From: Anaerohalosphaeraceae bacterium
GTDB taxonomy: Bacteria; Planctomycetota; Phycisphaerae; Sedimentisphaerales; Anaerohalosphaeraceae
NCBI GenBank assembly: GCA_963675525.2
Contig: CAXXSL010000001.1
Span: forward strand, 224,001 to 288,000
DNA: 64,000 nucleotides
Direction: 5' to 3'
Shown: piece after piece, positions 1-64,000 of the stretch
How the letters are laid out: the number at the start of each line of letters is the position of its first letter
Position numbering within the stretch: position 1 is the stretch's first letter
Notes under the pieces: generated by a model
Databases searched by the model: none
Told to the model about the DNA's origin: nothing
Seen by the model: only the letters and a program-made list of their open reading frames with translations
Program-made: the position numbers and the translations under genes

Positions 1-1
1 C

Positions 2-2815
2 CCCATTTCCCGGATATGGGAGCAGATGCATTTGTCGTATTGCCACGGCGTCGACCGGATTTGGATTGTCAACGTAGGGGATTTAAAGCCGATGGAATTT
101 CCCATCTCGTTTTTCCTCAATTATGCGTTGGCACCCGATGAATGGCCCGCAAAACGTTTGCCGGAATATACCCGTCAATGGGCACAGCAGCAGTTCGGCC
201 CTGAACACGCCGAGGCAATCGCCGACATCCTTTCCAAATACACGAAATACAACGGCCGAAAAAAACCTGAAATGCTGGCCCCCGACACCTATAACCTCGT
301 GGATTATCGTGAGGCTGAAACGGTCATAGCGGATTACACGAAACTCGTGGAAAAAGCCGAGCAGGTCGGCAAGGCGTTGCCCGCCCAATACAGGGACGCT
401 TATTTCCAACTGGTGCTGCATCCGGTACTGGCTTGTGCGAATCTCAATGAGCTGAAAGTGACTGTCGGCCAAAACCATCTTTATGCAAAGCAGGGCAGGG
501 CGGCCGCTAACACATTAGCCGAAAAGGTAAAAGCATTGTTCGAAAAGGATTCCGAAATTACCGACCGCTATCATAAACTTGCCGGCGGCAAGTGGAATCA
601 TATGATGGACCAGGCGCATATCAGTTTCACGATCTGGAGTTCACCGCCCAAAGATGTGATGCCCGAGGTCAAAACAGTTGAACTGTCTGCTGCCGCCGAT
701 ATGGGCGTCGCGATTGAAGGCTCGGCAGAATGGTGGCCCGAGTCGGAAAAGGAAGCCCTCCTGCCCGAATTCGACACGTACAATCGCCAGGTGTACTATA
801 TCGAAGTGTTTAATCGCGGCCAGGCTCCTTTCGGATATACGGTTGAAACGTCACAGCCCTGGCTGCAGGTGATTCCCGAAAAGGGGAACATCGAAATACA
901 GCAGCGGATCAATGTTAGTGTGGATTGGGATAAAGTCCCTGCCGGTACACAGAACGCTTTAATAAAAATCATCGGCCCCGATACAAAGAGTGTAACCGTT
1001 CAGGCCGTTGTAAAAAATCCCGAATCTCCGAAACGCGATGAACTCAAAGGTTTCGTTGAGAGCAACGGTTACGTTTCCATTGAGGCTGAGCATTATACCA
1101 GTGCGGTTAATGCAGACCCTGTCAAATGGCTCACGATTCCCGATCTGGGTCGAACGCTTTCAGGTATCACACCCATGCCGGTGACGGCCAAAAGTCAAAC
1201 GCCGCAGGGCAACAGCCCGCGACTGGAATATACGATACACTTTTTCAGCAGCGGCGATGTCGAAGTGAACGCGTATCTGTCCCCCACTCAGAACTTTAAA
1301 AAGGCACAAGGACTGCGTTATGCGATTTCATTTGATAACCAACCGCTGCAAATCATTAACATCCACGAGAAAGACACGGTGCCCGACTGGAAATATCCTG
1401 CCGAGTGGAATCAAGCGGTGAGTGATAATATCAAGATAACGACTTCAAAACACGAAATCAAAGAACCGGGTGAGCATGTTCTGAAATTCTGGATGGTCGA
1501 TCCCGGCATTGTGCTGCAGAAACTCGTCGTGGATGCCGGTGGTCTTAAGCCAAGTTATCTGGGTCCGCCGGAAAGTTATCGCGCCAGCGTCTCAACTGCA
1601 GATAACACCGTGTGTTCAATTTTCAAAGGTGCTTACGAAACCGGGGTGTTTCGCAATCTATTCGTCGAAATCGGCTATCCCTCAGAGGTTGTAACCGCCA
1701 AAGTCAATGCGGCCTATATGCAATTGTTTCACGGCGACCCGGAATCAGAGGCGGTTTATTTTGACGTGGGCAAGAATGACAACGGGCCGCTTGCCTATAT
1801 CTGCGATATCAACAACAACGATGTACGTTCAGAGGGTATGTCGTACGGCATGATGATAGCCGTACAACTGGATAAGAAAGCGGAGTTTGATGCATTATGG
1901 AACTGGGCCAAAACATATATGTACCATGATTCACCGAGCCATCCGGCTTATGGCTATTTTTCCTGGTCGATGAAAACCGATGGAACACCCAATGATGAAA
2001 TGCCCGCTCCGGACGGCGAAGAATATTTCGCAACGGCGCTGTATTTTGCCGCTGCACGCTGGGGCAATGGCAGCGGTATCTATGATTACAAAGTACACGC
2101 GGACCGACTTTTAAGCGACATGAAAAACCGAAAAACCATTACCGCATCGACTGTAACCTCTAAAGGTCCCATGACCGGTATCAACCTGTTTGACACGGAG
2201 CACAGAATGGTGCGTTTTACTTCTGATAAAATAAACGCCCAACACACCGATCCGTCGTATCATCTGCCCGCATTTTATGAACTGTGGGCACTATGGGGGC
2301 CTAAGGCGGATCGACCGTTCTGGGCAGAAGCGGCCGTCGTGAGCCGTAATTTTTTTCACAGTGCAGCGCACCGGAACACCGGCCTTGCCCCGGAATATGC
2401 CAATTTTGACGGGTCTCCCTGGGCCGCACCATGGAAACCGGATGCCGTCCATTTCCAGTTTGATTCCTGGCGGACGGCGATGAACTGGTCATTCGACTGG
2501 GCCTGGTGGGCCAAAGACGAAAGAGCAAGAGAACGAAGCGACCGCTTGCAGGCGTTTTTTGAATCCAAAGGAATGTCTGATTACGGAAACCGTTTTACCC
2601 TCGAAGGCAATCCCATCGGCAATGATCGTTCGACCGGATTGGTGGCAATGAATGCGACGGCCTCTCTGGCGGCAACCCATCCGCGCGCTCAAAAATTTGT
2701 GCGGGCGTTGTGGGATGCGCCGATTCCGACGGGACAATACCGCTACTACGACGGCATGTTATATATGATGGCCATGCTGCACTGTAGCGGGAACTACCGC
2801 ATCTGGTCTCCGTGA
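2..2815 (+). CDS. GH115 alpha-glucuronidase (C-terminal part) fused to a GH8 reducing-end xylose-releasing exo-oligoxylanase-like domain; 5'-truncated by the window edge
   Basis: Frame is open from base 2 (PISRIWEQMHL...WIVNVGDLKPME, GH115-like), followed by the GH115 C-terminal domain (GYVSIEAEH, VDPGIVLQK). GH8 motifs follow: DVRSEGMSYGMM, PAPDGEEYF, TDPSYHLPAFYELW, YRYYDG. Confidence 0.85.
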   Translation, partial: PISRIWEQMHLSYCHGVDRIWIVNVGDLKPMEFPISFFLNYALAPDEWPAKRLPEYTRQWAQQQFGPEHAEAIADILSKYTKYNGRKKPEMLAPDTYNLVDYREAETVIADYTKLVEKAEQVGKALPAQYRDAYFQLVLHPVLACANLNELKVTVGQNHLYAKQGRAAANTLAEKVKALFEKDSEITDRYHKLAGGKWNHMMDQAHISFTIWSSPPKDVMPEVKTVELSAAADMGVAIEGSAEWWPESEKEALLPEFDTYNRQVYYIEVFNRGQAPFGYTVETSQPWLQVIPEKGNIEIQQRINVSVDWDKVPAGTQNALIKIIGPDTKSVTVQAVVKNPESPKRDELKGFVESNGYVSIEAEHYTSAVNADPVKWLTIPDLGRTLSGITPMPVTAKSQTPQGNSPRLEYTIHFFSSGDVEVNAYLSPTQNFKKAQGLRYAISFDNQPLQIINIHEKDTVPDWKYPAEWNQAVSDNIKITTSKHEIKEPGEHVLKFWMVDPGIVLQKLVVDAGGLKPSYLGPPESYRASVSTADNTVCSIFKGAYETGVFRNLFVEIGYPSEVVTAKVNAAYMQLFHGDPESEAVYFDVGKNDNGPLAYICDINNNDVRSEGMSYGMMIAVQLDKKAEFDALWNWAKTYMYHDSPSHPAYGYFSWSMKTDGTPNDEMPAPDGEEYFATALYFAAARWGNGSGIYDYKVHADRLLSDMKNRKTITASTVTSKGPMTGINLFDTEHRMVRFTSDKINAQHTDPSYHLPAFYELWALWGPKADRPFWAEAAVVSRNFFHSAAHRNTGLAPEYANFDGSPWAAPWKPDAVHFQFDSWRTAMNWSFDWAWWAKDERARERSDRLQAFFESKGMSDYGNRFTLEGNPIGNDRSTGLVAMNATASLAATHPRAQKFVRALWDAPIPTGQYRYYDGMLYMMAMLHCSGNYRIWSP

Positions 2816-2956
2816 ATCAGTTTCTAAAATACAGTTATTTATGCAGATCAATGAGTGATATACTCTCATAGCAACGGGGATAGAAAACAGGGCCAAACCA
2901 CATCCATATCAGTCAGACCGAAGACCTCTTGCTGGAGATGGTTATTTGCCTGTTCG

Positions 2957-5362
2957 TTACATTCCCGTGAGCCACCACTGGGCAAAGTCCGCCAAATCCT
3001 CTAAATCAACATCATTGTCAAGATCGATATCGCCTGGAATTGGTTTTTCAGAAATCGCCTGTACCGAGGCACTTGAACCGTATTCCAAAACAAACGTACC
3101 GCCGCCGGAAGGAAAAAACCCCGTTTGTTCGCAACTGGGCCGGACGCGAAGCAGCGGATCGGTGTTCTGCCATGGGTAGCTCCCGTCACCGTCAACCGTA
3201 ACAGGGCCAATGTAATATAAAAGATCAGTGCCGGGAATCGTCGATACAAAATTAAAGGCCAGGTTCGCCCCGATCGTGAAATCGAAAATTCCCTCGTTCT
3301 GGCTTGTCTTGCTGAGTGTCATCTGACCCATGGAAGGAAAGTATGGGTCCGGCGTTAGCGTCACATCGAAAAACGATTCGGTCATGCCGCCGCTGAAAGT
3401 TACGCGAACAGGTTCGGTGCTGACCAGGTTCAATTCGACCAGTTCAATATCGATTGGCGCCGGCGGGTCGAACGTCTCGGCGTCCTCCATTCGCTCAATA
3501 ACCGTATCGGCCAGGTTCGTGGATGGGTTAACTGGTTTTCCTTTCATGGCAATGATACCATCAAAGGGGTCGGAGCCGGGGCCGAAATAATCGGCAGGCA
3601 GCGGTCCAAAGGGCGGTGCGCCGAAATCAAATTCGGCTGAATAGGTCAGCCAGTAGTCAATACCCGCCGGCACAGGAAGAAAGTATGACGTTTCACAAGT
3701 CCGAATTCGAATCGTTCCGGTTGTCGTTCCTGTATAGCCGTCGAGTTGACTTCCGGGTGCCCCGGTAAATTCGATCTCGTATGTAATGTCAAAGAAACTG
3801 TCCACGGCAAAATCACCGCTGGGCAATTCCGTCAGAGTCGTCTGACCCGAACTGGGCAGGCCCAGGTCGGTGCCTGCGCGGAAGCGTAATATGTTAAAAT
3901 CCGGGTCGCCCAATAGTTCACCCTGCAGGCGGAACCAATCCGCGTCGAACGTTTGTACAGGGTCTCCGGGATTACGTGGGCCGGTATGGACTTCGCAGGT
4001 GATGGGAATAGAGAGACTGCGGTTGTAGCCCGCCAGGCTTCCGGTACCGTAAAGCGGAGCATCAAACGTGGCGTCAAATTGCTGGACCTGGCCGCCAAGA
4101 GAGCCTCCGGCAAAACGAAAGATATTCAAAAAGTCCTTGATAACGCCGTCGATTTCCATGGTGGTTCCGGGTGGCAGACCGTCTATGATATGGTACGTAT
4201 CATCATAGCCTGCGTATGTACACCCTACGGGAGGTAAGTCTGCGGTACCGGTACCATTATCGGGTACGATACAACAGTAAGCAAGGACTGTCATCTTACC
4301 GGCATTGCTGCTGGCGTAACCATCTTCTGAGCCGTCACTGCCGTAACCGGCATTTTTATCACAGTACAGCCAGGTCGTTCCCGTATCAGCTGAAAAGCGA
4401 TAGGCGTAATCATAATCACCGGGACTGCCCGGTGTTGTAAGTGTTCCCATATATTCATCATTGCCCGGCTCGGAAGCATCGTTCCATGCAGGATTAATCG
4501 TTGCCGAAGTCCAGACCCATGATGCGTCCGTCGATGGATCCGTACCCACAGTCCCGTAGCCGACTCCGGCCTCAAGATACACGGACGGATCACTGCCGCT
4601 GGTTCGGGTTGTGATTCCCGGCGCATACACGTGTCCATAGACAGTCACGCCGGTTCCGCTGGTTTCTTCAATCGTTAAAGGCCATTGCAGCCGGCCCCAG
4701 TCAGCGCTGTACGCATCGGTCTTCACATGAATGGTTCCGGTTGTCGTTCCTGCGTATCCGTCGAGCGGGCTCCCAGGTGCCCCGGTAAATTCGATCTCAT
4801 AGGTAATGTCAAAGAAACTGTCCACGGCAAAATCACCGCTGGGCAATTCCGTCAAACTGGTCTGGCCCGGACCGGGCGGACTTAAAGATGGATCGAGACG
4901 AAGGCGAAAATAATCGAAATCCGGGTCGCCGCCAAATTCACAATTCAGGTATATGAAATCCGAGTCGAACGTTTGCACGGGGTCTCCGGGATTTCGTGGG
5001 CCCGTATGAACTTCGCAGACCATGGGGATAGATAGAGTGCGATTGTAGCCCGCCAGGCTCCCTGTGCCATAAAGCGGGGCGTCAAAAGTGGCCTCAAATT
5101 GCTGGATCTCACCGCCAAGAGTGCCGCCGCCAGTACGAACGACATTGATAAAGTTCCTGATCACGCCTTCGATTTCAATCGTGGTTCCGGGTGGCAGACC
5201 GTCTATGATGTGGTACGTGTCAGTATAGCTTGCGTACGTGCAGCCATCGGGAGGAAGGTTTGCGGTACCCGACCCGTTATCCGGCACGGTGCAGCAGTAA
5301 GCCGGGATTGTCAATAAACAAAGCGAAACGATGAACACATGAAAGAAATGGTTGCGTTTCAT
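2957..5362 (-). CDS. Secreted multidomain protein with two 190-aa internal repeats and a C-terminal dockerin-like motif
   Basis: Signal peptide, RBS AAGGAGG, duplicated CCxVPDNG...FAVDSFFDITYEIEF domain, C-terminal GDIDLDNDVDLEDLADFAQWWL. Confidence 0.8.
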   Translation of the reverse strand: MKRNHFFHVFIVSLCLLTIPAYCCTVPDNGSGTANLPPDGCTYASYTDTYHIIDGLPPGTTIEIEGVIRNFINVVRTGGGTLGGEIQQFEATFDAPLYGTGSLAGYNRTLSIPMVCEVHTGPRNPGDPVQTFDSDFIYLNCEFGGDPDFDYFRLRLDPSLSPPGPGQTSLTELPSGDFAVDSFFDITYEIEFTGAPGSPLDGYAGTTTGTIHVKTDAYSADWGRLQWPLTIEETSGTGVTVYGHVYAPGITTRTSGSDPSVYLEAGVGYGTVGTDPSTDASWVWTSATINPAWNDASEPGNDEYMGTLTTPGSPGDYDYAYRFSADTGTTWLYCDKNAGYGSDGSEDGYASSNAGKMTVLAYCCIVPDNGTGTADLPPVGCTYAGYDDTYHIIDGLPPGTTMEIDGVIKDFLNIFRFAGGSLGGQVQQFDATFDAPLYGTGSLAGYNRSLSIPITCEVHTGPRNPGDPVQTFDADWFRLQGELLGDPDFNILRFRAGTDLGLPSSGQTTLTELPSGDFAVDSFFDITYEIEFTGAPGSQLDGYTGTTTGTIRIRTCETSYFLPVPAGIDYWLTYSAEFDFGAPPFGPLPADYFGPGSDPFDGIIAMKGKPVNPSTNLADTVIERMEDAETFDPPAPIDIELVELNLVSTEPVRVTFSGGMTESFFDVTLTPDPYFPSMGQMTLSKTSQNEGIFDFTIGANLAFNFVSTIPGTDLLYYIGPVTVDGDGSYPWQNTDPLLRVRPSCEQTGFFPSGGGTFVLEYGSSASVQAISEKPIPGDIDLDNDVDLEDLADFAQWWLTGM
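3710..5299 (-). repeat. Intragenic direct repeat: 4730-5299 and 3710-4279 (570 nt each)
   Basis: Two colinear, equal-length copies with long identical stretches such as aatgtcaaagaaactgtccacggcaaaatcaccgctgggcaattccgtca. Confidence 0.9.
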
Positions 5363-5925
5363 TTTTTGGCCTCCTTAAAGAAAAATGAATCATAAATACA
5401 GGACAGAACATTATCCGTACTTTTTCACATACCTTTTAACATTGTATCTGATGCGATTCTCTTCGAAGGTGATGATGCTTCAAGATGCCTGAAACGCTGA
5501 TTACTAAATTCTATCGCCTTTTTTCCTTTTTGTCAAGAAAAAGAAGGTCATATAGGGTCCGGAACCCGTCGATATGGGCCCTATAATGGACATAATCAAC
5601 GCTGTTGATAGAAAAAATTTTCATTGGGCCTGTATCAACGGGTGCAAAAAAAACGGGGATTGCATCGGTTTAGATGAAAACAAAGCTAATATTTGATAAC
5701 GCCGTCGCCGGCAGTGGTGTTTGTGACTTATTTCTCATATCTCTGCCACACGATGGTTTACACTGTTGCTGTCATTCAGATCAAAATTGAGCGGTGTTCC
5801 TGTCATCGGATGTTGCAATAAACCTTTGATGCCGGAACGTTTGATAATCTGATGGTTATAGTTTTAAAATATGATATATTAACGCTATTCAAGTAAATGA
5901 GGTATATTTGATTTGGAGAACCCAA

Positions 5926-7866
5926 ATGTCTGAAATTAAAAAACGAATAATTCTGTTCAGATACAGGATACTTTCGATAATCTGCATATTGGTCACCGCT
6001 TCGGTCTGTCCGGCCCAGCGGCAGATGGAAAACCTGACGCGCGGGGTGGTGGCGGTTAAGCAGGCGGACAAGGGAGTCTATATCGGCTGGCGGCTTTTCG
6101 GGACCGATCCGGAAGCCATCGCCTTTAATGTCTATCGTGTCGTTGAAAACGGCGAACCGGTCAAGGTCAACCCGAAACCGATTACGGATTCGACAAACTA
6201 TATAGACGCTCGGGCGGATATGCAAAAAACCCTACAGTATTTCATCCGGCCGGTGCTCGAGGGCAAAGAACTGCCTCCCTGCAAACCGGTCAGTGTGTGG
6301 GAGGATAATTATCTTGAAATCCCGATTCAGCCGATTGACAGCTACCGTCCCGGCGATGCTTCGATAGCCGATCTGGACGGTGACGGCGAATATGAAATTG
6401 TGCTCCATCAGGTTTCACGAGGCAGAGATAACTCCTTTGCCGGGCTAACCGGTATACCCATTCTTGACGCGTATGAGCTGGACGGAACTTTGCTGTGGCG
6501 GATCGATCTGGGTGTCAACATTCGCGATGGCGAGCATTATACCCAGTTTATGGTCTATGACCTGGATGGCGACGGCAAGGCGGAAGTTGCCTGCAAGACC
6601 GCCGACGGTACTAAGGATGGAATGGGGACAATCATCGGCGACAAGGACAAGGACTGGCGGACCCATAATGAAGGTGATGCGAGAGACGGGCGGATTCTGG
6701 AGGGTCCCGAATATTTTACGATTTTTGACGGGAAGACCGGGGCGGCGCTGAAAACGGTGGATTATATCCCTTCGCGGGATCCGATCAACGGCTGGGGCGG
6801 CATCGGCGGCAACGGCGGCAATGACAACTACGGCAACCGCTGCGACCGGTTCCTGGCCTGTATCGCTTACCTGGACGGCGAACGTCCGAGCGTGGTGATG
6901 TGCCGGGGGGTTTATGGGCGAACGGTTCTGGCCGCATGGGACTGGCGTGACGGCAAACTGACCAGCCGCTGGGTGTTTGATTCCGGCAGCAGCAATCCGC
7001 CGTTTAAGGATGCCTCGCCCTATTCGGGTATGGGTGGCCATAGCATCTCTGTGGCGGACGTGGACAATGACGGCAAAGACGAGATCATCTATCATGCGAT
7101 GGTCGTCGATGACAACGGTAAGGGGTTGTATTCAACGGGATTCCGGCACGGCGATGCACTGCATGTGGCGGATATGTATCCGGACCGACAGGGGCTGGAG
7201 ATATTGACGGTGCATGAAAACGAAGATGACACCGTGCGTTTTCAGACGCCGGGCGTGGTGATGCGGGATGCGGCGACAGGCAAGGTGCTTTGGAAATTCG
7301 GCCCCGGTGTGGATGTCGGTGGCGGGATTGCAGCCGATATCGACCCCACGTATCCTGGCTTTGAGGCATGGGACACCACCGGTGAACTGCGCGACGAAAG
7401 CGGGACGGTCATCGGCGCCGCTCCCCGGATGCGGGATTTTGTGATATGGTGGGATGGGGACCTGCTGCGGGAACTGCTGGGCGGTACAACGATCTATAAA
7501 TGGAACTGGAAAGAGAGCAGACCGGAGCAGATTTTTTCGACCGGTTCCGGTGGGCGACGACGGGGATGGGGGCGGCCCAACCTGATGGGCGATTTTGTCG
7601 GTGACTGGCGTGAGGAACTGTTGATTCCCGGACCGGACCGTCAATCATTGCGGTTGTATACGACCACCATCCCGACTGAATTTCGCATTTACACGCTGAT
7701 GCACGACCCGCAATACCGCCTGTCGATAGCGTGGCAGAACGTGGCTTATAACAAACCGCCGCACACCGGCTTTTATATCGGGACAAACATGGCGCCTCCC
7801 CCGAAACCAAACATTGTGCTCATCGGGAAGGGCGAAGCCGTCGCAGGGGTGCAGGAGAAGAAGTGA
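5926..7866 (+). CDS. Rhamnogalacturonan lyase, PL11 (YesW/YesX-like)
   Basis: QRQMENLTRGVVA, WRIDLGVNIR, HYTQFMVYDLDGDGKAE, YTLMHDPQYRLSIAWQNVAYNKPPH; signal peptide; ATG at 5926 follows GGAG. Confidence 0.92.
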   Translation: MSEIKKRIILFRYRILSIICILVTASVCPAQRQMENLTRGVVAVKQADKGVYIGWRLFGTDPEAIAFNVYRVVENGEPVKVNPKPITDSTNYIDARADMQKTLQYFIRPVLEGKELPPCKPVSVWEDNYLEIPIQPIDSYRPGDASIADLDGDGEYEIVLHQVSRGRDNSFAGLTGIPILDAYELDGTLLWRIDLGVNIRDGEHYTQFMVYDLDGDGKAEVACKTADGTKDGMGTIIGDKDKDWRTHNEGDARDGRILEGPEYFTIFDGKTGAALKTVDYIPSRDPINGWGGIGGNGGNDNYGNRCDRFLACIAYLDGERPSVVMCRGVYGRTVLAAWDWRDGKLTSRWVFDSGSSNPPFKDASPYSGMGGHSISVADVDNDGKDEIIYHAMVVDDNGKGLYSTGFRHGDALHVADMYPDRQGLEILTVHENEDDTVRFQTPGVVMRDAATGKVLWKFGPGVDVGGGIAADIDPTYPGFEAWDTTGELRDESGTVIGAAPRMRDFVIWWDGDLLRELLGGTTIYKWNWKESRPEQIFSTGSGGRRRGWGRPNLMGDFVGDWREELLIPGPDRQSLRLYTTTIPTEFRIYTLMHDPQYRLSIAWQNVAYNKPPHTGFYIGTNMAPPPKPNIVLIGKGEAVAGVQEKK

Positions 7867-8278
7867 TCTTCGTAACATTTTGATCAAGTAGCGGCACGGG
7901 CTTCCAGCCCGCGTTAAAACTTTCAGGACGGTTGCGCCATGTAAGATTTATCAACCGTAATCTTATAAAAGATTCTAACAGGCAGCGGCAGCCGAAATCC
8001 GTCCGATAACTCACTTATCAAGCCGGTATTTTATATCCACAGAATTTTTTCCTTTAGACAAACCATTCATCGATACCCTCATCAATCGTTTAATTACTAA
8101 TACTGTGTCTTTAATATGTGATTTTATGTTTAAAGAAAAATCTTCACATTAATAAGAAAGCAATAAACGACGAAACATGAATGTTCCTTATATTCTGGAT
8201 TCTTAGAGCATATGGATCTTTAAAATCTTATATTAAAGCAATTGAAAAATATAACATTAACCTGAACAGGTAAAGATT

Positions 8279-10291
8279 ATGTTTAACTTCATACTAAAGT
8301 CGAAACTTATCCGATTCATATTTGCTTTTGGATTGATTTTGGGTCTTAGCATAGAGATGCGAGCAGAGGGAAATAGTGTTAGCGATGAAAACCTCTTCGA
8401 TATGTCTCTTGAGAATCTTATGGAAATCGAGATTTCCTCTTCGGCCCGTCGTCCTCAGTCCTTATCCCGTGCCTCCAGAGCCGTATACGTTATCACCGCT
8501 GAAGACATCCGACAGGCCGGTCCCGTCAGAATTGAAGACCTTTTCCGCATGGTGCCGGGGATGGATGTATTCCAGACAAAAGGGCTTGTTTCTCAGGTGG
8601 GCAGCCGAGGATACACTAAATGGAATAATGAGCGAATGCAGATCCTGGTGGACGGACGGCCTTTATATGATCCCTATCTTGGCGGCTCATTGCTTTATCT
8701 CAATCCGGTATTCCTGGATAATATTGAGCAGATCGAAGTCATCCGTGGCGCTGCCGGTGTGACTTGGGGCGTCAATGCCATGAACGGTGTGATCAATATC
8801 ATTACCAAGAAAGCGGCCGATACACAGGGCAGTTTGGTTTCCGGCAGCATCGGTAAGCAGCAAATGCGGAATGGATTTATTCGATACGGTGCGGCGGATG
8901 GACCTTTATCATGGCGAACCACGGTAGGTAACTTTTCTGACAATGGCTTTGCTCTGGAAAATGGTCAGCACATCCCGGACAATTATGACGCCTTTCAGGT
9001 TACGGGCCGGGGTGAATATAAGATCAATGACAACCAAACTCTGACCTTCGCCGGCGGGCACCAGAACGCATCATCTAATTCCGAACGTCTGCAATACATG
9101 AATTTCATCTGGGATAAACTCATGGATGACGGTGGTTCCTGGCAAGTACGCTGGACGGAAAGTTATATTTTTCGAAACAACAAAAAAAATTACTTCTCCA
9201 GCTCCAATAGCAGTCTCTTTACATTGGTGAACCTGCGTTCACATGAAGAGATCTTTGAGGTACAGCGAAACTACACCCACGAAAACCATAACGTTGTTTG
9301 GGGAGCCGATTATACACGGGATATTTACAGAAGCTCCACTCGTAATGATCAGGACAATACGATCCCGGATGACTTCGAAAATGACCAGGGAAGTCTCTTT
9401 ATTGAAGATGAAATTACACTGGCCGACAACCTGTGGTTTACAATAGGTTACCGGGGACACTATAATGAATTGACGCATTTCGATTGGGCAGCCAGTACCG
9501 CACTGGTCTGGGAATTCGTACCGAAACATTTCCTTAGAGGTGCAGTCTCTCGGTCGTTCAGAAGACCCACAATGTGGCAGGAATTTCGAACCGGTCCTGT
9601 GAAGTATAGTGGATTTCGAATCAATGGCGAAGGCAATGATTCGTTGCGTAATGAAACCCAGATTTCTTACGAAGTCGGTTATCGCGGACAGTTCACGGAT
9701 AATTTCTCTCTCAATATCGAAGGGTATCTCAACAAAGACAAGGATATGATGGCTCTCAGCAAAGGTTTGTACCAGGCATCGCAACCTTGGCTGCCCGGTT
9801 CAGCCTGGGTTGAAGAAGACTGGTATGACCATTGGAATAATACCTATGATGTAACAACGTACGGTCTCGAAACTTCATTTGATTGGGAACCGGCTGACTG
9901 GTGGATGATGAGAGGTTTTCATGTTTACACTCATCAAACGGGAAGAAACGAGTTGACCAACTGGCGTACGGGCGAAACAGGAATTATCCTAGGTCCCAAG
10001 CATCGAGTCGGTTTAACAAACCGCTTTAAACTGGATGACTCTACTACTCTGAACACACAATTATACTGGACTGACACGGCTACACCTTACGATGAGTATA
10101 TACAAGGGCAGCCTTTCTGGAGACTTGACGTTCGTCTGGCCAAAAGATTCTTGAATGATCGTGCCGAAATCGCAATTGGAGCGATGAATCTGCTGGACAA
10201 AAACCATTACGAGGGAGGTTATGACTGGGGAACCAGCAGCTACAACGAGGTTCCCCGTCAGCTTTATGTACAGTTCTTCTGCAATTTTTAA
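8279..10291 (+). CDS. TonB-dependent receptor
   Basis: Plug motifs (LFDMSLENLMEIEI, VITAEDI, LVDGRPLY, IEVIRG...NAMNGVINIITK) and a C-terminal Phe. Confidence 0.9.
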   Translation: MFNFILKSKLIRFIFAFGLILGLSIEMRAEGNSVSDENLFDMSLENLMEIEISSSARRPQSLSRASRAVYVITAEDIRQAGPVRIEDLFRMVPGMDVFQTKGLVSQVGSRGYTKWNNERMQILVDGRPLYDPYLGGSLLYLNPVFLDNIEQIEVIRGAAGVTWGVNAMNGVINIITKKAADTQGSLVSGSIGKQQMRNGFIRYGAADGPLSWRTTVGNFSDNGFALENGQHIPDNYDAFQVTGRGEYKINDNQTLTFAGGHQNASSNSERLQYMNFIWDKLMDDGGSWQVRWTESYIFRNNKKNYFSSSNSSLFTLVNLRSHEEIFEVQRNYTHENHNVVWGADYTRDIYRSSTRNDQDNTIPDDFENDQGSLFIEDEITLADNLWFTIGYRGHYNELTHFDWAASTALVWEFVPKHFLRGAVSRSFRRPTMWQEFRTGPVKYSGFRINGEGNDSLRNETQISYEVGYRGQFTDNFSLNIEGYLNKDKDMMALSKGLYQASQPWLPGSAWVEEDWYDHWNNTYDVTTYGLETSFDWEPADWWMMRGFHVYTHQTGRNELTNWRTGETGIILGPKHRVGLTNRFKLDDSTTLNTQLYWTDTATPYDEYIQGQPFWRLDVRLAKRFLNDRAEIAIGAMNLLDKNHYEGGYDWGTSSYNEVPRQLYVQFFCNF

Positions 10292-10527
10292 TCAATTCTC
10301 GATATCGGCTGGTTATGGCGGACATCATCAGGCCTAGACCCGAAGTCGACCATGATCCCGGGGGCAAAGGATTTGTCGCCCCCCGCGCAGACGCGGGTTC
10401 AGGACCAGAAAAAAAACAAAGTGTCCCAAAATGTGAATTTGTGGGCGAAATATGTTTCCCGGCGGACAAAATCATTCTATAATATCGCTGGAATCTAATT
10501 TTAACGGTCTTTTAGGTGAGAGAATCT

Positions 10528-10776
10528 ATGGGCAAAAAATTATATGTTGGGAATTTAAGTCCTGATGCAAACGAAGCAAGCCTGAAAACGCTGTTCTCTA
10601 TGTTCGGGGCGGTTGAAAGGGCGTATATCATACCTGACAAGGAAACCGGCAAGAGCAAGGGGTTTGGTTTTGTTGTTATGAGCAGCGATGAAGAGGCTCA
10701 AGCCGCCATCGGAGCTCTGGACGGTAAAAAGTGCGGTGAGTACACGGTTAGGGTCAGCGAAGCCAAGGGGAAATAA
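10528..10776 (+). CDS. RRM RNA-binding protein
   Basis: RNP2 LYVGNL and RNP1 KGFGFV. Confidence 0.93.
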   Translation: MGKKLYVGNLSPDANEASLKTLFSMFGAVERAYIIPDKETGKSKGFGFVVMSSDEEAQAAIGALDGKKCGEYTVRVSEAKGK

Positions 10777-10777
10777 A

Positions 10778-11050
10778 ATGACAGATGATCAGATTCAAAG
10801 CCCGGGGGATGACCTCTCGCCGGAGATGCTCAAACGGGCACTGAAGGCATTCAAGAAACGGCTCAAACTAACATCGCTGGATGAAGATTCCCGTCTGGGA
10901 CGTGGCCCGTTTTCCGGCGGTGCTCAGGGGGTCTGTGCCATTCAGCCGCCCAATCAATATCCGCCCGCTGTCTGGGAGGAACTATGCCGTCAGGGAAAAA
11001 TCCGCCACAGCGGTCACGGCCTATACGAGTTGCGACAGCCGAATAGCTAA
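10778..11050 (+). CDS. Small conserved hypothetical protein
   Basis: ATG directly after the RRM stop; LKRALKAFKKRLKL...P.QYP.AVWEEL...G.GLYEL pattern, which I recall from planctomycete small proteins. Confidence 0.7.
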   Translation: MTDDQIQSPGDDLSPEMLKRALKAFKKRLKLTSLDEDSRLGRGPFSGGAQGVCAIQPPNQYPPAVWEELCRQGKIRHSGHGLYELRQPNS

Positions 11051-11134
11051 AGCCAACGAAAAAAAGAGCATACATTTGAAAAGCATATTTCTTGTCGAAA
11101 TAAATGTAATAAGATGCTGATGAAGGGCTTGGTA

Positions 11135-12280
11135 TTAACAATTAGCATCGAGCCTGAAAGTCTCTGACAGTTTCTCGAAAACCCCCGCCGGAGGCGACTG
11201 ACCTGCCGCCAGCCATAATCCCGGCGGCTCGGAGCGAAAAAGAAACAACGACAGAGTTGCGAGATGTTCGGTGGTGTTTTCAGCATAGACGACGGTTTCC
11301 CCTTGAGTCCATGTGTGCGTCAGGAAAGAAGCTGTTTGCTCGGGAGTCCGGGGGACAAAGATTCCCAGTTCATGCACTGATGTCGCTGTGATTTTCCAGG
11401 CTTTATACAGTTGGTATTTTTTGTTTTTTCCGGCGACTTTTCGTTTTGTATCAAAATCCATACACAAGATACAGAGGTCTTGAAGATCACGGACCCAGCG
11501 GAAATCATTTCGTGTCAGCTTCTCAAGGTTTTGAGAATGCTTTTTGAGAAGGGCGGCCCGTTCGAACTGCATCAATTGAGCAGTTTGGATCATTTCACGA
11601 TGAAGATTCTCAATCGTCGATTGGATATTTCCGGCAGCCGTTAAACAGGCTTGCTCGACGGCTTTCAAGTAGGCTCCTCGTTCCTTTTTTTGAAGGCAAG
11701 GGCCTGGGCAGGTTTCCATTTGCAGATAGGGACAACTCGCTTCTTTGCCGCTTTTGAGAAGTGATGGATTGCGGCATAAACCAAAGATGGTGTTGAGAGT
11801 TTCACAGAATGCAGCGGCGGCCTTACGGGTTGGAAAAAGTCCGAATACCTTGCGGTTTGGATGTGTTTTCGGATTCTCGGAGACATGTAAGAAGGGCAGG
11901 TAAGCATCCGTCTCTATCGCGGCAAATGAAGGCTTCGGCAACTGGATCCAGTTGTTGGCGCTTTTCTGAAAAACAGCATGAGCAGATCGAATATAAGTCA
12001 GTTGTAGTTGAAAATAATTATAACAGGTGATATAGAAAATCCTGGCTGTTAAAAAGGATAAGTCTGTTTTGCGACTTGAGGTTGTTGGTTCCTCGTGCAA
12101 TAATTTGGCCTGTACGGTTCGGCGAAGGTTGGCCGATTGCAGTAATTGAATCGGCCGGCCGGAAATATCCGCAAAAAGAAAGACACCCTTACAGGTCGGA
12201 AGACCCGAAAGGGTGTCTTTTGTCCATTTGTCTGACTGCCGGCACAAAGAGGCTTCGAAAAGCTCTTCGTATGAAACCAC
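11135..12280 (-). CDS. UvrC-like protein (degenerate GIY-YIG N-terminus, Cys cluster, UVR domain)
   Basis: LPTCKGVFLF, NLRR, FGLF, C..PYLQMETCPGPC, MQFERAALLK. Confidence 0.7.
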   Translation of the reverse strand: MVSYEELFEASLCRQSDKWTKDTLSGLPTCKGVFLFADISGRPIQLLQSANLRRTVQAKLLHEEPTTSSRKTDLSFLTARIFYITCYNYFQLQLTYIRSAHAVFQKSANNWIQLPKPSFAAIETDAYLPFLHVSENPKTHPNRKVFGLFPTRKAAAAFCETLNTIFGLCRNPSLLKSGKEASCPYLQMETCPGPCLQKKERGAYLKAVEQACLTAAGNIQSTIENLHREMIQTAQLMQFERAALLKKHSQNLEKLTRNDFRWVRDLQDLCILCMDFDTKRKVAGKNKKYQLYKAWKITATSVHELGIFVPRTPEQTASFLTHTWTQGETVVYAENTTEHLATLSLFLFRSEPPGLWLAAGQSPPAGVFEKLSETFRLDANC

Positions 12281-12282
12281 GT

Positions 12283-12756
12283 TTAGACCCTCATACCGCT
12301 GATCGTTGTATCAAATACCATTTGGTTATCCACATAGCCCTGAACAAGTGCTGAAAACTGTCGGCTGCGTACCTTGTTAATGTGTCCCATTAAATAGAGT
12401 CTGGAACCCGGTTCAACCGTACCGCGGAATTTTGTGTCACCGATGCCGGAAAAACCGATAAAGCCTTCCAACCCGTAGATGCGCTTCATGAAGAAACTGC
12501 ATAACTGAGCCGCCGCTTCCACCATGATAACTCCCGGCATGATGGGACGACCCGGAATATGGCCGCGAATCCAAAACTCGCTGTCGGTTACATCTTTGTA
12601 GCCAAGACACAGCATCTTATCCAAATCATGCCAGATGATGCCATCCAGTTGTGACATTTCATAGGATTGAGGATTCACCTCGGCAATCGCATTACGGTCA
12701 AATTCAATTTGACTTAAGTCAATTTTAGATAAATTAATTAACGGGGTCGGAGGCAT
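12283..12756 (-). CDS. fabZ: 3-hydroxyacyl-ACP dehydratase, FabZ/FabA family
   Basis: EFWIRGHIPGRPIMPGVIMVEAAAQ hot-dog motif. Confidence 0.8.
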   Translation of the reverse strand: MPPTPLINLSKIDLSQIEFDRNAIAEVNPQSYEMSQLDGIIWHDLDKMLCLGYKDVTDSEFWIRGHIPGRPIMPGVIMVEAAAQLCSFFMKRIYGLEGFIGFSGIGDTKFRGTVEPGSRLYLMGHINKVRSRQFSALVQGYVDNQMVFDTTISGMRV

Positions 12757-12875
12757 TCAGTCCTCATATTTTTGCAGTTATGGTTACAGTCAATGCGCAA
12801 TACACAATACAGAACCGGCCCATTTACGGAGTGGGCCGATTTTGCATAAAACCAAGGTTTTATTTCTGTATTGAA

Positions 12876-13049
12876 TTAATCTTCTGTGCGGAGCTCAAGA
12901 ACTTTATTGCGAACCGCCTGAGCTGCCTGCTTGATTGTTTGCATCTGCTTGCGAACGCGCGTTCCGGCAGCTTTATTTCCGCCTTCTGCCTTGTTGATGT
13001 CTGCTTCAGTTTCCGCTACCAATTGTTTCAGTTGTTCGTATTCCTGCAT
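12876..13049 (-). CDS. Histone H1-like (Hc1 family) small DNA-binding protein, 57 aa, missing from the ORF track
   Basis: My translation: MQEYEQLKQLVAETEADINKAEGGNKAAGTRVRKQMQTIKQAAQAVRNKVLELRTED. It has the GNKAAGTRxRK signature and RBS TAGGAGG. Confidence 0.88.
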   Translation of the reverse strand: MQEYEQLKQLVAETEADINKAEGGNKAAGTRVRKQMQTIKQAAQAVRNKVLELRTED

Positions 13050-13153
13050 CAATCGTGCCTCCTAAGACAAATAAGGTTAAGATCAAAATTTATTACTGCC
13101 GAAAGTTTTACCTGAATCGGCAACTAAATGCAATTACAAAATTGGAAGAAAAA

Positions 13154-13630
13154 TTATCCAAAAAGCTTCCGAGTTAATTCCGCAATACGCTGGCCCCGGC
13201 GGACACATTGTTTCATCACACGATCATCCGGCTTGCCGATTGAGACAGGGCCGTAATGGTCGCCCTGCGGATCCCCCTGAATCACCATGCCGTGAATTAA
13301 CATCATGTTGTTGATTTCGCAAATGGTCGTTTCATTGCCGCCGCCAGTATTGGCTGAACTGCTGAAAGCGGCACCGACCTTTCCATCCAGCTTTCCGTGT
13401 TTGCTGACGGATTCATCGAATAGTGTGGCAACGGCAGCCGCCGCACGACCGTAATAAGTCGGAGAGCCAACGACAATGGCATCCGCATCAAGAAGCTCGT
13501 TTACTTTTGTTTCCGTGACACTTTTACATTTTGTAGAAAGACCGGATTGTTCCATCGCCTCGGCAATCGCTTTTGCCATCGCCTTGGTATTGCCGCTTTT
13601 TGAATAGTAAAGTACCAGTCCTTTGGCCAT
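13154..13630 (-). CDS. Flavodoxin / WrbA-like NAD(P)H-dependent oxidoreductase
   Basis: YYSKSGNTKAMA, GSPTYYG, GKVGAAFSSS..GGGNET. Confidence 0.88.
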   Translation of the reverse strand: MAKGLVLYYSKSGNTKAMAKAIAEAMEQSGLSTKCKSVTETKVNELLDADAIVVGSPTYYGRAAAAVATLFDESVSKHGKLDGKVGAAFSSSANTGGGNETTICEINNMMLIHGMVIQGDPQGDHYGPVSIGKPDDRVMKQCVRRGQRIAELTRKLFG

Positions 13631-13631
13631 G

Positions 13632-14468
13632 TCATTTTCCTTTCATTGACGAATCCATTTCTAATGCTTGTATATTCTTACGAAAATGGGCCGGTGTTTC
13701 AACTGTAAAAACGGCGTTTTTAAACTTTTTATTCATTTTTAGGTCCAAAAACCGAATGTCGTAAATATCCCCCTGAGTCGAATAAGCCATAACACGAGTT
13801 GGAAGGTAGTTATTTGGGGCGATCCAAAAGTTAATTTTCGTGTATTCATCCTGATATTCTGAGTCTTTTTTAACAAGTAAAAGAAGTTGAATTGGTTTAT
13901 TGGGGTCTTTAACGGCAGAATCCTCCAGTGAGATATCGAAATCTTTCTGAAGCGTTTCGGCCCCGGAAAACCCGACAAGCGGGAAATTGTGGCTTATCAG
14001 CTCAAAAACATCAATAGGAGCATCCTCGGGGGCCTGCTGATACAAGTCAACCTGTTCGAGCTTGTAGTCCACTTTTGTCAACCAGACGCCGTCAAAATAG
14101 TAATCTTCTGTGTAGTCCTCAGGTTCGAAATCATCCTGCTGGATTTTGTCGAAACGAATCCGGAGTTTAGAACGGCCATTTTCTTTCAAGTAAAAGAGTT
14201 TTCCGGTCCGAAGCGTCTTTGATTCGAGAATGTCAGGATCCTGAATGAAAAGATAAGCGATGTTTGATTGGCATGATGTGAGCGTAGAAGAGGCTTTTGA
14301 TATATTCTTCAGGATATCATCCAATGCTCCCGTTTCAGATGTCGGGGTCATTATAGAATTGCTGTCTTGGACTTGGACACTTTTGGCCTCTGAACTGCAA
14401 CACTGAGCGGCGCATGCAAAAGCCGACAAAAGAAGCAGTAAGGCGGCCAGAATAAGTTTATGTTTCAT
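13632..14468 (-). CDS. LolA-like periplasmic protein
   Basis: Signal peptide; G+LFY..., YFDGVWL, FWI...YLP pattern and C-terminal FTVETP, consistent with a LolA-like fold. Confidence 0.6.
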   Translation of the reverse strand: MKHKLILAALLLLLSAFACAAQCCSSEAKSVQVQDSNSIMTPTSETGALDDILKNISKASSTLTSCQSNIAYLFIQDPDILESKTLRTGKLFYLKENGRSKLRIRFDKIQQDDFEPEDYTEDYYFDGVWLTKVDYKLEQVDLYQQAPEDAPIDVFELISHNFPLVGFSGAETLQKDFDISLEDSAVKDPNKPIQLLLLVKKDSEYQDEYTKINFWIAPNNYLPTRVMAYSTQGDIYDIRFLDLKMNKKFKNAVFTVETPAHFRKNIQALEMDSSMKGK

Positions 14469-14480
14469 TTTTTCTCCTGT

Positions 14481-15074
14481 TTATGAATTATTGATTTCCA
14501 CTATAATATCAAAAATTTGCTCTAAATGTAATATAGAAAAGTGTGCCAAAGCCTCAAATTTATCGGCATCCTCATGTGTTTTCAATAAAATGGAAATGGC
14601 CCCGGCATTATTGGCGGCCTGTACGTCATGCAGAAAATCTCCAACGACCAGCGTTTGGCGAGGCTGCACCCCAAATGTCTCACACAATGTTCGGACGCCG
14701 AAACCATCCGGCTTGGCAGGGCCGCTGTTTCGATCGACAATGGCATCAAAAATAAGGTTGTGTTTGCGGCTTACCAACAGGGCGTTTTTCATGGTATTGC
14801 GGGTCAGAATTCCGATCGGATAACCGTCTTGGCGCAGTCGCCCCAAAACCTCGGCTGCGTTATCATTGAGACGGGAGTTTTCCGCGGCGTATTTCTCATG
14901 TTTGATCAGGACCTGCTCAGCTTTGATGCGTTCTTGCGGCGACATTGTTTCGAGAGCCTCAAGTATCCCGATCGATTTTCCGTTAAGTCCCATTTCTGCT
15001 CGAATCTGATCAAAATTCAGCAGTGGCTTTGTCAAGGTTCCGTCTAAGTCAAATATTACTGCTTTAATTGTCAT
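14481..15074 (-). CDS. HAD-superfamily hydrolase
   Basis: FDLDGTL, KPD and VGDFLHD motifs. Confidence 0.9.
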   Translation of the reverse strand: MTIKAVIFDLDGTLTKPLLNFDQIRAEMGLNGKSIGILEALETMSPQERIKAEQVLIKHEKYAAENSRLNDNAAEVLGRLRQDGYPIGILTRNTMKNALLVSRKHNLIFDAIVDRNSGPAKPDGFGVRTLCETFGVQPRQTLVVGDFLHDVQAANNAGAISILLKTHEDADKFEALAHFSILHLEQIFDIIVEINNS

Positions 15075-15961
15075 ACGTCATTGCCGGAGCCCTTTCGCAG
15101 CAGTTCGACAAGGTACTGTGCAGCTTTGTTTAGTTGACAGTCTTTTCGAATAACAATACCGGTTGGGCGGTAAAAATGTTCATTCATAAAAGCCACAGAT
15201 TTCAGGGTTCCGCTGTTCAATTCCGCCATGATACTTGTTTGGGGAAGAATGCTGATGCCTGAATTGATTTCAATTGCTCGCTTGATGGTTTCGATGTTGT
15301 CAAATTCCATAACCGCATGCACAGAGACCCCAAACTGCTTTAAAATCTCGTCGATGCACTGTCGTGACGGTACATTTTCCGTAAAAGCGATAAACCGTTC
15401 CCCTTGCAGATGATGAATATCAATTTCTTGAGAGAGACTGAAAGGATGCTCCGGAGAACAAACCATTGTAAGAGGCTCATTTACAAAGTTATAGACGTTA
15501 ATACTGCGGTCACGCTTGGGAATTGCCACAACACCGATATCGATGTTTCCCTTTAGTAGACGAATATAGATTTCTTTGGCGTCCAGATATTCAATCGAAA
15601 GGTTCACGTCCGGGTAGATTGACATGAATTGTTTCACATAGGGCTGCAGGGTATGCATCCCAATGCTGAAAATAGAAGCTAAATTGATTTTGCAACTGGT
15701 TTTAGACAATGCCGATAGCTCGTTGTGAAGTTGGTCATAACGTTCAAGAATATCTTTGCAGGCTCGGTAAAAGGTCTGACCTGCGGTGGTCAACTCAAAG
15801 GGGCGTTTTTTCCGATTAAGAAACTGGGCTTTATGGGCCATTTCCAGTTGAGCCAACTGCTGAGAGACAGCCGACTGGCTGATATTATGCAATTCAGCCG
15901 TGCGGGAGAAGTTTTTTAACTCCACAAGGTCACAAAAGATTTTAGCACTTTCCATGTTCAT
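15071..15961 (-). CDS. LysR-family transcriptional regulator, divergent from gdhA
   Basis: NFSRTAELHNISQSAVSQQLAQLE HTH plus substrate-binding domain. Confidence 0.93.
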   Translation of the reverse strand: MNMESAKIFCDLVELKNFSRTAELHNISQSAVSQQLAQLEMAHKAQFLNRKKRPFELTTAGQTFYRACKDILERYDQLHNELSALSKTSCKINLASIFSIGMHTLQPYVKQFMSIYPDVNLSIEYLDAKEIYIRLLKGNIDIGVVAIPKRDRSINVYNFVNEPLTMVCSPEHPFSLSQEIDIHHLQGERFIAFTENVPSRQCIDEILKQFGVSVHAVMEFDNIETIKRAIEINSGISILPQTSIMAELNSGTLKSVAFMNEHFYRPTGIVIRKDCQLNKAAQYLVELLRKGSGNDV

Positions 15962-16179
15962 AGCATTAATAGAACTTATTATTACTATCTCGAATAATTA
16001 TTGGATTAAATGTTTAATTAATAGTATTATAAGCAGCAGTGATAAAAAGTAAATAGTTTCTTCCATAAGTTTTCAATTTTTTCGATTTCGGAAAAATCGG
16101 ATTTATCTGAATATCAACAGCACTATAATGACTTGTCGTATTGGTTAGTTGTGTTTGCATGAGCATAGGTGACCAGTGA

Positions 16180-17562
<1,383 letters not shown>

Positions 17563-17616
17563 TCCCGGATGCAATATCGAGATTGATACGTTTAACGAGT
17601 CACAACGAAAACCGAG

Positions 17617-17649
17617 ATCCCCTTACCATTAGGTAGGGGGATTTTTTTT
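17617..17649 (+). terminator. Intrinsic terminator after gdhA
   Basis: atccccttacc-atta-ggtagggggat hairpin followed by a T run. Confidence 0.8.
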
Positions 17650-17736
17650 GTTTTACAGATCATTCAGTTGAATAATATCACATGCATTGTTAAGATGGGG
17701 CTTAAGAAAACAGGCTTATAACAGAAAGTAAATGCT

Positions 17737-20367
17737 ATGGAAAGATATCCTTATCCAAGTACCGGGCTGGACCATTTGGATGAAATGCTGACCCGGCTTC
17801 AATATGGCGACAATGTTGTTTGGCAGGTGGATGATATTGCCCATTATAAAGAACTGGTCACTCCCTATGTGAACCGTGCGATTGCCGAACATCGCAAAAT
17901 GATTTATATTCGGTTTGCTCAGCATGCAGCATTGTTGGAACCAAGACCCGGATTAACCATTGTTGAATTGGATGCCGATACCGGCTTTGAAACCTTTTCG
18001 ACTCAGGTCCATCAGATCGTTGCCCAGCACGGCAAGTTGGCATTTTATGTTTTTGACAGTTTGTCGGACCTGCTGACGACGTGGGCGACGGATTTAATGG
18101 TCGGAAACTTTTTCAGTGTTACCTGTCCTTTTCTTTATGAACTGGACACGCTTGCGTACTTTGCCCTGTTACGGAGTCGACATTCTTTTCAAACGGTGGC
18201 CCGGATACGCGGTACGACTCAGTTACTGCTGGATGTGTATCGTTTGGAGGGGACACGTTATATCCATCCGCTGAAAGTCTGGAACCGGCATTCACACACC
18301 ATGTTTCTGCCGCATCGGGATGATGGAGACCAGTTCACTCCGGTCACCGATAGTGTTGATGCCGCGCGTCTTTTTTCCTATATTTCCGATATTGCACGCA
18401 GCCGGACACGCCGAAAACTGGATTACTGGGATCAGTTGTTTCTGGATGCCGAGAACCTCGTCGGCCGTTCTTCTGACGATTCGGCGTACAATGCCGCCAT
18501 TCCGGAATACACACAGGCCGTCGATACAATCTGTCGCATTATGGTCGGACGCGAAGAGCGTATGCTGGAGCTTCTGAAATCACATTTCTCGCTGCGTGAT
18601 TTGCTGGATATCAAGGCACGCCTGATCGGCACCGGTTATGTTGGCGGCAAGGCCGTGGGGATGCTCATCGCCCGGAAAATTCTGTGCGAGGACACTGCTT
18701 TCGACTGGCCCGGACAACTTGAACAGCATGATTCGTTTTACGTTGGATCGGATATCTTTCACAGCTATGTCGTCCAGAATGGGCTGTGGAAACTGCGAAT
18801 GGATCAGAAAACACCTGAAGGCTATTTTTCAAAATCCCAGGCTTTGGCCGAGGGACTCCTGAAAGGCCGGTTTTCAAACGAGATCAAAGAACAGTTTCAG
18901 GAAATGATTGAGTATTTCGGCCAGTCGCCGATTATCGTTCGTTCCAGCAGTCTGTTGGAGGACAGTTTCGGCAATGCGTTTGCCGGAAAATATGTAAGCC
19001 TTTTTCTGGTTAATCAGGGGTCACCGGAAGACCGCTATGAAAAATTCGAGGAGGCCGTTCGCACGATTTATGCCAGTACCATGAGCGAAGATGCCCTGAC
19101 CTATCGTCTCCAGCGGGGGCTTGACCAGTTGGACGAACAGATGGCTCTCTTGGTCCAGCGTGTTTCCGGAACGCATCACGGCAAGTACTTTTTCCCGGAT
19201 GTGGCTGGGGTGGGCATTTCATATAACACGTTTGTCTGGAATAAGGAACTGGACCCGAAGGCAGGTATGCTTCGTGTTGTGGCCGGCTTGGGAACGCGGG
19301 CAGTAGACAGAACGGATGACGACTATCCCCGGCTGATCGCGCTGGATGCCCCGTTTATGCGGCCTCATTTAAGTAAGGATAATGAGCGGCATTTTTCGCA
19401 GCATTATATTGATATGTTGAATATTGAGGATAACCAGTATGAAACGCTTTCTGTAAAACAGTATCTGGCTCATGATCCCGCCTGGGATATTGATTTGTTG
19501 GCAACCGAAGATCAGGACGCGGTGATACGTGCCAAACAGTTGGGTCTGGATTGTGGCAGGCAGATGATCTTGACTTTTGATCCGCTGCTCGAAAAGACCG
19601 AATTTGTGTCCCTCATGCGGCGTTTGCTGGAAACGCTGGAACGGGTCTATGATTATCCGGTGGATATTGAATTTACGGTCAATTTTTCGGATGATTCGAC
19701 GCCGCAGATCAATCTGCTTCAGTGCCGGCCGCTCCAGGCATCCGGTGTTCGCCAAAAGGTCCGTTTGCCGGAACGGTTGGTTCCCGAGCGAACGCTGATT
19801 CAGACGCAGAGCAGTTTCATGGGGGGCAGTATTTCGCAGGCCGTCAATAAAGTCATCTATGTGGATCCATCCGCTTATATACAACTGTCCCAGCAGGAAA
19901 AGCATGAAGTGGCCAGGCTCATCGGAAAGCTGAACACGCAGTTCTGCAATAAAAAGACCGACTTCGCCATGCTCATGGGGCCGGGCCGATGGGGAACCTC
20001 CACCCCGTCGCTGGGCGTGCCGGTACGGTTTTCCGAAATTAACCAGATGGCCGCATTGTGTGAAATATCCTATCCCGGCGGCAATCTCATGCCCGAATTA
20101 TCATACGGAAGCCATTTCTTCATGGATCTGATCGAAGGCCAGACCTATTACATCGCGCTGTTTTGCGAAAAAAGCGGCGTCCTCTTTCAGGTCGGCCTCC
20201 TGCAAAGACGGCCCAATCAACTGACACAGATTCTGCCGGAAGCGGAAAAATACAGCCGTGCGGTGTTTGTCTATGAGATCAAAGATGACACGCTGATGCT
20301 CGAAGCGGATGTTTTCAGCCAGAAATTGGTCTGTTATTTCAATCCCTCCGGGTCCAAACCCTCCTGA
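17737..20367 (+). CDS. PEP/pyruvate-binding (PPDK N-terminal, ATP-grasp) domain protein
   Basis: GGKAVG, IVRSSSLLEDSFGNAFAGKY, GLGTRAV, PVDIEF, LQCRP, GPGRWG. Confidence 0.85.
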   Translation: MERYPYPSTGLDHLDEMLTRLQYGDNVVWQVDDIAHYKELVTPYVNRAIAEHRKMIYIRFAQHAALLEPRPGLTIVELDADTGFETFSTQVHQIVAQHGKLAFYVFDSLSDLLTTWATDLMVGNFFSVTCPFLYELDTLAYFALLRSRHSFQTVARIRGTTQLLLDVYRLEGTRYIHPLKVWNRHSHTMFLPHRDDGDQFTPVTDSVDAARLFSYISDIARSRTRRKLDYWDQLFLDAENLVGRSSDDSAYNAAIPEYTQAVDTICRIMVGREERMLELLKSHFSLRDLLDIKARLIGTGYVGGKAVGMLIARKILCEDTAFDWPGQLEQHDSFYVGSDIFHSYVVQNGLWKLRMDQKTPEGYFSKSQALAEGLLKGRFSNEIKEQFQEMIEYFGQSPIIVRSSSLLEDSFGNAFAGKYVSLFLVNQGSPEDRYEKFEEAVRTIYASTMSEDALTYRLQRGLDQLDEQMALLVQRVSGTHHGKYFFPDVAGVGISYNTFVWNKELDPKAGMLRVVAGLGTRAVDRTDDDYPRLIALDAPFMRPHLSKDNERHFSQHYIDMLNIEDNQYETLSVKQYLAHDPAWDIDLLATEDQDAVIRAKQLGLDCGRQMILTFDPLLEKTEFVSLMRRLLETLERVYDYPVDIEFTVNFSDDSTPQINLLQCRPLQASGVRQKVRLPERLVPERTLIQTQSSFMGGSISQAVNKVIYVDPSAYIQLSQQEKHEVARLIGKLNTQFCNKKTDFAMLMGPGRWGTSTPSLGVPVRFSEINQMAALCEISYPGGNLMPELSYGSHFFMDLIEGQTYYIALFCEKSGVLFQVGLLQRRPNQLTQILPEAEKYSRAVFVYEIKDDTLMLEADVFSQKLVCYFNPSGSKPS

Positions 20368-20412
20368 CAGTTACATTTTCATGATATGTCAACTAAATGA
20401 CAGATACAACTT

Positions 20413-20439
20413 GTCATTCCCGCGCAGGCGGGAATCCAG
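20413..20439. repeat. REP-like palindrome GTCATTCCCGCGCAGGCGGGAATCCAG
   Basis: ATTCCCGC/GCGGGAAT stem in an intergenic position. Confidence 0.75.
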
Positions 20440-20503
20440 CATAAAATAGTCTCCGCCCCAAGCGGTTTCTTTTTTATTTGTATTTACCGCCGCAATCCTT
20501 ACA

Positions 20504-21256
20504 ATGTTGCACATCATGGAAAAACAAGTCGATACAAACAAATTATTCAGGCAGCATCTGGAGATGGAATCGTTTTTTGTGGGCGATTTCACCCTGAAGG
20601 GGGACATGCCCGCATCGGATGCCCCGCAGACACAGCAACCGACACAGCAAGAGGTATCGGATATGAAGCAGTCATTGGAGGCGATCGCCAAAACAGTCAA
20701 AGCCTGCCGGAAATGTGAAATTGCCAACAGCCGTTTGAATGCGGTTCCCGGGCAGGGCAACCCCAAGGCACGGCTGATGTTTGTCGGCGAAGCGCCGGGC
20801 GCCGACGAGGACCAACAAGGACTGGCGTTTGTCGGCAGGGCGGGCAAACTGCTGACAGACATCATCACCGCGATGGGCCTGACACGTGACGAGGTCTTTA
20901 TCGGCAATATTCTCAAATGCCGCCCGCCGGGAAATCGTGACCCCAAACTCGACGAAATTGACAATTGCTGGCCGTACCTGAAAAAACAACTCGAAATCAT
21001 TCAGCCGGAAATTATCGTCGCGCTGGGCGCGCACGCCGCCCGAACATTACTCGACACCAAGGACGCTATCGGCAAACTCCGCGGCCAATTCCATGAATAC
21101 CGCTACTCTGACGATGTTCCCCCGGCCAAACTCATGCCGACCTACCACCCGGCGTATCTCCTGCGAAACTATTCCTACGACAACCGCAAACGCGTCTGGG
21201 AAGACATGATGAAAGTCCTTAAAGAACTCGGCCTGCCCGTCCCAAAGAAAAAATAG
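20504..21256 (+). CDS. udg: Uracil-DNA glycosylase, family 4
   Basis: CRKC, FVGEAPG, NILKCRPPGNRDP, PTYHPAYLLR. Confidence 0.93.
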   Translation: MLHIMEKQVDTNKLFRQHLEMESFFVGDFTLKGDMPASDAPQTQQPTQQEVSDMKQSLEAIAKTVKACRKCEIANSRLNAVPGQGNPKARLMFVGEAPGADEDQQGLAFVGRAGKLLTDIITAMGLTRDEVFIGNILKCRPPGNRDPKLDEIDNCWPYLKKQLEIIQPEIIVALGAHAARTLLDTKDAIGKLRGQFHEYRYSDDVPPAKLMPTYHPAYLLRNYSYDNRKRVWEDMMKVLKELGLPVPKKK

Positions 21257-21290
21257 AAGGTGTTAATCAGTTGTTAAAGAGGCTAACTGA

Positions 21291-21710
21291 ATGAAGAAGG
21301 TAATTATATGCACAATTATACTGATAGTTTTTATTGTTTCATTTTTTTTAGTGCGTTACTTCAGTGTTAATCCATATCAAAAGCGCATTGAGTGCACTAA
21401 TATTTCATTGAATCATTTAAGAGGTAGTATAGAGAATTACAAACAGAAAGAGGGTCATTTCCCCGAATCATTATCAGAATTGAAGCAATACTATGAGAAT
21501 AACGACAATTACTCATTTAGGAAAGAAAACAAGGAATACATTTCTTTTGAGCAAGGTTCGGAGCAGGAGCACAAATCTTTGAATGGAAAAGGAGGATGGT
21601 GCTACAATAAAGAAACAGGGAGTTTAATAGTGAATATCAATAAACCGTTGAAGGATTATTTTGAAAAATATTATTACTTCAATAGAAATGAAATACCTTC
21701 GGAGTGGTAA
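21291..21710 (+). CDS. AT-rich hypothetical protein with an N-terminal membrane anchor (pseudopilin-like)
   Basis: Hydrophobic N-terminus, LNHLRGSIENYK..GHFPESL, RBS GAGG; markedly lower GC than its neighbours. Confidence 0.65.
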   Translation: MKKVIICTIILIVFIVSFFLVRYFSVNPYQKRIECTNISLNHLRGSIENYKQKEGHFPESLSELKQYYENNDNYSFRKENKEYISFEQGSEQEHKSLNGKGGWCYNKETGSLIVNINKPLKDYFEKYYYFNRNEIPSEW

Positions 21711-21754
21711 CTAAAGTTGAAAGATGACCGTGTGATTTCAATTTGTGGGCCTTA

Positions 21755-22420
21755 AAGCCCGTAGGGCTTGTGACAATAATAGCCGCGGGTGGAGGGAGCT
21801 AAGCGACCGGAACCCGTGGATAAGGGGCAAGCAACAACGAACCGACCCTGTAAGGGTCGAATAAAGGAGGCAATGTGGCTACCTACACACAAATATTATA
21901 TCACATTGTTTACGGAACGAAAAACCATCAGACCACACTTGATCTCGAACGCCACGATGACTTATGCCGCTATAAGGCGGGTATTCTACGAAACAAACAT
22001 TGCATTGTTTATAAAGTGGGCGGTCATGTTGACCATCTTCATGTCCTGACAAGTTTACATCCATCGTTGGCGTTGGCCGGTTTGGTAAAAGATGTCAAAC
22101 TTGCCGCGTCTGGTTGGATTAAAACCGACAAAGTATTTCCGCAGTTCAGTGGCTGGCAGGCTGGTTATGGGGCTTTTACCTGTTCATGGAAAGACAAAGA
22201 TCGGATTATGAAATATATCGAAAATCAGCGAGAGCATCATCGACACAAAACATTCCGAGAAGAATATATTGATATGTTGCAAAAGGCAGGGATTGAATTC
22301 GATGAAAGATACTTGGCCTGATTCGACCCCTTTAGGGTCGATGGACGTGTAGTATTCAATTAACCACGGGTTCCGCTTCGCTCCACCCGCGGCTATTATT
22401 GTTTGAATCCCTACGGGACT
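21755..22420. mobile_element. RAYT-like locus: transposase flanked by ~100-bp inverted composite REPs (21755-21862 and 22321-22420)
   Basis: Left flank acaataatagccgcgggtggag...cggaacccgtgg...cgaccctgtaagggtcgaat is the reverse complement of right flank attcgacccctttagggtcg...ccacgggttccg...ctccacccgcggctattattgt. Confidence 0.85.
21875..22321 (+). CDS. tnpA: Y1 HUH transposase (IS200/IS605 TnpA family; REP-associated, RAYT-like)
   Basis: YHIVYGTK, HVDHLHVL (HUH), WQAGYGAF, YIENQREHH; RBS AAGGAGG. Confidence 0.92.
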   Translation: MATYTQILYHIVYGTKNHQTTLDLERHDDLCRYKAGILRNKHCIVYKVGGHVDHLHVLTSLHPSLALAGLVKDVKLAASGWIKTDKVFPQFSGWQAGYGAFTCSWKDKDRIMKYIENQREHHRHKTFREEYIDMLQKAGIEFDERYLA

Positions 22421-23467
22421 CTAAAACAACTTCTCGACCAGGTAGCGGGCGCTGAAGATCAGGTCGATGGTGACTGCGGCGGTTAACAGGCCCCATCGCA
22501 TCGGATGCCAGCGAAGGCCGGTTTTTGCCAGGAAGAATAAAAACCACAACGCCGCCGCGGCGACAGCGTACATCATGGCCGTCCATTCCAGCAAGCCCCC
22601 GAGGATCAATCGTTTATACGCCAATCCGCCGAAGAATGCCGCTAAGATCGAGGCGGCGATCGCACAGGTAATGACCCATTTGCAATCGGCCTTGCCGGCC
22701 CACAGAAGCGACTGAAACCCCAACCCTGACAGGATCGCCAAAAACAAAATCGGAAACGCTGCCCAGACGATCGGGCTGACCTGCAGAACCGGCTCCCAGA
22801 AGCACAACACCAGGGCCGCGGCGATCGGGATCAGCACCGCGATACGCTGGGCTTTTACCAGCACAAAAAGGCCCATCAGCGACAGGATGATCGCTCCGTG
22901 ATACAGGCCGAAAGTCAGGTATTCGCCTTTTTGAAACAGCGGAAAGATCAGGTCGAGAAAATGCTGCGGCGTCAGGCGGGTGGTTGCCGGCATCAAAAAG
23001 TGCGGTCCAACCCATTTTTGTGCGGCGGCCCAGAACATCAGGCAGACGCCGGCGAACGGCAGGACAGCAAAGATCGAGCGGATGATAAACCTAAATGCGT
23101 CCGGCGGGCTGTTTTTGTGCCAGTACACCGAAGGCAGCAGCAGCCACGGCACCATGACATAGCTGAATCCTGCCACTGGTTGCTGAAAGCCGCCGAAACT
23201 CAGCGAGAATGCCGAGAACCCATACACGGCTCCGGCGATCAATGACGGTGTCCAGTTATTGACCCATCGCTTGCTCAAGAAATACGCACCCCATGCGGCC
23301 GCCGGCGGATTGAAAACATACAGAAGCTGATAGCCGGCCAGTTGGCTGAAATGCCCCCAGAAAAGATAGACAGAAAAAACCAGGTACAGCACACCGGCGG
23401 AAATCGCTTTCTCAACCGCTCCGAACGCAAGCCCCTGTTTGGACAGGTTTGGAGATGAACTTCCCAT
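22421..23467 (-). CDS. Polytopic membrane protein (YfhO/GT-C-like N-terminal region)
   Basis: Many TM segments and an AGAVYGFS motif; start set at MGSSSP, just after the purM stop. Confidence 0.65.
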   Translation of the reverse strand: MGSSSPNLSKQGLAFGAVEKAISAGVLYLVFSVYLFWGHFSQLAGYQLLYVFNPPAAAWGAYFLSKRWVNNWTPSLIAGAVYGFSAFSLSFGGFQQPVAGFSYVMVPWLLLPSVYWHKNSPPDAFRFIIRSIFAVLPFAGVCLMFWAAAQKWVGPHFLMPATTRLTPQHFLDLIFPLFQKGEYLTFGLYHGAIILSLMGLFVLVKAQRIAVLIPIAAALVLCFWEPVLQVSPIVWAAFPILFLAILSGLGFQSLLWAGKADCKWVITCAIAASILAAFFGGLAYKRLILGGLLEWTAMMYAVAAAALWFLFFLAKTGLRWHPMRWGLLTAAVTIDLIFSARYLVEKLF

Positions 23468-23475
23468 ACGATGCC

Positions 23476-24549
23476 TTATTTTAATACAACTTTCCCTGTG
23501 CCGGACGTGATGGTGCCGATCCGGTAAACGCACTCTCCGTAGCGCGCGAGTTTATCGGTGATGGCATCCGCAAAGTCCGGGGCGACCACCAGTACATACC
23601 CAATTCCCATGTTGAACACGCGGAACATTTCCTCATCGGCAACCGGTCCGGCCTGCTGCAGATAATTAAATATATCCGGTACCGGCCAGGCGTCCTTTTT
23701 CAAAACGGCGTTACAGTCTTTCGGCAGCACACGCGGGATATTGCCGACCAGGCCGCCGCCGGTAATATGCGCCATGGCGTGCACGACTTTTTTAACTTTA
23801 TAACCACCGAGCAGTTTGACAACGGACTTGACGTAAATCCGTGTCGGTTCCAGCAGCACATCGCCCAGTCGTTGGTTGTCAAGTTCCGGAATTCTGTCGG
23901 TGACATTGAGTTTATTTTTTTTAAAGCAGATATTGCGTACCAGCGAGTATCCGTTGCTGTGAATCCCGCTGGAGGCCAGCCCGAGAACCACATCGCCTTT
24001 CTGAACGAGTTTCCCGGTAACGATCCGGTCGCGTTCGACCACCCCAACGGCAAAGCCGGCCATGTCGTATTCGTCCTTCCGGTACAAATCGGGCATTTCG
24101 GCGGTTTCCCCGCCGATCAGGGCACAGTCGGCCATCCGGCAGCCCGCTGCGACGCTTTCAACCATTTGAGCGATTTGCTCCGGGTCGAGCTTGTTGACGG
24201 CAAGGTAGTCGAGGAAAAAAAGCGGTTCGGCCCCCTGGACGATCATGTCATTAACACTCATGGCGACCAGGTCAATGCCGACGGTATCATACCGGCCCAC
24301 CTGCTGGGCAATGATGATTTTTGTGCCGACGCCGTCGGTGCAGGCCACAAGCACGGGGTGCTTATAATTTCGTTTGAAAAGTTTTTCGTCATAGTCCAGC
24401 CGAAACAGACCTGCAAATGCGTTATGCATATTGATCACGCGAGGGCCGTGTGTGGAGGCGACCGAACGGCTGATGCGTTCGACCATGCGGTCGTTGGCGT
24501 CAATGCTGACACCGGATTCTTCATAAGAAAGATAATCGTCTTTACTCAT
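23476..24549 (-). CDS. purM: Phosphoribosylformylglycinamidine cyclo-ligase
   Basis: YEESGVSID, TDGVGTK, GGETAEMP, HITGGGL, FNMGIG. Confidence 0.97.
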   Translation of the reverse strand: MSKDDYLSYEESGVSIDANDRMVERISRSVASTHGPRVINMHNAFAGLFRLDYDEKLFKRNYKHPVLVACTDGVGTKIIIAQQVGRYDTVGIDLVAMSVNDMIVQGAEPLFFLDYLAVNKLDPEQIAQMVESVAAGCRMADCALIGGETAEMPDLYRKDEYDMAGFAVGVVERDRIVTGKLVQKGDVVLGLASSGIHSNGYSLVRNICFKKNKLNVTDRIPELDNQRLGDVLLEPTRIYVKSVVKLLGGYKVKKVVHAMAHITGGGLVGNIPRVLPKDCNAVLKKDAWPVPDIFNYLQQAGPVADEEMFRVFNMGIGYVLVVAPDFADAITDKLARYGECVYRIGTITSGTGKVVLK

Positions 24550-25989
24550 TTATAGCTCATGCTGATCAAATAACTGCATCTGATGGCGTTCCATCGAGAA
24601 TTTATTAACGATTTTGCTGACGGGAATTTTGTAATGGCCGCTCCAGCAGGCGGTACAGTAATGGTCAGGCGGCAATGATGCACAACCCAGCAGGCCATCC
24701 AGTGAAATATACCCTAAGCTGTCAACGCGTAAAAACTGGCGAATCTCTTCTGTGTTTTCCTTTTGGTTGGCCAGCAGTTCCTGATGCGTGGGAAAGTCAA
24801 CGCCGTAAAAGCAGGGGTGTTTGATGGGAGGGCAGGCGACTCGCATATGGATTTCTTTGGCACCGGCTTCGCGAAGCGAACGGATCTTCCCTTTTGTGGT
24901 TGTGCCGCGAACGATCGAATCATCGATGACGACCACACGCTTGTCTTTGACGACATTGCGAATCACCGTTAGTTTCAGCTTAACCGCCAGGTCACGCATG
25001 TCCTGTGAAGGCGACAAAAAAGTCCGGCCGACATAGTGGCTTCTCACAAACCCCATATCAAAAGGGATGCCGCTTTCGCGGGCATAACCGATCGCCGAAC
25101 TGGTACCCGAGTCAGGCACCGGGATGACCACATCGGCATCGACCGGATGCTCAATGGCCAGTTGTTTACCGGAACGGACACGGAATTCGTGTACGTTTTC
25201 ACCGAAAATGGTACTGCTTTGTTTCGCGAAATAAACGTGTTCGAAAATACAATGTCCCGGCGTGATGGTTCCCGGTTCAACAAAGAACCGGCTGTGAAGG
25301 CCGGACTTATCGAGGGTGACTATTTCGCCGGGTTCAACGTCACGAACATACGCGGCGCCGATTGAATCCAGGGCACAGGTTTCACTGGCAACACAGTAAT
25401 AACCCCTGTCCGTTCGTCCGATGCAAAGCGGCCGAATCCCATACGGATCACGGGCTGCTTCAATCCGGTCGGCGAAGAGAAAGATCAGCGAGTAAGCGCC
25501 CTGCAGGTGGTTCAGCACATGTCCCAGCGGGTCCGGTTTGGTGACATGGGTCGGTTTGGCCATCAAATGGACAATGATTTCCGTATCGTTGGAGGTTTTG
25601 AAAATATGGCCGTAGGCTTCATATTCATCCCGCAACAGCGAGGCATTGATCAGGTTGCCGTTGTGTGCCACGGCGACCTGTCCGCGGGAATATTCGCCCA
25701 AAAACGGCTGGGCATTTGTGGGGTTGCTGGAACCGGTTGTAGAATACCGCACATGTCCGATCGCTACCGGATTGTCCAGTCGTTCGAGAATGCCTCGTCC
25801 CGACCGAAAGACCCGGTTGACATGTCCCATTCCTGTAAAACAGTGAATATATTCACCGTCGCTTGATGCGATACCTGCCGATTCCTGTCCTCGGTGCTGG
25901 AGGCTGTGCAGGGAAAAATATGTTTTTTGTACGGCTTCCGGGTCGCCATATATCCCGAAAATGCCGCACTCTTCTTTTTTATCTGCCAT
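24550..25989 (-). CDS. purF: Amidophosphoribosyltransferase
   Basis: EECGIFG, LQHRGQE, GHVRYST, IDDSIVRGTT, CTACWSG. Confidence 0.97.
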   Translation of the reverse strand: MADKKEECGIFGIYGDPEAVQKTYFSLHSLQHRGQESAGIASSDGEYIHCFTGMGHVNRVFRSGRGILERLDNPVAIGHVRYSTTGSSNPTNAQPFLGEYSRGQVAVAHNGNLINASLLRDEYEAYGHIFKTSNDTEIIVHLMAKPTHVTKPDPLGHVLNHLQGAYSLIFLFADRIEAARDPYGIRPLCIGRTDRGYYCVASETCALDSIGAAYVRDVEPGEIVTLDKSGLHSRFFVEPGTITPGHCIFEHVYFAKQSSTIFGENVHEFRVRSGKQLAIEHPVDADVVIPVPDSGTSSAIGYARESGIPFDMGFVRSHYVGRTFLSPSQDMRDLAVKLKLTVIRNVVKDKRVVVIDDSIVRGTTTKGKIRSLREAGAKEIHMRVACPPIKHPCFYGVDFPTHQELLANQKENTEEIRQFLRVDSLGYISLDGLLGCASLPPDHYCTACWSGHYKIPVSKIVNKFSMERHQMQLFDQHEL

Positions 25990-26213
25990 TGATTCCTCTT
26001 AAATTTTCAATTATCAAGGGGTTAAAAGCATAGTCTATCCGAAGACCCCGTACCAGTCAACGGATTTTTGTTAGGTATTAATCGATCGGAATTAATTGCA
26101 ATATTGCATGAAATCACTTTTTTTTGTCCGTTGTAAAAGAAAGAACTGGAAATATTTTGTCCACAGGCTATAGTAATAGACTTTTAAACAATAGCTTCCG
26201 AGGGTCAGGCTGT

Positions 26214-27338
26214 ATGGAAATGAAAGTCAATTTATCGCGTCCGGATATTACCGAGGCTGAAATCGAAGCGGTTAGCGAGGTGCTCCGCAGCCCGAATCTT
26301 TCGCTGGGGCCTAAATTACGCCAGTTTGAACAGGCGTTCGAGCAGTATATCGGCATCAAACATGCCGTGGCCGTTAACAGCGGAACCAGCGGTTTATTTT
26401 TGTGTACACAGGCCATGGGCTGGGGTCCCGGTGACGAGGTCATTACGACACCCTTTACCTTTATCGCCTCGGTGACGACGATCATGATGTCTGGTGCCAC
26501 ACCGGTGTTTGTGGACATTGACCCGGTCAGCCTGAATATGGATTCGGCCCTGATCGAGGCAAAGATCACCCACAAAACAAAAGCCATTCTTCCGGTAGAA
26601 GTCTTTGGAAACCCGGCGGGAATAGATCAAATATGCGAAATCGCAAAGAAGCACAATTTACCTGTCCTCGAAGACAGTTGTGAGGGATTGGGCTCAGAAC
26701 TGAACGGCAAAAAGGTCGGTACATTCGGAAAGATGAGTAACTTTGCTTTCTACCCGAACAAACAGATGACCACCGGTGAAGGCGGTATGATTCTCACCGA
26801 TGACGATGAACTGGCCGAGATGTGCATTTCTTTACGGAACCAGGGCCGGGGTCGCGGCGGCGGATGGCTGGCTCATGATCGGCTTGGATACAATTTCCGC
26901 ATCAGCGATATCAACTGCGCCCTCGGTATTGTCCAGCTTTCACGGATCGAAGAATTTGTCCGAAAACGTCAGGCTGTTGCGGACATGTATGCCCAGCTTC
27001 TTAAGGACGATTCGCGTCTGGTCATCCCGACGATTCCGTCCAACATCCGTATGAGCTGGTTTGTGTATGTCATTCGCATGGCCGAAGGCTATACCATGGA
27101 GCAGCGAAATACGCTTCTGCAGAAAATGCTGGACCGTGGCATTCAGGTCAGCAATTATTTCCCGCCGGTACACCTCCAGCCGTTCATTGCGGAAAAATAC
27201 GGTTGCAAGGAGGGGGATTGTCCGGTGACCGATGCAGTGGTCAAAAGCACCATGGCGCTGCCGTTTCACAACAACCTGACCGCCGAAGAAGTTGAGCTGG
27301 TCTGCAGCGAACTTAAGGCTTGTTTGAACGAAATTTAG
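26214..27338 (+). CDS. DegT/DnrJ/EryC1/StrS PLP-dependent aminotransferase
   Basis: VNSGTSGL, EDSCE, FYPNKQMTTGEGG, GYNFRISD. Confidence 0.92.
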   Translation: MEMKVNLSRPDITEAEIEAVSEVLRSPNLSLGPKLRQFEQAFEQYIGIKHAVAVNSGTSGLFLCTQAMGWGPGDEVITTPFTFIASVTTIMMSGATPVFVDIDPVSLNMDSALIEAKITHKTKAILPVEVFGNPAGIDQICEIAKKHNLPVLEDSCEGLGSELNGKKVGTFGKMSNFAFYPNKQMTTGEGGMILTDDDELAEMCISLRNQGRGRGGGWLAHDRLGYNFRISDINCALGIVQLSRIEEFVRKRQAVADMYAQLLKDDSRLVIPTIPSNIRMSWFVYVIRMAEGYTMEQRNTLLQKMLDRGIQVSNYFPPVHLQPFIAEKYGCKEGDCPVTDAVVKSTMALPFHNNLTAEEVELVCSELKACLNEI

Positions 27339-27600
27339 GGGTGTCGACAGCTCGTTTTTTTGCTGGCGGACAGATCGTTTGAATTTTGAAAGAGCGGCTT
27401 TTTTATCGGTCTGCTTGGCTGCTGTTAACCGCATATCCAGGGGGCTCCATAAAACCTTAAATTTTCATATTATTAGGCCGGAATATGGCCGGCTCGATTT
27501 GCTTTGCGCGCATTTATATCCTAACTTATACATGAGAGGCTAAGGCAGCAACAGGGGCTTTGGCAGAAGAGAAAAAGATGTTTTCCGTGGGAGAAATAAG

Positions 27601-27903
27601 ATGGGCCAATGGCGGGGGAAAATCTTGTTTGCATTGATTCTCTACAGTGCGGGATTTGCGACGGCGATCTACATTTTAGCGCCTTCAAAATTCCAGGAAG
27701 TCAGCAGTCGGATCACAAATTCGGCCGCCGGAACACAGGACGGGACGGCGGAGCAGAATGGGTTTGATTCACAGGCCTGGGCGGCTTCGGTCAGAGTGGG
27801 GATGAGTAAAGCAAAAAGTTTCGCCGAGGAAAAAGCTTTGCAAGTTGCCGATACGGTAAAGACGCGCATGGAGCACAGTAAATTAACAAACAGCGGGGAC
27901 TGA
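27601..27903 (+). CDS. Hypothetical membrane-anchored protein
   Basis: N-terminal TM helix, RBS GGGAG, followed by a terminator. Confidence 0.65.
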   Translation: MGQWRGKILFALILYSAGFATAIYILAPSKFQEVSSRITNSAAGTQDGTAEQNGFDSQAWAASVRVGMSKAKSFAEEKALQVADTVKTRMEHSKLTNSGD

Positions 27904-27995
27904 CCCCGCAGCCAAATCAGAGCATGACGTCTGTTTATTGGTATCGAGCGTTCACATCGGTGTGGCCCGGTATGAGGGGCACAAACGAACGTTAA

Positions 27996-28045
27996 CAAGT
28001 GCCGACCGCACTCTGTGGGTACGCGGTCGGCGCTTGCCTTTTTTT
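27996..28045 (+). terminator. Intrinsic terminator between convergent genes
   Basis: caagtgccgaccgc/gcggtcggcgcttg stem plus T7. Confidence 0.75.
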
Positions 28046-28052
28046 ATTTCCG

Positions 28053-28709
28053 TTAGTCAGTTTCCGGTTGCCAATCCACACCCTGGAGGGTTTGTCCGTT
28101 GCCGGTTTTGGGTGGGGGTGTTTTTTCGGGTTTAGGAAGACCGAGCCGCTGACGGATCGATTCGGCGGCGATCACACGTGGATCATTGGGATCGGTGATA
28201 CCGAGTTTTTCGATTGTTTCCTCAAGTTTCAGCAGAGAGTCTTTATCACCGAATCTGGCGAGATATCCGGCGGCCCACTTTCTGACGGCAGCGGCCGTAT
28301 TCGGACTTTTCACAATGGTTGTCAGGCCGTTTGCGTCCTGATTACAAATCATCGTCCAGGCGGTCCGAATTTTTGCGATGAGCTGCTGTTTCTCCGTGCC
28401 GGTGACATTTTCTTCTTCGAGAATCTGCCGGATCACCTCTTTATCGGGATGATAGGCAAAAGGGTCCCGGCTGATAAAGGCCGAGTCGATTGTCCAGAAA
28501 AGCGCCCCGACAACGATCAGAAAACCCGCGGCGATGGCCAGTTTGCGAAAATACACACTCGTCGGCTCATCCGAATCGGCATAACGGTCCCGATTGTCAT
28601 ACGCATCAAAAAGTTCCTGTTCCAGTTGTTCCCGATGGCCCTCACGGGGCTCATCATCGAACCGGATCGAATCGACGTACTGTTCGAATTTTTTTTCGTC
28701 GTTACTCAT
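28053..28709 (-). CDS. Putative anti-sigma factor (single TM, HEAT-like periplasmic part)
   Basis: Overlaps the ECF sigma stop; N-terminal cytoplasmic helix, then a TM segment (LAIAAGFLIVVGALFW). Confidence 0.7.
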   Translation of the reverse strand: MSNDEKKFEQYVDSIRFDDEPREGHREQLEQELFDAYDNRDRYADSDEPTSVYFRKLAIAAGFLIVVGALFWTIDSAFISRDPFAYHPDKEVIRQILEEENVTGTEKQQLIAKIRTAWTMICNQDANGLTTIVKSPNTAAAVRKWAAGYLARFGDKDSLLKLEETIEKLGITDPNDPRVIAAESIRQRLGLPKPEKTPPPKTGNGQTLQGVDWQPETD

Positions 28710-29301
28710 ACCAGCACAATCCTTCAGGGGCTTGCTGTTGGTGAATTTTATATTCCTGTTTTAACTTATTCAGGGCTCTGGCCAGTTGGCTTCGCACGGT
28801 GGCCGGTTTCATGTCCAGTATTCGGCCGATCTGCTCGCTGTTAAGGCCCTGAAAGAACCGCAGGCTGATGACGTCCTGATGTCCCGGCTTTAAGGTGCCG
28901 ATGGCCTGTTTCAAAAATGCCAGCTTTTGGGCATTATCTTCTTTATCGCTGCAATCGGCCTCAACATTCTGCTCTTCGGGTGTATATTGCTCCTGAAGCT
29001 TCTCATAGGCCCGGGTCTGCCTGCCGGACTGGCGAAAATAGCTGTTGATTTCGTTGCACGCGATTCGAAACAGCCAGCAGCGAAACGCGGTTTCGTCCCC
29101 CATAAACGTATCAAATTTTCGGATCATTTTCATGAAAACCTGTGAGGTAATGTCTTCTGCTGTGTCCCGGCCGGGAAGCCGCCGGGCGCAGTATCGGAAG
29201 ATCTCGTCGTAATGCCGACGAAAAAGGGTTGCAAATGCCGTCCTGTCCGAGCGAGCCGACTCGATCAAACAGGCTGAAGCTGCTTCGTCTGTTGTACTCA
29301 A
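28702..29301 (-). CDS. ECF RNA polymerase sigma factor
   Basis: AEDITSQVF, WLFRIACN (region 2); LRFFQGL...TVRSQLARA (region 4). Confidence 0.93.
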   Translation of the reverse strand: MSTTDEAASACLIESARSDRTAFATLFRRHYDEIFRYCARRLPGRDTAEDITSQVFMKMIRKFDTFMGDETAFRCWLFRIACNEINSYFRQSGRQTRAYEKLQEQYTPEEQNVEADCSDKEDNAQKLAFLKQAIGTLKPGHQDVISLRFFQGLNSEQIGRILDMKPATVRSQLARALNKLKQEYKIHQQQAPEGLCWYE

Positions 29302-29436
29302 TGCACCAATTCTTGAACGAACTGTCTTTGATTAAGGGTCTCATCATAAATTCAAACGCCCCAAAACGCAAGCTGTGAGGGTAAAATATTGATAATTGTA
29401 AATTTTATAGTACCGATTGTATCATCCTTTTTAAAA

Positions 29437-29947
29437 ATGGGTTCGGTTTGGGTTCGGTTTGGGTTTGATTGGGTTCGCGTGGCGCTATTAAAAAGGGGGG
29501 TGTTGCCTCCGTTAGGGGGTTTGAGTGCAGTATAATGCATTGCTGTCGAGGGGCTACTTGGGGCTTAAATTGGGTTCGTTTTTTTGGGGGTTGACGGGGT
29601 AAAAAGGCAGTCCATCGTCTATAGTCCTTAGTCTATGGATAAAAATCGTGGATTTTGGGCTGAAAACGGGGTGCGAGAGTAGGGGGTACTTGGGGCCTAA
29701 ATTGGCTTTGGTTTGGGTTTGGTTTGGGTTCGTATTTGTAGGGGAAGTCCTTAGTCCATGGTCTTTAGTCTTTAGGGAAAAAACGTTTACGGTGATTTTG
29801 CTTGCTTGAAAATTGGGTTCGTTTTGTAAAAAACAGTCTTGAGACTTTAGACCTTAGTCCTCAGGGATCTGATTTCCTCCGGATGGCTATTTAAATAGAT
29901 CCTTCGACTGCGCTCAGGATGACGTGATTGGGTTCGTTTTGAAAAAA
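29437..29947. repeat. Cluster of TGGGTT(C/T)G repeats (10-11-bp-phased tandem blocks plus dispersed copies) and AGTCYTT-like heptamers
   Basis: Copies near 29438-29477, 29570, 29700-29733, 29811 and 29927; heptamer runs near 29609, 29746 and 29835. Confidence 0.8.
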
Positions 29948-30103
29948 AGCATTGTTTTAAAATACTAACTTCCCTTTGAATTGACACTTTGGGCGGGATT
30001 ATCGTGTCGCTGCCGCTCCATGCTTTTGTTCGATTCTTCAGTCAATTTTCAAATAACACTTCAATTTTCCTGCCGCCGCCAAGGCTATGGCACGGCAAGG
30101 CGT

Positions 30104-30131
30104 ATTATACCATAAGTTAGATGAATGTCAA
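30104..30131 (-). promoter_or_regulatory. Consensus sigma70 promoter TTGACA-16-TATAAT with extended -10 (copy A)
   Basis: The plus strand reads attata-ccataagttagatgaa-tgtcaa; a near-identical copy lies at 62462-62489. Confidence 0.75.
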
Positions 30132-30544
30132 ACAAAATGTAATTTTAAGTTCTTAATTTTTTTGTTTTGAATTGAGGAAGCCCTTCGGGCGGGTATTTAA
30201 ACAGATCCCTCGACTGCGCTCGGGATGGCCTGCGGTCATTTTTTTGGTTTTCTCTTGTTTTGGGGGGGAAATGGGGGGGGGTATAATTGGGGGGCATCTT
30301 TGAAGAAGGACATTTTCAACCACGAATGGACACCAATAAACGCTAATAAATGGGATTTATATAAACTATGAAGGTCTTGAAGGATTTTCACGCGAAACAG
30401 GGTTAGAGGGCGGCAATCCGAAGGACGAATGTCGATTGACGAAGGACGAATGTTAGTTAAGAACTCGGGAACTCAGGACAGGATTATGAATTTTGAATTA
30501 TTGGGAATGGCGGGAGAGGAGAAAAAGGTGTCTGACCCCTTTAA

Positions 30545-31009
30545 TTTATCCCGAACGATCCGACACTGCCAAGCGATCCCAATTTCATCGATCCGAATGA
30601 CTTTACAAACTGGAATCCTCGCTGTGATTTAAATGATGACTATCAGATAACGCTGCCCGACATTATCACATTTACCGATGATTGGCTGTGGGTCGCCTGT
30701 TGGAAGCTTGAGGAAATGACGGAAACGATGATGATGTTTGATAGCGGGGAAAACATGCTGTCGCTGCCGGGAAGTGCCATTTCCTTTCAAACTGTTATTC
30801 CCTCGCAGGCGCCGAATCCAGCAGTCGAGGAAATGTCCATCGAACAGCAGATACTCAACTTGCAGGACACGATTGTATTCCTTGAAAAAATCTGGCTTGA
30901 AGACCCGGCAATTCAGCAGGAAATCGACGCTAAGGACTGGCAGGAATTCATGGATTCGGTCTATCAGAGCCTGCTTGAGTTCCAGATTGATTCTATCCAG
31001 TTAGAGTGA
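30545..31009 (+). pseudogene. 5'-truncated remnant of a dockerin-motif secreted protein
   Basis: The frame of the 30716 ORF stays open upstream with no start codon (PNDPTLPSDPNFIDPNDFTNWNPRCDLNDDYQITLPDIITFTDDWLWVACW) and is cut by TAA at 30542 inside a repeat motif. Confidence 0.7.
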
Positions 31010-31014
31010 AATCC

Positions 31015-31043
31015 TTGACTTAACGACATGAAAAGTGTATAAT
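31015..31043 (+). promoter_or_regulatory. sigma70 promoter TTGACT-17-TATAAT for the PEP-CTERM gene
   Basis: Near-consensus hexamers ~70 nt upstream of the start; 5'UTR hairpin gccgtgt...acacggc. Confidence 0.7.
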
Positions 31044-31111
31044 TCAGTTTAAACAACGCCGTGTGCGGATTTTGATTCTGTACACGGCATTCAATCAAAG
31101 AACGGAGATAT

Positions 31112-31723
31112 GTGATGAAGAAGAGAGCTGGTTTTTGTCTTTTATTTATTCTTTGCCTTCCGATGGTCTTTGCCGGATATACCGACGGCTATATCGCAGA
31201 TGGTGAATACGAATGGGGCGTTGATTGGCTTAGTGGTTTACTTATTGTCGATGAGGGAGGGGCTCAGGAAATCTCAGTAAGGAATTCTGCTCGTTTGGAG
31301 GTTTTGTCAACAAGTACACCACTAGCACTCGGCGTGGGCGGGATAATGGATATCGGGCTTAGGGATTATAGTCATTTGGATTATTATGGTGGCCAAACAC
31401 AAGAACTCACGGTACGCCAGAATGCCACGGCCAATCTTTACGGTGGGCGAATTGATGGCATCTCCAGTTTTCAATATACCACAACGACACACATAAATCT
31501 TTATTGTCAGCCCGGCTGGTCGTGGATTTTGGACGGCACACAGAAAAAAATCGGCATTATGGGTTTGTGGGAAGACAACACCAGCTTTAACATCAGTTTT
31601 ACTACCAACGGAGAATACTTCGGTTACCCACCCGTCTGGACTAATATCAACATCGTCCCCGAACCGGCAACGTTGACTTTGTTGGGGCTGGGTACTCTGT
31701 TGATGCGAAAACGGAAACGGTAG
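31112..31723 (+). CDS. PEP-CTERM protein
   Basis: Signal peptide; C-terminal VPEPATLTLLGLGTLLMRKRKR. Confidence 0.92.
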   Translation: MMKKRAGFCLLFILCLPMVFAGYTDGYIADGEYEWGVDWLSGLLIVDEGGAQEISVRNSARLEVLSTSTPLALGVGGIMDIGLRDYSHLDYYGGQTQELTVRQNATANLYGGRIDGISSFQYTTTTHINLYCQPGWSWILDGTQKKIGIMGLWEDNTSFNISFTTNGEYFGYPPVWTNINIVPEPATLTLLGLGTLLMRKRKR

Positions 31724-31895
31724 GCAGATTCCATATTGTTTGCCGCCGCGATGAGCGATTAGCGAACGGCAAACATCAAACAGTTCTGCCGGAATAAACA
31801 ATGAGTATAAGCCGAGTGCGAAAATGTGCTCAGCTTTTTTCATGAGCCGAATGGTACGCCCGACCCCTTTTATTTCCCTGGCGAGACAAGTTGCC

Positions 31896-32670
31896 GAATG
31901 AGGATTGTTTTATTCGACCCCTGCGGGGTCGGGGGTTGTGTGATTGTTTTCCCTTTGGGCTTGTGGAATTTTTTGATATTTATGTCGCCCGCTGCGCGGG
32001 CTCACAGAGGGAGGGGTTGTGATTTTGGTCCACGGGCTGGCACCCGTGGCTACAACATGGCGTCTGCTGCGCAGACTTTTGATGGTCGATGGACGAACAC
32101 GGACGGTCATGGACCCATTCGGCTACGCTCAGGACAGGCTCCATGGACGGGGTGGACGTTTCGATTTTCTATGGACGAATGAGGATTGTTTTGTTCGACC
32201 CCGTTGGGGTCGTGGGGGTTGGGGCGTGATTGTTTTCCCCGGGTTTCGCCCGGGGCTATTATTGTTCAAGCCCGTTGGGCTTATACATGCCCACGCAAGC
32301 GTGGGCATGGCACCCGATGGTTACGGGTTCGACGCCTGGGGCTATTATTGTTTAAGCCCTGCGGGCTTATTGGAATTTTTCTGATATTTATGTCGCCCGC
32401 TGTGCGGGCTCACAGAGGGAGGGGTTGTGATTTTGGTCCACGGGCTGGCACCCGTGGCTACAACATGGCGTCTGCTGCGCAGACTTTTGATGGTCGATGG
32501 ACGAACACGGACGGTCATGGACCCATTCGGCTACGCTCAGGACAGGCTCCATGGACGGGGTGGACGTTTCGATTTTCTATGGACGAATGATGATTATTTT
32601 GTTTGACCCCGTTGGGGTCGTGGGTTGTGTGATTGTTTACCCCGGGTTTCGCTGGCGCTTACCCGCGGCT
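31896..32670. repeat. REP mosaic array with a ~250-bp near-identical duplication (31964-32216 / 32371-32624)
   Basis: Three copies of cgaatga.gatt.tttt.tt.gacccc...ggggtcg and two near-identical long units; hairpins related to the RAYT flanks. Confidence 0.88.
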
Positions 32671-32749
32671 GTTATGAGGCCATCTTACAAGTCTTATATT
32701 TTAAAACCAACAATTTTTTTGTTTTTTACTTCATATCGATATTCCTTGT

Positions 32750-32905
32750 CTTTCAAGATTGATCGCTCAGTCTGTTATTCGTGCTCGAAGCACACGTTAA
32801 TCGATTCGTTCTTCCTGAGGTGCCGCCAACAATCTACAATCGTGTTCAAGACACAAGCCTCGGGCCGTGGTCGGCACGTCGTGGTGAGCTTCAATCCATT
32901 CGTAT
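32750..32905 (-). ncRNA. Putative IS110 bridge/seek RNA (boundaries approximate)
   Basis: Two stem-internal-loop-hairpin modules whose loops match the target site and the donor junction (see findings). Confidence 0.7.
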
Positions 32906-32910
32906 ACTGT

Positions 32911-33993
32911 TTAAGCTTTTTCCGCCCGATAGGGTTCATTTTTTATCAACATGCGCCACAGATGCACGGTCAGTTTTCGAGCCACCGCAGTGATCGCTTT
33001 CTGTTTGATACCCCCATTGCTGTGACAAATCCGCCAAAAGTATTGTTTGGCCTTAACATCAACGGCAACCCACTGCCATGCGGCTTGAATGAGTGTGCAA
33101 CGAAGGGACGGCTTCCCGTCCCGATTGATGGGGCCGGATGTACTTTTTGAACCGCTTTGATGGATCGTCGGGGCCAATCCGACATATTTGACCACTTGGC
33201 AGGATGTCTCAAAATGGTCATAGTGGAACACTTCCGTAACAAACTGTCGTGCTGTCACCGGTCCGATGCCGGGATGTGTTTGAAGTAATGCAATCCGCTG
33301 GCCGGTTGGTGTTGACCCCATCCTTTCGTCCAGGAGACGCTCAAGCACCGTCAGTCTGTCAGAATGGTAGTCCAGGTCGCTGAGTAACGCGTCCAGTGAC
33401 AAACGTAATGGCTTTGGCAGCCGCAAGGCTCGGAGGGCGTCGATGCTTTTACCAGACCAATATTTGAGCCCTTCCGGTTCCGTCAGCCCGTGTTGTAATA
33501 AAAATGACTTGATTTGAGTTTTGACACAGGCTCCGTTTTTTCGTTGACGATGCCGCATCCGGCACAACTGTCGGTCCCCCTCCTGCTGGACCGAAGGAAT
33601 GGTCACCGGTTTGAGGAGCCCCTTGGCCAGATAACACGCCAGTTTTTTACTGTCCAGGCGATCTGTCTTGTCCTCTTTGGCGGCCGGCCGGGGCGTTTTA
33701 GAGGTGGCCGCAATAGTCACGGGCAGATGGTGTTTTTGTAAGGTGCGAGCCAATGAATAGCCCGTGGGCCCGGCTTCGTAAACAATCTCTTTGATGGCGT
33801 GCTGGACCGGTTTGAGCTGTTCAATAAGTTGATTGGGATTCGACGGCATGACAAAATCAAGAGCGGGGGTGTCGTTTAAGTGCAGCGCGACATGATACGT
33901 TTCCTTATGGGTGTCAATACCAATAAACAATGCATCGTTACGGGTTAAACGGATAGTGTTGAAAAATGTCTGTACCTTTGATAGACTACGCAT
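32911..33993 (-). CDS. IS110-family transposase/recombinase
   Basis: DEDD residues (GIDTHK, YEAGPTG, KTDRLD) and C-terminal PGIG...GLAP..QSG; ATG at 33993 follows AAAGGA. Confidence 0.95.
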   Translation of the reverse strand: MRSLSKVQTFFNTIRLTRNDALFIGIDTHKETYHVALHLNDTPALDFVMPSNPNQLIEQLKPVQHAIKEIVYEAGPTGYSLARTLQKHHLPVTIAATSKTPRPAAKEDKTDRLDSKKLACYLAKGLLKPVTIPSVQQEGDRQLCRMRHRQRKNGACVKTQIKSFLLQHGLTEPEGLKYWSGKSIDALRALRLPKPLRLSLDALLSDLDYHSDRLTVLERLLDERMGSTPTGQRIALLQTHPGIGPVTARQFVTEVFHYDHFETSCQVVKYVGLAPTIHQSGSKSTSGPINRDGKPSLRCTLIQAAWQWVAVDVKAKQYFWRICHSNGGIKQKAITAVARKLTVHLWRMLIKNEPYRAEKA

Positions 33994-34207
33994 GGGCCAT
34001 CCTTTCGATAATGGTTCCGGTTTAGGGTTCAAAAACCATTATAAGAACTTTTGGATGGCCTACATATTATCTACAACATGACGTCTGCTGCGCAGACTTT
34101 GGATTATCGATTGACGAATGACGAATTATGATTGGGTGGGATTTTTCTGTTTAAATAGATTCTTCGCTTTGCTCGAAATGACAATTAAATGGTGGGCATG
34201 GCCCACC

Positions 34208-34236
34208 CTACAGACTACAGACTACAGACTACAGAC
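34208..34236. repeat. Tandem heptamer (CTACAGA)4
   Basis: ctacagactacagactacagactacagac. Confidence 0.9.
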
Positions 34237-34249
34237 AAGAGATTTCAAA

Positions 34250-34915
34250 TCATTCCATTTCAGTTTCGAGTTGGTGGGGCAGGTTTTCGAGGGGGCATCC
34301 TTTGCAGAGTGGTTTTCGTTTGCAGTGTTCTTTTCCGAGCTGGACGATGAGGGCGTGGTATTCGTTGAAGAGCCGGCTGTCATGTTCGAGGCCGGAATGA
34401 AACAGTTCCTGTATGTCCTGATAGCCGCAGCCGGGTTCGAGGAATCCGTGGCGGCCGAAGATGCGGGCGGTGTAGGCATCGACGACGAAGAGGGGCTTGT
34501 CGAAAGCGTACAGGCAGATCGAGTCGGCTGTTTCGGGGCCGATGCCTTTTAACGACAGCAATTGCTCGCGGAGTGTTGAAGTCGACAGGGCCGCAAGGCT
34601 TTCGATGGAACCATCATGTTTTTTAAACAGCCAGTCAATGAATCCTTTTAGACGCTGTGCCTTCTGGTTGAAATAACCGGCGGGACGTATCAGCCCGGCG
34701 AGGGTTTCAACATTGAGATTCCGGAGTTTTTCAGGAGTCAGGCAGTCGTTTTCGGCCAGATTGGCGAGTGCTTTTTCGACATTCTTCCAGTTGGTGTTCT
34801 GGGTCAGGATAGCCCCGATGATGGTTTCAAACGGTCCATCTCCCGGCCACCAGCCTTGCGGGCCGTAGCGGTCATACAATCGCTTGTAAATGTCCATTAG
34901 CTGCGGACGGCTCAT
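34250..34915 (-). CDS. Endonuclease III-like HhH-GPD glycosylase
   Basis: GAILTQNTNWKNV, LKGIGPETADSI, FVVDAYT, C..KPLCKGCPL Fe-S motif; start taken as MSRPQL. Confidence 0.88.
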   Translation of the reverse strand: MSRPQLMDIYKRLYDRYGPQGWWPGDGPFETIIGAILTQNTNWKNVEKALANLAENDCLTPEKLRNLNVETLAGLIRPAGYFNQKAQRLKGFIDWLFKKHDGSIESLAALSTSTLREQLLSLKGIGPETADSICLYAFDKPLFVVDAYTARIFGRHGFLEPGCGYQDIQELFHSGLEHDSRLFNEYHALIVQLGKEHCKRKPLCKGCPLENLPHQLETEME

Positions 34916-35023
34916 TTGTATTCGATCTCCCGGTAAATTTGATTTTAGTTTTTTCCTTTTACTTTTGACGCGTTTGATTATACTTTCTGGGTCTTTGAAA
35001 GCAACCCCTTTAGGGAAATCCTG

Positions 35024-35875
35024 TTGAGACGACGTTATGACCGACAATCCGTTTCAGGACAGTTGGTTCCGAGCCTTCCGAATTCGTATGCGGAACGGAC
35101 GAGCCGGCCGATCTATGCGCTGGCTTATCTGCTGGGTTTTCTGGCGCTGTACGAATTGGGCATTCTGTTTATCCAGTCTGAAGCGCTGACCCAGTCTCTG
35201 AACCAGCCGGAAGGACAGGTGGTGGCGTTCTACTGGGTCAGGACAGCACTGCATTATCTGGGTTTTTCGACACGCATGACATGGGTGGCTGCGCCCTTGG
35301 TGGTAATCGTGATTTTGCTGACGCTGCAGGCGACGAGCAAAAGTTCGTGGCACGTAAAAGCGGGTGATTTTATTTTGATGACCGTCGAGTGTGTACTGCT
35401 GGCGATCCCGCTGATCGTCCTGAGTCTGCTGCTGAACCGCTCGGGTTCATCGGAGCCGTCTGCCGCGACGGCGGCACTGAGCACAGCGGTTCAAAATCGC
35501 CTGTTGGTGGATATTGTGACCGGTATCGGGGCGGGGATTTACGAGGAACTCGTTTTCCGGCTGCTGCTGATCTGTTTCCTGATGCTGCTGTTTCAGGATG
35601 TCTGTGGACTTAAGAAAGGTACGGCGGTGTTTTGGTCGGTTGTTATTTCGGCGGTGACGTTCAGTGCACATCACCACTTTTTCTATGCGAATGGTCAGTT
35701 TTATCGGGGTGAGGCATTTACGGTCGGCAAGTTTATCTTTCGTGCCCTGGCGGGGGTTTACTTTGCGGCTCTTTATGCGATACGGGGGTTCGGTGTGACT
35801 GCGGGGACCCATGCATTTTACAATATTCTGGCGGCGTTTTTAAGAATGGTTGTTTTTACGATTCCCATAAAATAA
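35024..35875 (+). CDS. CPBP (CAAX/Abi) intramembrane protease
   Basis: GIYEELVFR, FSAHH, GTHAFYN. Confidence 0.88.
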   Translation: MRRRYDRQSVSGQLVPSLPNSYAERTSRPIYALAYLLGFLALYELGILFIQSEALTQSLNQPEGQVVAFYWVRTALHYLGFSTRMTWVAAPLVVIVILLTLQATSKSSWHVKAGDFILMTVECVLLAIPLIVLSLLLNRSGSSEPSAATAALSTAVQNRLLVDIVTGIGAGIYEELVFRLLLICFLMLLFQDVCGLKKGTAVFWSVVISAVTFSAHHHFFYANGQFYRGEAFTVGKFIFRALAGVYFAALYAIRGFGVTAGTHAFYNILAAFLRMVVFTIPIK

Positions 35876-36052
35876 TTTCATTTTTTTTCGCGTTGTTAGT
35901 TCTTTATTTCATTCAACTTGTAAGATATTCGTCCGATAAAGGAGACTGGTCGCCGTATCAGTACTGATAAGGGGGTTGATTTTGGGTGCCTGTTTTGGTT
36001 ATAATGCACAGAGTTAAACAGAGACCAATGCCTAAGTTATAACGAGAGGACT

Positions 36053-36601
36053 ATGGATTCACCGAAAAGCCATCTAGCGGTCAGTGAGCTTAATTTCTCC
36101 CTCTTTCAGCGTCCGCTGCATCCGGAACTGTTTACGGTTTATGCGCGTCGGCATATCAAGACGGAGCAGTATGAGTCGACGATCTGGGCAACGGGCGGGG
36201 CGCATGTGATAAGTCTGTACACAGGTGATCTTTGTTTGACCGAACTGATCAGTGCACCGGGACAGTTGCTTCCGCGTCGCGGACTGATCGAACGATTCCA
36301 GTTCCGCGGTCAGCGCAATCATAAGTGCACACTGAGCCGGGGTCTGAGTTATATGACGGACTTCCAGGTTGAAAAGATGAGTTCCAATCTGTACCGGCAA
36401 AGTCACCATGATCTGGAACGTTTCGCCCGGAACCGGGGGATGTTTATCACATTCGCTAATTTGGCAGTGGGGGGGTTGGAACCGTTCAGTTATATTGATT
36501 TCGAGGCCCGCCGGGATGAATTACATGTTCATGCGTTCCATGCCTATCCGGAACAGGTAACCATCATTAAAACACAATCCCTGTTTGACCTGCATCAATA
36601 A
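36053..36601 (+). CDS. DUF2617-like protein
   Basis: RPLHPELF...HAYPE..TIIKTQSLF. Confidence 0.75.
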   Translation: MDSPKSHLAVSELNFSLFQRPLHPELFTVYARRHIKTEQYESTIWATGGAHVISLYTGDLCLTELISAPGQLLPRRGLIERFQFRGQRNHKCTLSRGLSYMTDFQVEKMSSNLYRQSHHDLERFARNRGMFITFANLAVGGLEPFSYIDFEARRDELHVHAFHAYPEQVTIIKTQSLFDLHQ

Positions 36602-36641
36602 GACACCAGCGAACGTCACATAGAGTCAAGCAGTGACAGGC

Positions 36642-37643
36642 CTACGTTGTTGCGTTGGATTGTTTTGAGCGTTCCACCAGAATATCCATCTTGCTTCTGA
36701 TTTCAGCGGCCATACGACTGTTGGGGAAGTTATGCATGATTTGTCTTCCCAGATACAGGGCTTTGTCCCAGTTTTTTTCTGTGACGGCAACCGAAAATTC
36801 AACGCCCACATTGTGAAGTTTTGTCTTGAATACGGTACTGGCTGATTCCCGCAATGCCAATGCTTCGGCAGGCGTCAGGTATAAATCCAGTTCTTTGAGG
36901 ATTTCCAGTCCGCGGTCTGTTTCTTTATTGCGCACTGCAATATCCCAATCCGCCAGCAACTGGCGTTTATGCCGATCTTTACGTTCCTGCAGGTGAACGG
37001 GCATCTTTTTAGCTTTGTCGGAATAAGGGAAAGTCCGATTGAGATTTTCGATCTGTGCGGCGGCCTGGATCCAGAGTTTCTGGTCAAACAGTTCCTCGAT
37101 ATACGCGATGATCTGGTTGACGCGTCCTTCTTCGGTGGCCGTTCGGTATTTGTCTGCTTTCTGTTGAAGGCGGATAGAAAGCTCCTGGTATTTGGGATGC
37201 CCGGCCATCCCGGCGATCATGGCGAAAGCGTCGTCGAAGTCATGCTGATGCAATTTGCTCAACACTGCTTCGCCGAGTTCCATCTGTTCGGAATCCCGAT
37301 AGACAATTTCCTTTGCGGTGTCGCTGAGCCTTGAGGCCTGTGAAACCTGGGCCATCAGGTTATTCCCGCGCGAGAGCATCTCGACGGCATTGTCCAGTAT
37401 TTCGCTGTTGGTTTTCAGCCTTGCGGCAATTTCACGCAGGAGCATAAGGTTGGCGAACAGCGCAAAGAGTCCACCCGCATACAACAGGACTTTGCCGATG
37501 ACCATGGCTTTGGATTGTCCGTCTTCTGAGCGTATAAAGAGATCGATCAGTAAAAAGACCGCAGCTGAAAGGACAATCAGGATGAACATTGACTCGCAAC
37601 CGAAATGGCGGGAATGCCGATGCTTGCGATTATGAAAATACAT
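36642..37643 (-). CDS. Hypothetical membrane-anchored helical protein
   Basis: Two N-terminal TM helices, LKELDLYLTP, FPNSRMAAE; RBS GGAG. Confidence 0.75.
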   Translation of the reverse strand: MYFHNRKHRHSRHFGCESMFILIVLSAAVFLLIDLFIRSEDGQSKAMVIGKVLLYAGGLFALFANLMLLREIAARLKTNSEILDNAVEMLSRGNNLMAQVSQASRLSDTAKEIVYRDSEQMELGEAVLSKLHQHDFDDAFAMIAGMAGHPKYQELSIRLQQKADKYRTATEEGRVNQIIAYIEELFDQKLWIQAAAQIENLNRTFPYSDKAKKMPVHLQERKDRHKRQLLADWDIAVRNKETDRGLEILKELDLYLTPAEALALRESASTVFKTKLHNVGVEFSVAVTEKNWDKALYLGRQIMHNFPNSRMAAEIRSKMDILVERSKQSNATT

Positions 37644-38095
37644 AGCTGGTGTCTCCTTACATCAGTGATTATTACATTTCATTTTGGAAATATAACAAAG
37701 CAAGCGTTTCACTATTTATCATATCAGATGTCGATAATCGTGTCAACGATTAAGATTATCCGGTAATTTTCCCGTGTCGTTTTAACCAATTAGTGTTTAA
37801 AAAAATAAACATTACATCTAAATCTAAAAAAAATCGGAGTTTAATCTATCAGGCAAAGAATCCGAGTGAACAGCAGTGTTGTTTCTGTTAAACATACCTG
37901 TTTTATTTGAAGAATCAGAACAGATATTATCGGGCCTTACAAAAGGCCGTTTTTGGGCTTATAAAGCACTATAAAAGCAGGTCATATTCAAGCCGGATAA
38001 TTTCCGTAATCACTTGGTATTTAAATTGCTCATCATTCGGTTGAAGGTTTGTAGCCCGACTAAGGTGTAATTGGCACAAAACAAAGGAGACGGTG

Positions 38096-38356
38096 ATGGA
38101 TAAAGACATGACCTTTGAGCTGCTGGAAGAGTTGCTGGATAAAATTGGCACCTATCCGCATGTGTCTGCTGAAAATAGAGTAAAACTTTTGAAATTTGTT
38201 GGAAAACAAGGAAAAGAAGCTGAGGAACAACTTTCTTCGATTTTGAATTCTATCGATGATTTACGTCTATATATGAAATACTTGCTGTTTGATCTGGAGT
38301 CAACACGTCGTGAAAACAGCTATTTCAAAAAGCTTTTGGATGAAAAAGAATCATAA
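38096..38356 (+). CDS. Small conserved coiled-coil protein
   Basis: LRLYMKYLLFDLESTRREN motif; RBS AAGGAG. Confidence 0.7.
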   Translation: MDKDMTFELLEELLDKIGTYPHVSAENRVKLLKFVGKQGKEAEEQLSSILNSIDDLRLYMKYLLFDLESTRRENSYFKKLLDEKES

Positions 38357-38554
38357 TCGTTATGAATTGGATTTTAATTTCATTTTAAACTCACCAAAAT
38401 TACCCATTTCCATAAAAGTACCCCTGTGTTTTTGTCGATAGAATGAGTGCTTAATTATAGCATTAATAGCAAGTGAGGCCCTATATTGAACAAAGTTGTT
38501 CCGATAACGCTATAAGGTATTGTTGAAATTGCGGGTCTGTAGAGAGATGAGCAT

Positions 38555-38582
38555 TTGACAGTCTTTCGCTTCGTGATAGAAT
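38555..38582 (+). promoter_or_regulatory. sigma70 promoter of clpC (TTGACA-16-TAGAAT, extended -10)
   Basis: Near-consensus hexamers 50 nt upstream of ATG 38633. Confidence 0.65.
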
Positions 38583-38632
38583 ATAAACCGGTTTAGGTAT
38601 TATAATGTTACTCCGAGATAAGAGGTAAACAG

Positions 38633-41165
38633 ATGTTTGAACGCTTTACAGATCGTGCCCCGCAAGGTAATGGCGCTGGCAAACCAGGAAGCTCAACGAT
38701 TTAATCATGAATATATCGGCACTGAACACATTCTGCTTGGACTGGTCAAAGAAGGCAGCGGTGTGGGGGCCAATGTTCTGAAGAATCTTGACGTGGATAT
38801 TAAAAAACTCCGGCTGGAAATTGAGAAACTTGTCAAAAGCGGGCCGGATATGGTGACAATGGGTAAACTGCCTCAGACGCCGCGGGCCAAAAAGGTCATT
38901 GAGTACGCAATCGAAGAAGCCCGGTCCCTGAACCACAATTATGTTGGTACCGAGCATATTCTGCTGGGACTTTTGAGAGAAACCGAAGGCATTGCCGCAC
39001 AGGTACTGATGAACCTGGGGTTGAAACTGGAAGATGTTCGCCAGGAAGTGTTGAACCTGTTGGGAGCCGGGGTAGAAGACAACGCCTATCAATCCATGGG
39101 TATGAAAATGAATCCCCAGGCTGCTCAGGCGGCCAAAGCCAAGAGCAAAACACCGGCTCTGGACAGCTTTGGGCGTGATTTGACGGAACTGGCCGCAAAA
39201 AATGAATTGGACCCGGTGATCGGCCGGGCCGATGAAATCGAGCGGTTGGTGCAGATCCTTTGCCGCCGGACAAAAAATAATCCGGTTCTTCTGGGTGAAG
39301 CCGGCGTCGGTAAGACGGCGATCGTGGAAGGATTGGCACAAAAGATCACCGGCCATGTGGTTCCGGAAATACTCAAAGACAGACGGCTGGTTGTGCTGGA
39401 TCTTGCGATGATGGTTGCGGGAACCAAATACCGCGGCCAGTTCGAAGAACGCATCAAGGCGGTCATTAACGAAGTTCGTCGAGCAGGGAATGTGATTTTG
39501 TTCGTGGATGAACTGCATACACTGGTCGGTGCCGGCGGCGCTGAGGGGGCGATTGATGCATCCAATGTACTCAAGCCTGCCTTGGCCCGAGGCGAGGTGC
39601 AGTGTATCGGGGCCACCACCTTTGATGAATATCGAAAATACATCGAAAAGGATGCGGCACTGGAACGCCGCTTCCAGACAATTGTGGTTGATCCGCCCAA
39701 CAAGGAGGAGACGGTAGAGATTCTGAAAGGGCTGCGTGACCGTTATGAGGCGCATCATCGAGTCCACTTTACGAATGAGGCATTGTACCAGGCGGTCGAG
39801 CTTTCATCCCGCTATATTTCGGGTCGCTGTCTGCCCGATAAGGCGATTGACGTGATCGACGAATCGGGAGCCCGTGTGCGATTGAAAAACATGACCCCGC
39901 CGCCGAATCTGGCGGAGTTTGAATCCCGCGTGGAAAAGCTGCAGGCGGAAAAGGATGAAGCCGTCCGGGCTGCTGACTACGAACGTGCCGCGGCGCTGCG
40001 TGACGACATTCAAAGCATTCTGGATGAAAAAGCGGACGTGCAGCGTCAGTGGCAGGAGAAAAATAATGAAGTGATCGGTGATGTGGATGCGGAAATTATC
40101 GCTGAAGTCGTCAGCAAGATGACCGGTGTCCCGCTGACCCGACTGGCCAAAGAAGACGCTGAAAAGCTGTTGGAACTGGAAGCGGAACTGCACAAAACCG
40201 TTGTTTCGCAGGACGAAGCGATCACGGCGATCTCTAAAGCGGTCCGCCGGAGCCGAAGCGGCCTGAAAGACCCCAACCGCCCGATGGGAAGCTTTATCTT
40301 TATTGGCCCCAGTGGTGTGGGAAAGACATTGCTGGCGCGTGCCCTGGCGGAATTTATGTTTGGCGATGCGGATTCCCTGATCCAGCTTGACATGAGTGAA
40401 TATATGGAAAAGCACAATGTCAGCCGCTTGGTGGGAGCACCTCCCGGCTATGTGGGCTACGAAGAGGGCGGCCAGTTAACCGAACGCATTCGCCGCCGGC
40501 CGTATTCCGTGCTGCTGCTGGATGAGATCGAAAAGGCTCACTCCGATGTGTACAACATGCTGCTGCAGATCATGGAAGAAGGCCGTCTGACCGATTCGTT
40601 CGGCCGTTATGTCGATTTCAAGAATGTCATCCTGATCATGACCAGCAATATCGGCGCTGACCTGATCAAGAATCAGTCCGGTTTCGGTTTTGGCAAACGT
40701 TCCGAACAGGCCAATTATGAGAAGATGAAAGAGCTGCTGGACAAAGAAATGGAACGTCATTTCCGTCCTGAGTTCCTGAACCGTCTGGATGCTCAAATTG
40801 TGTTCCGTCCCCTGACGCGAGAGGACCTGACAACCATTGTGGAATACGAACTGAACAAGGTATTCAAACGATTGCTTGAGCATAATCTGCATCTGGAACT
40901 GGAGTCATCGGCGAAGGAGTTCCTGATCGACAAGGGATATAATCCGGAATTCGGAGCCCGTCCGCTGCGTCGGGCGATCGAGCATTATATTGAAGATCCC
41001 CTGTCCGAATCGCTGCTTCGCGGCAGTTTTAAGGGCAAGACCCTGATTCGCATCTCGGTTCAGGATGAAGAGCATCTGCGGTTTGACGGGGTTGACGCAC
41101 CGAAAGAGATCAGTCCCGACAGCGTTGTTGTTCATGCGGCCGAAAAAGCCGAGTCGGCCCAGTAA
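38633..41165 (+). CDS. clpC: ATP-dependent Clp protease ATP-binding subunit; apparent +1 frameshift at codon 10
   Basis: Two ClpN repeats, two AAA+ modules and a UVR motif. The true start MFERFTDRA (ATG 38633, RBS GAGG) is one base out of frame with RKVMALA. Confidence 0.93.
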
Positions 41166-41232
41166 GGGACTTACAGGTGTCATGTTAAGAGAATTATAAT
41201 TCAATACGTTCAATATGACAGGAGAAAGAAAC

Positions 41233-41730
41233 ATGAAAACGAATCAATGGGTAACATTAGGTCTTATTCTTTTCATTGGAGCGGTGGGGGTGTTATGGGC
41301 ACAGGCTCAAGAGGAAGGTAAAAAAGACACTCAAATAACGGAACAAAAAGCGTCGCAGTCCGAGAACGCTTCACCGCGTAGCCGTCGAATCGATCCGTCT
41401 GCTGCCCGCAGCAGGACCGTCAATCGCGAACAAGGACGCCAAGAGAGAGCGGCCAGGCAGAGCGAAATGCACAGAGCTTCTCTGAAAGAACTGCAAGACA
41501 TTAAGACGATCGCGGAAGAAGAGGGCGCAACGCGAACCGTCGAGGCGATCCAGAAACTGATCGATAAGAAAAATGCCGAGTTCCAGAAAGGCATCGAACA
41601 GGCCGAACGGGCTCGCAGGGAAAGAGCCGCTCAAGTACAGAAACGCATGAAACAAGCTGAAGCTCAAAAGGCAAAGCCGGCTACTGAGGGCGAAGAAGGC
41701 AAAACGGAAACGACCGGCGAAGGCGACTAA
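41233..41730 (+). CDS. Secreted charged coiled-coil hypothetical protein
   Basis: Signal peptide after RBS AGGAG. Confidence 0.7.
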   Translation: MKTNQWVTLGLILFIGAVGVLWAQAQEEGKKDTQITEQKASQSENASPRSRRIDPSAARSRTVNREQGRQERAARQSEMHRASLKELQDIKTIAEEEGATRTVEAIQKLIDKKNAEFQKGIEQAERARRERAAQVQKRMKQAEAQKAKPATEGEEGKTETTGEGD

Positions 41731-41849
41731 AAACGGTTTTTATTAAAATGTTAGTTTAGACGATCCCGGCGGGGCTCAAAGCGAGAAGTTTTGGGTCCCG
41801 CTTTTTTTGATTTTTGGCTGTGAATTAATGACGATTTTAAATGGCTGAA

Positions 41850-42271
41850 TTTTGCGAGAACCGTCAAACTTCCAATCATCACGAGCAGAATGAATATAAA
41901 CACACACAGTTCGGACAGAAAAAATAATCCGGAATATCGATAACAATCAATCCATCCTTTTAACAAAATGACGGTCAGTCCCAACCCGATCAAAAAGCTG
42001 CCGAGATACATTGGATTTCTTACGAGTTCATATGGGCCGGTTGAGATCAGACAGTTGCCGAACGTATGACACTGCTTTTTATACCCGCGAGCGGAAATCC
42101 GCAGGTTTGGTCAAGCATCAGGAGGATAAGGCCTGCGGCGTCCAGCAGATGTTCGACTACCGGGCTGTATGTAATGGAATGCAAGTTCCTGCGCAAAAGA
42201 TAACATGCAAATCCAGCAAGAAAAATCACTTTACCGTTGATAAAAATACTTCGCTTATTATAAATCTTAAT
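41850..42271 (-). pseudogene. Decayed isoprenylcysteine carboxyl methyltransferase / PEMT-family gene
   Basis: LLDAAGLILLMLDQ [frameshift near 42105] LRISARGYKK...LISTGPYELVRNPMYLGSFLIG; ATT stands where a start codon is expected after AGGAAGG; 3' end is approximate. Confidence 0.7.
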
Positions 42272-42644
42272 GTCCTTCCTGAATTAGGTGTACGTTGCAT
42301 CATACTGGTCTGTTTCCAGAGACACACTGGTTTGGCATCCTTTCGAAACAGGAAATCCTACGATGCGTTCCCGTATATCCAACGGACCTTAAGGGAAACC
42401 TAAACAGGGGGTTATTGGTCTTTTATTTTCAAGGCGTTTATTGTGGGCTTCTAAGAAGCAAATGATAAATTAAATTGTGCCACAAAAGAATAAAATGGAA
42501 ATTATTTTATGTAAATTTAAATTTTTGAAAATGGGCCGGCGTCGGCGAAAAGGCAGGAGGGTGTCTGTGTGTGTGGGGGGAGAGGGGGGATTCATGTATT
42601 GACAGCGGCGGGGTTTTGGGCATATACTATATTCAAGCTGGCCG

Positions 42645-43736
42645 GTGTTTCAACTTGAACGGTCAACTGTCAATTTTTCAAGGCCAAAATTAAGGACTGG
42701 AGCGATTTCTGCTTTGGGGAACAATGCTGTCGGGGGCGTCGATTCGGTGCGGACGAAGCCGGCGTGGTATTATGATACGGCGAAATACGCGGAACCGAGC
42801 CTGTCGAAGGCGATTTTACAACTTCTGGACACTTTAATTCCTTATTTTCTGCTGTGGGCGGTGATGCTCTATCTGGTCAAGGCGGGCTATCCGTATTGGG
42901 TGACACTGATGCTTGCGGTGGTTGCGGGGCTGTTTCTGGTGCGTGTCTTTATCCTTTTTCACGATTGCTGTCATCATTCTTTTTTTGCGTCCCGGAAAGC
43001 CAATAAAATTGTCGGGACCGTGTGCGGGATATTGACGTGCACGCCGTATGCGGACTGGCAATGGGCGCACGCGAAGCATCACGCGACGGCGGCGGACCTT
43101 GATAACCGCAGTTGCGGGGGTGTGTGGACGATGACGGCGGATGAATACCGTTCGTCGGGGTTATGGACGCGCATTAAGTACCGGGTGTACCGCAATCCGC
43201 TGGTGATGCTTGTGCCGGGGCCGTTGATCATGTTTCTGGGTGTCTTTCGGTTTCCGACGAAGGGGGCGGGTAAGCGGCAGCAAAACAGTGTACTGGTGAC
43301 GAATGTTGCGATCCTGGTGCTTTTGGTCATCGGGTCACGGACGCTGGGTCTGCGGGATATTTTCCGCATTGCGCTGCCGGTGGTGTTTGTTGCCACTGCG
43401 ATCGGGGTGTGGCTGTTCTATGTGCAGCACCAGTTTGAGGGGGTTGGCTGGTTTCGGCACGAGCAGTGGGATGTCATTACGGCTTCGCTGAAGGGGTGTT
43501 CGTACTATCGGCTGCCGGCGGTTCTGCGGTGGTTCACGGGGAATATCGGTATTCACCACGTTCACCATATCCGCACAGGCATCCCGAACTACAACCTGCA
43601 GCGATGCTTTGACGAGACGCCCCAACTGCAGGACATCCATGTACTGACGATGCGCGAAAGCCTGCGGTCGCTGTGGCTGAACCTGTGGGATGAAGAGCGG
43701 CAGCAACTTGTCGGGTTTCGTGCGATTGGGCGATAA
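42645..43736 (+). CDS. Membrane fatty acid desaturase (start uncertain, possibly TTG near 42714)
   Basis: His boxes HDCCH, HAKHH and HHVHH; FYVQHQFE. Confidence 0.92.
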   Translation: MFQLERSTVNFSRPKLRTGAISALGNNAVGGVDSVRTKPAWYYDTAKYAEPSLSKAILQLLDTLIPYFLLWAVMLYLVKAGYPYWVTLMLAVVAGLFLVRVFILFHDCCHHSFFASRKANKIVGTVCGILTCTPYADWQWAHAKHHATAADLDNRSCGGVWTMTADEYRSSGLWTRIKYRVYRNPLVMLVPGPLIMFLGVFRFPTKGAGKRQQNSVLVTNVAILVLLVIGSRTLGLRDIFRIALPVVFVATAIGVWLFYVQHQFEGVGWFRHEQWDVITASLKGCSYYRLPAVLRWFTGNIGIHHVHHIRTGIPNYNLQRCFDETPQLQDIHVLTMRESLRSLWLNLWDEERQQLVGFRAIGR

Positions 43737-43844
43737 CACAAGCAGGGGGCGGTGCGGAATCGGGGGGGTTGTTTCTTGACTATCGGGGGGTGCTTCGCTA
43801 AGATAGGGTTTTGGTGATGGAATTTTAGATGATACGGAGAACGG

Positions 43845-46800
43845 ATGGCCGGTAAAGGATTTACGCATCTTCACTTACATACACAATACTCCCTTCTGGA
43901 CGGGGCGATCCCGGCCAAAAAGCTGTTTGCGCGGTGCAACGAGTTGGGAATGGATTCGGTGGCGATCACCGACCACGGAAACATGTTCGGGGTGGTGGAT
44001 TTCTATACGCAGGCCCGGGAGGCGGGGGTTAAGCCAATTCTCGGGATTGAGGCGTATATCGCACCCGAAAGCCGGTTCGAGAAGCAAAAGGGCGGCATTA
44101 AAGACAATACCTATCACTTGATCCTGCTGGCCGAAAATCTCACCGGGTATCACAATCTTTTGAAGCTGAGCAGTATCGGTTATACTGAGGGGTTTTACTA
44201 TCGCCCGCGTATCGATAAAGAGATTTTAGCCGAGCTGAACGAGGGGCTGATTTGCACCACTGCGTGTATCGGTGGTGAAGTGCCTGCGGCACTGGCACGG
44301 GATGACTTGGAGGCGGCGCAAAAGGCGGTCGAAAGTTACCTGGAAATCTTCGGGCCGGAGCGGTTTTTTATCGAGGTTCAGGAACATGATGCGACGGATA
44401 TGCCGGATGTGCGGGATAAGCTGATCGAGCTTGCGAAAAAGAACGGCGTCGGGCTGGTTGCGACCAATGACGTGCATTTTTTGAACGAAGCCGATTATGA
44501 GGCACACGATGCCCTGTGCTGTATCAATACGGGCAAAAAGGTGACCGAACCGGATCGCATGAAGTATCCGACGAGCGTGTATCTGAAAAGCTCCGACCAG
44601 ATGCGGCAGTTATTCGCCGATGTGCCCGAGGCGTGTGATAATACGCTGAAGATCGCCGAGCGGTGCAATGTGGATCTGGATTTGACCAGCCGGCATGCAC
44701 CGGTATATACACCCGCCGACGGCAGTACGCCGGAGGAATTCCTGACAAAGCTGGTGTATGAAGGGGCAAAAAAACGATACGGTAAGGTAACCGACGAGAT
44801 CAAACAGCGGATCGAGCGGGAACTGGGGGTTATCGAGGGCAAGGGGTTTTCCAGCTACTTTTTGATTTGCTGGGATTTTTGTGATTTTGCCAGCAAAAAC
44901 AATATTCCCGTCGGTGCCAGGGGCAGTGCGGTCGGTACGGTTGTGGGGTATTGCCTGGGTGTTTGCGATGTGGACCCGATTCACTATGACTTGCTGTTTG
45001 AGCGGTTTATGGACCCGGAACGTGATGAGATGCCGGATATCGATATCGATATTTGCCAGGCATCGCGTCCGGCGGCGCTGGAATATGTACGGAACAAATA
45101 CGGGCATATTGCGCAGATCATTACGTTTGGGACGATGAAAGCCCGAGCGGTGATTCGTGATGTGTGCCGGGTGATGGATGTGCCTTTGTCGGAGGCGGAC
45201 CGTCTGGCGAAGCTGGTGCCGGCAGAGTTGAAGATGACGCTGGATAAGGCATTGGATGTTGAGCCGGATTTAAAGAAGGCATACGATGACGATGAAATGA
45301 CCCGCAAGGTCATTGACATCGGGCGAACGCTGGAAGGGCTGGCACGTCACGCGTCGGTACATGCGTGCGGTGTGGTGATTGCCGATGAGCCGCTGACGAA
45401 TTTTCTCCCCGTTTATAAGCAGGCCGGCTCGGACGATTTGATTACGCAGTTTGAAGGGCCGACGGTTGAAAAAGTGGGCCTGCTGAAGATGGATTTTCTG
45501 GGTCTGAAGACGCTGAGCGTGATTCAGCGGGCGATTGACCTGATTAAAGAACTGCACGGCGAGACCATCGATATTGAGGCGATTGATAAGGCTGACCCGA
45601 AAATCTTTAAGGAGGTTTTCGGAGCGGGACGGACCAAGGGCGTGTTCCAGTTTGAATCCGGCGGGATGCAGGATTTGCTGATGAAGCTGCGGCCGGACCG
45701 GTTGGAAGACCTGATCGCGGCGAACGCCCTGTATCGTCCCGGCCCGATGGCGCTGATCCCCGATTACATTGACCGCAAACACGGAGCCAAGTGGGAGGTG
45801 CCGCACCCGATCATGCGGGAGGTACTGGAAGAGACCTTCGGCATTATGGTCTACCAGGAACAGGTGATGCGTATTTGCAACCGGCTGGGCGATATCCCGC
45901 TGCGTGAGGCGTATGCCCTGATTAAAGCGATTGGCAAGAAGAAGGAAAAAGTTATCAAGGCCGAGAAGAAGCGGTTTGTGAAAGGTTGCGTCGGCAAGGG
46001 GCTGGATAAATCGCAGGCCGAAGAAATCTTTGACCTGATCGAACGGTTTGCCGGATACGGTTTTAATAAGTCGCATGCGACACGGTATTCGTTTGTGGCT
46101 TACCAGACGGCGTGGTTAAAATGCTATTACCCGGTTGAATTCATGGCGGCACTGCTGACGTATGAAATGGGCAGCACGGACAAGGTCGTCGATTATATCG
46201 GCGAGTGCCGGGAGATGGGAATTGAAGTCCTACCGCCGGATATCAATGAGAGCTTTGTTGATTTTACGGTGGTGTATAATGAAGAACACGACCATCGCAA
46301 AGATTCCGGTGTGGTCCGGTTTGGACTGGCGGCGGTCAAGGGCGTCGGTGAAAAAGCGGTTGAGCAGATCATTACCTCGCGTGAAAACGTGGGGCGGTTC
46401 AAGAGTTTGTTTCATTTTTGCGAGAATGTTGATTTGCGTGCGGTCAATAAGCAGGTGATCGAGGCGCTGGTGAAGGCCGGGGCGTTTGATAATCTTGGCG
46501 GCAGCCGGGCGCAGATGATGGCGGGGATGGAAAAAGCGATGCAGGCGGGGTCGTCGATGCAGGCCGATAAGGCCAGCGGTCAGATGAACTTTTTCGGGGC
46601 CGGCGGGTTTGGGCAGGGTGAGCAGGGTCAGGACCAGCAGGCATTGCCCGATGTGCAGCCGTGGGGCGAACAGCAGATGCTGCTTTACGAAAAAGAAGTG
46701 CTGGGTTTTTATGTGACCAGTAACCCGTTGAGTAAATACGCGGACATGATCGATATTTATTCGTCGGCGAACACCGGTCAATTGAATTCGAAATGGCAGG

Positions 46801-47318
46801 GGCGTGATGTTGTTATTGGCGGCATGGTGACCAAGATTCGCAATATCGTCACCAAAAACGGCCGCAATGCCGGGGCCAAGATGGCGGTTTTTGAACTGGA
46901 GGATTTGCAGAGCAAATGCGAGGTGGTGGTGTTCCCGAAAAAGCTGGAGGCGTTTGCCGATCTGCTGCAGGTCGATAAAGTCCTGTTTGTGGAAGGGAAA
47001 GTGGATTGTCAGCGGGAAAATCCGAATATTCTCTGTGAAAAGTTGATCGCGATGGAGGACATCGCTGACCAGATGGCCGCCCGTGTGTGGATCGAGTTGC
47101 TGAGTCTGGATGTCAACGAGGAAAAAGCCGAACGCATTCGCACCCTCTGCAAGACCCATCGGGGCAAAAGCCCGGTGCATGTCAGCGTGCAGACCACCGG
47201 CGGCTATCGCATCGCCACGATTGCCGACAAAACCTACAGCGTGCGGGCGGATGTGGATTTCTGCAAGAAGATGGAAGCCGTGGTTGGCCGCGGGAATGTG
47301 AAATTGATGCGGAATTAA
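43845..47318 (+). CDS. dnaE: DNA polymerase III alpha subunit
   Basis: HLHLHTQYSLLDG, PDIDID, GLLKMDFLGL, YGFNKSH. Confidence 0.98.
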   Translation: MAGKGFTHLHLHTQYSLLDGAIPAKKLFARCNELGMDSVAITDHGNMFGVVDFYTQAREAGVKPILGIEAYIAPESRFEKQKGGIKDNTYHLILLAENLTGYHNLLKLSSIGYTEGFYYRPRIDKEILAELNEGLICTTACIGGEVPAALARDDLEAAQKAVESYLEIFGPERFFIEVQEHDATDMPDVRDKLIELAKKNGVGLVATNDVHFLNEADYEAHDALCCINTGKKVTEPDRMKYPTSVYLKSSDQMRQLFADVPEACDNTLKIAERCNVDLDLTSRHAPVYTPADGSTPEEFLTKLVYEGAKKRYGKVTDEIKQRIERELGVIEGKGFSSYFLICWDFCDFASKNNIPVGARGSAVGTVVGYCLGVCDVDPIHYDLLFERFMDPERDEMPDIDIDICQASRPAALEYVRNKYGHIAQIITFGTMKARAVIRDVCRVMDVPLSEADRLAKLVPAELKMTLDKALDVEPDLKKAYDDDEMTRKVIDIGRTLEGLARHASVHACGVVIADEPLTNFLPVYKQAGSDDLITQFEGPTVEKVGLLKMDFLGLKTLSVIQRAIDLIKELHGETIDIEAIDKADPKIFKEVFGAGRTKGVFQFESGGMQDLLMKLRPDRLEDLIAANALYRPGPMALIPDYIDRKHGAKWEVPHPIMREVLEETFGIMVYQEQVMRICNRLGDIPLREAYALIKAIGKKKEKVIKAEKKRFVKGCVGKGLDKSQAEEIFDLIERFAGYGFNKSHATRYSFVAYQTAWLKCYYPVEFMAALLTYEMGSTDKVVDYIGECREMGIEVLPPDINESFVDFTVVYNEEHDHRKDSGVVRFGLAAVKGVGEKAVEQIITSRENVGRFKSLFHFCENVDLRAVNKQVIEALVKAGAFDNLGGSRAQMMAGMEKAMQAGSSMQADKASGQMNFFGAGGFGQGEQGQDQQALPDVQPWGEQQMLLYEKEVLGFYVTSNPLSKYADMIDIYSSANTGQLNSKWQGRDVVIGGMVTKIRNIVTKNGRNAGAKMAVFELEDLQSKCEVVVFPKKLEAFADLLQVDKVLFVEGKVDCQRENPNILCEKLIAMEDIADQMAARVWIELLSLDVNEEKAERIRTLCKTHRGKSPVHVSVQTTGGYRIATIADKTYSVRADVDFCKKMEAVVGRGNVKLMRN

Positions 47319-47380
47319 ATAGATCAAAAAGTAAAATGTAAAATTAAGGAGGCGGCTTTGCCGCGGTTGTTTTATGGAGT

Positions 47381-47569
47381 CGGCCTGAAAGGCCGGTGTA
47401 ATTTAGCCCAGGGCGACGCCCTGGGATCTAGGGTATAAGAAGACAACGCCCTGAAAGGGCAGCATAGTGTGTTTCGATTATATATTGCCCTTTCAGGGCG
47501 ATTTTGTTGTAATGGTATATATTTCCCAGCCCGTTGGACTGGGCTAAAATATAATGCACCTTTGGTGCG
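47381..47569. repeat. REPIN-like element: two inverted composite REPs
   Basis: tttagcccagggc...gccctggg...cgccctgaaagggc versus gccctttcagggcg...cccagccc...ctgggctaaa. Confidence 0.8.
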
Positions 47570-47587
47570 AATGGATAGAAAATATTA

Positions 47588-48364
47588 ATGATACAAAAAG
47601 CGATTGAAATAGTGAAAGCACGGTGGCCGGAGGTGATGCTGGTGGTTGTTTTGCAGGCGGCATTGATGCTCTTTTCAGACGAGTTGGTTCTGATGGCTGA
47701 TACGGCGGAGACCTCGAATGTTCAACTGCCGTTCTGGCCCAGCTTCCTTCTGGGAGTCGGTACCATGGTAGCGGCTACGATTTGGCAGATGCTGTATCTG
47801 GGATTCATGAAAACCTCCGCCGTCGAGGGCCCCCATCCTCAACAACCGCTCGACCTGCTCCGTTTTGGCCGTCCGTATTTCTGGAAGATCATGCTTTTTC
47901 AGCTTTTGTTTGTGTTTGTTCTGTTGCTGTTGAGTATGGTCATGGCGGCAACACTTGGCGGACTTATCTGGAAAACGGAGGATATCACAAAGATACCGGA
48001 ATGGTTCTCACAGATATGTGCGTTGGCGGCAGTTGCGTTGATGATCAAGCCGGCCCTGCTGGTTCCGGCACGAATCGTGGTGTGTGATAATTCTGTGGGC
48101 GAAGCAGTCATGGCCATGCGTCAGTATCGGATGGGTGAGATCAGTTCTCTTTTTAAGGTCTTGGCGGGCGGCGTAGGGGTCATTTTTGTGTTTATGCTGT
48201 TGGCGGAACTTGCGGGCAAAAAGACGGTGCTGTATTATATTTTTTCCGGCATGCATCACTTGAGCTTCAGCATGCTGTTTTTAGTGCTGGCATTAATGGC
48301 GGTGCTTTGGGTTCAGAAAAATCTTGATCTCCAGCAGGCTGCCGCGAAGGAGGAACAGGTATGA
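47588..48364 (+). CDS. Hypothetical membrane protein
   Basis: About six TM segments; stop overlaps the tmk start. Confidence 0.75.
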   Translation: MIQKAIEIVKARWPEVMLVVVLQAALMLFSDELVLMADTAETSNVQLPFWPSFLLGVGTMVAATIWQMLYLGFMKTSAVEGPHPQQPLDLLRFGRPYFWKIMLFQLLFVFVLLLLSMVMAATLGGLIWKTEDITKIPEWFSQICALAAVALMIKPALLVPARIVVCDNSVGEAVMAMRQYRMGEISSLFKVLAGGVGVIFVFMLLAELAGKKTVLYYIFSGMHHLSFSMLFLVLALMAVLWVQKNLDLQQAAAKEEQV

Positions 48365-48993
48365 AACAAAAACTGGCGGGAAAATTTCTGGTCATGGATG
48401 GCCCGGACGGTTGCGGCAAGAGCACGCAGACACGATTGCTGAGCGAATGGGTCGCCGCCGAGGGTGTGGATGTCGTTTCGTATCGTGACCCGGGAACAAC
48501 GATCGTCGGCGAAAAGATCCGCGATATCCTGCTCGATCCGGCTCATGAAGGCATGGGTGACAATGTCGAAGTGCTTTTGTACATGGCGGCGCGGGCACAG
48601 TTGTGGAAAGAGCATATCGGCCCCGATTTACATGCCGGGAAATGCGTCCTGATGGACCGCTGGATATCCAGCACCTGTGCGTATCAGGGATGGGCCGGCG
48701 GTTTTGGGATTGAAAAAGTCTTGCAGATCGGAACCGATTCGCTTCAGCGGGTTTGGCCCGATTTGACCATCGTGCTGGATGTGGATATTGAGACGGCTAA
48801 AAAACGGATGCAGCGCGACCTTGACCGTATGGAACAAAAGGGTGATGTCTACCATGCCAAGGTGCGGGAAGGCTTTTTGAAATTGGCGGATTACGGTGAC
48901 GATGTGAAAGTGGTGGATGCGACGCAGTCGGTGGAGCAGGTGCATGAGTGCGTGTTGCGGATTGTTCAAGAACACAGGAATACAAGAATGTAG
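48361..48993 (+). CDS. tmk: Thymidylate kinase
   Basis: DGPDGCGKSTQ, LLYMAARAQ, DRW.SST.AYQG. Confidence 0.95.
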   Translation: MKQKLAGKFLVMDGPDGCGKSTQTRLLSEWVAAEGVDVVSYRDPGTTIVGEKIRDILLDPAHEGMGDNVEVLLYMAARAQLWKEHIGPDLHAGKCVLMDRWISSTCAYQGWAGGFGIEKVLQIGTDSLQRVWPDLTIVLDVDIETAKKRMQRDLDRMEQKGDVYHAKVREGFLKLADYGDDVKVVDATQSVEQVHECVLRIVQEHRNTRM

Positions 48994-49116
48994 GATTAGG
49001 CGGCATCGCTTCTGGCCGTAGGTCAAAGCGATGGATGTACCGTGCGAAACCATGTCTTTCGCCTCCGGCGAGAAGACATGCCACCCGGGAAAAGCATCTT
49101 TTAGGATTGAGAGAAA

Positions 49117-50241
49117 ATGTCGTTAAACGAAATTTTTTGTCAGGATAAAGCGATCGGAACCCTGCAGCGGGCATATGCGGCCGGGCGGATGGCCCATGCG
49201 TATTTGTTTGCCGGCGATGATGGTGTGGGCAAGGACGCGACGGCGCGGGCGTGGGCGAAGATGCTGTTGTGTGAAAACAAACAGACGACCGGTAAAGACC
49301 CGGTCTTTACGGACAGTTGCGGGGCCTGCCATTCTTGTCAAACGTTTGAAGCCGGGGGGCATCCGGATTTTCGGCCCATTTATAAAGAACTTGTGCAGTA
49401 CACCAAAGGCGGCAAAAATAAAAAGACCCCCGTGGAGATGCCGATCGATGTGATCCGTGAGTTTCTCATTGAGAAGGCCGCCAATCGCCCGACGATGGGG
49501 CAATTTGTAGTCTACGTTGTTGATGAAGCGGAGAAGGTCAACAGGAACAGTCAGAATGCGATGCTGAAGGTGCTGGAGGAACCGCCGGGGTATTGTGTGA
49601 TCATCCTGCTGTGTTCCCGGTTGGATGAGATGCTGCCGACGACGCTGTCACGCTGTCAATTGGTGCGGTTTGGTCCGGTTGAGCATGCTAAGATTGTTGA
49701 AGCGTTGATCGCCAAAGGATTCTCTAAATCCGAAGCGACGTATTGGGCGCGTTTTTCACAGGGCAGTCTCGGGCGTGCGATCTCGTGGGCAACGCTTGAA
49801 ATCAAGGATGACAGCACCTATGCCATCAAACAGCAGCTTTTGGAAAAGCTGGCTGTGCTGGAGTTGACGGATGCGGTGGACATGGCCGAGTGGATGGGTA
49901 AGAGCGCCCGGACAATCGCCGGAGTCTGGACCAGGCAGGACGACAATGTCAGTACAACCGATATTACCCGCCGGGCGCAAAAGGGGCTGATCCAGATGAT
50001 GATCGCGGCACTGAACGATGCGATGAAACTTCACGTCGGACAGGCGGACGCACTGGTCAATGAAGACCAAAAAACCTGCATCGAGGCGATTAGCCGTCGT
50101 TATGATGCCGAAACCGCCGCCCGGCAGATCGAAATGTGCTATCAAATTCACCGATGGGTCGATTCCAGCGTCAACGAAAAACTCATCTTCGAACAACTCT
50201 TGTTAAATCTGTCCAATTCGGATATACTAAGCGTTTCTTAA
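49117..50241 (+). CDS. holB: DNA polymerase III delta' subunit
   Basis: HAYLFAG..GVGK, CGACHSC, HPD, NAMLKVLEEPP, SRCQ. Confidence 0.93.
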   Translation: MSLNEIFCQDKAIGTLQRAYAAGRMAHAYLFAGDDGVGKDATARAWAKMLLCENKQTTGKDPVFTDSCGACHSCQTFEAGGHPDFRPIYKELVQYTKGGKNKKTPVEMPIDVIREFLIEKAANRPTMGQFVVYVVDEAEKVNRNSQNAMLKVLEEPPGYCVIILLCSRLDEMLPTTLSRCQLVRFGPVEHAKIVEALIAKGFSKSEATYWARFSQGSLGRAISWATLEIKDDSTYAIKQQLLEKLAVLELTDAVDMAEWMGKSARTIAGVWTRQDDNVSTTDITRRAQKGLIQMMIAALNDAMKLHVGQADALVNEDQKTCIEAISRRYDAETAARQIEMCYQIHRWVDSSVNEKLIFEQLLLNLSNSDILSVS

Positions 50242-50311
50242 ATGAGTCTGACAGCGGGACGGCCCGGTCGGCAGGAACGTATCTTCTTTTTCTAAAGGAG
50301 TTTATTAATAG

Positions 50312-51622
50312 ATGTCACAACCTGAAAATAAGCCGAAAGTGCAAAGAAATGCCAAACTGATGCTTGTCCGTTATGGCCGGATGGGGGGGCTTGGCTGGTT
50401 TGAGCATCATGAGGCGCATATTCCGAAGCTGAGTTCACATGTGGTTCTCAAGACCGAACGGGGTCTGGAATTGGGCCAGGTGATCGGAGTTCACAGCTAC
50501 CGCGGCGGTCAGTTTAAAAGCACGCCGGAGCAGGTGGAACAATATTACTGCAATCGCACCAAGGATTTTCCGTTGGGAGAAGGCGGTGTGTTCGTTCGTT
50601 TTGCGACCCACGAAGATATTCGGGAACAGGAGCATCTGGAAAAATCCGCGGTGGGCGAAGCCAAACAGGCGCAAAAAATCGCGGCCGAACTAAATCTGCC
50701 GATGAAGATCATCGAAGCGGAACATCTATTCGGTGGTGAGCGGATCATCTTCTATTTTACCAGCGAGGGCAGGGTGGATTTCCGCGAACTGGTTAAACGG
50801 CTTGCCAGGGAATACCAGACACGGATCGAACTGCGACAGATCGGTTCGCGTGATGAAGCCCGCCTGATCAGTGATTTTGAAACCTGCGGTCAGCAGTGCT
50901 GCTGCAGCCGCTATCTGAAAATTCTCGAACCGGTCAATATGCGGATGGCCAAATTGCAAAAGGCGACCCTGGATCCGTCAAAGATCAGCGGTCATTGCGG
51001 CAGGCTCAAGTGCTGTTTACGCTATGAAGATGAAACGTATATGCAGTTGAAGGATAATCTGCCCAGAAAGAATGCGACCGTTCAAACCCCGAAGGGCCCG
51101 GGCAAAGCGGTTGATATGCACATTTTGACCCAGTTGGTTGTGGTACAGGACGAATTGGGAGACCGTAAGGCTTGGCCGGTGGATGAGATAAGTTTTCCGG
51201 GCAAGCCGGCGGTTGTCAAAAAGACCCCTGTGGAACCCGATCGTGCCGAGGATATCATCGACGGCGCGATGGGGGAGTTGGATGTCAGCCGGGTTGATTC
51301 CGGGATTGTCGCCGAACTTGAGGAAATGGCTCAAGCGGAACAAGCACAGGTCTCGCCGTCGGAACCGGATTTGCAGAGCCCGGAAACCGGACCTAATAAC
51401 AATGCTCCAAAGCAAACGGACGGACCGGGTCAAAAGGACGATCAGGAACCGTCGCAAAATAAAAATCGACGCGGCGGAAGGAATCGACGGCGGCGCTCGA
51501 AGAATAAGAATCGAAACCCGAATAGTCCGCAAGGCGGAGGCAACCAGGAGAATAGGCCAAAGTCATCAGGCGGCAATCAGACTAATAAGCCCAAACCATC
51601 GGGCGGGAATCAATCACAGTAG
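50312..51622 (+). CDS. ricT: PSP1/YaaT (RicT) protein with a disordered basic tail
   Basis: RVDFRELVK.LA..YQTRIELRQIG, KISGHCGRLKCCLRYE. Confidence 0.9.
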   Translation: MSQPENKPKVQRNAKLMLVRYGRMGGLGWFEHHEAHIPKLSSHVVLKTERGLELGQVIGVHSYRGGQFKSTPEQVEQYYCNRTKDFPLGEGGVFVRFATHEDIREQEHLEKSAVGEAKQAQKIAAELNLPMKIIEAEHLFGGERIIFYFTSEGRVDFRELVKRLAREYQTRIELRQIGSRDEARLISDFETCGQQCCCSRYLKILEPVNMRMAKLQKATLDPSKISGHCGRLKCCLRYEDETYMQLKDNLPRKNATVQTPKGPGKAVDMHILTQLVVVQDELGDRKAWPVDEISFPGKPAVVKKTPVEPDRAEDIIDGAMGELDVSRVDSGIVAELEEMAQAEQAQVSPSEPDLQSPETGPNNNAPKQTDGPGQKDDQEPSQNKNRRGGRNRRRRSKNKNRNPNSPQGGGNQENRPKSSGGNQTNKPKPSGGNQSQ

Positions 51623-51640
51623 CGCGGAGATAGGACATCT

Positions 51641-53650
51641 ATGCGAAAATTAGTTGTAACATCGGCCTTGTACTATGCCAATGCGCCAATCCACATCGGG
51701 CACCTGGTCGAATCCGTTCAGACGGATATCTGGGTGCGTTTTCAAAAGCTTATGGGTAATGAATGCCATTATTTCTGCGCCGATGATACACATGGAACAC
51801 CTGTTATGATCAGCGCTAAAAACGAAGGTGTCGAACCGGAAACGCTGATTGCGAGAATTCACGGGCAACATCTGAAGGATTTAAATGGTTTTCAGGTTGA
51901 GTTTGATAATTACTATACGACGCACTCGGAAGAAAACAGGCAACTGAGCGAAATGATTTTTAAAGGGGTTTCCGAAGCCGGGGCGATTGTCCAGAAGGAA
52001 ATCCAGCAGGCCTATGATGAGCAGGAAAAGATGTGGCTGCCGGACCGTTATATCAAGGGCACCTGCCCGCGATGCAAGGCACCGGACCAGTATGGCGATT
52101 CCTGTGACGCGTGCGGGGCGCACTATCAGCCGACGGAGATGATTGAACCGGTCAGCGCTGTTAGTGGCAATCCGCCGGTGTTGAAAAAGAGCACGCATTA
52201 TTTCTTCCGGCTGAGTCATTATGAATCACAGCTTAAACAGCTTTTTGCTAAAGGGTATGTGCAGGACTCTGTAAAAAACAAGCTTGACGAATGGTTTGAA
52301 GCGGGGCTAAAGGATTGGGATATCTCACGGGATGGGCCATATTTTGGTTTTAAGATTCCCGGCGAGGAGGATAAATATTTTTATGTTTGGCTGGATGCAC
52401 CGATCGGGTATATGGCCTCCTGCAAAAACTGGTGTGATAAGAGTGGGAAGGATTTTGAGCAGGTTTGGAATAGCGGCGAGTATGAGATTTGTCATTTCAT
52501 TGGCAAGGATATCATGTACTTTCATGCGTTGTTCTGGCCGGCGTTGTTGTTCGGTGCCAATCTGCGGACGCCGAATAAATTGTTTGTGCATGGATTTTTG
52601 ACGGTCAATGGCAAGAAGATGAGTAAGAGCAAAGGCACGTTTGTGATGGCGAGAACGTATCTGAATCACCTTGATCCCCAGTACCTGCGGTATTACTACG
52701 CCTCCAAGCTCAATGGCGATGTGAGTGATATCGAGTTGAACACTGAGGATTTTGTCAATCGCGTCAATTCCGACCTGGTGGGCAAACTGGCCAATCTGGC
52801 GAGTCGTTCCGGGCCGATGCTGACCAAAAAGCTGGACGGGATGCTTGGCTCACTGGATGAAAAGGGTAAGTTGCTGATCGACCAGTTGATCGCCGCAAAG
52901 GCCGAAGTGATCGATGCGTATGAAAGTCTCAATTACGCCGCGGCGATCCGTCGTATTGCGGCACTGGCCGACATCTGTAATCGCTATGTCGAAGAGCAGC
53001 AGCCGTGGGGGACCATTAAGACGGATGTTGAAGGCACGCGGACGACGCTGACAACCATCTTGAATGCTGTAAAGATTCTGGCAATCTATTTAAAGCCCGT
53101 ACTGCCCGAGTTTGCTCAGAAGATCGAGCAATTCCTGGCGGTCGATGCGCTGACGTTTGCCGATGTGGAAACGATTCTTGAAAACCGAAAGATCAATGAC
53201 TTTGTTCGTTTGATCGAACGCATAGAAAAGGAAAAGGTAGAAGCGATGATCGAAGAAAGTAAACAGGATGCTCCGCAGGCGGATGTGGCTGAACCGGAAA
53301 ATAAACTGGATGAGCCGCTGGCGGAAGAATGCACGATTGATGATTTCATGAAAGTGGACCTGCGGGTGGCCCGCATTGCCAGTGCCTCGGCTGTTGAAGG
53401 GGCCAATAAGCTTTTGCAGTTGGAACTGGATTTGGGTGAATTGAAGAAAAATGTGTTTGCCGGCATCTCCAAAGCTTACAAGCCGGAAGATTTGGTCGGG
53501 CGTTTGGTGGTTTGCGTGGCGAACTTGAAACCGCGTCAGATGAAGTTCGGCCTGTCGGAAGGCATGGTGTGTGCCGCCGGACCGGGCGGAGCGGAGGTCT
53601 TTTTACTCAGTCCCGACAGTGGTGCCAAGCCGGGACAGCGAATTCACTAA
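51641..53650 (+). CDS. metG: Methionyl-tRNA synthetase with C-terminal tRNA-binding domain
   Basis: [25 protein letters not shown]. Confidence 0.97.
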
Positions 53651-53691
53651 GGTAACGCCGGCATCTTGCCGGCAGTTTTGAAAAGAACTGT

Positions 53692-54087
53692 TTGGAATTT
53701 TCGATTGTGAAAAAGACGATAGAGGAAATAGCCAAAGAAGACGGTCGCTTTGATATGCGGGGCCTGAAGTTTGTTTTTGAGGGATTGGCGGCGACGATCG
53801 ATAAATTCCGTCAACAGGAAGACCTTGAAGCCATGCCGCGTCATATCACGGGCCAGGAACTGTCCTGGGGGCTGGCCGAAGTTGCGCAAAAGCGCTGGGG
53901 GCGACTGGCGGCGATGGTGCTGGGGCAGTGGGGCATTCATTCAACGCGAGATATGGGTGAGATCGTGTACCTGATGATCGACAACGGATGGATGAGTTCG
54001 CAGGATACGGACACGATTGAGGATTTCGAACATGTCTTTGATTTCACCGAAGTCTTCGAAAAGCAATACACGATCGAAATTCGATAG
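53692..54087 (+). CDS. Minf_1886-like PVC-group protein
   Basis: RHITGQEL, WGIHST.DMGEIVY, D.IEDF..VFDF. Confidence 0.8.
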   Translation: MEFSIVKKTIEEIAKEDGRFDMRGLKFVFEGLAATIDKFRQQEDLEAMPRHITGQELSWGLAEVAQKRWGRLAAMVLGQWGIHSTRDMGEIVYLMIDNGWMSSQDTDTIEDFEHVFDFTEVFEKQYTIEIR

Positions 54088-54092
54088 GCCTC

Positions 54093-55214
54093 TTACGCCA
54101 ACACTCCGGCAATTAGTTTTTTATAATAGTCTTTCGCCTTTTCCATCTGTGCGATTTCGATGTATTCATTGGGTTTATGACAAAGGCTTCCGCTGCCGGG
54201 GCCGAAGATGATGACGGGGGCGTTCAGTTTTTTGAAGTAGGGGCCGTCCGTGGTGAATCCGGCGGCACTTGTTTCGTTGATCCCGGTGGCCGCACAGACC
54301 GCTTTTACGAATGGGTCGTCGGCGTCTGTTTCCAAAGCGTCGGCGGCACGGATAATTGAAATATCAGCTTTAAAGTCCGGGTCATTTCTATGCAATTCAT
54401 CACAGATAGTCCGCAGGCTGGTGATAATGTCATCCCGGCTTTGGCCGGGCAGCGTGCGGATATCCAGTTCGACCGAGCAGTTGTCGGGAACAATATTGGT
54501 TCCCGTGCCGCCGGCGATGCGGTTAGTGCTCATCGAGCAGTTGCCGAGCAGCGCATGGGGCGTGTGGGGAATTTTGTAGACTTTGAGCCGGTTCAGAAAC
54601 GCATTCATTTTTTCAATCGCATTAATGCCCAGATGCGGCATGGAACCATGTGCGGTCTTGCCTTCGGTTTCGACCTTCAGCCACAGGATTCCCCGGTGTG
54701 CCCGTAATATTTCCAGACCGGTCGGCTCCGGGATCAGAATACCGATTGGATTGGCGATTTTATCGCGATATGTCTCAATAAACTGCTTAACGCCGCAACT
54801 GTCCGTTTCTTCGCCTGCGGTGGCGGTGAAAATAACTCGGCGGTTCAGTTCAATGCCGGATTGGGCCATTTCGACGATGGCAGCGGCTGCCGCACAAATC
54901 CCCCCCTGCATATCACAGGAACCCCGGCCGTAAATGTTGCCGTCCATTTCAACCGCTTCAAACGGATCGCTGTTCCACTTGTCCGCCGAAGCCGGAACGA
55001 CGTCACTATGCACACCTATTACCAGAGTCGGCGTTTCGGGGGTGTCGGGGCCGATGGTCGCGACCAGATTGGCACGATTTTCATTCCAGCAGTCTAATTC
55101 CGCAGAAATACCATGATCGTGAAAATAATTCTCCAGAACCTGGGCCGTCTTAAGTTCCCCATTTTCACATGTCGGGGCCGTAGCAATCAGTTTTTTGAGC
55201 AGATTTTTCATCAT
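54093..55214 (-). CDS. M20 metallopeptidase (ArgE/DapE family)
   Basis: HSDVVP, GRGSCDMQGG, GEET, GKTAHGS, HKPNE. Confidence 0.9.
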   Translation of the reverse strand: MMKNLLKKLIATAPTCENGELKTAQVLENYFHDHGISAELDCWNENRANLVATIGPDTPETPTLVIGVHSDVVPASADKWNSDPFEAVEMDGNIYGRGSCDMQGGICAAAAAIVEMAQSGIELNRRVIFTATAGEETDSCGVKQFIETYRDKIANPIGILIPEPTGLEILRAHRGILWLKVETEGKTAHGSMPHLGINAIEKMNAFLNRLKVYKIPHTPHALLGNCSMSTNRIAGGTGTNIVPDNCSVELDIRTLPGQSRDDIITSLRTICDELHRNDPDFKADISIIRAADALETDADDPFVKAVCAATGINETSAAGFTTDGPYFKKLNAPVIIFGPGSGSLCHKPNEYIEIAQMEKAKDYYKKLIAGVLA

Positions 55215-55384
55215 TGAATCCGGAATTCCCACATTAAAGAATGGATTTTACCGTGCTGAGTGTGCCATAACGAGCAAAAATAGCAAAAATGCAAAAAAAT
55301 TTTGTTGCAGAACACTTTTTAAACAGGATAATAGTCTTTTCGTGCAGTTGCTGGGGGAATGTTAACAAGTTAAAAGGATATTGA

Positions 55385-56116
55385 ATGGGACCGGTTCTAC
55401 ATGGTTTGATAAAATTACAGCGTGTGGAAAATCGCCTCCGTGCGGTCAAGACAAAATTGACCCGAAGCCGACGGGGCGTCATCTTTCAGGAAAACCAACT
55501 CCGTACGCTGCAGAGCGGACTTGAAGCAAAGCTGGGAGAAATCAAACTGACCAAGATCCAGGTAGATCGCCTGGAACTGGAACTCAAGAGCCGGGATGAG
55601 CACATCGAAAAACTCCGCGGTCACTTAAATCTCGCACGTACCAACAAGGAATATTCCGCGCTCCTGACCGAACTGAATACCGCCAAGGCCGATGATTCCA
55701 AGCTTGAAACGCAGGTGTTGGAACTGATGAAGAATATCGAGACCGACGAAGCGGCCTGTGCCGAACTCAAAAAGCAGATCGAAGAACAAAAGATCAAAAT
55801 GGAAGAGATTCGTAGCGAGGCCGAGGCCAAAGCTTCGGCGTTCCAAAAAGAGATCGACGATATGCAGGCCGAGTGGGATGCGGCAGCCAAGGAAGTCACC
55901 AATAAAAACGCATTAGCCATTTTCGAGCGGGTGGCGGAAACCTATGACGGCGAAGCCATGGCCGAAGTGGGAGGAGTGGAAGAGAATTCAAGCTCTTTCA
56001 GTTGCGGCGGGTGTTTTATGGGAATCCCTGCTGAAGTGGTGAACGTCCTCAGCAGTCACGACGAGATTGTTCGCTGCTCAAACTGTACGCGAATTTTGTA
56101 TCTGAAAGAGGCATAA
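55385..56116 (+). CDS. Coiled-coil C4 zinc-ribbon protein (DUF164-like)
   Basis: TNKEY coiled coil; CGGCFM...CSNCTRILY. Confidence 0.88.
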   Translation: MGPVLHGLIKLQRVENRLRAVKTKLTRSRRGVIFQENQLRTLQSGLEAKLGEIKLTKIQVDRLELELKSRDEHIEKLRGHLNLARTNKEYSALLTELNTAKADDSKLETQVLELMKNIETDEAACAELKKQIEEQKIKMEEIRSEAEAKASAFQKEIDDMQAEWDAAAKEVTNKNALAIFERVAETYDGEAMAEVGGVEENSSSFSCGGCFMGIPAEVVNVLSSHDEIVRCSNCTRILYLKEA

Positions 56117-56131
56117 AAACCGATTAACGAT

Positions 56132-56167
56132 AAAGCCGGCGAAACCCTAAGGGCGTCGGCTTTTTTT
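56132..56167 (+). terminator. Intrinsic terminator-like hairpin
   Basis: aaagccggcg...cgtcggcttt plus T run. Confidence 0.65.
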
Positions 56168-56183
56168 ATGGATTAAGGGCGAT

Positions 56184-57245
56184 ATGAGCAAACAGGTAAT
56201 TATTCATACCGATGGCGGCAGCCGAGGCAACCCCGGCCCCGGGGGAGCGGGATTTACTCTGGAAGACGAAAAGGGCAATGCGCTGAAGTCCTGCGGGCTT
56301 TATCTGGGAAGAACCACGAATAATGTTGCCGAATACACCGCCATTAAAGAAGCACTGAAAGCCGCCGGAGAGCTCGGCGCCGAATCCGTTAAGTTATTCA
56401 GCGACAGCGAATTGCTGGTGCGGCAGTTGAACGGTCAATACAAAGTCAAAAGCCCGAATCTCAAACCGTTTTACGCCGACTGCATGGAACTGTTGGGTGA
56501 GTTTAAGGCATGGCAGGTGATGCATGTGTACCGTGAGCAAAACTCCCGCGCCGATGCACTGGCCAACGAGGCGATGGATAAAAAAGCGGACGTTCAGTAT
56601 GGCCCCGCGGCGGCTGCAGAGCCCAAGGGAAAAAAGCTTCGGCTGGGAATTCTGCTCAGCGGCGGCGGACGGACGATGGTGAATATTCAGGACGAAATTA
56701 ATGCGGGACGCCTGAATGCCGAGATCGTACTGGTCATTAGTTCCCGTTCGGAAGTCAAAGGCAACGAACGTGCCTGTAAAATAGGACTGGAGCCCGTTAT
56801 CATTCGTAAGAAGGATTATCCTGAGCTTGCCGATTTCAGTAAGCGTATTGAAAAGGAACTGGATAAAGCTAACGTCGATCTGGTTGTTCAGGCCGGTTGG
56901 CTGTGTCTGTGGCATATCCCGGCCGATTATAAGAACCGCGTGATGAATATTCACCCGGCACTGCTGCCCAGTTTCGGCGGGCAGGGCATGTGGGGCCATC
57001 ATGTCCATGAGGCGGTACTGAAAGCCGGCTGCAAGGTTTCCGGCTGCACGGTACATTTCTGCACGAACGAATACGACGCCGGACCGATCATCGTCCAGCG
57101 GACCTGTGAAGTTAAGGATGATGACGATGCGGACACATTGGCATCACGCGTATTTCAGCAGGAATGCCTGGCCTACCCGGAGGCGATTCAGCTATTCGCC
57201 GAGGATCGTCTGCAGGTTTCCGGCGGCATTGTTAAACGCATTTAA
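56184..57245 (+). CDS. purN: Ribonuclease HI fused to phosphoribosylglycinamide formyltransferase
   Basis: RNase HI motifs DGGSRGNPG, TNNVAEY, SDSELL, N..ADALAN, then PurN motifs LLSGGG, NIHPALLP, GCTVHF, YDAGPII in one frame. Confidence 0.9.
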   Translation: MSKQVIIHTDGGSRGNPGPGGAGFTLEDEKGNALKSCGLYLGRTTNNVAEYTAIKEALKAAGELGAESVKLFSDSELLVRQLNGQYKVKSPNLKPFYADCMELLGEFKAWQVMHVYREQNSRADALANEAMDKKADVQYGPAAAAEPKGKKLRLGILLSGGGRTMVNIQDEINAGRLNAEIVLVISSRSEVKGNERACKIGLEPVIIRKKDYPELADFSKRIEKELDKANVDLVVQAGWLCLWHIPADYKNRVMNIHPALLPSFGGQGMWGHHVHEAVLKAGCKVSGCTVHFCTNEYDAGPIIVQRTCEVKDDDDADTLASRVFQQECLAYPEAIQLFAEDRLQVSGGIVKRI

Positions 57246-57293
57246 CTGCCGGGACAGCATGCAGGGGCCAATTGCACGGAGCTATAACAGCGT

Positions 57294-58688
57294 ATGTTTG
57301 GACAATCCATTCAGCATCGTTTATTAAAATTGAGCCGACCGGACCATATAGAGCATCGCAGTGATCGTGCGTTATTGGTTTGGAAAGATATTCCGCACTG
57401 GATGGTGGTCGATGGGGAGATGAAGACATTTCTCTTTTTGTTCGAAGATACCCGGAATTTTTCTGAAATGATCCGCAAAAACCCCCATCTTCAGCCTCAT
57501 CAAAAAGAACTGCTTGGCGTTGTTAAAGATCTGCATAAAAAAGGCGTTTTGACCAGTGTTGATGTCGCAGAGCTTAAGAATAAATCATTGAATTCGCTTT
57601 TGCCGATTGAAAACATCGCATGGAATCTTACCCACACATGCAATCTGCGGTGCCGGTATTGCTATTATGCCGACAGCCTGAATCATTCAAACGGCAGCGA
57701 GCTTTCGGCGGATGAAGTCATCAGCTTTCTTAAAATCGTCAAGCCGTTTATTTCCAAACGCGCAACCCTGACGGTATTGGGTGGTGAGCCGCTGTTGTAT
57801 CCTGATAAGCTGATTGAAGTCTGCCGATTTGCACGCAAGATGCGAATGAATCCGCTGATCTCCACGAATGGGACGCTGATCGATGATGCCTTTGCCAAAG
57901 AAGCCAAGCGGATTGGGCTGGAGATTCAGGTTTCTCTTGACGGTCCCGATGCCGAAATGAATGACCCGTTACGGGGTGCGGGAACATTTGAGAAAATCCG
58001 AAAAGGCGTGGCGATTCTGAATAAGCATGATGTGCATACGATTCTCAGTATGGTGTGCTGTCGAAGTAATTTCGATTCGTTGAAAGATTTTCTGGATTTG
58101 GCAATTGAATGGGGCGTTGCCGAGGCCCGGTTTATCCCGCTTAAACAGATGGGCGGGGCCAAGTCCGAAGCGATGGAAATGGTTTCGCATTATGAAATTG
58201 TTACGAAGGCGTATCAACTGCTTAAAGCCTATCCAGCGTATCGGGATTTACTGGGGCGGGATTGCCTGTCGATTCTTGCCAATACCTGCCGGTATTCAGC
58301 CCGGCGGGATTCCTGCGGCACCGGTTTGCAGACGTTTTTGCTGGATGCCGACGGGGCGTTGTATCCGTGCCTGAATCTGAATCAACCGGCGTATGTGTTC
58401 GGTAACATCCGCGATAAATCGCTCGATTTTGCGAAAATTTGGAAAAAACACGAATCCCTGGGTAACATTCGCACCTGCACAAGCGTCCATAATACAGAGA
58501 GGCCTTGCAGCAACTGTTTGGTGAAGTATTGGTGCCTGGGCGGATGCCGGGGCGAGACTGTGGTCAATACGGGGGATTTAAAAGCTCAAAGTATCCATTG
58601 CGATGACTTAAAAAAGACGATCCTTGAAATATTCTGGATTCTTGCGGAAAATCCCGATATGATAAAAGCATACGAGCAAATGGGCTAA
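57294..58688 (+). CDS. Radical SAM/SPASM-domain protein (putative peptide/protein maturase)
   Basis: CNLRCRYC, GGEP, SPASM CGTG...GALYPC...CSNC...WCLGGC...C; ~100-aa N-terminal extension. Confidence 0.92.
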   Translation: MFGQSIQHRLLKLSRPDHIEHRSDRALLVWKDIPHWMVVDGEMKTFLFLFEDTRNFSEMIRKNPHLQPHQKELLGVVKDLHKKGVLTSVDVAELKNKSLNSLLPIENIAWNLTHTCNLRCRYCYYADSLNHSNGSELSADEVISFLKIVKPFISKRATLTVLGGEPLLYPDKLIEVCRFARKMRMNPLISTNGTLIDDAFAKEAKRIGLEIQVSLDGPDAEMNDPLRGAGTFEKIRKGVAILNKHDVHTILSMVCCRSNFDSLKDFLDLAIEWGVAEARFIPLKQMGGAKSEAMEMVSHYEIVTKAYQLLKAYPAYRDLLGRDCLSILANTCRYSARRDSCGTGLQTFLLDADGALYPCLNLNQPAYVFGNIRDKSLDFAKIWKKHESLGNIRTCTSVHNTERPCSNCLVKYWCLGGCRGETVVNTGDLKAQSIHCDDLKKTILEIFWILAENPDMIKAYEQMG

Positions 58689-58699
58689 AGGAGCGTACA

Positions 58700-59008
58700 A
58701 TGCAGGTATTTGGGCAAAGTTCGACAGTGCTGGCCGAGTCGAAACCTCCCTATGTTCATCTGGGATACATGTCCGCCTGTCCAAGCACGGGATTCGGAGT
58801 ATTCGATTTTGAGTTATTTGGTCCCGGGGTAATTTTGTTTTTGGTGGGTTATCTGATCGCGATGAAGATCAATTACGGTTGGCTCATCGGCGGCATCGCG
58901 GGGTTGTTAAAGAAATTCGGGCTTCTCAAAATTCTGGCAGCGATTCTATCTATGCTGTTGCTTTTTGCGACCGTCTTTGTATGCTATTTCGCGTGGATGT
59001 TTGATTAA
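58700..59008 (+). CDS. Small membrane protein with N-terminal GQS...PYVHLGY motif
   Basis: RBS AAGGAG, 11 nt after the rSAM stop; hydrophobic C-terminal two-thirds. Confidence 0.8.
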   Translation: MQVFGQSSTVLAESKPPYVHLGYMSACPSTGFGVFDFELFGPGVILFLVGYLIAMKINYGWLIGGIAGLLKKFGLLKILAAILSMLLLFATVFVCYFAWMFD

Positions 59009-59056
59009 AGAAGACATGAATACAAGGACGCAAGTATACAAGGAAGGATAGCCGGC

Positions 59057-59827
59057 ATGGAAATCCTCGGACAAAGCACGAAAGCAACCACACAGCATCC
59101 TTATATGCATTTGGGATATCTGGCAGCAAGCAACCGGGATGTATTTATGATTCCTTTAATTCCCGGATTATTATTGCTTGTTTTTGGGAGCCTTCAATTA
59201 TATTTTCGCAAGAAACGTTATTTCAAAGCAAGTATTGCTTCAATTATTGGGGGACTTATATTCCTTACGATGGCGATTTCGTTTTTCTTTGATAAACCGA
59301 ATATACCTTCAAGGATTCTAACCAGTATAAATTATCACGCTTTACACATATCATTGTCAAGTTTCGCCAAAGAGAACGACAATAACCTGCCAGATTCAAA
59401 GCACTGGTGTGATTTGTTAATTTCCGGAACTTATGCAGAACCGAAATATTTCACTCTTTCGGGTGTTAAAGAAGGTGAAAGTGCATATGCTTTGAATGAG
59501 AATGTCCTTAATCTGACATTGTCTGAAATTCCGGCGGATATGGTGCTTTTATTTGAAACCAATCTGGGGATTGAAGAGGAGCGGACAGGCAGTTTTCTTT
59601 CAAGAGATTACGTAAAGTCTTTGGGGATCGAAAAAGATCATAAGATATTCCAGAATCGCTGGAACCAAGTTGGCGGTGCGGAGGATATTACGACTGAATA
59701 TCACAAGGGAGAGGGGGCTTGTGTTTTGTTTGCCGGTGGACATTGCGAATTTGTAAAGACAGGAGATATTGCGACATTAAAATGGCATCCCGGAGAATCC
59801 GAGATGCCATTGGAAATATCTCAATAG
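59057..59827 (+). CDS. Membrane protein with N-terminal GQS...PYMHLGY motif and C-terminal H-X9-DG-like domain
   Basis: Two TM helices, then WCDLL, YALN, PADMVLLFET, WNQVGG, HKGEGACVLFAGGH. Confidence 0.8.
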   Translation: MEILGQSTKATTQHPYMHLGYLAASNRDVFMIPLIPGLLLLVFGSLQLYFRKKRYFKASIASIIGGLIFLTMAISFFFDKPNIPSRILTSINYHALHISLSSFAKENDNNLPDSKHWCDLLISGTYAEPKYFTLSGVKEGESAYALNENVLNLTLSEIPADMVLLFETNLGIEEERTGSFLSRDYVKSLGIEKDHKIFQNRWNQVGGAEDITTEYHKGEGACVLFAGGHCEFVKTGDIATLKWHPGESEMPLEISQ

Positions 59828-59871
59828 TGCAGGAAGTCAGAACACGCTAAAGCTTGAACTCTAACCCTGTT

Positions 59872-60945
59872 TTATTCTTTCCCATCCCAGAGGTAGAGCA
59901 GCCGCGGGGCGGCGAGTTTGTCCAGCAGTTCGCTTTCGATATTGATCGTTCCTTTTTTGCTCTGTGCTCCCATTATTGACCAGACAGAGAATTTTTGATT
60001 GTACTCAACAATCCGCGCATTGGATAGATGCGCCATTTCTTCTATTTTCGTGACCGCGGCGTCAAAGTAGCCGACCTCGTCGATCAGGCCCTTATCCATG
60101 GCTTCGGGAGCGGTGAAAATGCTGCCGTCGGCCAGTTGACGCACCTCGTGTTCGGCCAGGTTTGGGCGGCCTTCATCGACCAGGTTCACAAACCGGTCAT
60201 ACGCCGGGGTGATGATCTTTTCGCTGAGATACGTCTTTTGTTCGTCTGTCGGTTCATGGAACATACTGGGCCAGTCTTTGCGTTTGCCGCTCTTGATCGT
60301 GACCGGATTGATGCCGAGCTTTTCTTCGAGCAGTTCCTTGACGACCATATAGTTCATGATGACGCCGATGGAGCCGGTGATAGTGGTCGGTTCGGCCATG
60401 ATCTCATCGCAGGCGACCGCCGAGTAATAGCCGCCGGACGCGGCGACCGATTGCATGAATCCAAGGACGGGCTTGTTCGTGGTTTCTTTAAACCGGCTGA
60501 TACAGTAGTGGATCTGATCGCTGGCTGAAACCCCGCCGCCGGGACTGTTGATGCGGAGGATCAGGGCTTTTACATTGGTGTCATTTTCCGCACGTTCGAC
60601 CTGCATGTTGACCCACTTGCTCATTTCGCCGTCAATGATGCCGACGAGGTTGATGACCGCGATCTTCTGACGATGTGAACCATCCATCAGGATTCGTTCT
60701 TCCAGACCGTCATCGTGATAGCCGCCCCCGCTTCCGCCGGAGAGAACAGCACCCATGGCGATGATACCAATAAACATAATGCCGTTGGCCAGAACCGACA
60801 GGGTGATCACAATGCCCCAGAATATCTTCCAGCCGGAGCCCTTTTTCTTTTTGGGGTATGGGTTATACATCGGGGCCGTGAAGTCCGGGATGTTTGTGGC
60901 CGGCGGGGTCTGGGGGGCATTAGGGTCCTGTGTAAAATCGTCCAT
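59872..60945 (-). CDS. sppA: Signal peptide peptidase SppA (36K type)
   Basis: RINSPGG, AASGGYY, TITGSIGV. Confidence 0.93.
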   Translation of the reverse strand: MDDFTQDPNAPQTPPATNIPDFTAPMYNPYPKKKKGSGWKIFWGIVITLSVLANGIMFIGIIAMGAVLSGGSGGGYHDDGLEERILMDGSHRQKIAVINLVGIIDGEMSKWVNMQVERAENDTNVKALILRINSPGGGVSASDQIHYCISRFKETTNKPVLGFMQSVAASGGYYSAVACDEIMAEPTTITGSIGVIMNYMVVKELLEEKLGINPVTIKSGKRKDWPSMFHEPTDEQKTYLSEKIITPAYDRFVNLVDEGRPNLAEHEVRQLADGSIFTAPEAMDKGLIDEVGYFDAAVTKIEEMAHLSNARIVEYNQKFSVWSIMGAQSKKGTINIESELLDKLAAPRLLYLWDGKE

Positions 60946-61097
60946 GGCATATCCTTTCTATAAGATGATAGCTTATTATTATCCGATTCATTATAGACGC
61001 TTGGCATCGGGCTGTCAACCAAAGCTTGACAATTGAGCCGTTCTGTCCATAATAAGGCTCGCTTTTGATCCATTTACATTATAGACGAGTTTTCTTG

Positions 61098-62060
61098 ATG
61101 GCAGTTACGAAAAAAGAAAAGAAAAAGAAGAAAAAACAGCGAAATATTGTCGCCGACTGGCTGGGTTATGCCGCCATGCGGGTGGGGTTGTTTATTTTGT
61201 ACCTGTTTCCGGTGCGGTGGAACCTGCGGTTTGCGTGCTTTTTGGGTACGCAGATGTGGAAACACTACGAACGCGGGCGGATTCGGGCGCTGGATAATCT
61301 GCGGGCCAGTTTTCCGGAAAAAGACCTGGCCTGGCTTGAGAAAACCGGCCTGCGCAGCTTTCAGCAGATCGTGATGCTGACGATCGATGTGTTTTTTACG
61401 CCCAAGCTGGTGGATAAACATAACTGGAGCCAATACATCAAGCCAATCAATATCGAACGTGCCAAATGGATGTCCAGGGAGAACAAGGGCCTGCTGATGC
61501 TGACGGGCCATTACGGAAACTTTGAGATCATGGGCTATATGCTGGGTTCATTCTTCTATAATGTTTACAGCATTGCCCGGCCGCTGGATAATCCGTTCAT
61601 TAACGATTATCTGTATGGGATTCGTGAGCGAAAGGGCCAGAAGATCATTAATAAGAAAGGCGCCACCGAGGACATGACCCGGCTGGTCGAGGAAGGGGCG
61701 ACGCTGTGCTTTATCGCCGACCAGGACGCCGGACGCAAGGGGGTGTTCGTGGACTTCTTCGGACGCAAGGCCAGTTCGTACAAAAGTATCGGGCTGTTGG
61801 CCATCCAGTACAATCTGCCGATTGCGGTAGGCGGGTGCCGGCGGGTCGGCAATGACTACAAGTTCGAGATTGAGGTCAGCCGGATTATCGAACCGGCCGA
61901 ATGGGCCGACAAGGACAAGCCGCTGGACTGGGTGACACAGGAATACACGACCGCACTGGAAGACTTCATTCGCAAAGACCCCAGCCAATACTGGTGGCTG
62001 CACCGCCGCTGGAAAACAAGACCCAAAGAAGAGAGGAAAAAGTCAGGCAATAGGCAGTAG
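61098..62060 (+). CDS. Lipid A lauroyl/myristoyl acyltransferase (LpxL family)
   Basis: GHYGNFE, ADQ, VDFFG, PSQYWWLHRRWKT. Confidence 0.9.
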   Translation: MAVTKKEKKKKKKQRNIVADWLGYAAMRVGLFILYLFPVRWNLRFACFLGTQMWKHYERGRIRALDNLRASFPEKDLAWLEKTGLRSFQQIVMLTIDVFFTPKLVDKHNWSQYIKPINIERAKWMSRENKGLLMLTGHYGNFEIMGYMLGSFFYNVYSIARPLDNPFINDYLYGIRERKGQKIINKKGATEDMTRLVEEGATLCFIADQDAGRKGVFVDFFGRKASSYKSIGLLAIQYNLPIAVGGCRRVGNDYKFEIEVSRIIEPAEWADKDKPLDWVTQEYTTALEDFIRKDPSQYWWLHRRWKTRPKEERKKSGNRQ

Positions 62061-62111
62061 AAAAAGCGTATTTCTTTGTTTTTGTGGGTTTAATGCCGTT
62101 TTTCTTGGTTT

Positions 62112-62200
62112 TTATGGCGCAAACATAGTCCAAAAGTGCGCCAGCATGCGCCCAAACGGCGCCAAAGTGTGCCAAAAGTGCGCCAAAGTTTGCCAAAACG
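62112..62200. repeat. Degenerate tandem repeat, 21-bp unit made of 10/11-bp sub-units (CCAAA[A]GTGYG)
   Basis: ccaaaagtgcg-ccagcatgcg-cccaaacggcg-ccaaagtgtg-ccaaaagtgcg-ccaaagtttg-ccaaaacg. Confidence 0.85.
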
Positions 62201-62461
62201 ACACCATTTTTAACCGCTAATGCACGCGAATAACGCTAATTTTGAATTATGAATTTTTAATGTTGAATTGTGGAATGCCTGCGGCATGACTTTTTAGCCA
62301 AGCGAGGCAGGGCGGACAGTCTGCGTCCCCTGCGCTGGCGCTTCGGGCTTCTGTTCGGCTCCTTCACTTAATTTTTAAATAGCATCTCAATTTTCCCGTC
62401 TTCGCCGAGGCTTCCTCCTTCGCCTCCGGCTACGGCGGGACAAGCCGACGCAACAGGCGGT

Positions 62462-62489
62462 ATTATACCATAAGTTAGATAAATGTCAA
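62462..62489 (-). promoter_or_regulatory. Consensus sigma70 promoter TTGACA-16-TATAAT with extended -10 (copy B)
   Basis: One mismatch relative to 30104-30131. Confidence 0.75.
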
Positions 62490-62601
62490 ATATATAATTT
62501 TAAATTGTATATTGTAAATTGTCCATTGTGGTGGGATTTTTTTCTTGTTTCATCACGGGCAAGCATAGCTTGACCGTGTCACTCGAGGGGTTATCTGAGA
62601 A

Positions 62602-63920
62602 CTAATCTTTCGGCAGTTTAAACTCGTATTCATGGATTTCATTGTCAAATGAAATGTTATCCGGTGGTTTAATGTCAAGTTTCTCGGTCTTTTTTTTGAT
62701 TTGACTCCGCGATAAATCCTCGCCCTGACATTTTAATTTAAAACCATCCTCTGTTTTGATGATTAGAAAGGGTTTATTGCTGAACAGATCTTTCGGGCTG
62801 TTGAAGGGTATTGTTTTTGGGATTTTCTTTGTTTTTGGATATTGAATTAGAAGTCTTATTCCGGCTTCCAAAGCATTCAGTTTTGTGCGGATTTTTGTGT
62901 CGATGGAAAACACTGTTGTGCTGTATGATCCATAAATACTTGTAAATAAAAAATCACAATTTTCGATATATTCGATGTCGACATCTTCAAATGCAGGAAT
63001 TTGTCTGCCAGAAATATCGAATTTTTTATCAAGGACATCTATATACTCTATGAAGTATTGTTTGAATTGGTTGCGAAGTTCATCTCCAAGTTCACTACAC
63101 TTTTGCACTGCCTGAGGGTAGGGCAGGTCAAGATAACTTTGACGTTTCAGCATGTAATCTCGGTAAAACTTCAGATTACGTATATAGAAATCTTCGCTTA
63201 ATTTTTGAACAGGAATTCCCAAGTGTCGGTCCAATATGTGTCTTTATAGATGTATTCCTTGGGGTGCGTGAGGATTCTTGTGGTGTATGCAATTTCGTGA
63301 TCTATCGTATCTTTGTATGATATTTTTTGACGTTTCGATTCATTTCTGATAAAAGTTTTTGCCATATAGAGGTCTGTGACTTGGCAGTTGGTGTGACGAT
63401 TTAGGTATTCACGGATATCATCATAGGTCATTGATCTGAGGCCCAGAGCAACTAAATGGTCAATTAAGACGCCTGAGTCTATGTGTGAAGCAAGTTGGAG
63501 GACTGGTTCGAATAAGGTGTTAATTCCTATATCCGGGTCTTTTCTTTCTTTATACTTGCCATCTGCGAGAAGTAATAATGTCGTCTTTTTGGCTTTGCTT
63601 AAATAGGGGTTAACCGAGTAGATGCCATCTGCCAATGGATCAAACTGCCAGTCACAATGTTCGATTTGTGCGGCTTTTTTTAGCAGGTCGATGACGGGCT
63701 GCTGGCGGATGAGGTATTGTTCTACCTGCGGAGTGATTTTGACATCTCCGGTTGTATAATCGGACAGGTCAAAACCGTTGGGTTCTTCGTAGAGGTCGAA
63801 GGCTTTCTGGTACCAGTAGGCGGCGTTGTCGGGGGTGAAGTTGTTTGGGTCGTATTTGGCGAATGCGGAGAGTGATAGTATCAAAATAGCCAACACGCAT
63901 AATTTTACCCTGTTTGGCAT
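62602..63920 (-). pseudogene. Secreted hypothetical protein split by an apparent frameshift near 63240
   Basis: The ORF from MPNRVKL (signal peptide, DNAAYWYQKAF, HCDW, LIDHLVA) overlaps the second ORF 62602-63234, which has no clear RBS. Confidence 0.6.
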
Positions 63921-64000
63921 TGTTCTATTCCTTCTCTTGAACCCTTTCAGGGTTATCGGGCGACTCACGTCGCCGCGCTTTTGTTTATCTTCATCCATGC

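Follow-up and report, generated by a model that had tools for sequence, protein, structure and literature searches.

A multi-copy IS110-family element from a planctomycete genome with a probable bridge RNA that matches its joined ends as well as its REP target

Bridge recombinases are programmable tools for DNA insertion, and their mechanism has been worked out almost wholly on IS621-like enzymes, from whose clade one human-cell screen also took its candidates (10.1101/2025.05.14.653916). Handshake guides have been described for these systems (PMC11208158), and in wild-type IS621 they form one base pair before strand exchange and three after it (PMC13626964). The ends of IS1111-type elements are defined by inverted repeats of 11-13 bp with a 7-bp extension on the left and a 3-bp extension on the right (PMC11187229), and donor nucleotides lying in a multiloop have been noted for many IS1111 orthologues (PMC11208160). 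For elements with subterminal inverted repeats, the seekRNA study (PMC11187229) left the question of whether they use RNA pairing to recognise their own ends. More recently, 86 models have been used to predict the guides of 32,190 bridge RNAs (10.64898/2026.10.21.760802), a set that may include the clade described here.

The window, by which we mean the whole 64,000-nt stretch of DNA that was analysed, contains a multi-copy element of the IS110 family whose predicted downstream RNA probably pairs both with a REP target and with the joined ends of the element itself, with insertion at a CT dinucleotide. Judging from the sequence comparisons set out below, we place the probability of this reading at about 0.85. 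The element occupies positions 32671-34072 on the minus strand, or 1402 bp when one copy of the 2-bp CT core is counted. Its right end (32671-32690, minus strand) comprises a 3-bp extension (32671-32673), a subterminal inverted repeat (32674-32684) and a -35 hexamer (32685-32690), while the left end (34054-34072, minus strand) comprises a 7-bp extension that includes the core, a subterminal inverted repeat (34054-34065) and a -10 hexamer (34064-34069). The inverted repeats are thus 11/12 bp long with a one-base indel between them, and the extensions measure 7 bp on the left and 3 bp on the right. The non-coding DNA is unevenly distributed, with 240 nt downstream of the recombinase gene against 79 nt upstream.

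Eight full copies in the genome, at 99.9-100% identity, share these ends and differ in their flanks; the element has spread recently. Five of them do not differ at all; in two the gene has gained one base and in one the right end has lost one base, and these indels in three copies may be sequencing errors. In all eight, insertion is specific for site and orientation around the short core and leaves no target duplication. What remains in a partial copy of 449 bp (G000:C13:311054-311502) is the left end with the first 137 codons of the gene, still adjoining the right half of a REP. Neither the circle joint formed by abutted ends nor an empty-site joint was seen in four contig sets, drawn from 18 listed runs, and contigs drop rare forms. 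A 217-aa open reading frame on the plus strand across the right junction has no Pfam match and is taken as spurious. The first-pass annotation had described a complete IS110-family element, and the intact recombinase, the defined ends and the eight full copies bear this out; all seven sequence motifs that it quoted, and both junctions, lie where it placed them.

The recombinase gene (32911-33993, minus strand) encodes 360 amino acids from an ATG placed from the ribosome-binding site and the lengths of homologues. The product matches Pfam PF01548 and PF02371 above the cut-off, and an alignment of 70 close relatives shows no variation at its DEDD residues (D27, E73, D111 and D114) or at S280. 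Database searches gave 1049 relatives at E <= 1e-30 among 8000 candidates scored, and those with named records come mostly from Planctomycetota bins, which makes a host of this phylum likely. A scan of a collection of genome contigs with the single protein returned no relative, whereas alignment-based scans did. In a midpoint-rooted tree of 38 rows (from which IS1111, IS621, ISEc21 and IS110 themselves are absent and L014 dropped out, and to which no one-clade test was applied), the clade of the element comprises 18 rows with support of 100/98; its sister, at a weak 85/67, is ISEc45 with ISSso6, and IS4321 and ISEc11 fall outside the clade. By BLASTP, the closest named bacterial elements are those of the ISEc45/ISSso6/ISCARN28 branch (110 and 120 bits); the enzymes of solved structure, IS621 and ISCro4, are matched at no better than E ~3e-4. 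Membership of IS1111 in the narrow sense of PMC11187229, that is, full-length relatedness and clustering with IS1111, was not found. With the IS1111 group the element shares the layout of the ends, the longer non-coding region downstream and the order of guides with the top-strand match first, an order reported for IS1111-type seekRNAs (PMC11187229). The earlier label "IS1111" therefore holds for the ends, the RNA position and the guide order, but not for a recombinase that branches near ISEc45/ISSso6, outside core IS1111. By sequence, the element is a member of the IS110 family in the broad sense whose ends are of IS1111 type; it would work like a bridge recombinase, without being a narrow-sense IS1111.

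The core of the predicted bridge RNA, of about 142 nt (32756-32897, minus strand), is delineated by folding, by an alignment of 63 relatives and by a search with a model built from that alignment, R1, which recovers it in all eight full copies. Across the 63 relatives, 95.2% of the structure is paired, against 15-45% in slid controls. A target-binding loop (32820-32877, minus strand) is formed by a stem (32867-32877/32820-32830) around a small hairpin (32842-32854), and compensatory changes occur in eight of the nine stem pairs and three of the four pairs of the inner hairpin. On the minus strand, this loop presents the left target guide at 32856-32864 and the right target guide with its handshake bases at 32832-32839. 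The donor-binding module (32770-32801, minus strand) carries a weak left donor guide (32795-32801), a hairpin (32781-32793) that hardly varies and is better conserved than any other part of the RNA, and the right donor guide with its handshake (32770-32778, minus strand). The donor guides lie in a multiloop because the 5' segment of the RNA (32885-32897, minus strand) pairs with the segment just after the right donor guide (32756-32769); this long-range closing helix is paired in 94% of alignment cells, only two of them doubly changed, and in the fold of the window's element it extends to 12 pairs. RNAalifold placed no stem closing the donor module in the alignment of relatives. In place of the IS621-type donor loop with a stem of its own there is thus a multiloop with a long-range closing helix, and the "second module of the same shape" proposed earlier shares the inner hairpin of the target loop but is closed only through 32885-32897/32756-32769.

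The single sequence is less telling, as its fold is not significant (z of -0.69 over 240 nt and -1.51 over 143 nt) and its minimum-energy form pairs the target guides internally. R1 found no named reference element in the 14 loci searched, of 10 named and 5 unnamed plasmid elements, and Rfam gave no match up to E 1 within 32600-34150. In many of the relatives L015-L110 the bridge RNA is preceded, after the stop codon, by a short motif that is conserved, and in some by an additional hairpin; the window's element and L014 have neither. Insertions of 10-70 nt are seen in the inner hairpin of the target or donor module in L005, L003, L072, L079 and L085 with the guides intact, and by sequence they mark positions that would tolerate additions.

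REP-RAYT systems consist of hairpins with a GTAG-like foot that are scattered outside genes, and of a Y1 transposase gene flanked by inverted copies of them. The repeat interrupted by the element has these attributes, namely hairpin sites and two PF01797 genes in the genome flanked by inverted copies of the same repeat. One of these, the Y1 tyrosine transposase gene at 21875-22321 (PF01797 above the cut-off), lies between inverted REP copies at 21779-21819 and 22364-22396 (21779-22396 as a whole, plus strand); we take it to be a RAYT, and it is the likely source of the REP family. The genome has 12 PF01797 matches in all, several flanked by other hairpin repeats, which suggests several REP families. 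Dense extragenic repeats at 29430-30460 and 31890-32660, around a PEP-CTERM gene (31112-31723), comprise 11-bp tandem units, a 408-bp duplication of REP clusters and other dispersed repeats.

On the plus strand, the left half of the interrupted REP and the CT core lie at 32640-32670 (hairpin arms 32640-32646 and 32662-32668, core 32669-32670), as judged from the sequence and a comparison of flanks, and the core with the right half at 34071-34080. Three empty REP copies of the same cluster occupy 32021-32470 (plus strand), with target 7-mers at 32043, 32249 and 32451, and the same right half follows those at 32043 and 32451. All eight full copies sit at CCC[GA]NGG-CT-A within one REP-like family, in one orientation and at the same CT, followed by ACAACAT in five and ATTATT in three. 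That the element targets a REP family had been claimed from the window's copy, and the check that this called for, on the sites of the other copies, put all eight in the same repeat family. With the element copies removed, the target pattern occurs 46 times in the genome against 12.3 expected, with the partner arm of the hairpin present at 33 of the 46. The left guide matches six of seven bases at each of the eight occupied sites, and in seven of them the mismatch falls on the variable base of the REP hairpin arm. The match of eight in nine between guide and REP noted earlier is present at its place; no REP copy is matched perfectly, and the 11-mer that would be the perfect site of the guide has no occurrence in the genome. 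The guide of IS621 likewise differs from its usual target (PMC11208160).

The target rebuilt from the window's copy may be a hybrid of two REP subtypes, as a subtype B flank on the left meets a subtype A flank on the right. It is conceivable, though we regard it as rather unlikely, that these flanks stem from different REPs and that the empty site so reconstructed never existed, owing to a deletion between neighbouring REPs after insertion or to an assembly mis-join at the 1.4-kb repeat. The pairing of a B left with an A right is found in two of five occupied but one of 19 empty B-left sites (Fisher p 0.10), and no contig in the four sets spans the element. On the other hand, one empty hybrid site does exist, the other six copies have concordant flanks, and both halves match the guides whichever subtype is considered. 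A synteny check of the assembly was uninformative, since the gene beside the element has other, differing neighbours in two genomes of the same genus. A misassigned flank would in any case be compatible with a bridge RNA that pairs with the REP.

How specific are the guides? In 3000 dinucleotide shuffles of the reverse complement of 32691-32910, the left-target match of eight in nine arose 8 times, the 8-nt right-guide match 9 times and an 8-nt right-donor match 26 times; the three together never arose (0/3000). Stronger evidence comes from the relatives. We examined 105 loci at 33-100% identity, of which 99 had enough downstream sequence and 87 were parsed, 12 of the 99 remaining unparsed; the set L111-L171 (mostly ~24-40% identical, with many partial) was left out of the covariation tests. 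Ends were set by end motifs and guides by their position next to a conserved hairpin, and a parse required AG[AG]T to follow the target hairpin and a donor-like motif to follow the donor one. These required motifs partly build in agreement at constant positions, and only the variable positions therefore count.

For 59 distinct left guides from 73 loci, the mean match to the element's own target was 5.54 of 7 bases, against a shuffled mean of 2.74 and a maximum of 3.34, so that none of 10,000 shuffles was as high; six of the 59 match their own site at three bases or fewer. Right guides (65, from 75 loci) matched 3.31 of 5 bases against 1.57 on shuffling, the signal residing in the three core-adjacent bases (0.97, 0.92 and 0.66). 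Kin among the relatives are not independent, yet their targets vary widely even between close relatives. Nature has, in effect, reprogrammed these elements, with other guides sitting at other sequences that match them, and the guide-target covariation across homologues that had been put forward as a check is borne out for both the left and the right guides. In passing, the insertion-site flanks of L005 resemble, by eye, the 3' half of a tRNA gene, and its right end is one base short.

The donor side needs more careful weighing. The right-donor match reported earlier as CTGTTAT is present and is 8 nt long rather than 7. The left-donor match of five in seven, already called weak, is present too, but at chance level; it is meaningless alone because 2758 of the 3000 shuffles give it. 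In the window's element, the left donor guide matches four of five bases and then mismatches at the second core base. Across relatives, the right donor guide equals the right end of its element, or is one G-T wobble off, in 69 of 69 distinct elements, and of the 120 ways to pair guides with ends over five end types, the true one fits best. For the left donor guide, the match was 3.2 of 5 bases against 2.31, a value reached by 17 of 40,320 pairings of eight types, with the signal mainly at donor positions 4-6. These figures come from hand-curated tables resting on five (right) and eight (left) types in which kin are not independent; they replaced an earlier automatic table that mis-parsed several ends and gave no right-donor signal (1879/20,000).

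The handshake adds to this picture. The right target guide extends by two bases, 32832-32833, which match the donor end and would constitute the handshake guide. These bases match the left end of the element, being AT here and GT or AA in relatives with such ends, and over four types the true pairing is the best of 24 (1/24), L200 being a clear miss and two others half matches. In 55 of 68 elements, the window's included, the donor handshake begins with A, and in 11 of the other 13 its first base matches target base 7. For the window's element, one Watson-Crick pair is counted before strand exchange and three after, the pre-exchange pair being the one that this A would form with donor base 7. 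In IS621, a mutation to A at the corresponding position crippled the element in E. coli (PMC11208158). The rules of the present clade may differ, or the weak left donor guide may offset the effect.

An improbable alternative to donor pairing is that the RNA picks the target alone, as a seekRNA, and the protein reads the ends through the subterminal inverted repeats, the donor matches being vestigial or serving excision only. For four IS1111-type elements the predominant RNA is a short one of 70-100 nt that carries the target part only, and such an RNA is enough for ISEc11, with end recognition left open in that report (PMC11187229); here, moreover, the inverted repeats are well conserved, the left donor guide fits poorly and the donor variation amounts to few events. 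Yet the right donor guide follows its end through all five types with wobbles as the only departures, the left one changes with its end at donor positions 4 and 5, and no part of the RNA is better conserved than the donor hairpin. The view that the REP hairpin itself, as a DNA structure or through a bound host protein, directs insertion with the RNA match secondary is barely credible: the absence of copies from 12 non-REP sites of the same 11-base pattern (against 8 of 8 in REP-like sites) and a guide without a perfect match in the genome would suit it, but eight REP-like sites in eight would arise by chance at 0.07 (34 REP-like among 46), and relatives with other guides occupy other sequences matching those guides.

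Joining the ends yields the promoter-like junction TTGTAA-17-TAATAT, exactly as had been proposed, and TTG is kept at the -35 place in 68 of 71 distinct right ends. A predicted 5' leader hairpin (33995-34061, minus strand; -23.3 kcal/mol) pairs the left inverted repeat with an inner copy (33995-34002) over the ribosome-binding site (34000-34006). The inner copy is present in most relatives, and an inner inverted repeat is also described for IS1111 elements. The hairpin would dampen translation, as a structured leader does in ISPpu9 (PMC12288879). Metatranscriptome contigs cover 32703-32954 with no differences and 32756-32988 with four; both RNA assemblies come from one study, may hold DNA and give neither strand nor ends, and they offer a weak hint that the predicted RNA is expressed. 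In the two RNA runs, no contig covers the remainder of the recombinase gene, a gap from which nothing can be concluded.

Taken with the work on IS621 and ISEc11, on which the following steps are modelled, a bridge mechanism can be outlined. The ends of the element would join into a circle, and the junction promoter would transcribe the recombinase gene together with the RNA, with translation held down by the leader hairpin. In the target loop, pairing would involve 7+2 bases of one strand and ~3+2 of the other; in the donor module, with its multiloop, it would involve 5-6+2 bases of one strand and only ~4 of the other. The handshake bases, with one Watson-Crick pair before exchange and three after, would tip the reaction towards insertion. 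A mismatch at the variable base of the REP arm would be tolerated, so that one guide would serve all REP variants. For a different element, CazIS110-1, copy-out movement and a truncated target-loop RNA have been reported (10.1101/2025.10.25.684509).

Further variety is seen among the relatives. In L008 (~3120-3407), L231 (2716-2765) and L232 (2573-2631), one to three extra modules with a target loop only lie behind the donor module. These are three of 94 loci with a parsed right end; they are 33-36% identical to the present element and have right ends of 500-900 nt. The last module in each matches the flanks of the insertion no worse than the first does, and the others have variant guides, where the extra loops of L231 and the main loop of L008 were read by eye. 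Further searches for array-bearing relatives added none, and a phrase search of the literature returned no paper on such target-loop arrays. A doubtful idea is that the lineage is a modular bridge system, with one multiloop donor RNA and swappable target loops, in which the window's element would be the minimal one-loop form and the three arrays its extended forms, and in which a donor-pairing handshake base would mark exchange rules unlike those of IS621. If true, L008, L231 and L232 would be natural split, multi-guide recombinases. L215, with L098 as probably the same element, has lost the stretch between its two identical hairpins, which leaves the left target guide fused to the right donor guide; its gene has an in-frame stop, and it is either a dead copy or an assembly artefact. 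An orphan donor module with the right end of an L002-type sister element lies at G000:C16:533456-533633, with no recombinase gene adjoining.

How, then, does the element compare with known systems? It resembles ISEc11, ISKpn4 and ISPa11 in its downstream non-coding region, subterminal inverted repeats with 7- and 3-bp extensions, junction promoter and guide order, and ISPa11 in particular also targets REPs (PMC11187229). It differs in that the recombinases of ISEc11 and IS4321 are only 26% identical to it over partial alignments (44 and 63 bits), those of the ISEc11 type have 330-350 amino acids rather than 360, and R1 has no match on the ISEc11 and IS4321 loci. The ISEc45/ISSso6/ISCARN28 branch stands at ~27% identity and has a C-terminal insertion that the present element lacks, and R1 has no match on the ISEc45 or ISSso6 locus; ISCARN28 has a predicted bridge RNA (PMC11208160), and the order of names in a figure legend would place it in the IS1111 group. 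The literature searched, some of it accessible in part, yielded nothing specific on the clade of the element beyond two unnamed tips in the tree published with PMC11208160 (rows 978-979 of its Supplementary Table 1), whose domain sequences look, by eye, like those of the clade and whose rows give no ISfinder name, ends, target or RNA. The earlier description as "uncharacterised" is thus apt as regards experiments, none of which were found in the literature, but two clade members were already tips of that tree.

With IS621 and ISCro4 (PMC11208160, PMC11208158, PMC13626964), the element shares the CT core, four guide segments around two small hairpins, the handshake of one and then three pairs, a REP target cut beside a CTAC-like foot and a guide that mismatches its natural target. 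It differs from them in a very distant protein (E 2.5e-4, C-terminal half only), an RNA downstream of the gene, a gene opposite to the target orientation, donor guides in a multiloop and a pre-exchange pair on the first donor-handshake base. It is likely an untested member of the known class of programmable bridge recombinases. As a recently spread representative of a distant clade with more than 1000 relatives, and with readable guides, ends and targets, it makes a ready test case for end recognition, where the present comparison favours the recognition of own ends by RNA pairing.

Follow-up and report, generated by a model that had tools for sequence, protein, structure and literature searches.

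Radical SAM enzymes that act on exported proteins are known, e.g. anSME and QhpD. Cyclophane synthases act on motifs of 3-5 residues, His included (PMC11499958), and in dynobactin, whose core reads WNSNVHSYRF (PMC10125368), one radical SAM enzyme makes both a Trp-Asn C-C and a His-Tyr N-C link (PMC10288494). MNIO enzymes, which are of the RiPP type, are linked to integral membrane proteins of the TIGR04222 family that lack a signal peptide; the region putatively modified in these proteins is predicted to lie in the periplasm (PMC12452194). Here, we describe a locus that is predicted to carry RiPP-style radical chemistry beyond free peptides, to integral membrane proteins modified at their N-termini; neither a transporter nor, in most cases, a protease would take part. 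The locus lies in a window of 64,000 nucleotides from an Anaerohalosphaeraceae bacterium.

Three open reading frames follow one another on the plus strand with gaps of 11 nt and 48 nt, confirming the tight same-strand cluster described in the initial annotation. The first (57294..58688) encodes an RRE–radical SAM–SPASM enzyme of 464 aa that belongs to an unnamed clade. The second (58700..59008) encodes P2, a cargo-free protein of 102 aa consisting of an N-terminal tag and a two-helix hairpin (hydrophobic segments 39-57 and 78-96), and the third (59057..59827) encodes P3 of 256 aa, where tag and hairpin are followed by an H-X9-DG/DUF1559-like extracytoplasmic domain. RBS-like purine-rich stretches are located upstream of P2 and P3. 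The genes are flanked on the left by an RNase H–PurN fusion (56184..57245, plus strand) and on the right by sppA, encoding an S49 signal peptide peptidase (59872..60945, minus strand). A genome of the same genus, G194, carries an empty site at which the fusion gene adjoins sppA directly; enzyme, P2 and P3 thus form a three-gene cassette with both flanking genes outside. As sppA is also present at this cassette-less site, SppA was ruled out as a dedicated protease. P2 orthologues are present in genomes G028 and G145.

The enzyme matches the Pfam models Radical_SAM (PF04055, score 83.3, cut-off 29.5) and SPASM (PF13186, 34.9, cut-off 21.5) and therefore belongs to the radical SAM/SPASM proteins. 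Among the best 25 NCBIfam matches listed, none reached its cut-off, the top one being StsB (145/625), and scores for PapB (114/340), SCIFF (81/425) and DynA (106/450) were all below as well, as was that of the clade member L038 against YhhB (60/445). An AlphaFold2 (AF2) model of the enzyme (pLDDT 93) returned CteB (5WHY/5WGG) and TigE (8VPO) as top Foldseek matches over the full length. Structural identity to maturases of the CteB/TigE/SuiB/StsB type amounts to 15-19%, and the best TM-score was obtained for TigE (0.74). The profile match to CteB and TigE begins at residue 39-40. TigE, the closest fold, is by its title a cyclopropylglycine former, and the fold thus does not predict the chemistry.

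The N-terminal extension, initially proposed as a possible RRE, is RRE-like in the model: residues ~10-90 (57321..57563, plus strand) are predicted to form three strands (18-22, 25-30, 35-40) followed by three helices (41-51, 56-62, 64-83), the arrangement expected of an RRE. Residues R22, W30, W36 and D40 therein are kept in 33-34 of the 34 tag-linked enzymes, and the domain is predicted to bind the first residues of the tag. The radical SAM motif CxxxCxxC (C116, C120, C123; 57639..57662, plus strand) occurs in 34/34 tag-linked enzymes. Eight cysteines mark the SPASM region (C332, C341, C359, C405, C408, C414, C418, C436; 58287..58601, plus strand), six of them found in 35/35 enzymes, C332 in 33/35 and C405 in 30/35 (His in the other five). 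This region probably holds two auxiliary clusters, both of which would be fully ligated. Residues E277, R279, D323, N361, W413 and E421 are invariant and specific to the clade. Six positions in proximity to the catalytic site are occupied by Y124, L162, S190 or T191, S214, L360 and N361; the corresponding residues are Y, T, I, S, K, L in StsB and F, F, T, S, H, Q in CteB (PMC10288494). An epimerase using C255 as H donor was rejected as unlikely, since this cysteine is conserved in only 23/35 clade enzymes. The initial annotation had pointed to the MFGQS start of the enzyme. Close orthologues begin with MFGRD, MFGRS, MFGLS or MFRRS, and a self-tag was dropped because the start varies.

Both membrane proteins carry the GQS…PYxHLGY motif with synonymous codon differences, as originally observed. 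Tag copy 1 comprises P2 residues 1-26 (58700..58777, plus strand; Y18, H20, Y23; tag profile E 9e-10) and copy 2 comprises P3 residues 1-24 (59057..59128, plus strand; Y16, H18, Y21; E 1.6e-11). The two proteins were said to diverge completely after the motif. However, BLASTP aligns residues 1-52 with 38% identity (E 1e-6), and P2 and P3 are thus related over the tag and the first helix, both being built of tag and hairpin. A six-frame scan of the 4.12-Mb genome for PY.HLG gave three matches, i.e. P2, P3 and a 36-aa junk frame, and the tag profile found only P2 and P3 at E<0.1.

The consensus of the tag spans 24 residues and reads M-[KR]-I-x-[AG]-[QH]-S…P-[YF]-x-H-[LV]-G-Y-x-[AS]-A. In 56/56 tags, neither His nor Tyr varies, and His is mostly at position 17-18. 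An upstream aromatic residue, giving Y/F-x-H, is present in 56 of 58 locus tags and absent in two. A library search yielded 241 tagged protein clusters, and the match was N-terminal in nearly all of the 150 listed. Relative to His, these tags show Y/F at -2 and G/A at +2 (99% each), A/S at +5 (97%) and A at +6 (86%), values that are partly circular since the search profile was built on those residues. Cysteine occurs within the first 30 residues of only 9/149 tagged proteins; thioether chemistry of the sacti- or ranthipeptide type was rejected as unlikely because the tag lacks a conserved Cys donor. No clear change in the RRE accompanied the distinct 'MRIE' tag subtype. As judged from sequence conservation, the conserved part of the tag is H-x-[GA]-Y and not 'GQS'.

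The pairing of this radical SAM clade with the tag is general. The tag adjoins the enzyme in 38 of 41 clade loci (58 genes in 37 loci by the tag rule, plus L030 by HMM), whereas the rule found no tag in 90 loci (802,852 bases) of other radical SAM enzymes, mostly distant ones from a metagenome scan; the co-occurrence check put forward with the initial annotation thus came out in favor of the coupling. Tag-linked enzymes form one clade (support 0.964) that contains 37 sequences, and a tag is encoded next to 35 of these. At class level, seven of 301 genomes carried the tag and five of these seven the enzyme at E<=1e-60; the tag carrier G244 has a split enzyme gene that terminates directly ahead of the tag, and in G189 the contig ends at the expected enzyme position. 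Among 401 phylum-level genomes, the enzyme was found in 4/4 true tag carriers; a match in G470 (E 4e-4) was rejected as a false positive over an integrase-like region. Substrates in trans were not found in five genomes: of their 12 tag matches, one was located at a contig end and all others belonged to the enzyme locus. A single locus can contain as many as five tagged paralogues (L021). Besides a CPBP intramembrane protease, no gene family recurs in the clade loci, and no T2SS or pilus gene family recurs near the tagged genes there. Enzyme-tag pairs were found in many uncultivated bacteria and some archaea.

Homologous enzymes lacking a motif-bearing neighbor, named beforehand as evidence against the coupling, do exist: L044 and, in three genomes of one family, L206, L208 and L209. 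Residues that are otherwise invariant in the clade are missing from each of the four, and CxxxCxxC from one of them, while most RRE residues are kept; the cluster motif is intact in L206 and L044. The genomes of two broken clade loci (L055, L056) contained no tag anywhere.

The tag was proposed to be portable among membrane proteins, and it indeed sits at their extreme N-terminus ahead of differing cargo. P3, previously described as transmembrane helices only, has hydrophobic segments at 28-46 and 60-78, connected by the loop RKKRYFK, and a C-terminal cargo domain of ~160 aa (59309..59791, plus strand) of the H-X9-DG/DUF1559-like kind, which is common to tag-less paralogues elsewhere in the genome. 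Tag-less P3 homologues are named H-X9-DG proteins or bear DUF4190, and TIGR04294 was matched at E<=0.01 by 7/21 aligned P3 relatives, P3 itself not among them. The tag region of the P3 AF2 model has a pLDDT <50. Foldseek returned nothing for P3 at E<=0.001 and no significant pilin fold match, and VIA-align gave only generic helical-hairpin matches in a comparison that barely tested the cargo domain. Across the family, the cargo behind tag and hairpin is swappable, being GspG-like, H-X9-DG-like as in P3, TPR or none. T2SSG (PF08334) matches were obtained for 11 of the 150 listed tagged proteins, eight over cut-off, a SAGPDG-type motif occurs in 66/149, and an ESM Atlas search with the tagged protein P0122 gave GspG-like leads only (scores 0.84-0.86). 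Prepilin processing was ruled out, as a regular expression for G|F-x-x-x-E matched only 1/149 tagged proteins, and no lipoprotein or signal-peptide family was matched in the tagged partner proteins scanned.

Topology was called with a hydropathy script and the positive-inside rule. In the 135 two-helix tagged proteins, the loop contains 4.4 K/R on average and the stretch ahead of helix 1 contains 0.9, the loop value being higher in 131 and lower in one. Because this inner loop of the hairpin is basic, the tag is predicted to face outward through N-out insertion, and it would probably be exposed on the external side of the cell membrane. Its core is hydrophobic enough for a membrane span in 0/149 proteins. 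The spacer between tag and helix 1 ranges from 4 to 76 residues; P0189 has an Ala/Thr/Ser/Gly stalk of ~70 residues at this position.

We infer that the likeliest chemistry is a His–Tyr cross-link within H-x-G-Y. The invariant pair is H-x-x-Y, although most locus tags also contain an aromatic-X-X three-residue motif in Y/F-x-H. That the enzyme binds the start of the tag and cross-links His and Tyr in the cytoplasm before the tag is flipped outward appears to us an evenly balanced proposition. The M-[KR]-I-x-[AG]-[QH]-S strand would serve as the RRE-binding leader, and the Pro-rich 8-10 residues as a spacer placing Y/F-x-H-[LV]-G-Y in the active site. There, the 5'-deoxyadenosyl radical would abstract H from the Tyr C-beta, which would form a bond with the His ring (-2 Da), and a further, darobactin-like ring from the upstream Tyr/Phe to the His C-beta may follow (-4 Da). 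Modification would take place on the nascent chain ahead of N-out insertion of the first helix, so that no ABC exporter would be needed. The ring would then stay displayed on the hairpin, usually with a pilin-like head on the same side, and might act in ligand or metal binding, adhesion or signalling. A four-residue H-x-x-Y ring is without direct precedent in the literature examined, known His-Tyr and triceptide rings having three residues.

The membrane protein could alternatively be an export vehicle: the chemistry would be the same, but after N-out insertion a protease would cut near Y-x-[AS]-A or helix 1 and free a small cyclic peptide, i.e. a transporter-free RiPP. A CPBP protease is indeed linked in seven loci of one subclade (MRIE), with the sorting proteases MrtS and MrtJ among its best NCBIfam matches, below cut-off. 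The protease noted as missing by the first reading of the DNA is thus absent from the window cluster, but not from that subclade. Moreover, small residues follow the core, the order of motif, helix and basic cluster looks like a sorting signal, and 30/149 tagged proteins, at ≤125 aa, have hardly any cargo or none. However, no protease family recurs in the remaining clade loci, SppA lies outside the cassette, and the linked CPBP type has no BLAST match at E<=1e-4 in the window's own genome, which encodes five CPBPs. With most members keeping a large conserved cargo domain, and with the distance from tag to helix 1 varying so widely, we judge release of a peptide to be unlikely.

Equally improbable to us is that the enzyme acts on H-x-G-Y without a cross-link, by cleaving or rearranging Tyr, by oxidising or cyclopropanating Leu/Val, or by cutting the backbone at Gly, so that a new N-terminus or cofactor arises. 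Two invariant aromatics around a small residue are the usual signature of ring formation. Spliceases use the order Tyr-Gly, which is reversed in the tag, and MftC requires a C-terminal Tyr, which the tag Tyr is not; the variable C255 likewise speaks against epimerisation. Yet TigE gave the best TM-score, the six positions near the catalytic site agree with neither StsB nor CteB, and the many clade-specific invariants suggest a dedicated chemistry. Still less probable is a mere docking peptide that remains in the cytoplasm and holds the enzyme at the membrane, the true substrate being the cargo, a small molecule or a lipid. Such a role would suit the tag-less offshoot enzymes with intact cluster motif, and tag-less DUF4190 homologues of P3 have an extra helix in the equivalent N-terminal region, one also a zinc ribbon. 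Against it, the charge bias predicts N-out insertion, no recurring gene family other than CPBP is seen, several tagged paralogues per locus are typical of substrates, and the two-part tag with its variable spacer and invariant aromatics resembles leader plus core.

Returning to the His–Tyr cross-link, we tentatively propose, at somewhat less than even likelihood, a wider picture: any membrane protein that begins with the portable module of 24 residues would, while being synthesised, receive a His-Tyr macrocycle, or possibly a bicycle of the Tyr-His-Tyr type, from a single radical SAM enzyme. N-out insertion would suffice to export the ring, which would be shown beside a pilin-like head as a protein-derived cofactor or ligand. 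This would represent a third route, between RiPPs and the maturation of protein cofactors, and transfer would have spread it among PVC bacteria, Armatimonadota and archaea. If true, a four-residue His-Tyr ring would be new to radical SAM chemistry and would offer a compact means of cyclising proteins, and the module could be used as a genetically encoded cyclisation tag. With a predicted substrate that is short and soluble and has a fixed N-terminal position, the reaction is open to a single co-expression test. The family is defined by at least 120 listed enzyme clusters (41-80% identity) together with the 241 substrate clusters. It has no matching Pfam or NCBIfam model and opens a way to study the GspG-like and H-X9-DG proteins that are abundant in Planctomycetota and still unexplained.

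No paper on the enzyme-tag system was found by title or abstract start in a literature set that leaves most subscription journals outside its coverage, and none joined 'HLGY' with 'radical SAM'; HLGY and HVGY were absent from the possibly incomplete supplement text of PMC10288494 and PMC9062424. Like the dynobactin/darobactin and triceptide cyclophane synthases (DynA, DarE, HaaB, HtkB, YhhB), the enzyme is a radical SAM/SPASM protein predicted to act on a short aromatic motif including His and Tyr. Here, however, the motif is H-x-x-Y, the RRE is fused and, in place of a free precursor, an integral membrane protein would serve as substrate through its N-terminus. The RRE-fused SPASM maturases CteB, TigE, SuiB and StsB share domain order and fold, but the enzyme has an additional conserved cysteine, C332, upstream of the SPASM motif. 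MNIO enzymes are a different enzyme class, whose partners have C-terminal regions based on Cys and are less tightly linked genetically, and CPBP-processed sorting systems of the MrtS/MrtJ type differ by a dedicated linked CPBP, which the window cassette lacks. The radical SAM–lipoprotein system TIGR04133/TIGR04134 likewise ties a SPASM enzyme genetically to exported or membrane proteins instead of a small peptide. The enzyme scores below cut-off for TIGR04133 (75/425), anSME (99/349) and QhpD (86/453), TIGR04134 was not matched by the two tagged proteins of the window or 20 others scanned, and the partners described here share just a 24-residue module. Finally, the cargo heads resemble GspG pseudopilins (PF08334) and H-X9-DG/DUF1559 prepilin-like proteins, to which the tagged proteins add an N-terminal helix and the tag.

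The three open reading frames of the cassette, all on the plus strand, were recovered as first described, together with the gaps between them and their shared motif: the radical SAM enzyme (57294-58688) and the two tagged proteins P2 (58700-59008) and P3 (59057-59827). Throughout the 4.12-Mb host genome, the tag is confined to the P2 and P3 genes. As purN lies 75 nt from sppA in the same-genus genome G194, we regard the three genes as the cassette, of which SppA is not part. At 56184-57245, the window encodes an RNase H–PurN (formyltransferase) fusion that all five of the family genomes checked retain. Two minus-strand ORFs of 210 and 266 aa (62602-63998) occupy a stretch whose GC content is lower (35-48%); neither Pfam nor NCBIfam gave them a convincing match.

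Pfam assigns Radical_SAM and SPASM domains to the enzyme, which stays below the cut-off for every one of its best 25 NCBIfam families (top: StsB, 145 of 625 bits) and lies outside all curated families tested. A homologue search returned at least 120 clusters including its own, the rest sharing 41-80% identity, from sources that include Planctomycetota, Armatimonadota and Lentisphaerota. By profile and fold alike, CteB and TigE are the best solved relatives, with matches that run from end to end and take in the RRE. The AF2 model (pLDDT 93) places three strands and then helices at residues 18-83, and this order, together with the CteB/TigE matches, bears out the initial annotation of the N-terminal extension as a possible RRE-like domain. 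The enzyme's own MFGQS start, also pointed out there, is not conserved among orthologues, and a copy of the tag on the enzyme itself is not supported. Eight cysteines are retained in the SPASM region of the tag-linked enzymes, among them the upstream C332 (33/35), which suggests two auxiliary clusters, both probably fully ligated.

The tag is bipartite: an alternating strand, M-[KR]-I-x-[AG]-[QH]-S, leads through a Pro-rich spacer that varies in length to an aromatic core, Y/F-x-H-x-G-Y. Nine of 149 tagged proteins have a Cys within their first 30 residues. Searching 1.84 billion representatives with a 30-position profile brought up 241 clusters. Of the 150 listed, nearly all have a match starting at residue 1-3; 149 contain H-x-x-Y, and in 142 the His is residue 17 or 18. 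Relative to this His, the listed clusters carry Y/F at -2 (89/10%), L/V at +1, G/A at +2, A/S at +5 and A at +6; such residue frequencies are partly circular, since these residues shaped the profile, which does not apply to the N-terminal position or to the hairpin that follows. The tag has subtypes: Armatimonadota/WS1 loci show MRIE…QHVGY, and the two archaea FFHGMY.

Genome and metagenome scans yielded 41 distinct loci of the enzyme's clade and 90 loci of other radical SAM enzymes, after removal of five duplicates and of two broken clade loci (L055 and L056), whose genomes contained no tag. A tag was called where a start codon lay 10-32 residues before H[LVIMG][GAM]Y and a hydrophobic helix followed within 60 residues. 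The co-occurrence proposed at the outset was seen: this rule found 58 tags, spread over 37 of the 41 clade loci, against none in the 90 others (802,852 bases). Because the rule was written after the clade tags had been seen, only the latter zero is an independent control. Of the four loci missed, L030 has a tag detected by profile, L051 has one on a different contig right after the enzyme's end, L042 lies on a contig that stops within the enzyme, and L044 is a true orphan enzyme. Among 301 genomes of the class, the tag occurred in 7 and the enzyme (E<=1e-60) in 5, the remaining two having a split enzyme (G244) and a contig end at the second tagged gene (G189). Across 401 genomes of the phylum, 5 had a tag match, one of them false, and 7 an enzyme match. 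The system is found in ~1-2% of the Planctomycetota genomes searched. In L035 and L051/G244 a frameshift splits the clade enzyme's gene over two frames beside intact tagged genes, through assembly error or decay.

FastTree grouped the enzymes in a single clade (support 0.964), with an adjacent tag for 35 of its 37 sequences; among the record titles are Planctomycetota, Armatimonadota, Lentisphaerae, WS1, Riflebacteria, a Deltaproteobacteria MAG and two archaea. The archaeal enzymes branch at the clade base, and their FFHGMY variant sits on single-helix proteins of 74-78 aa (L048:11089-11313; L060:11408-11644, one titled Thorarchaeota). Orthologues without tagged neighbours, which the initial annotation had held to count against the pairing, do exist and number four. 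Three (L206:1435-2859, L208:897-2330 and L209:1408-2433) form a nested offshoot from three genomes of one Planctomycetota family, in which no tag was detected at E<=0.1; the fourth is the L044 orphan. S252, E277, I281 and R322 are altered in 4/4, N361 in all three that reach that position, and the L208 pseudoenzyme has lost CxxxCxxC, while most RRE residues are retained. From these sequences, the four appear decayed or repurposed. An ExbD-like gene (named by eye) precedes the offshoot enzyme in 2 of 3 genomes. Taken together, the enzyme–tag family is real, widespread yet rare, and without a name, and the tag is very probably the enzyme's partner.

Two helices are predicted in 135 of the 149 tagged proteins, one in 11 and four in 3; the tag core reached the TM threshold in none. 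The two-helix proteins average 4.4 K/R in the loop, against 0.9 on the N-side of helix 1 and 1.9 past helix 2, the loop exceeding the N-side in 131/135. Applying the positive-inside rule to this basic loop, both tag and cargo are predicted to face outward. The spacer before the helix ranges from 4 to 76 residues, including a low-complexity stalk in P0189. A GspG-type motif occurs in 66/149 proteins and T2SSG matches in 11/150, with a prepilin cleavage motif in 1/149. Other cargo comprises DUF1559 (P0255) and TPR (L052), and 30 proteins of <=125 aa have little or none. The P3 cargo has tag-less relatives, named H-X9-DG proteins or bearing DUF4190, and paralogues in its own genome; a lineage-specific protein that already existed has thus received the tag by grafting. 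A third tagged ORF in L023 (near 12800-13154) has a sorting-signal-like layout, in which the tag leads into a long linker rich in Pro and Ala, then a single C-terminal helix and an Arg-rich tail.

Both His and Tyr of the tag are invariant (56/56 aligned tags), and CxxxCxxC is intact in 34/34 tag-linked enzymes covering that region (set of 35). Covalent modification of the tag by the enzyme is highly probable, and a tag used for docking only is quite improbable. As the most likely course, to which we give an even chance, the RRE would grip the tag's N-terminal strand while the chain is still nascent, the core His would be cross-linked to Tyr (the upstream aromatic perhaps forming a second ring), and N-out insertion would display the ring on the outer face. 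Enzyme chemistry other than a cross-link is unlikely.

Proteolytic release of the tag as a RiPP is equally doubtful. A CPBP intramembrane protease is the only other neighbour recurring across unrelated clade loci (7 loci), and nothing in the window's genome matches the linked type. L038 carries three tandem CPBP paralogues directly upstream of the enzyme (7411-10001). In the window, an unlinked Rce1-like CPBP gene (~35501-35830, plus strand) lies 21 kb upstream, without BLAST match to the system-linked CPBPs.

More distant RRE-type radical SAM enzymes adjoin precursors that begin with a twin-Arg-like N-terminus and contain the Cys/Gly repeats C-x5-C-GGGGG-x-C (L073:7614-7880, L078:2480-2758, L088:744-1238, L107:5394-5723, L114:1869-2531); three that were tested gave no NCBIfam match at E<=1e-8, and they possibly represent a separate exported thioether system. 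We found no description of the enzyme–tag system in the literature or supplements searched, and it is amenable to direct testing. In its mode of working, the enzyme resembles the RRE-dependent cyclophane synthases as portrayed in PMC11499958 and PMC10288494. The latter also reports a His-Tyr link in dynobactin, whose core sequence is given in PMC10125368. The MNIO/TIGR04222 membrane-protein system (PMC12452194) is the nearest architectural analogue in print.
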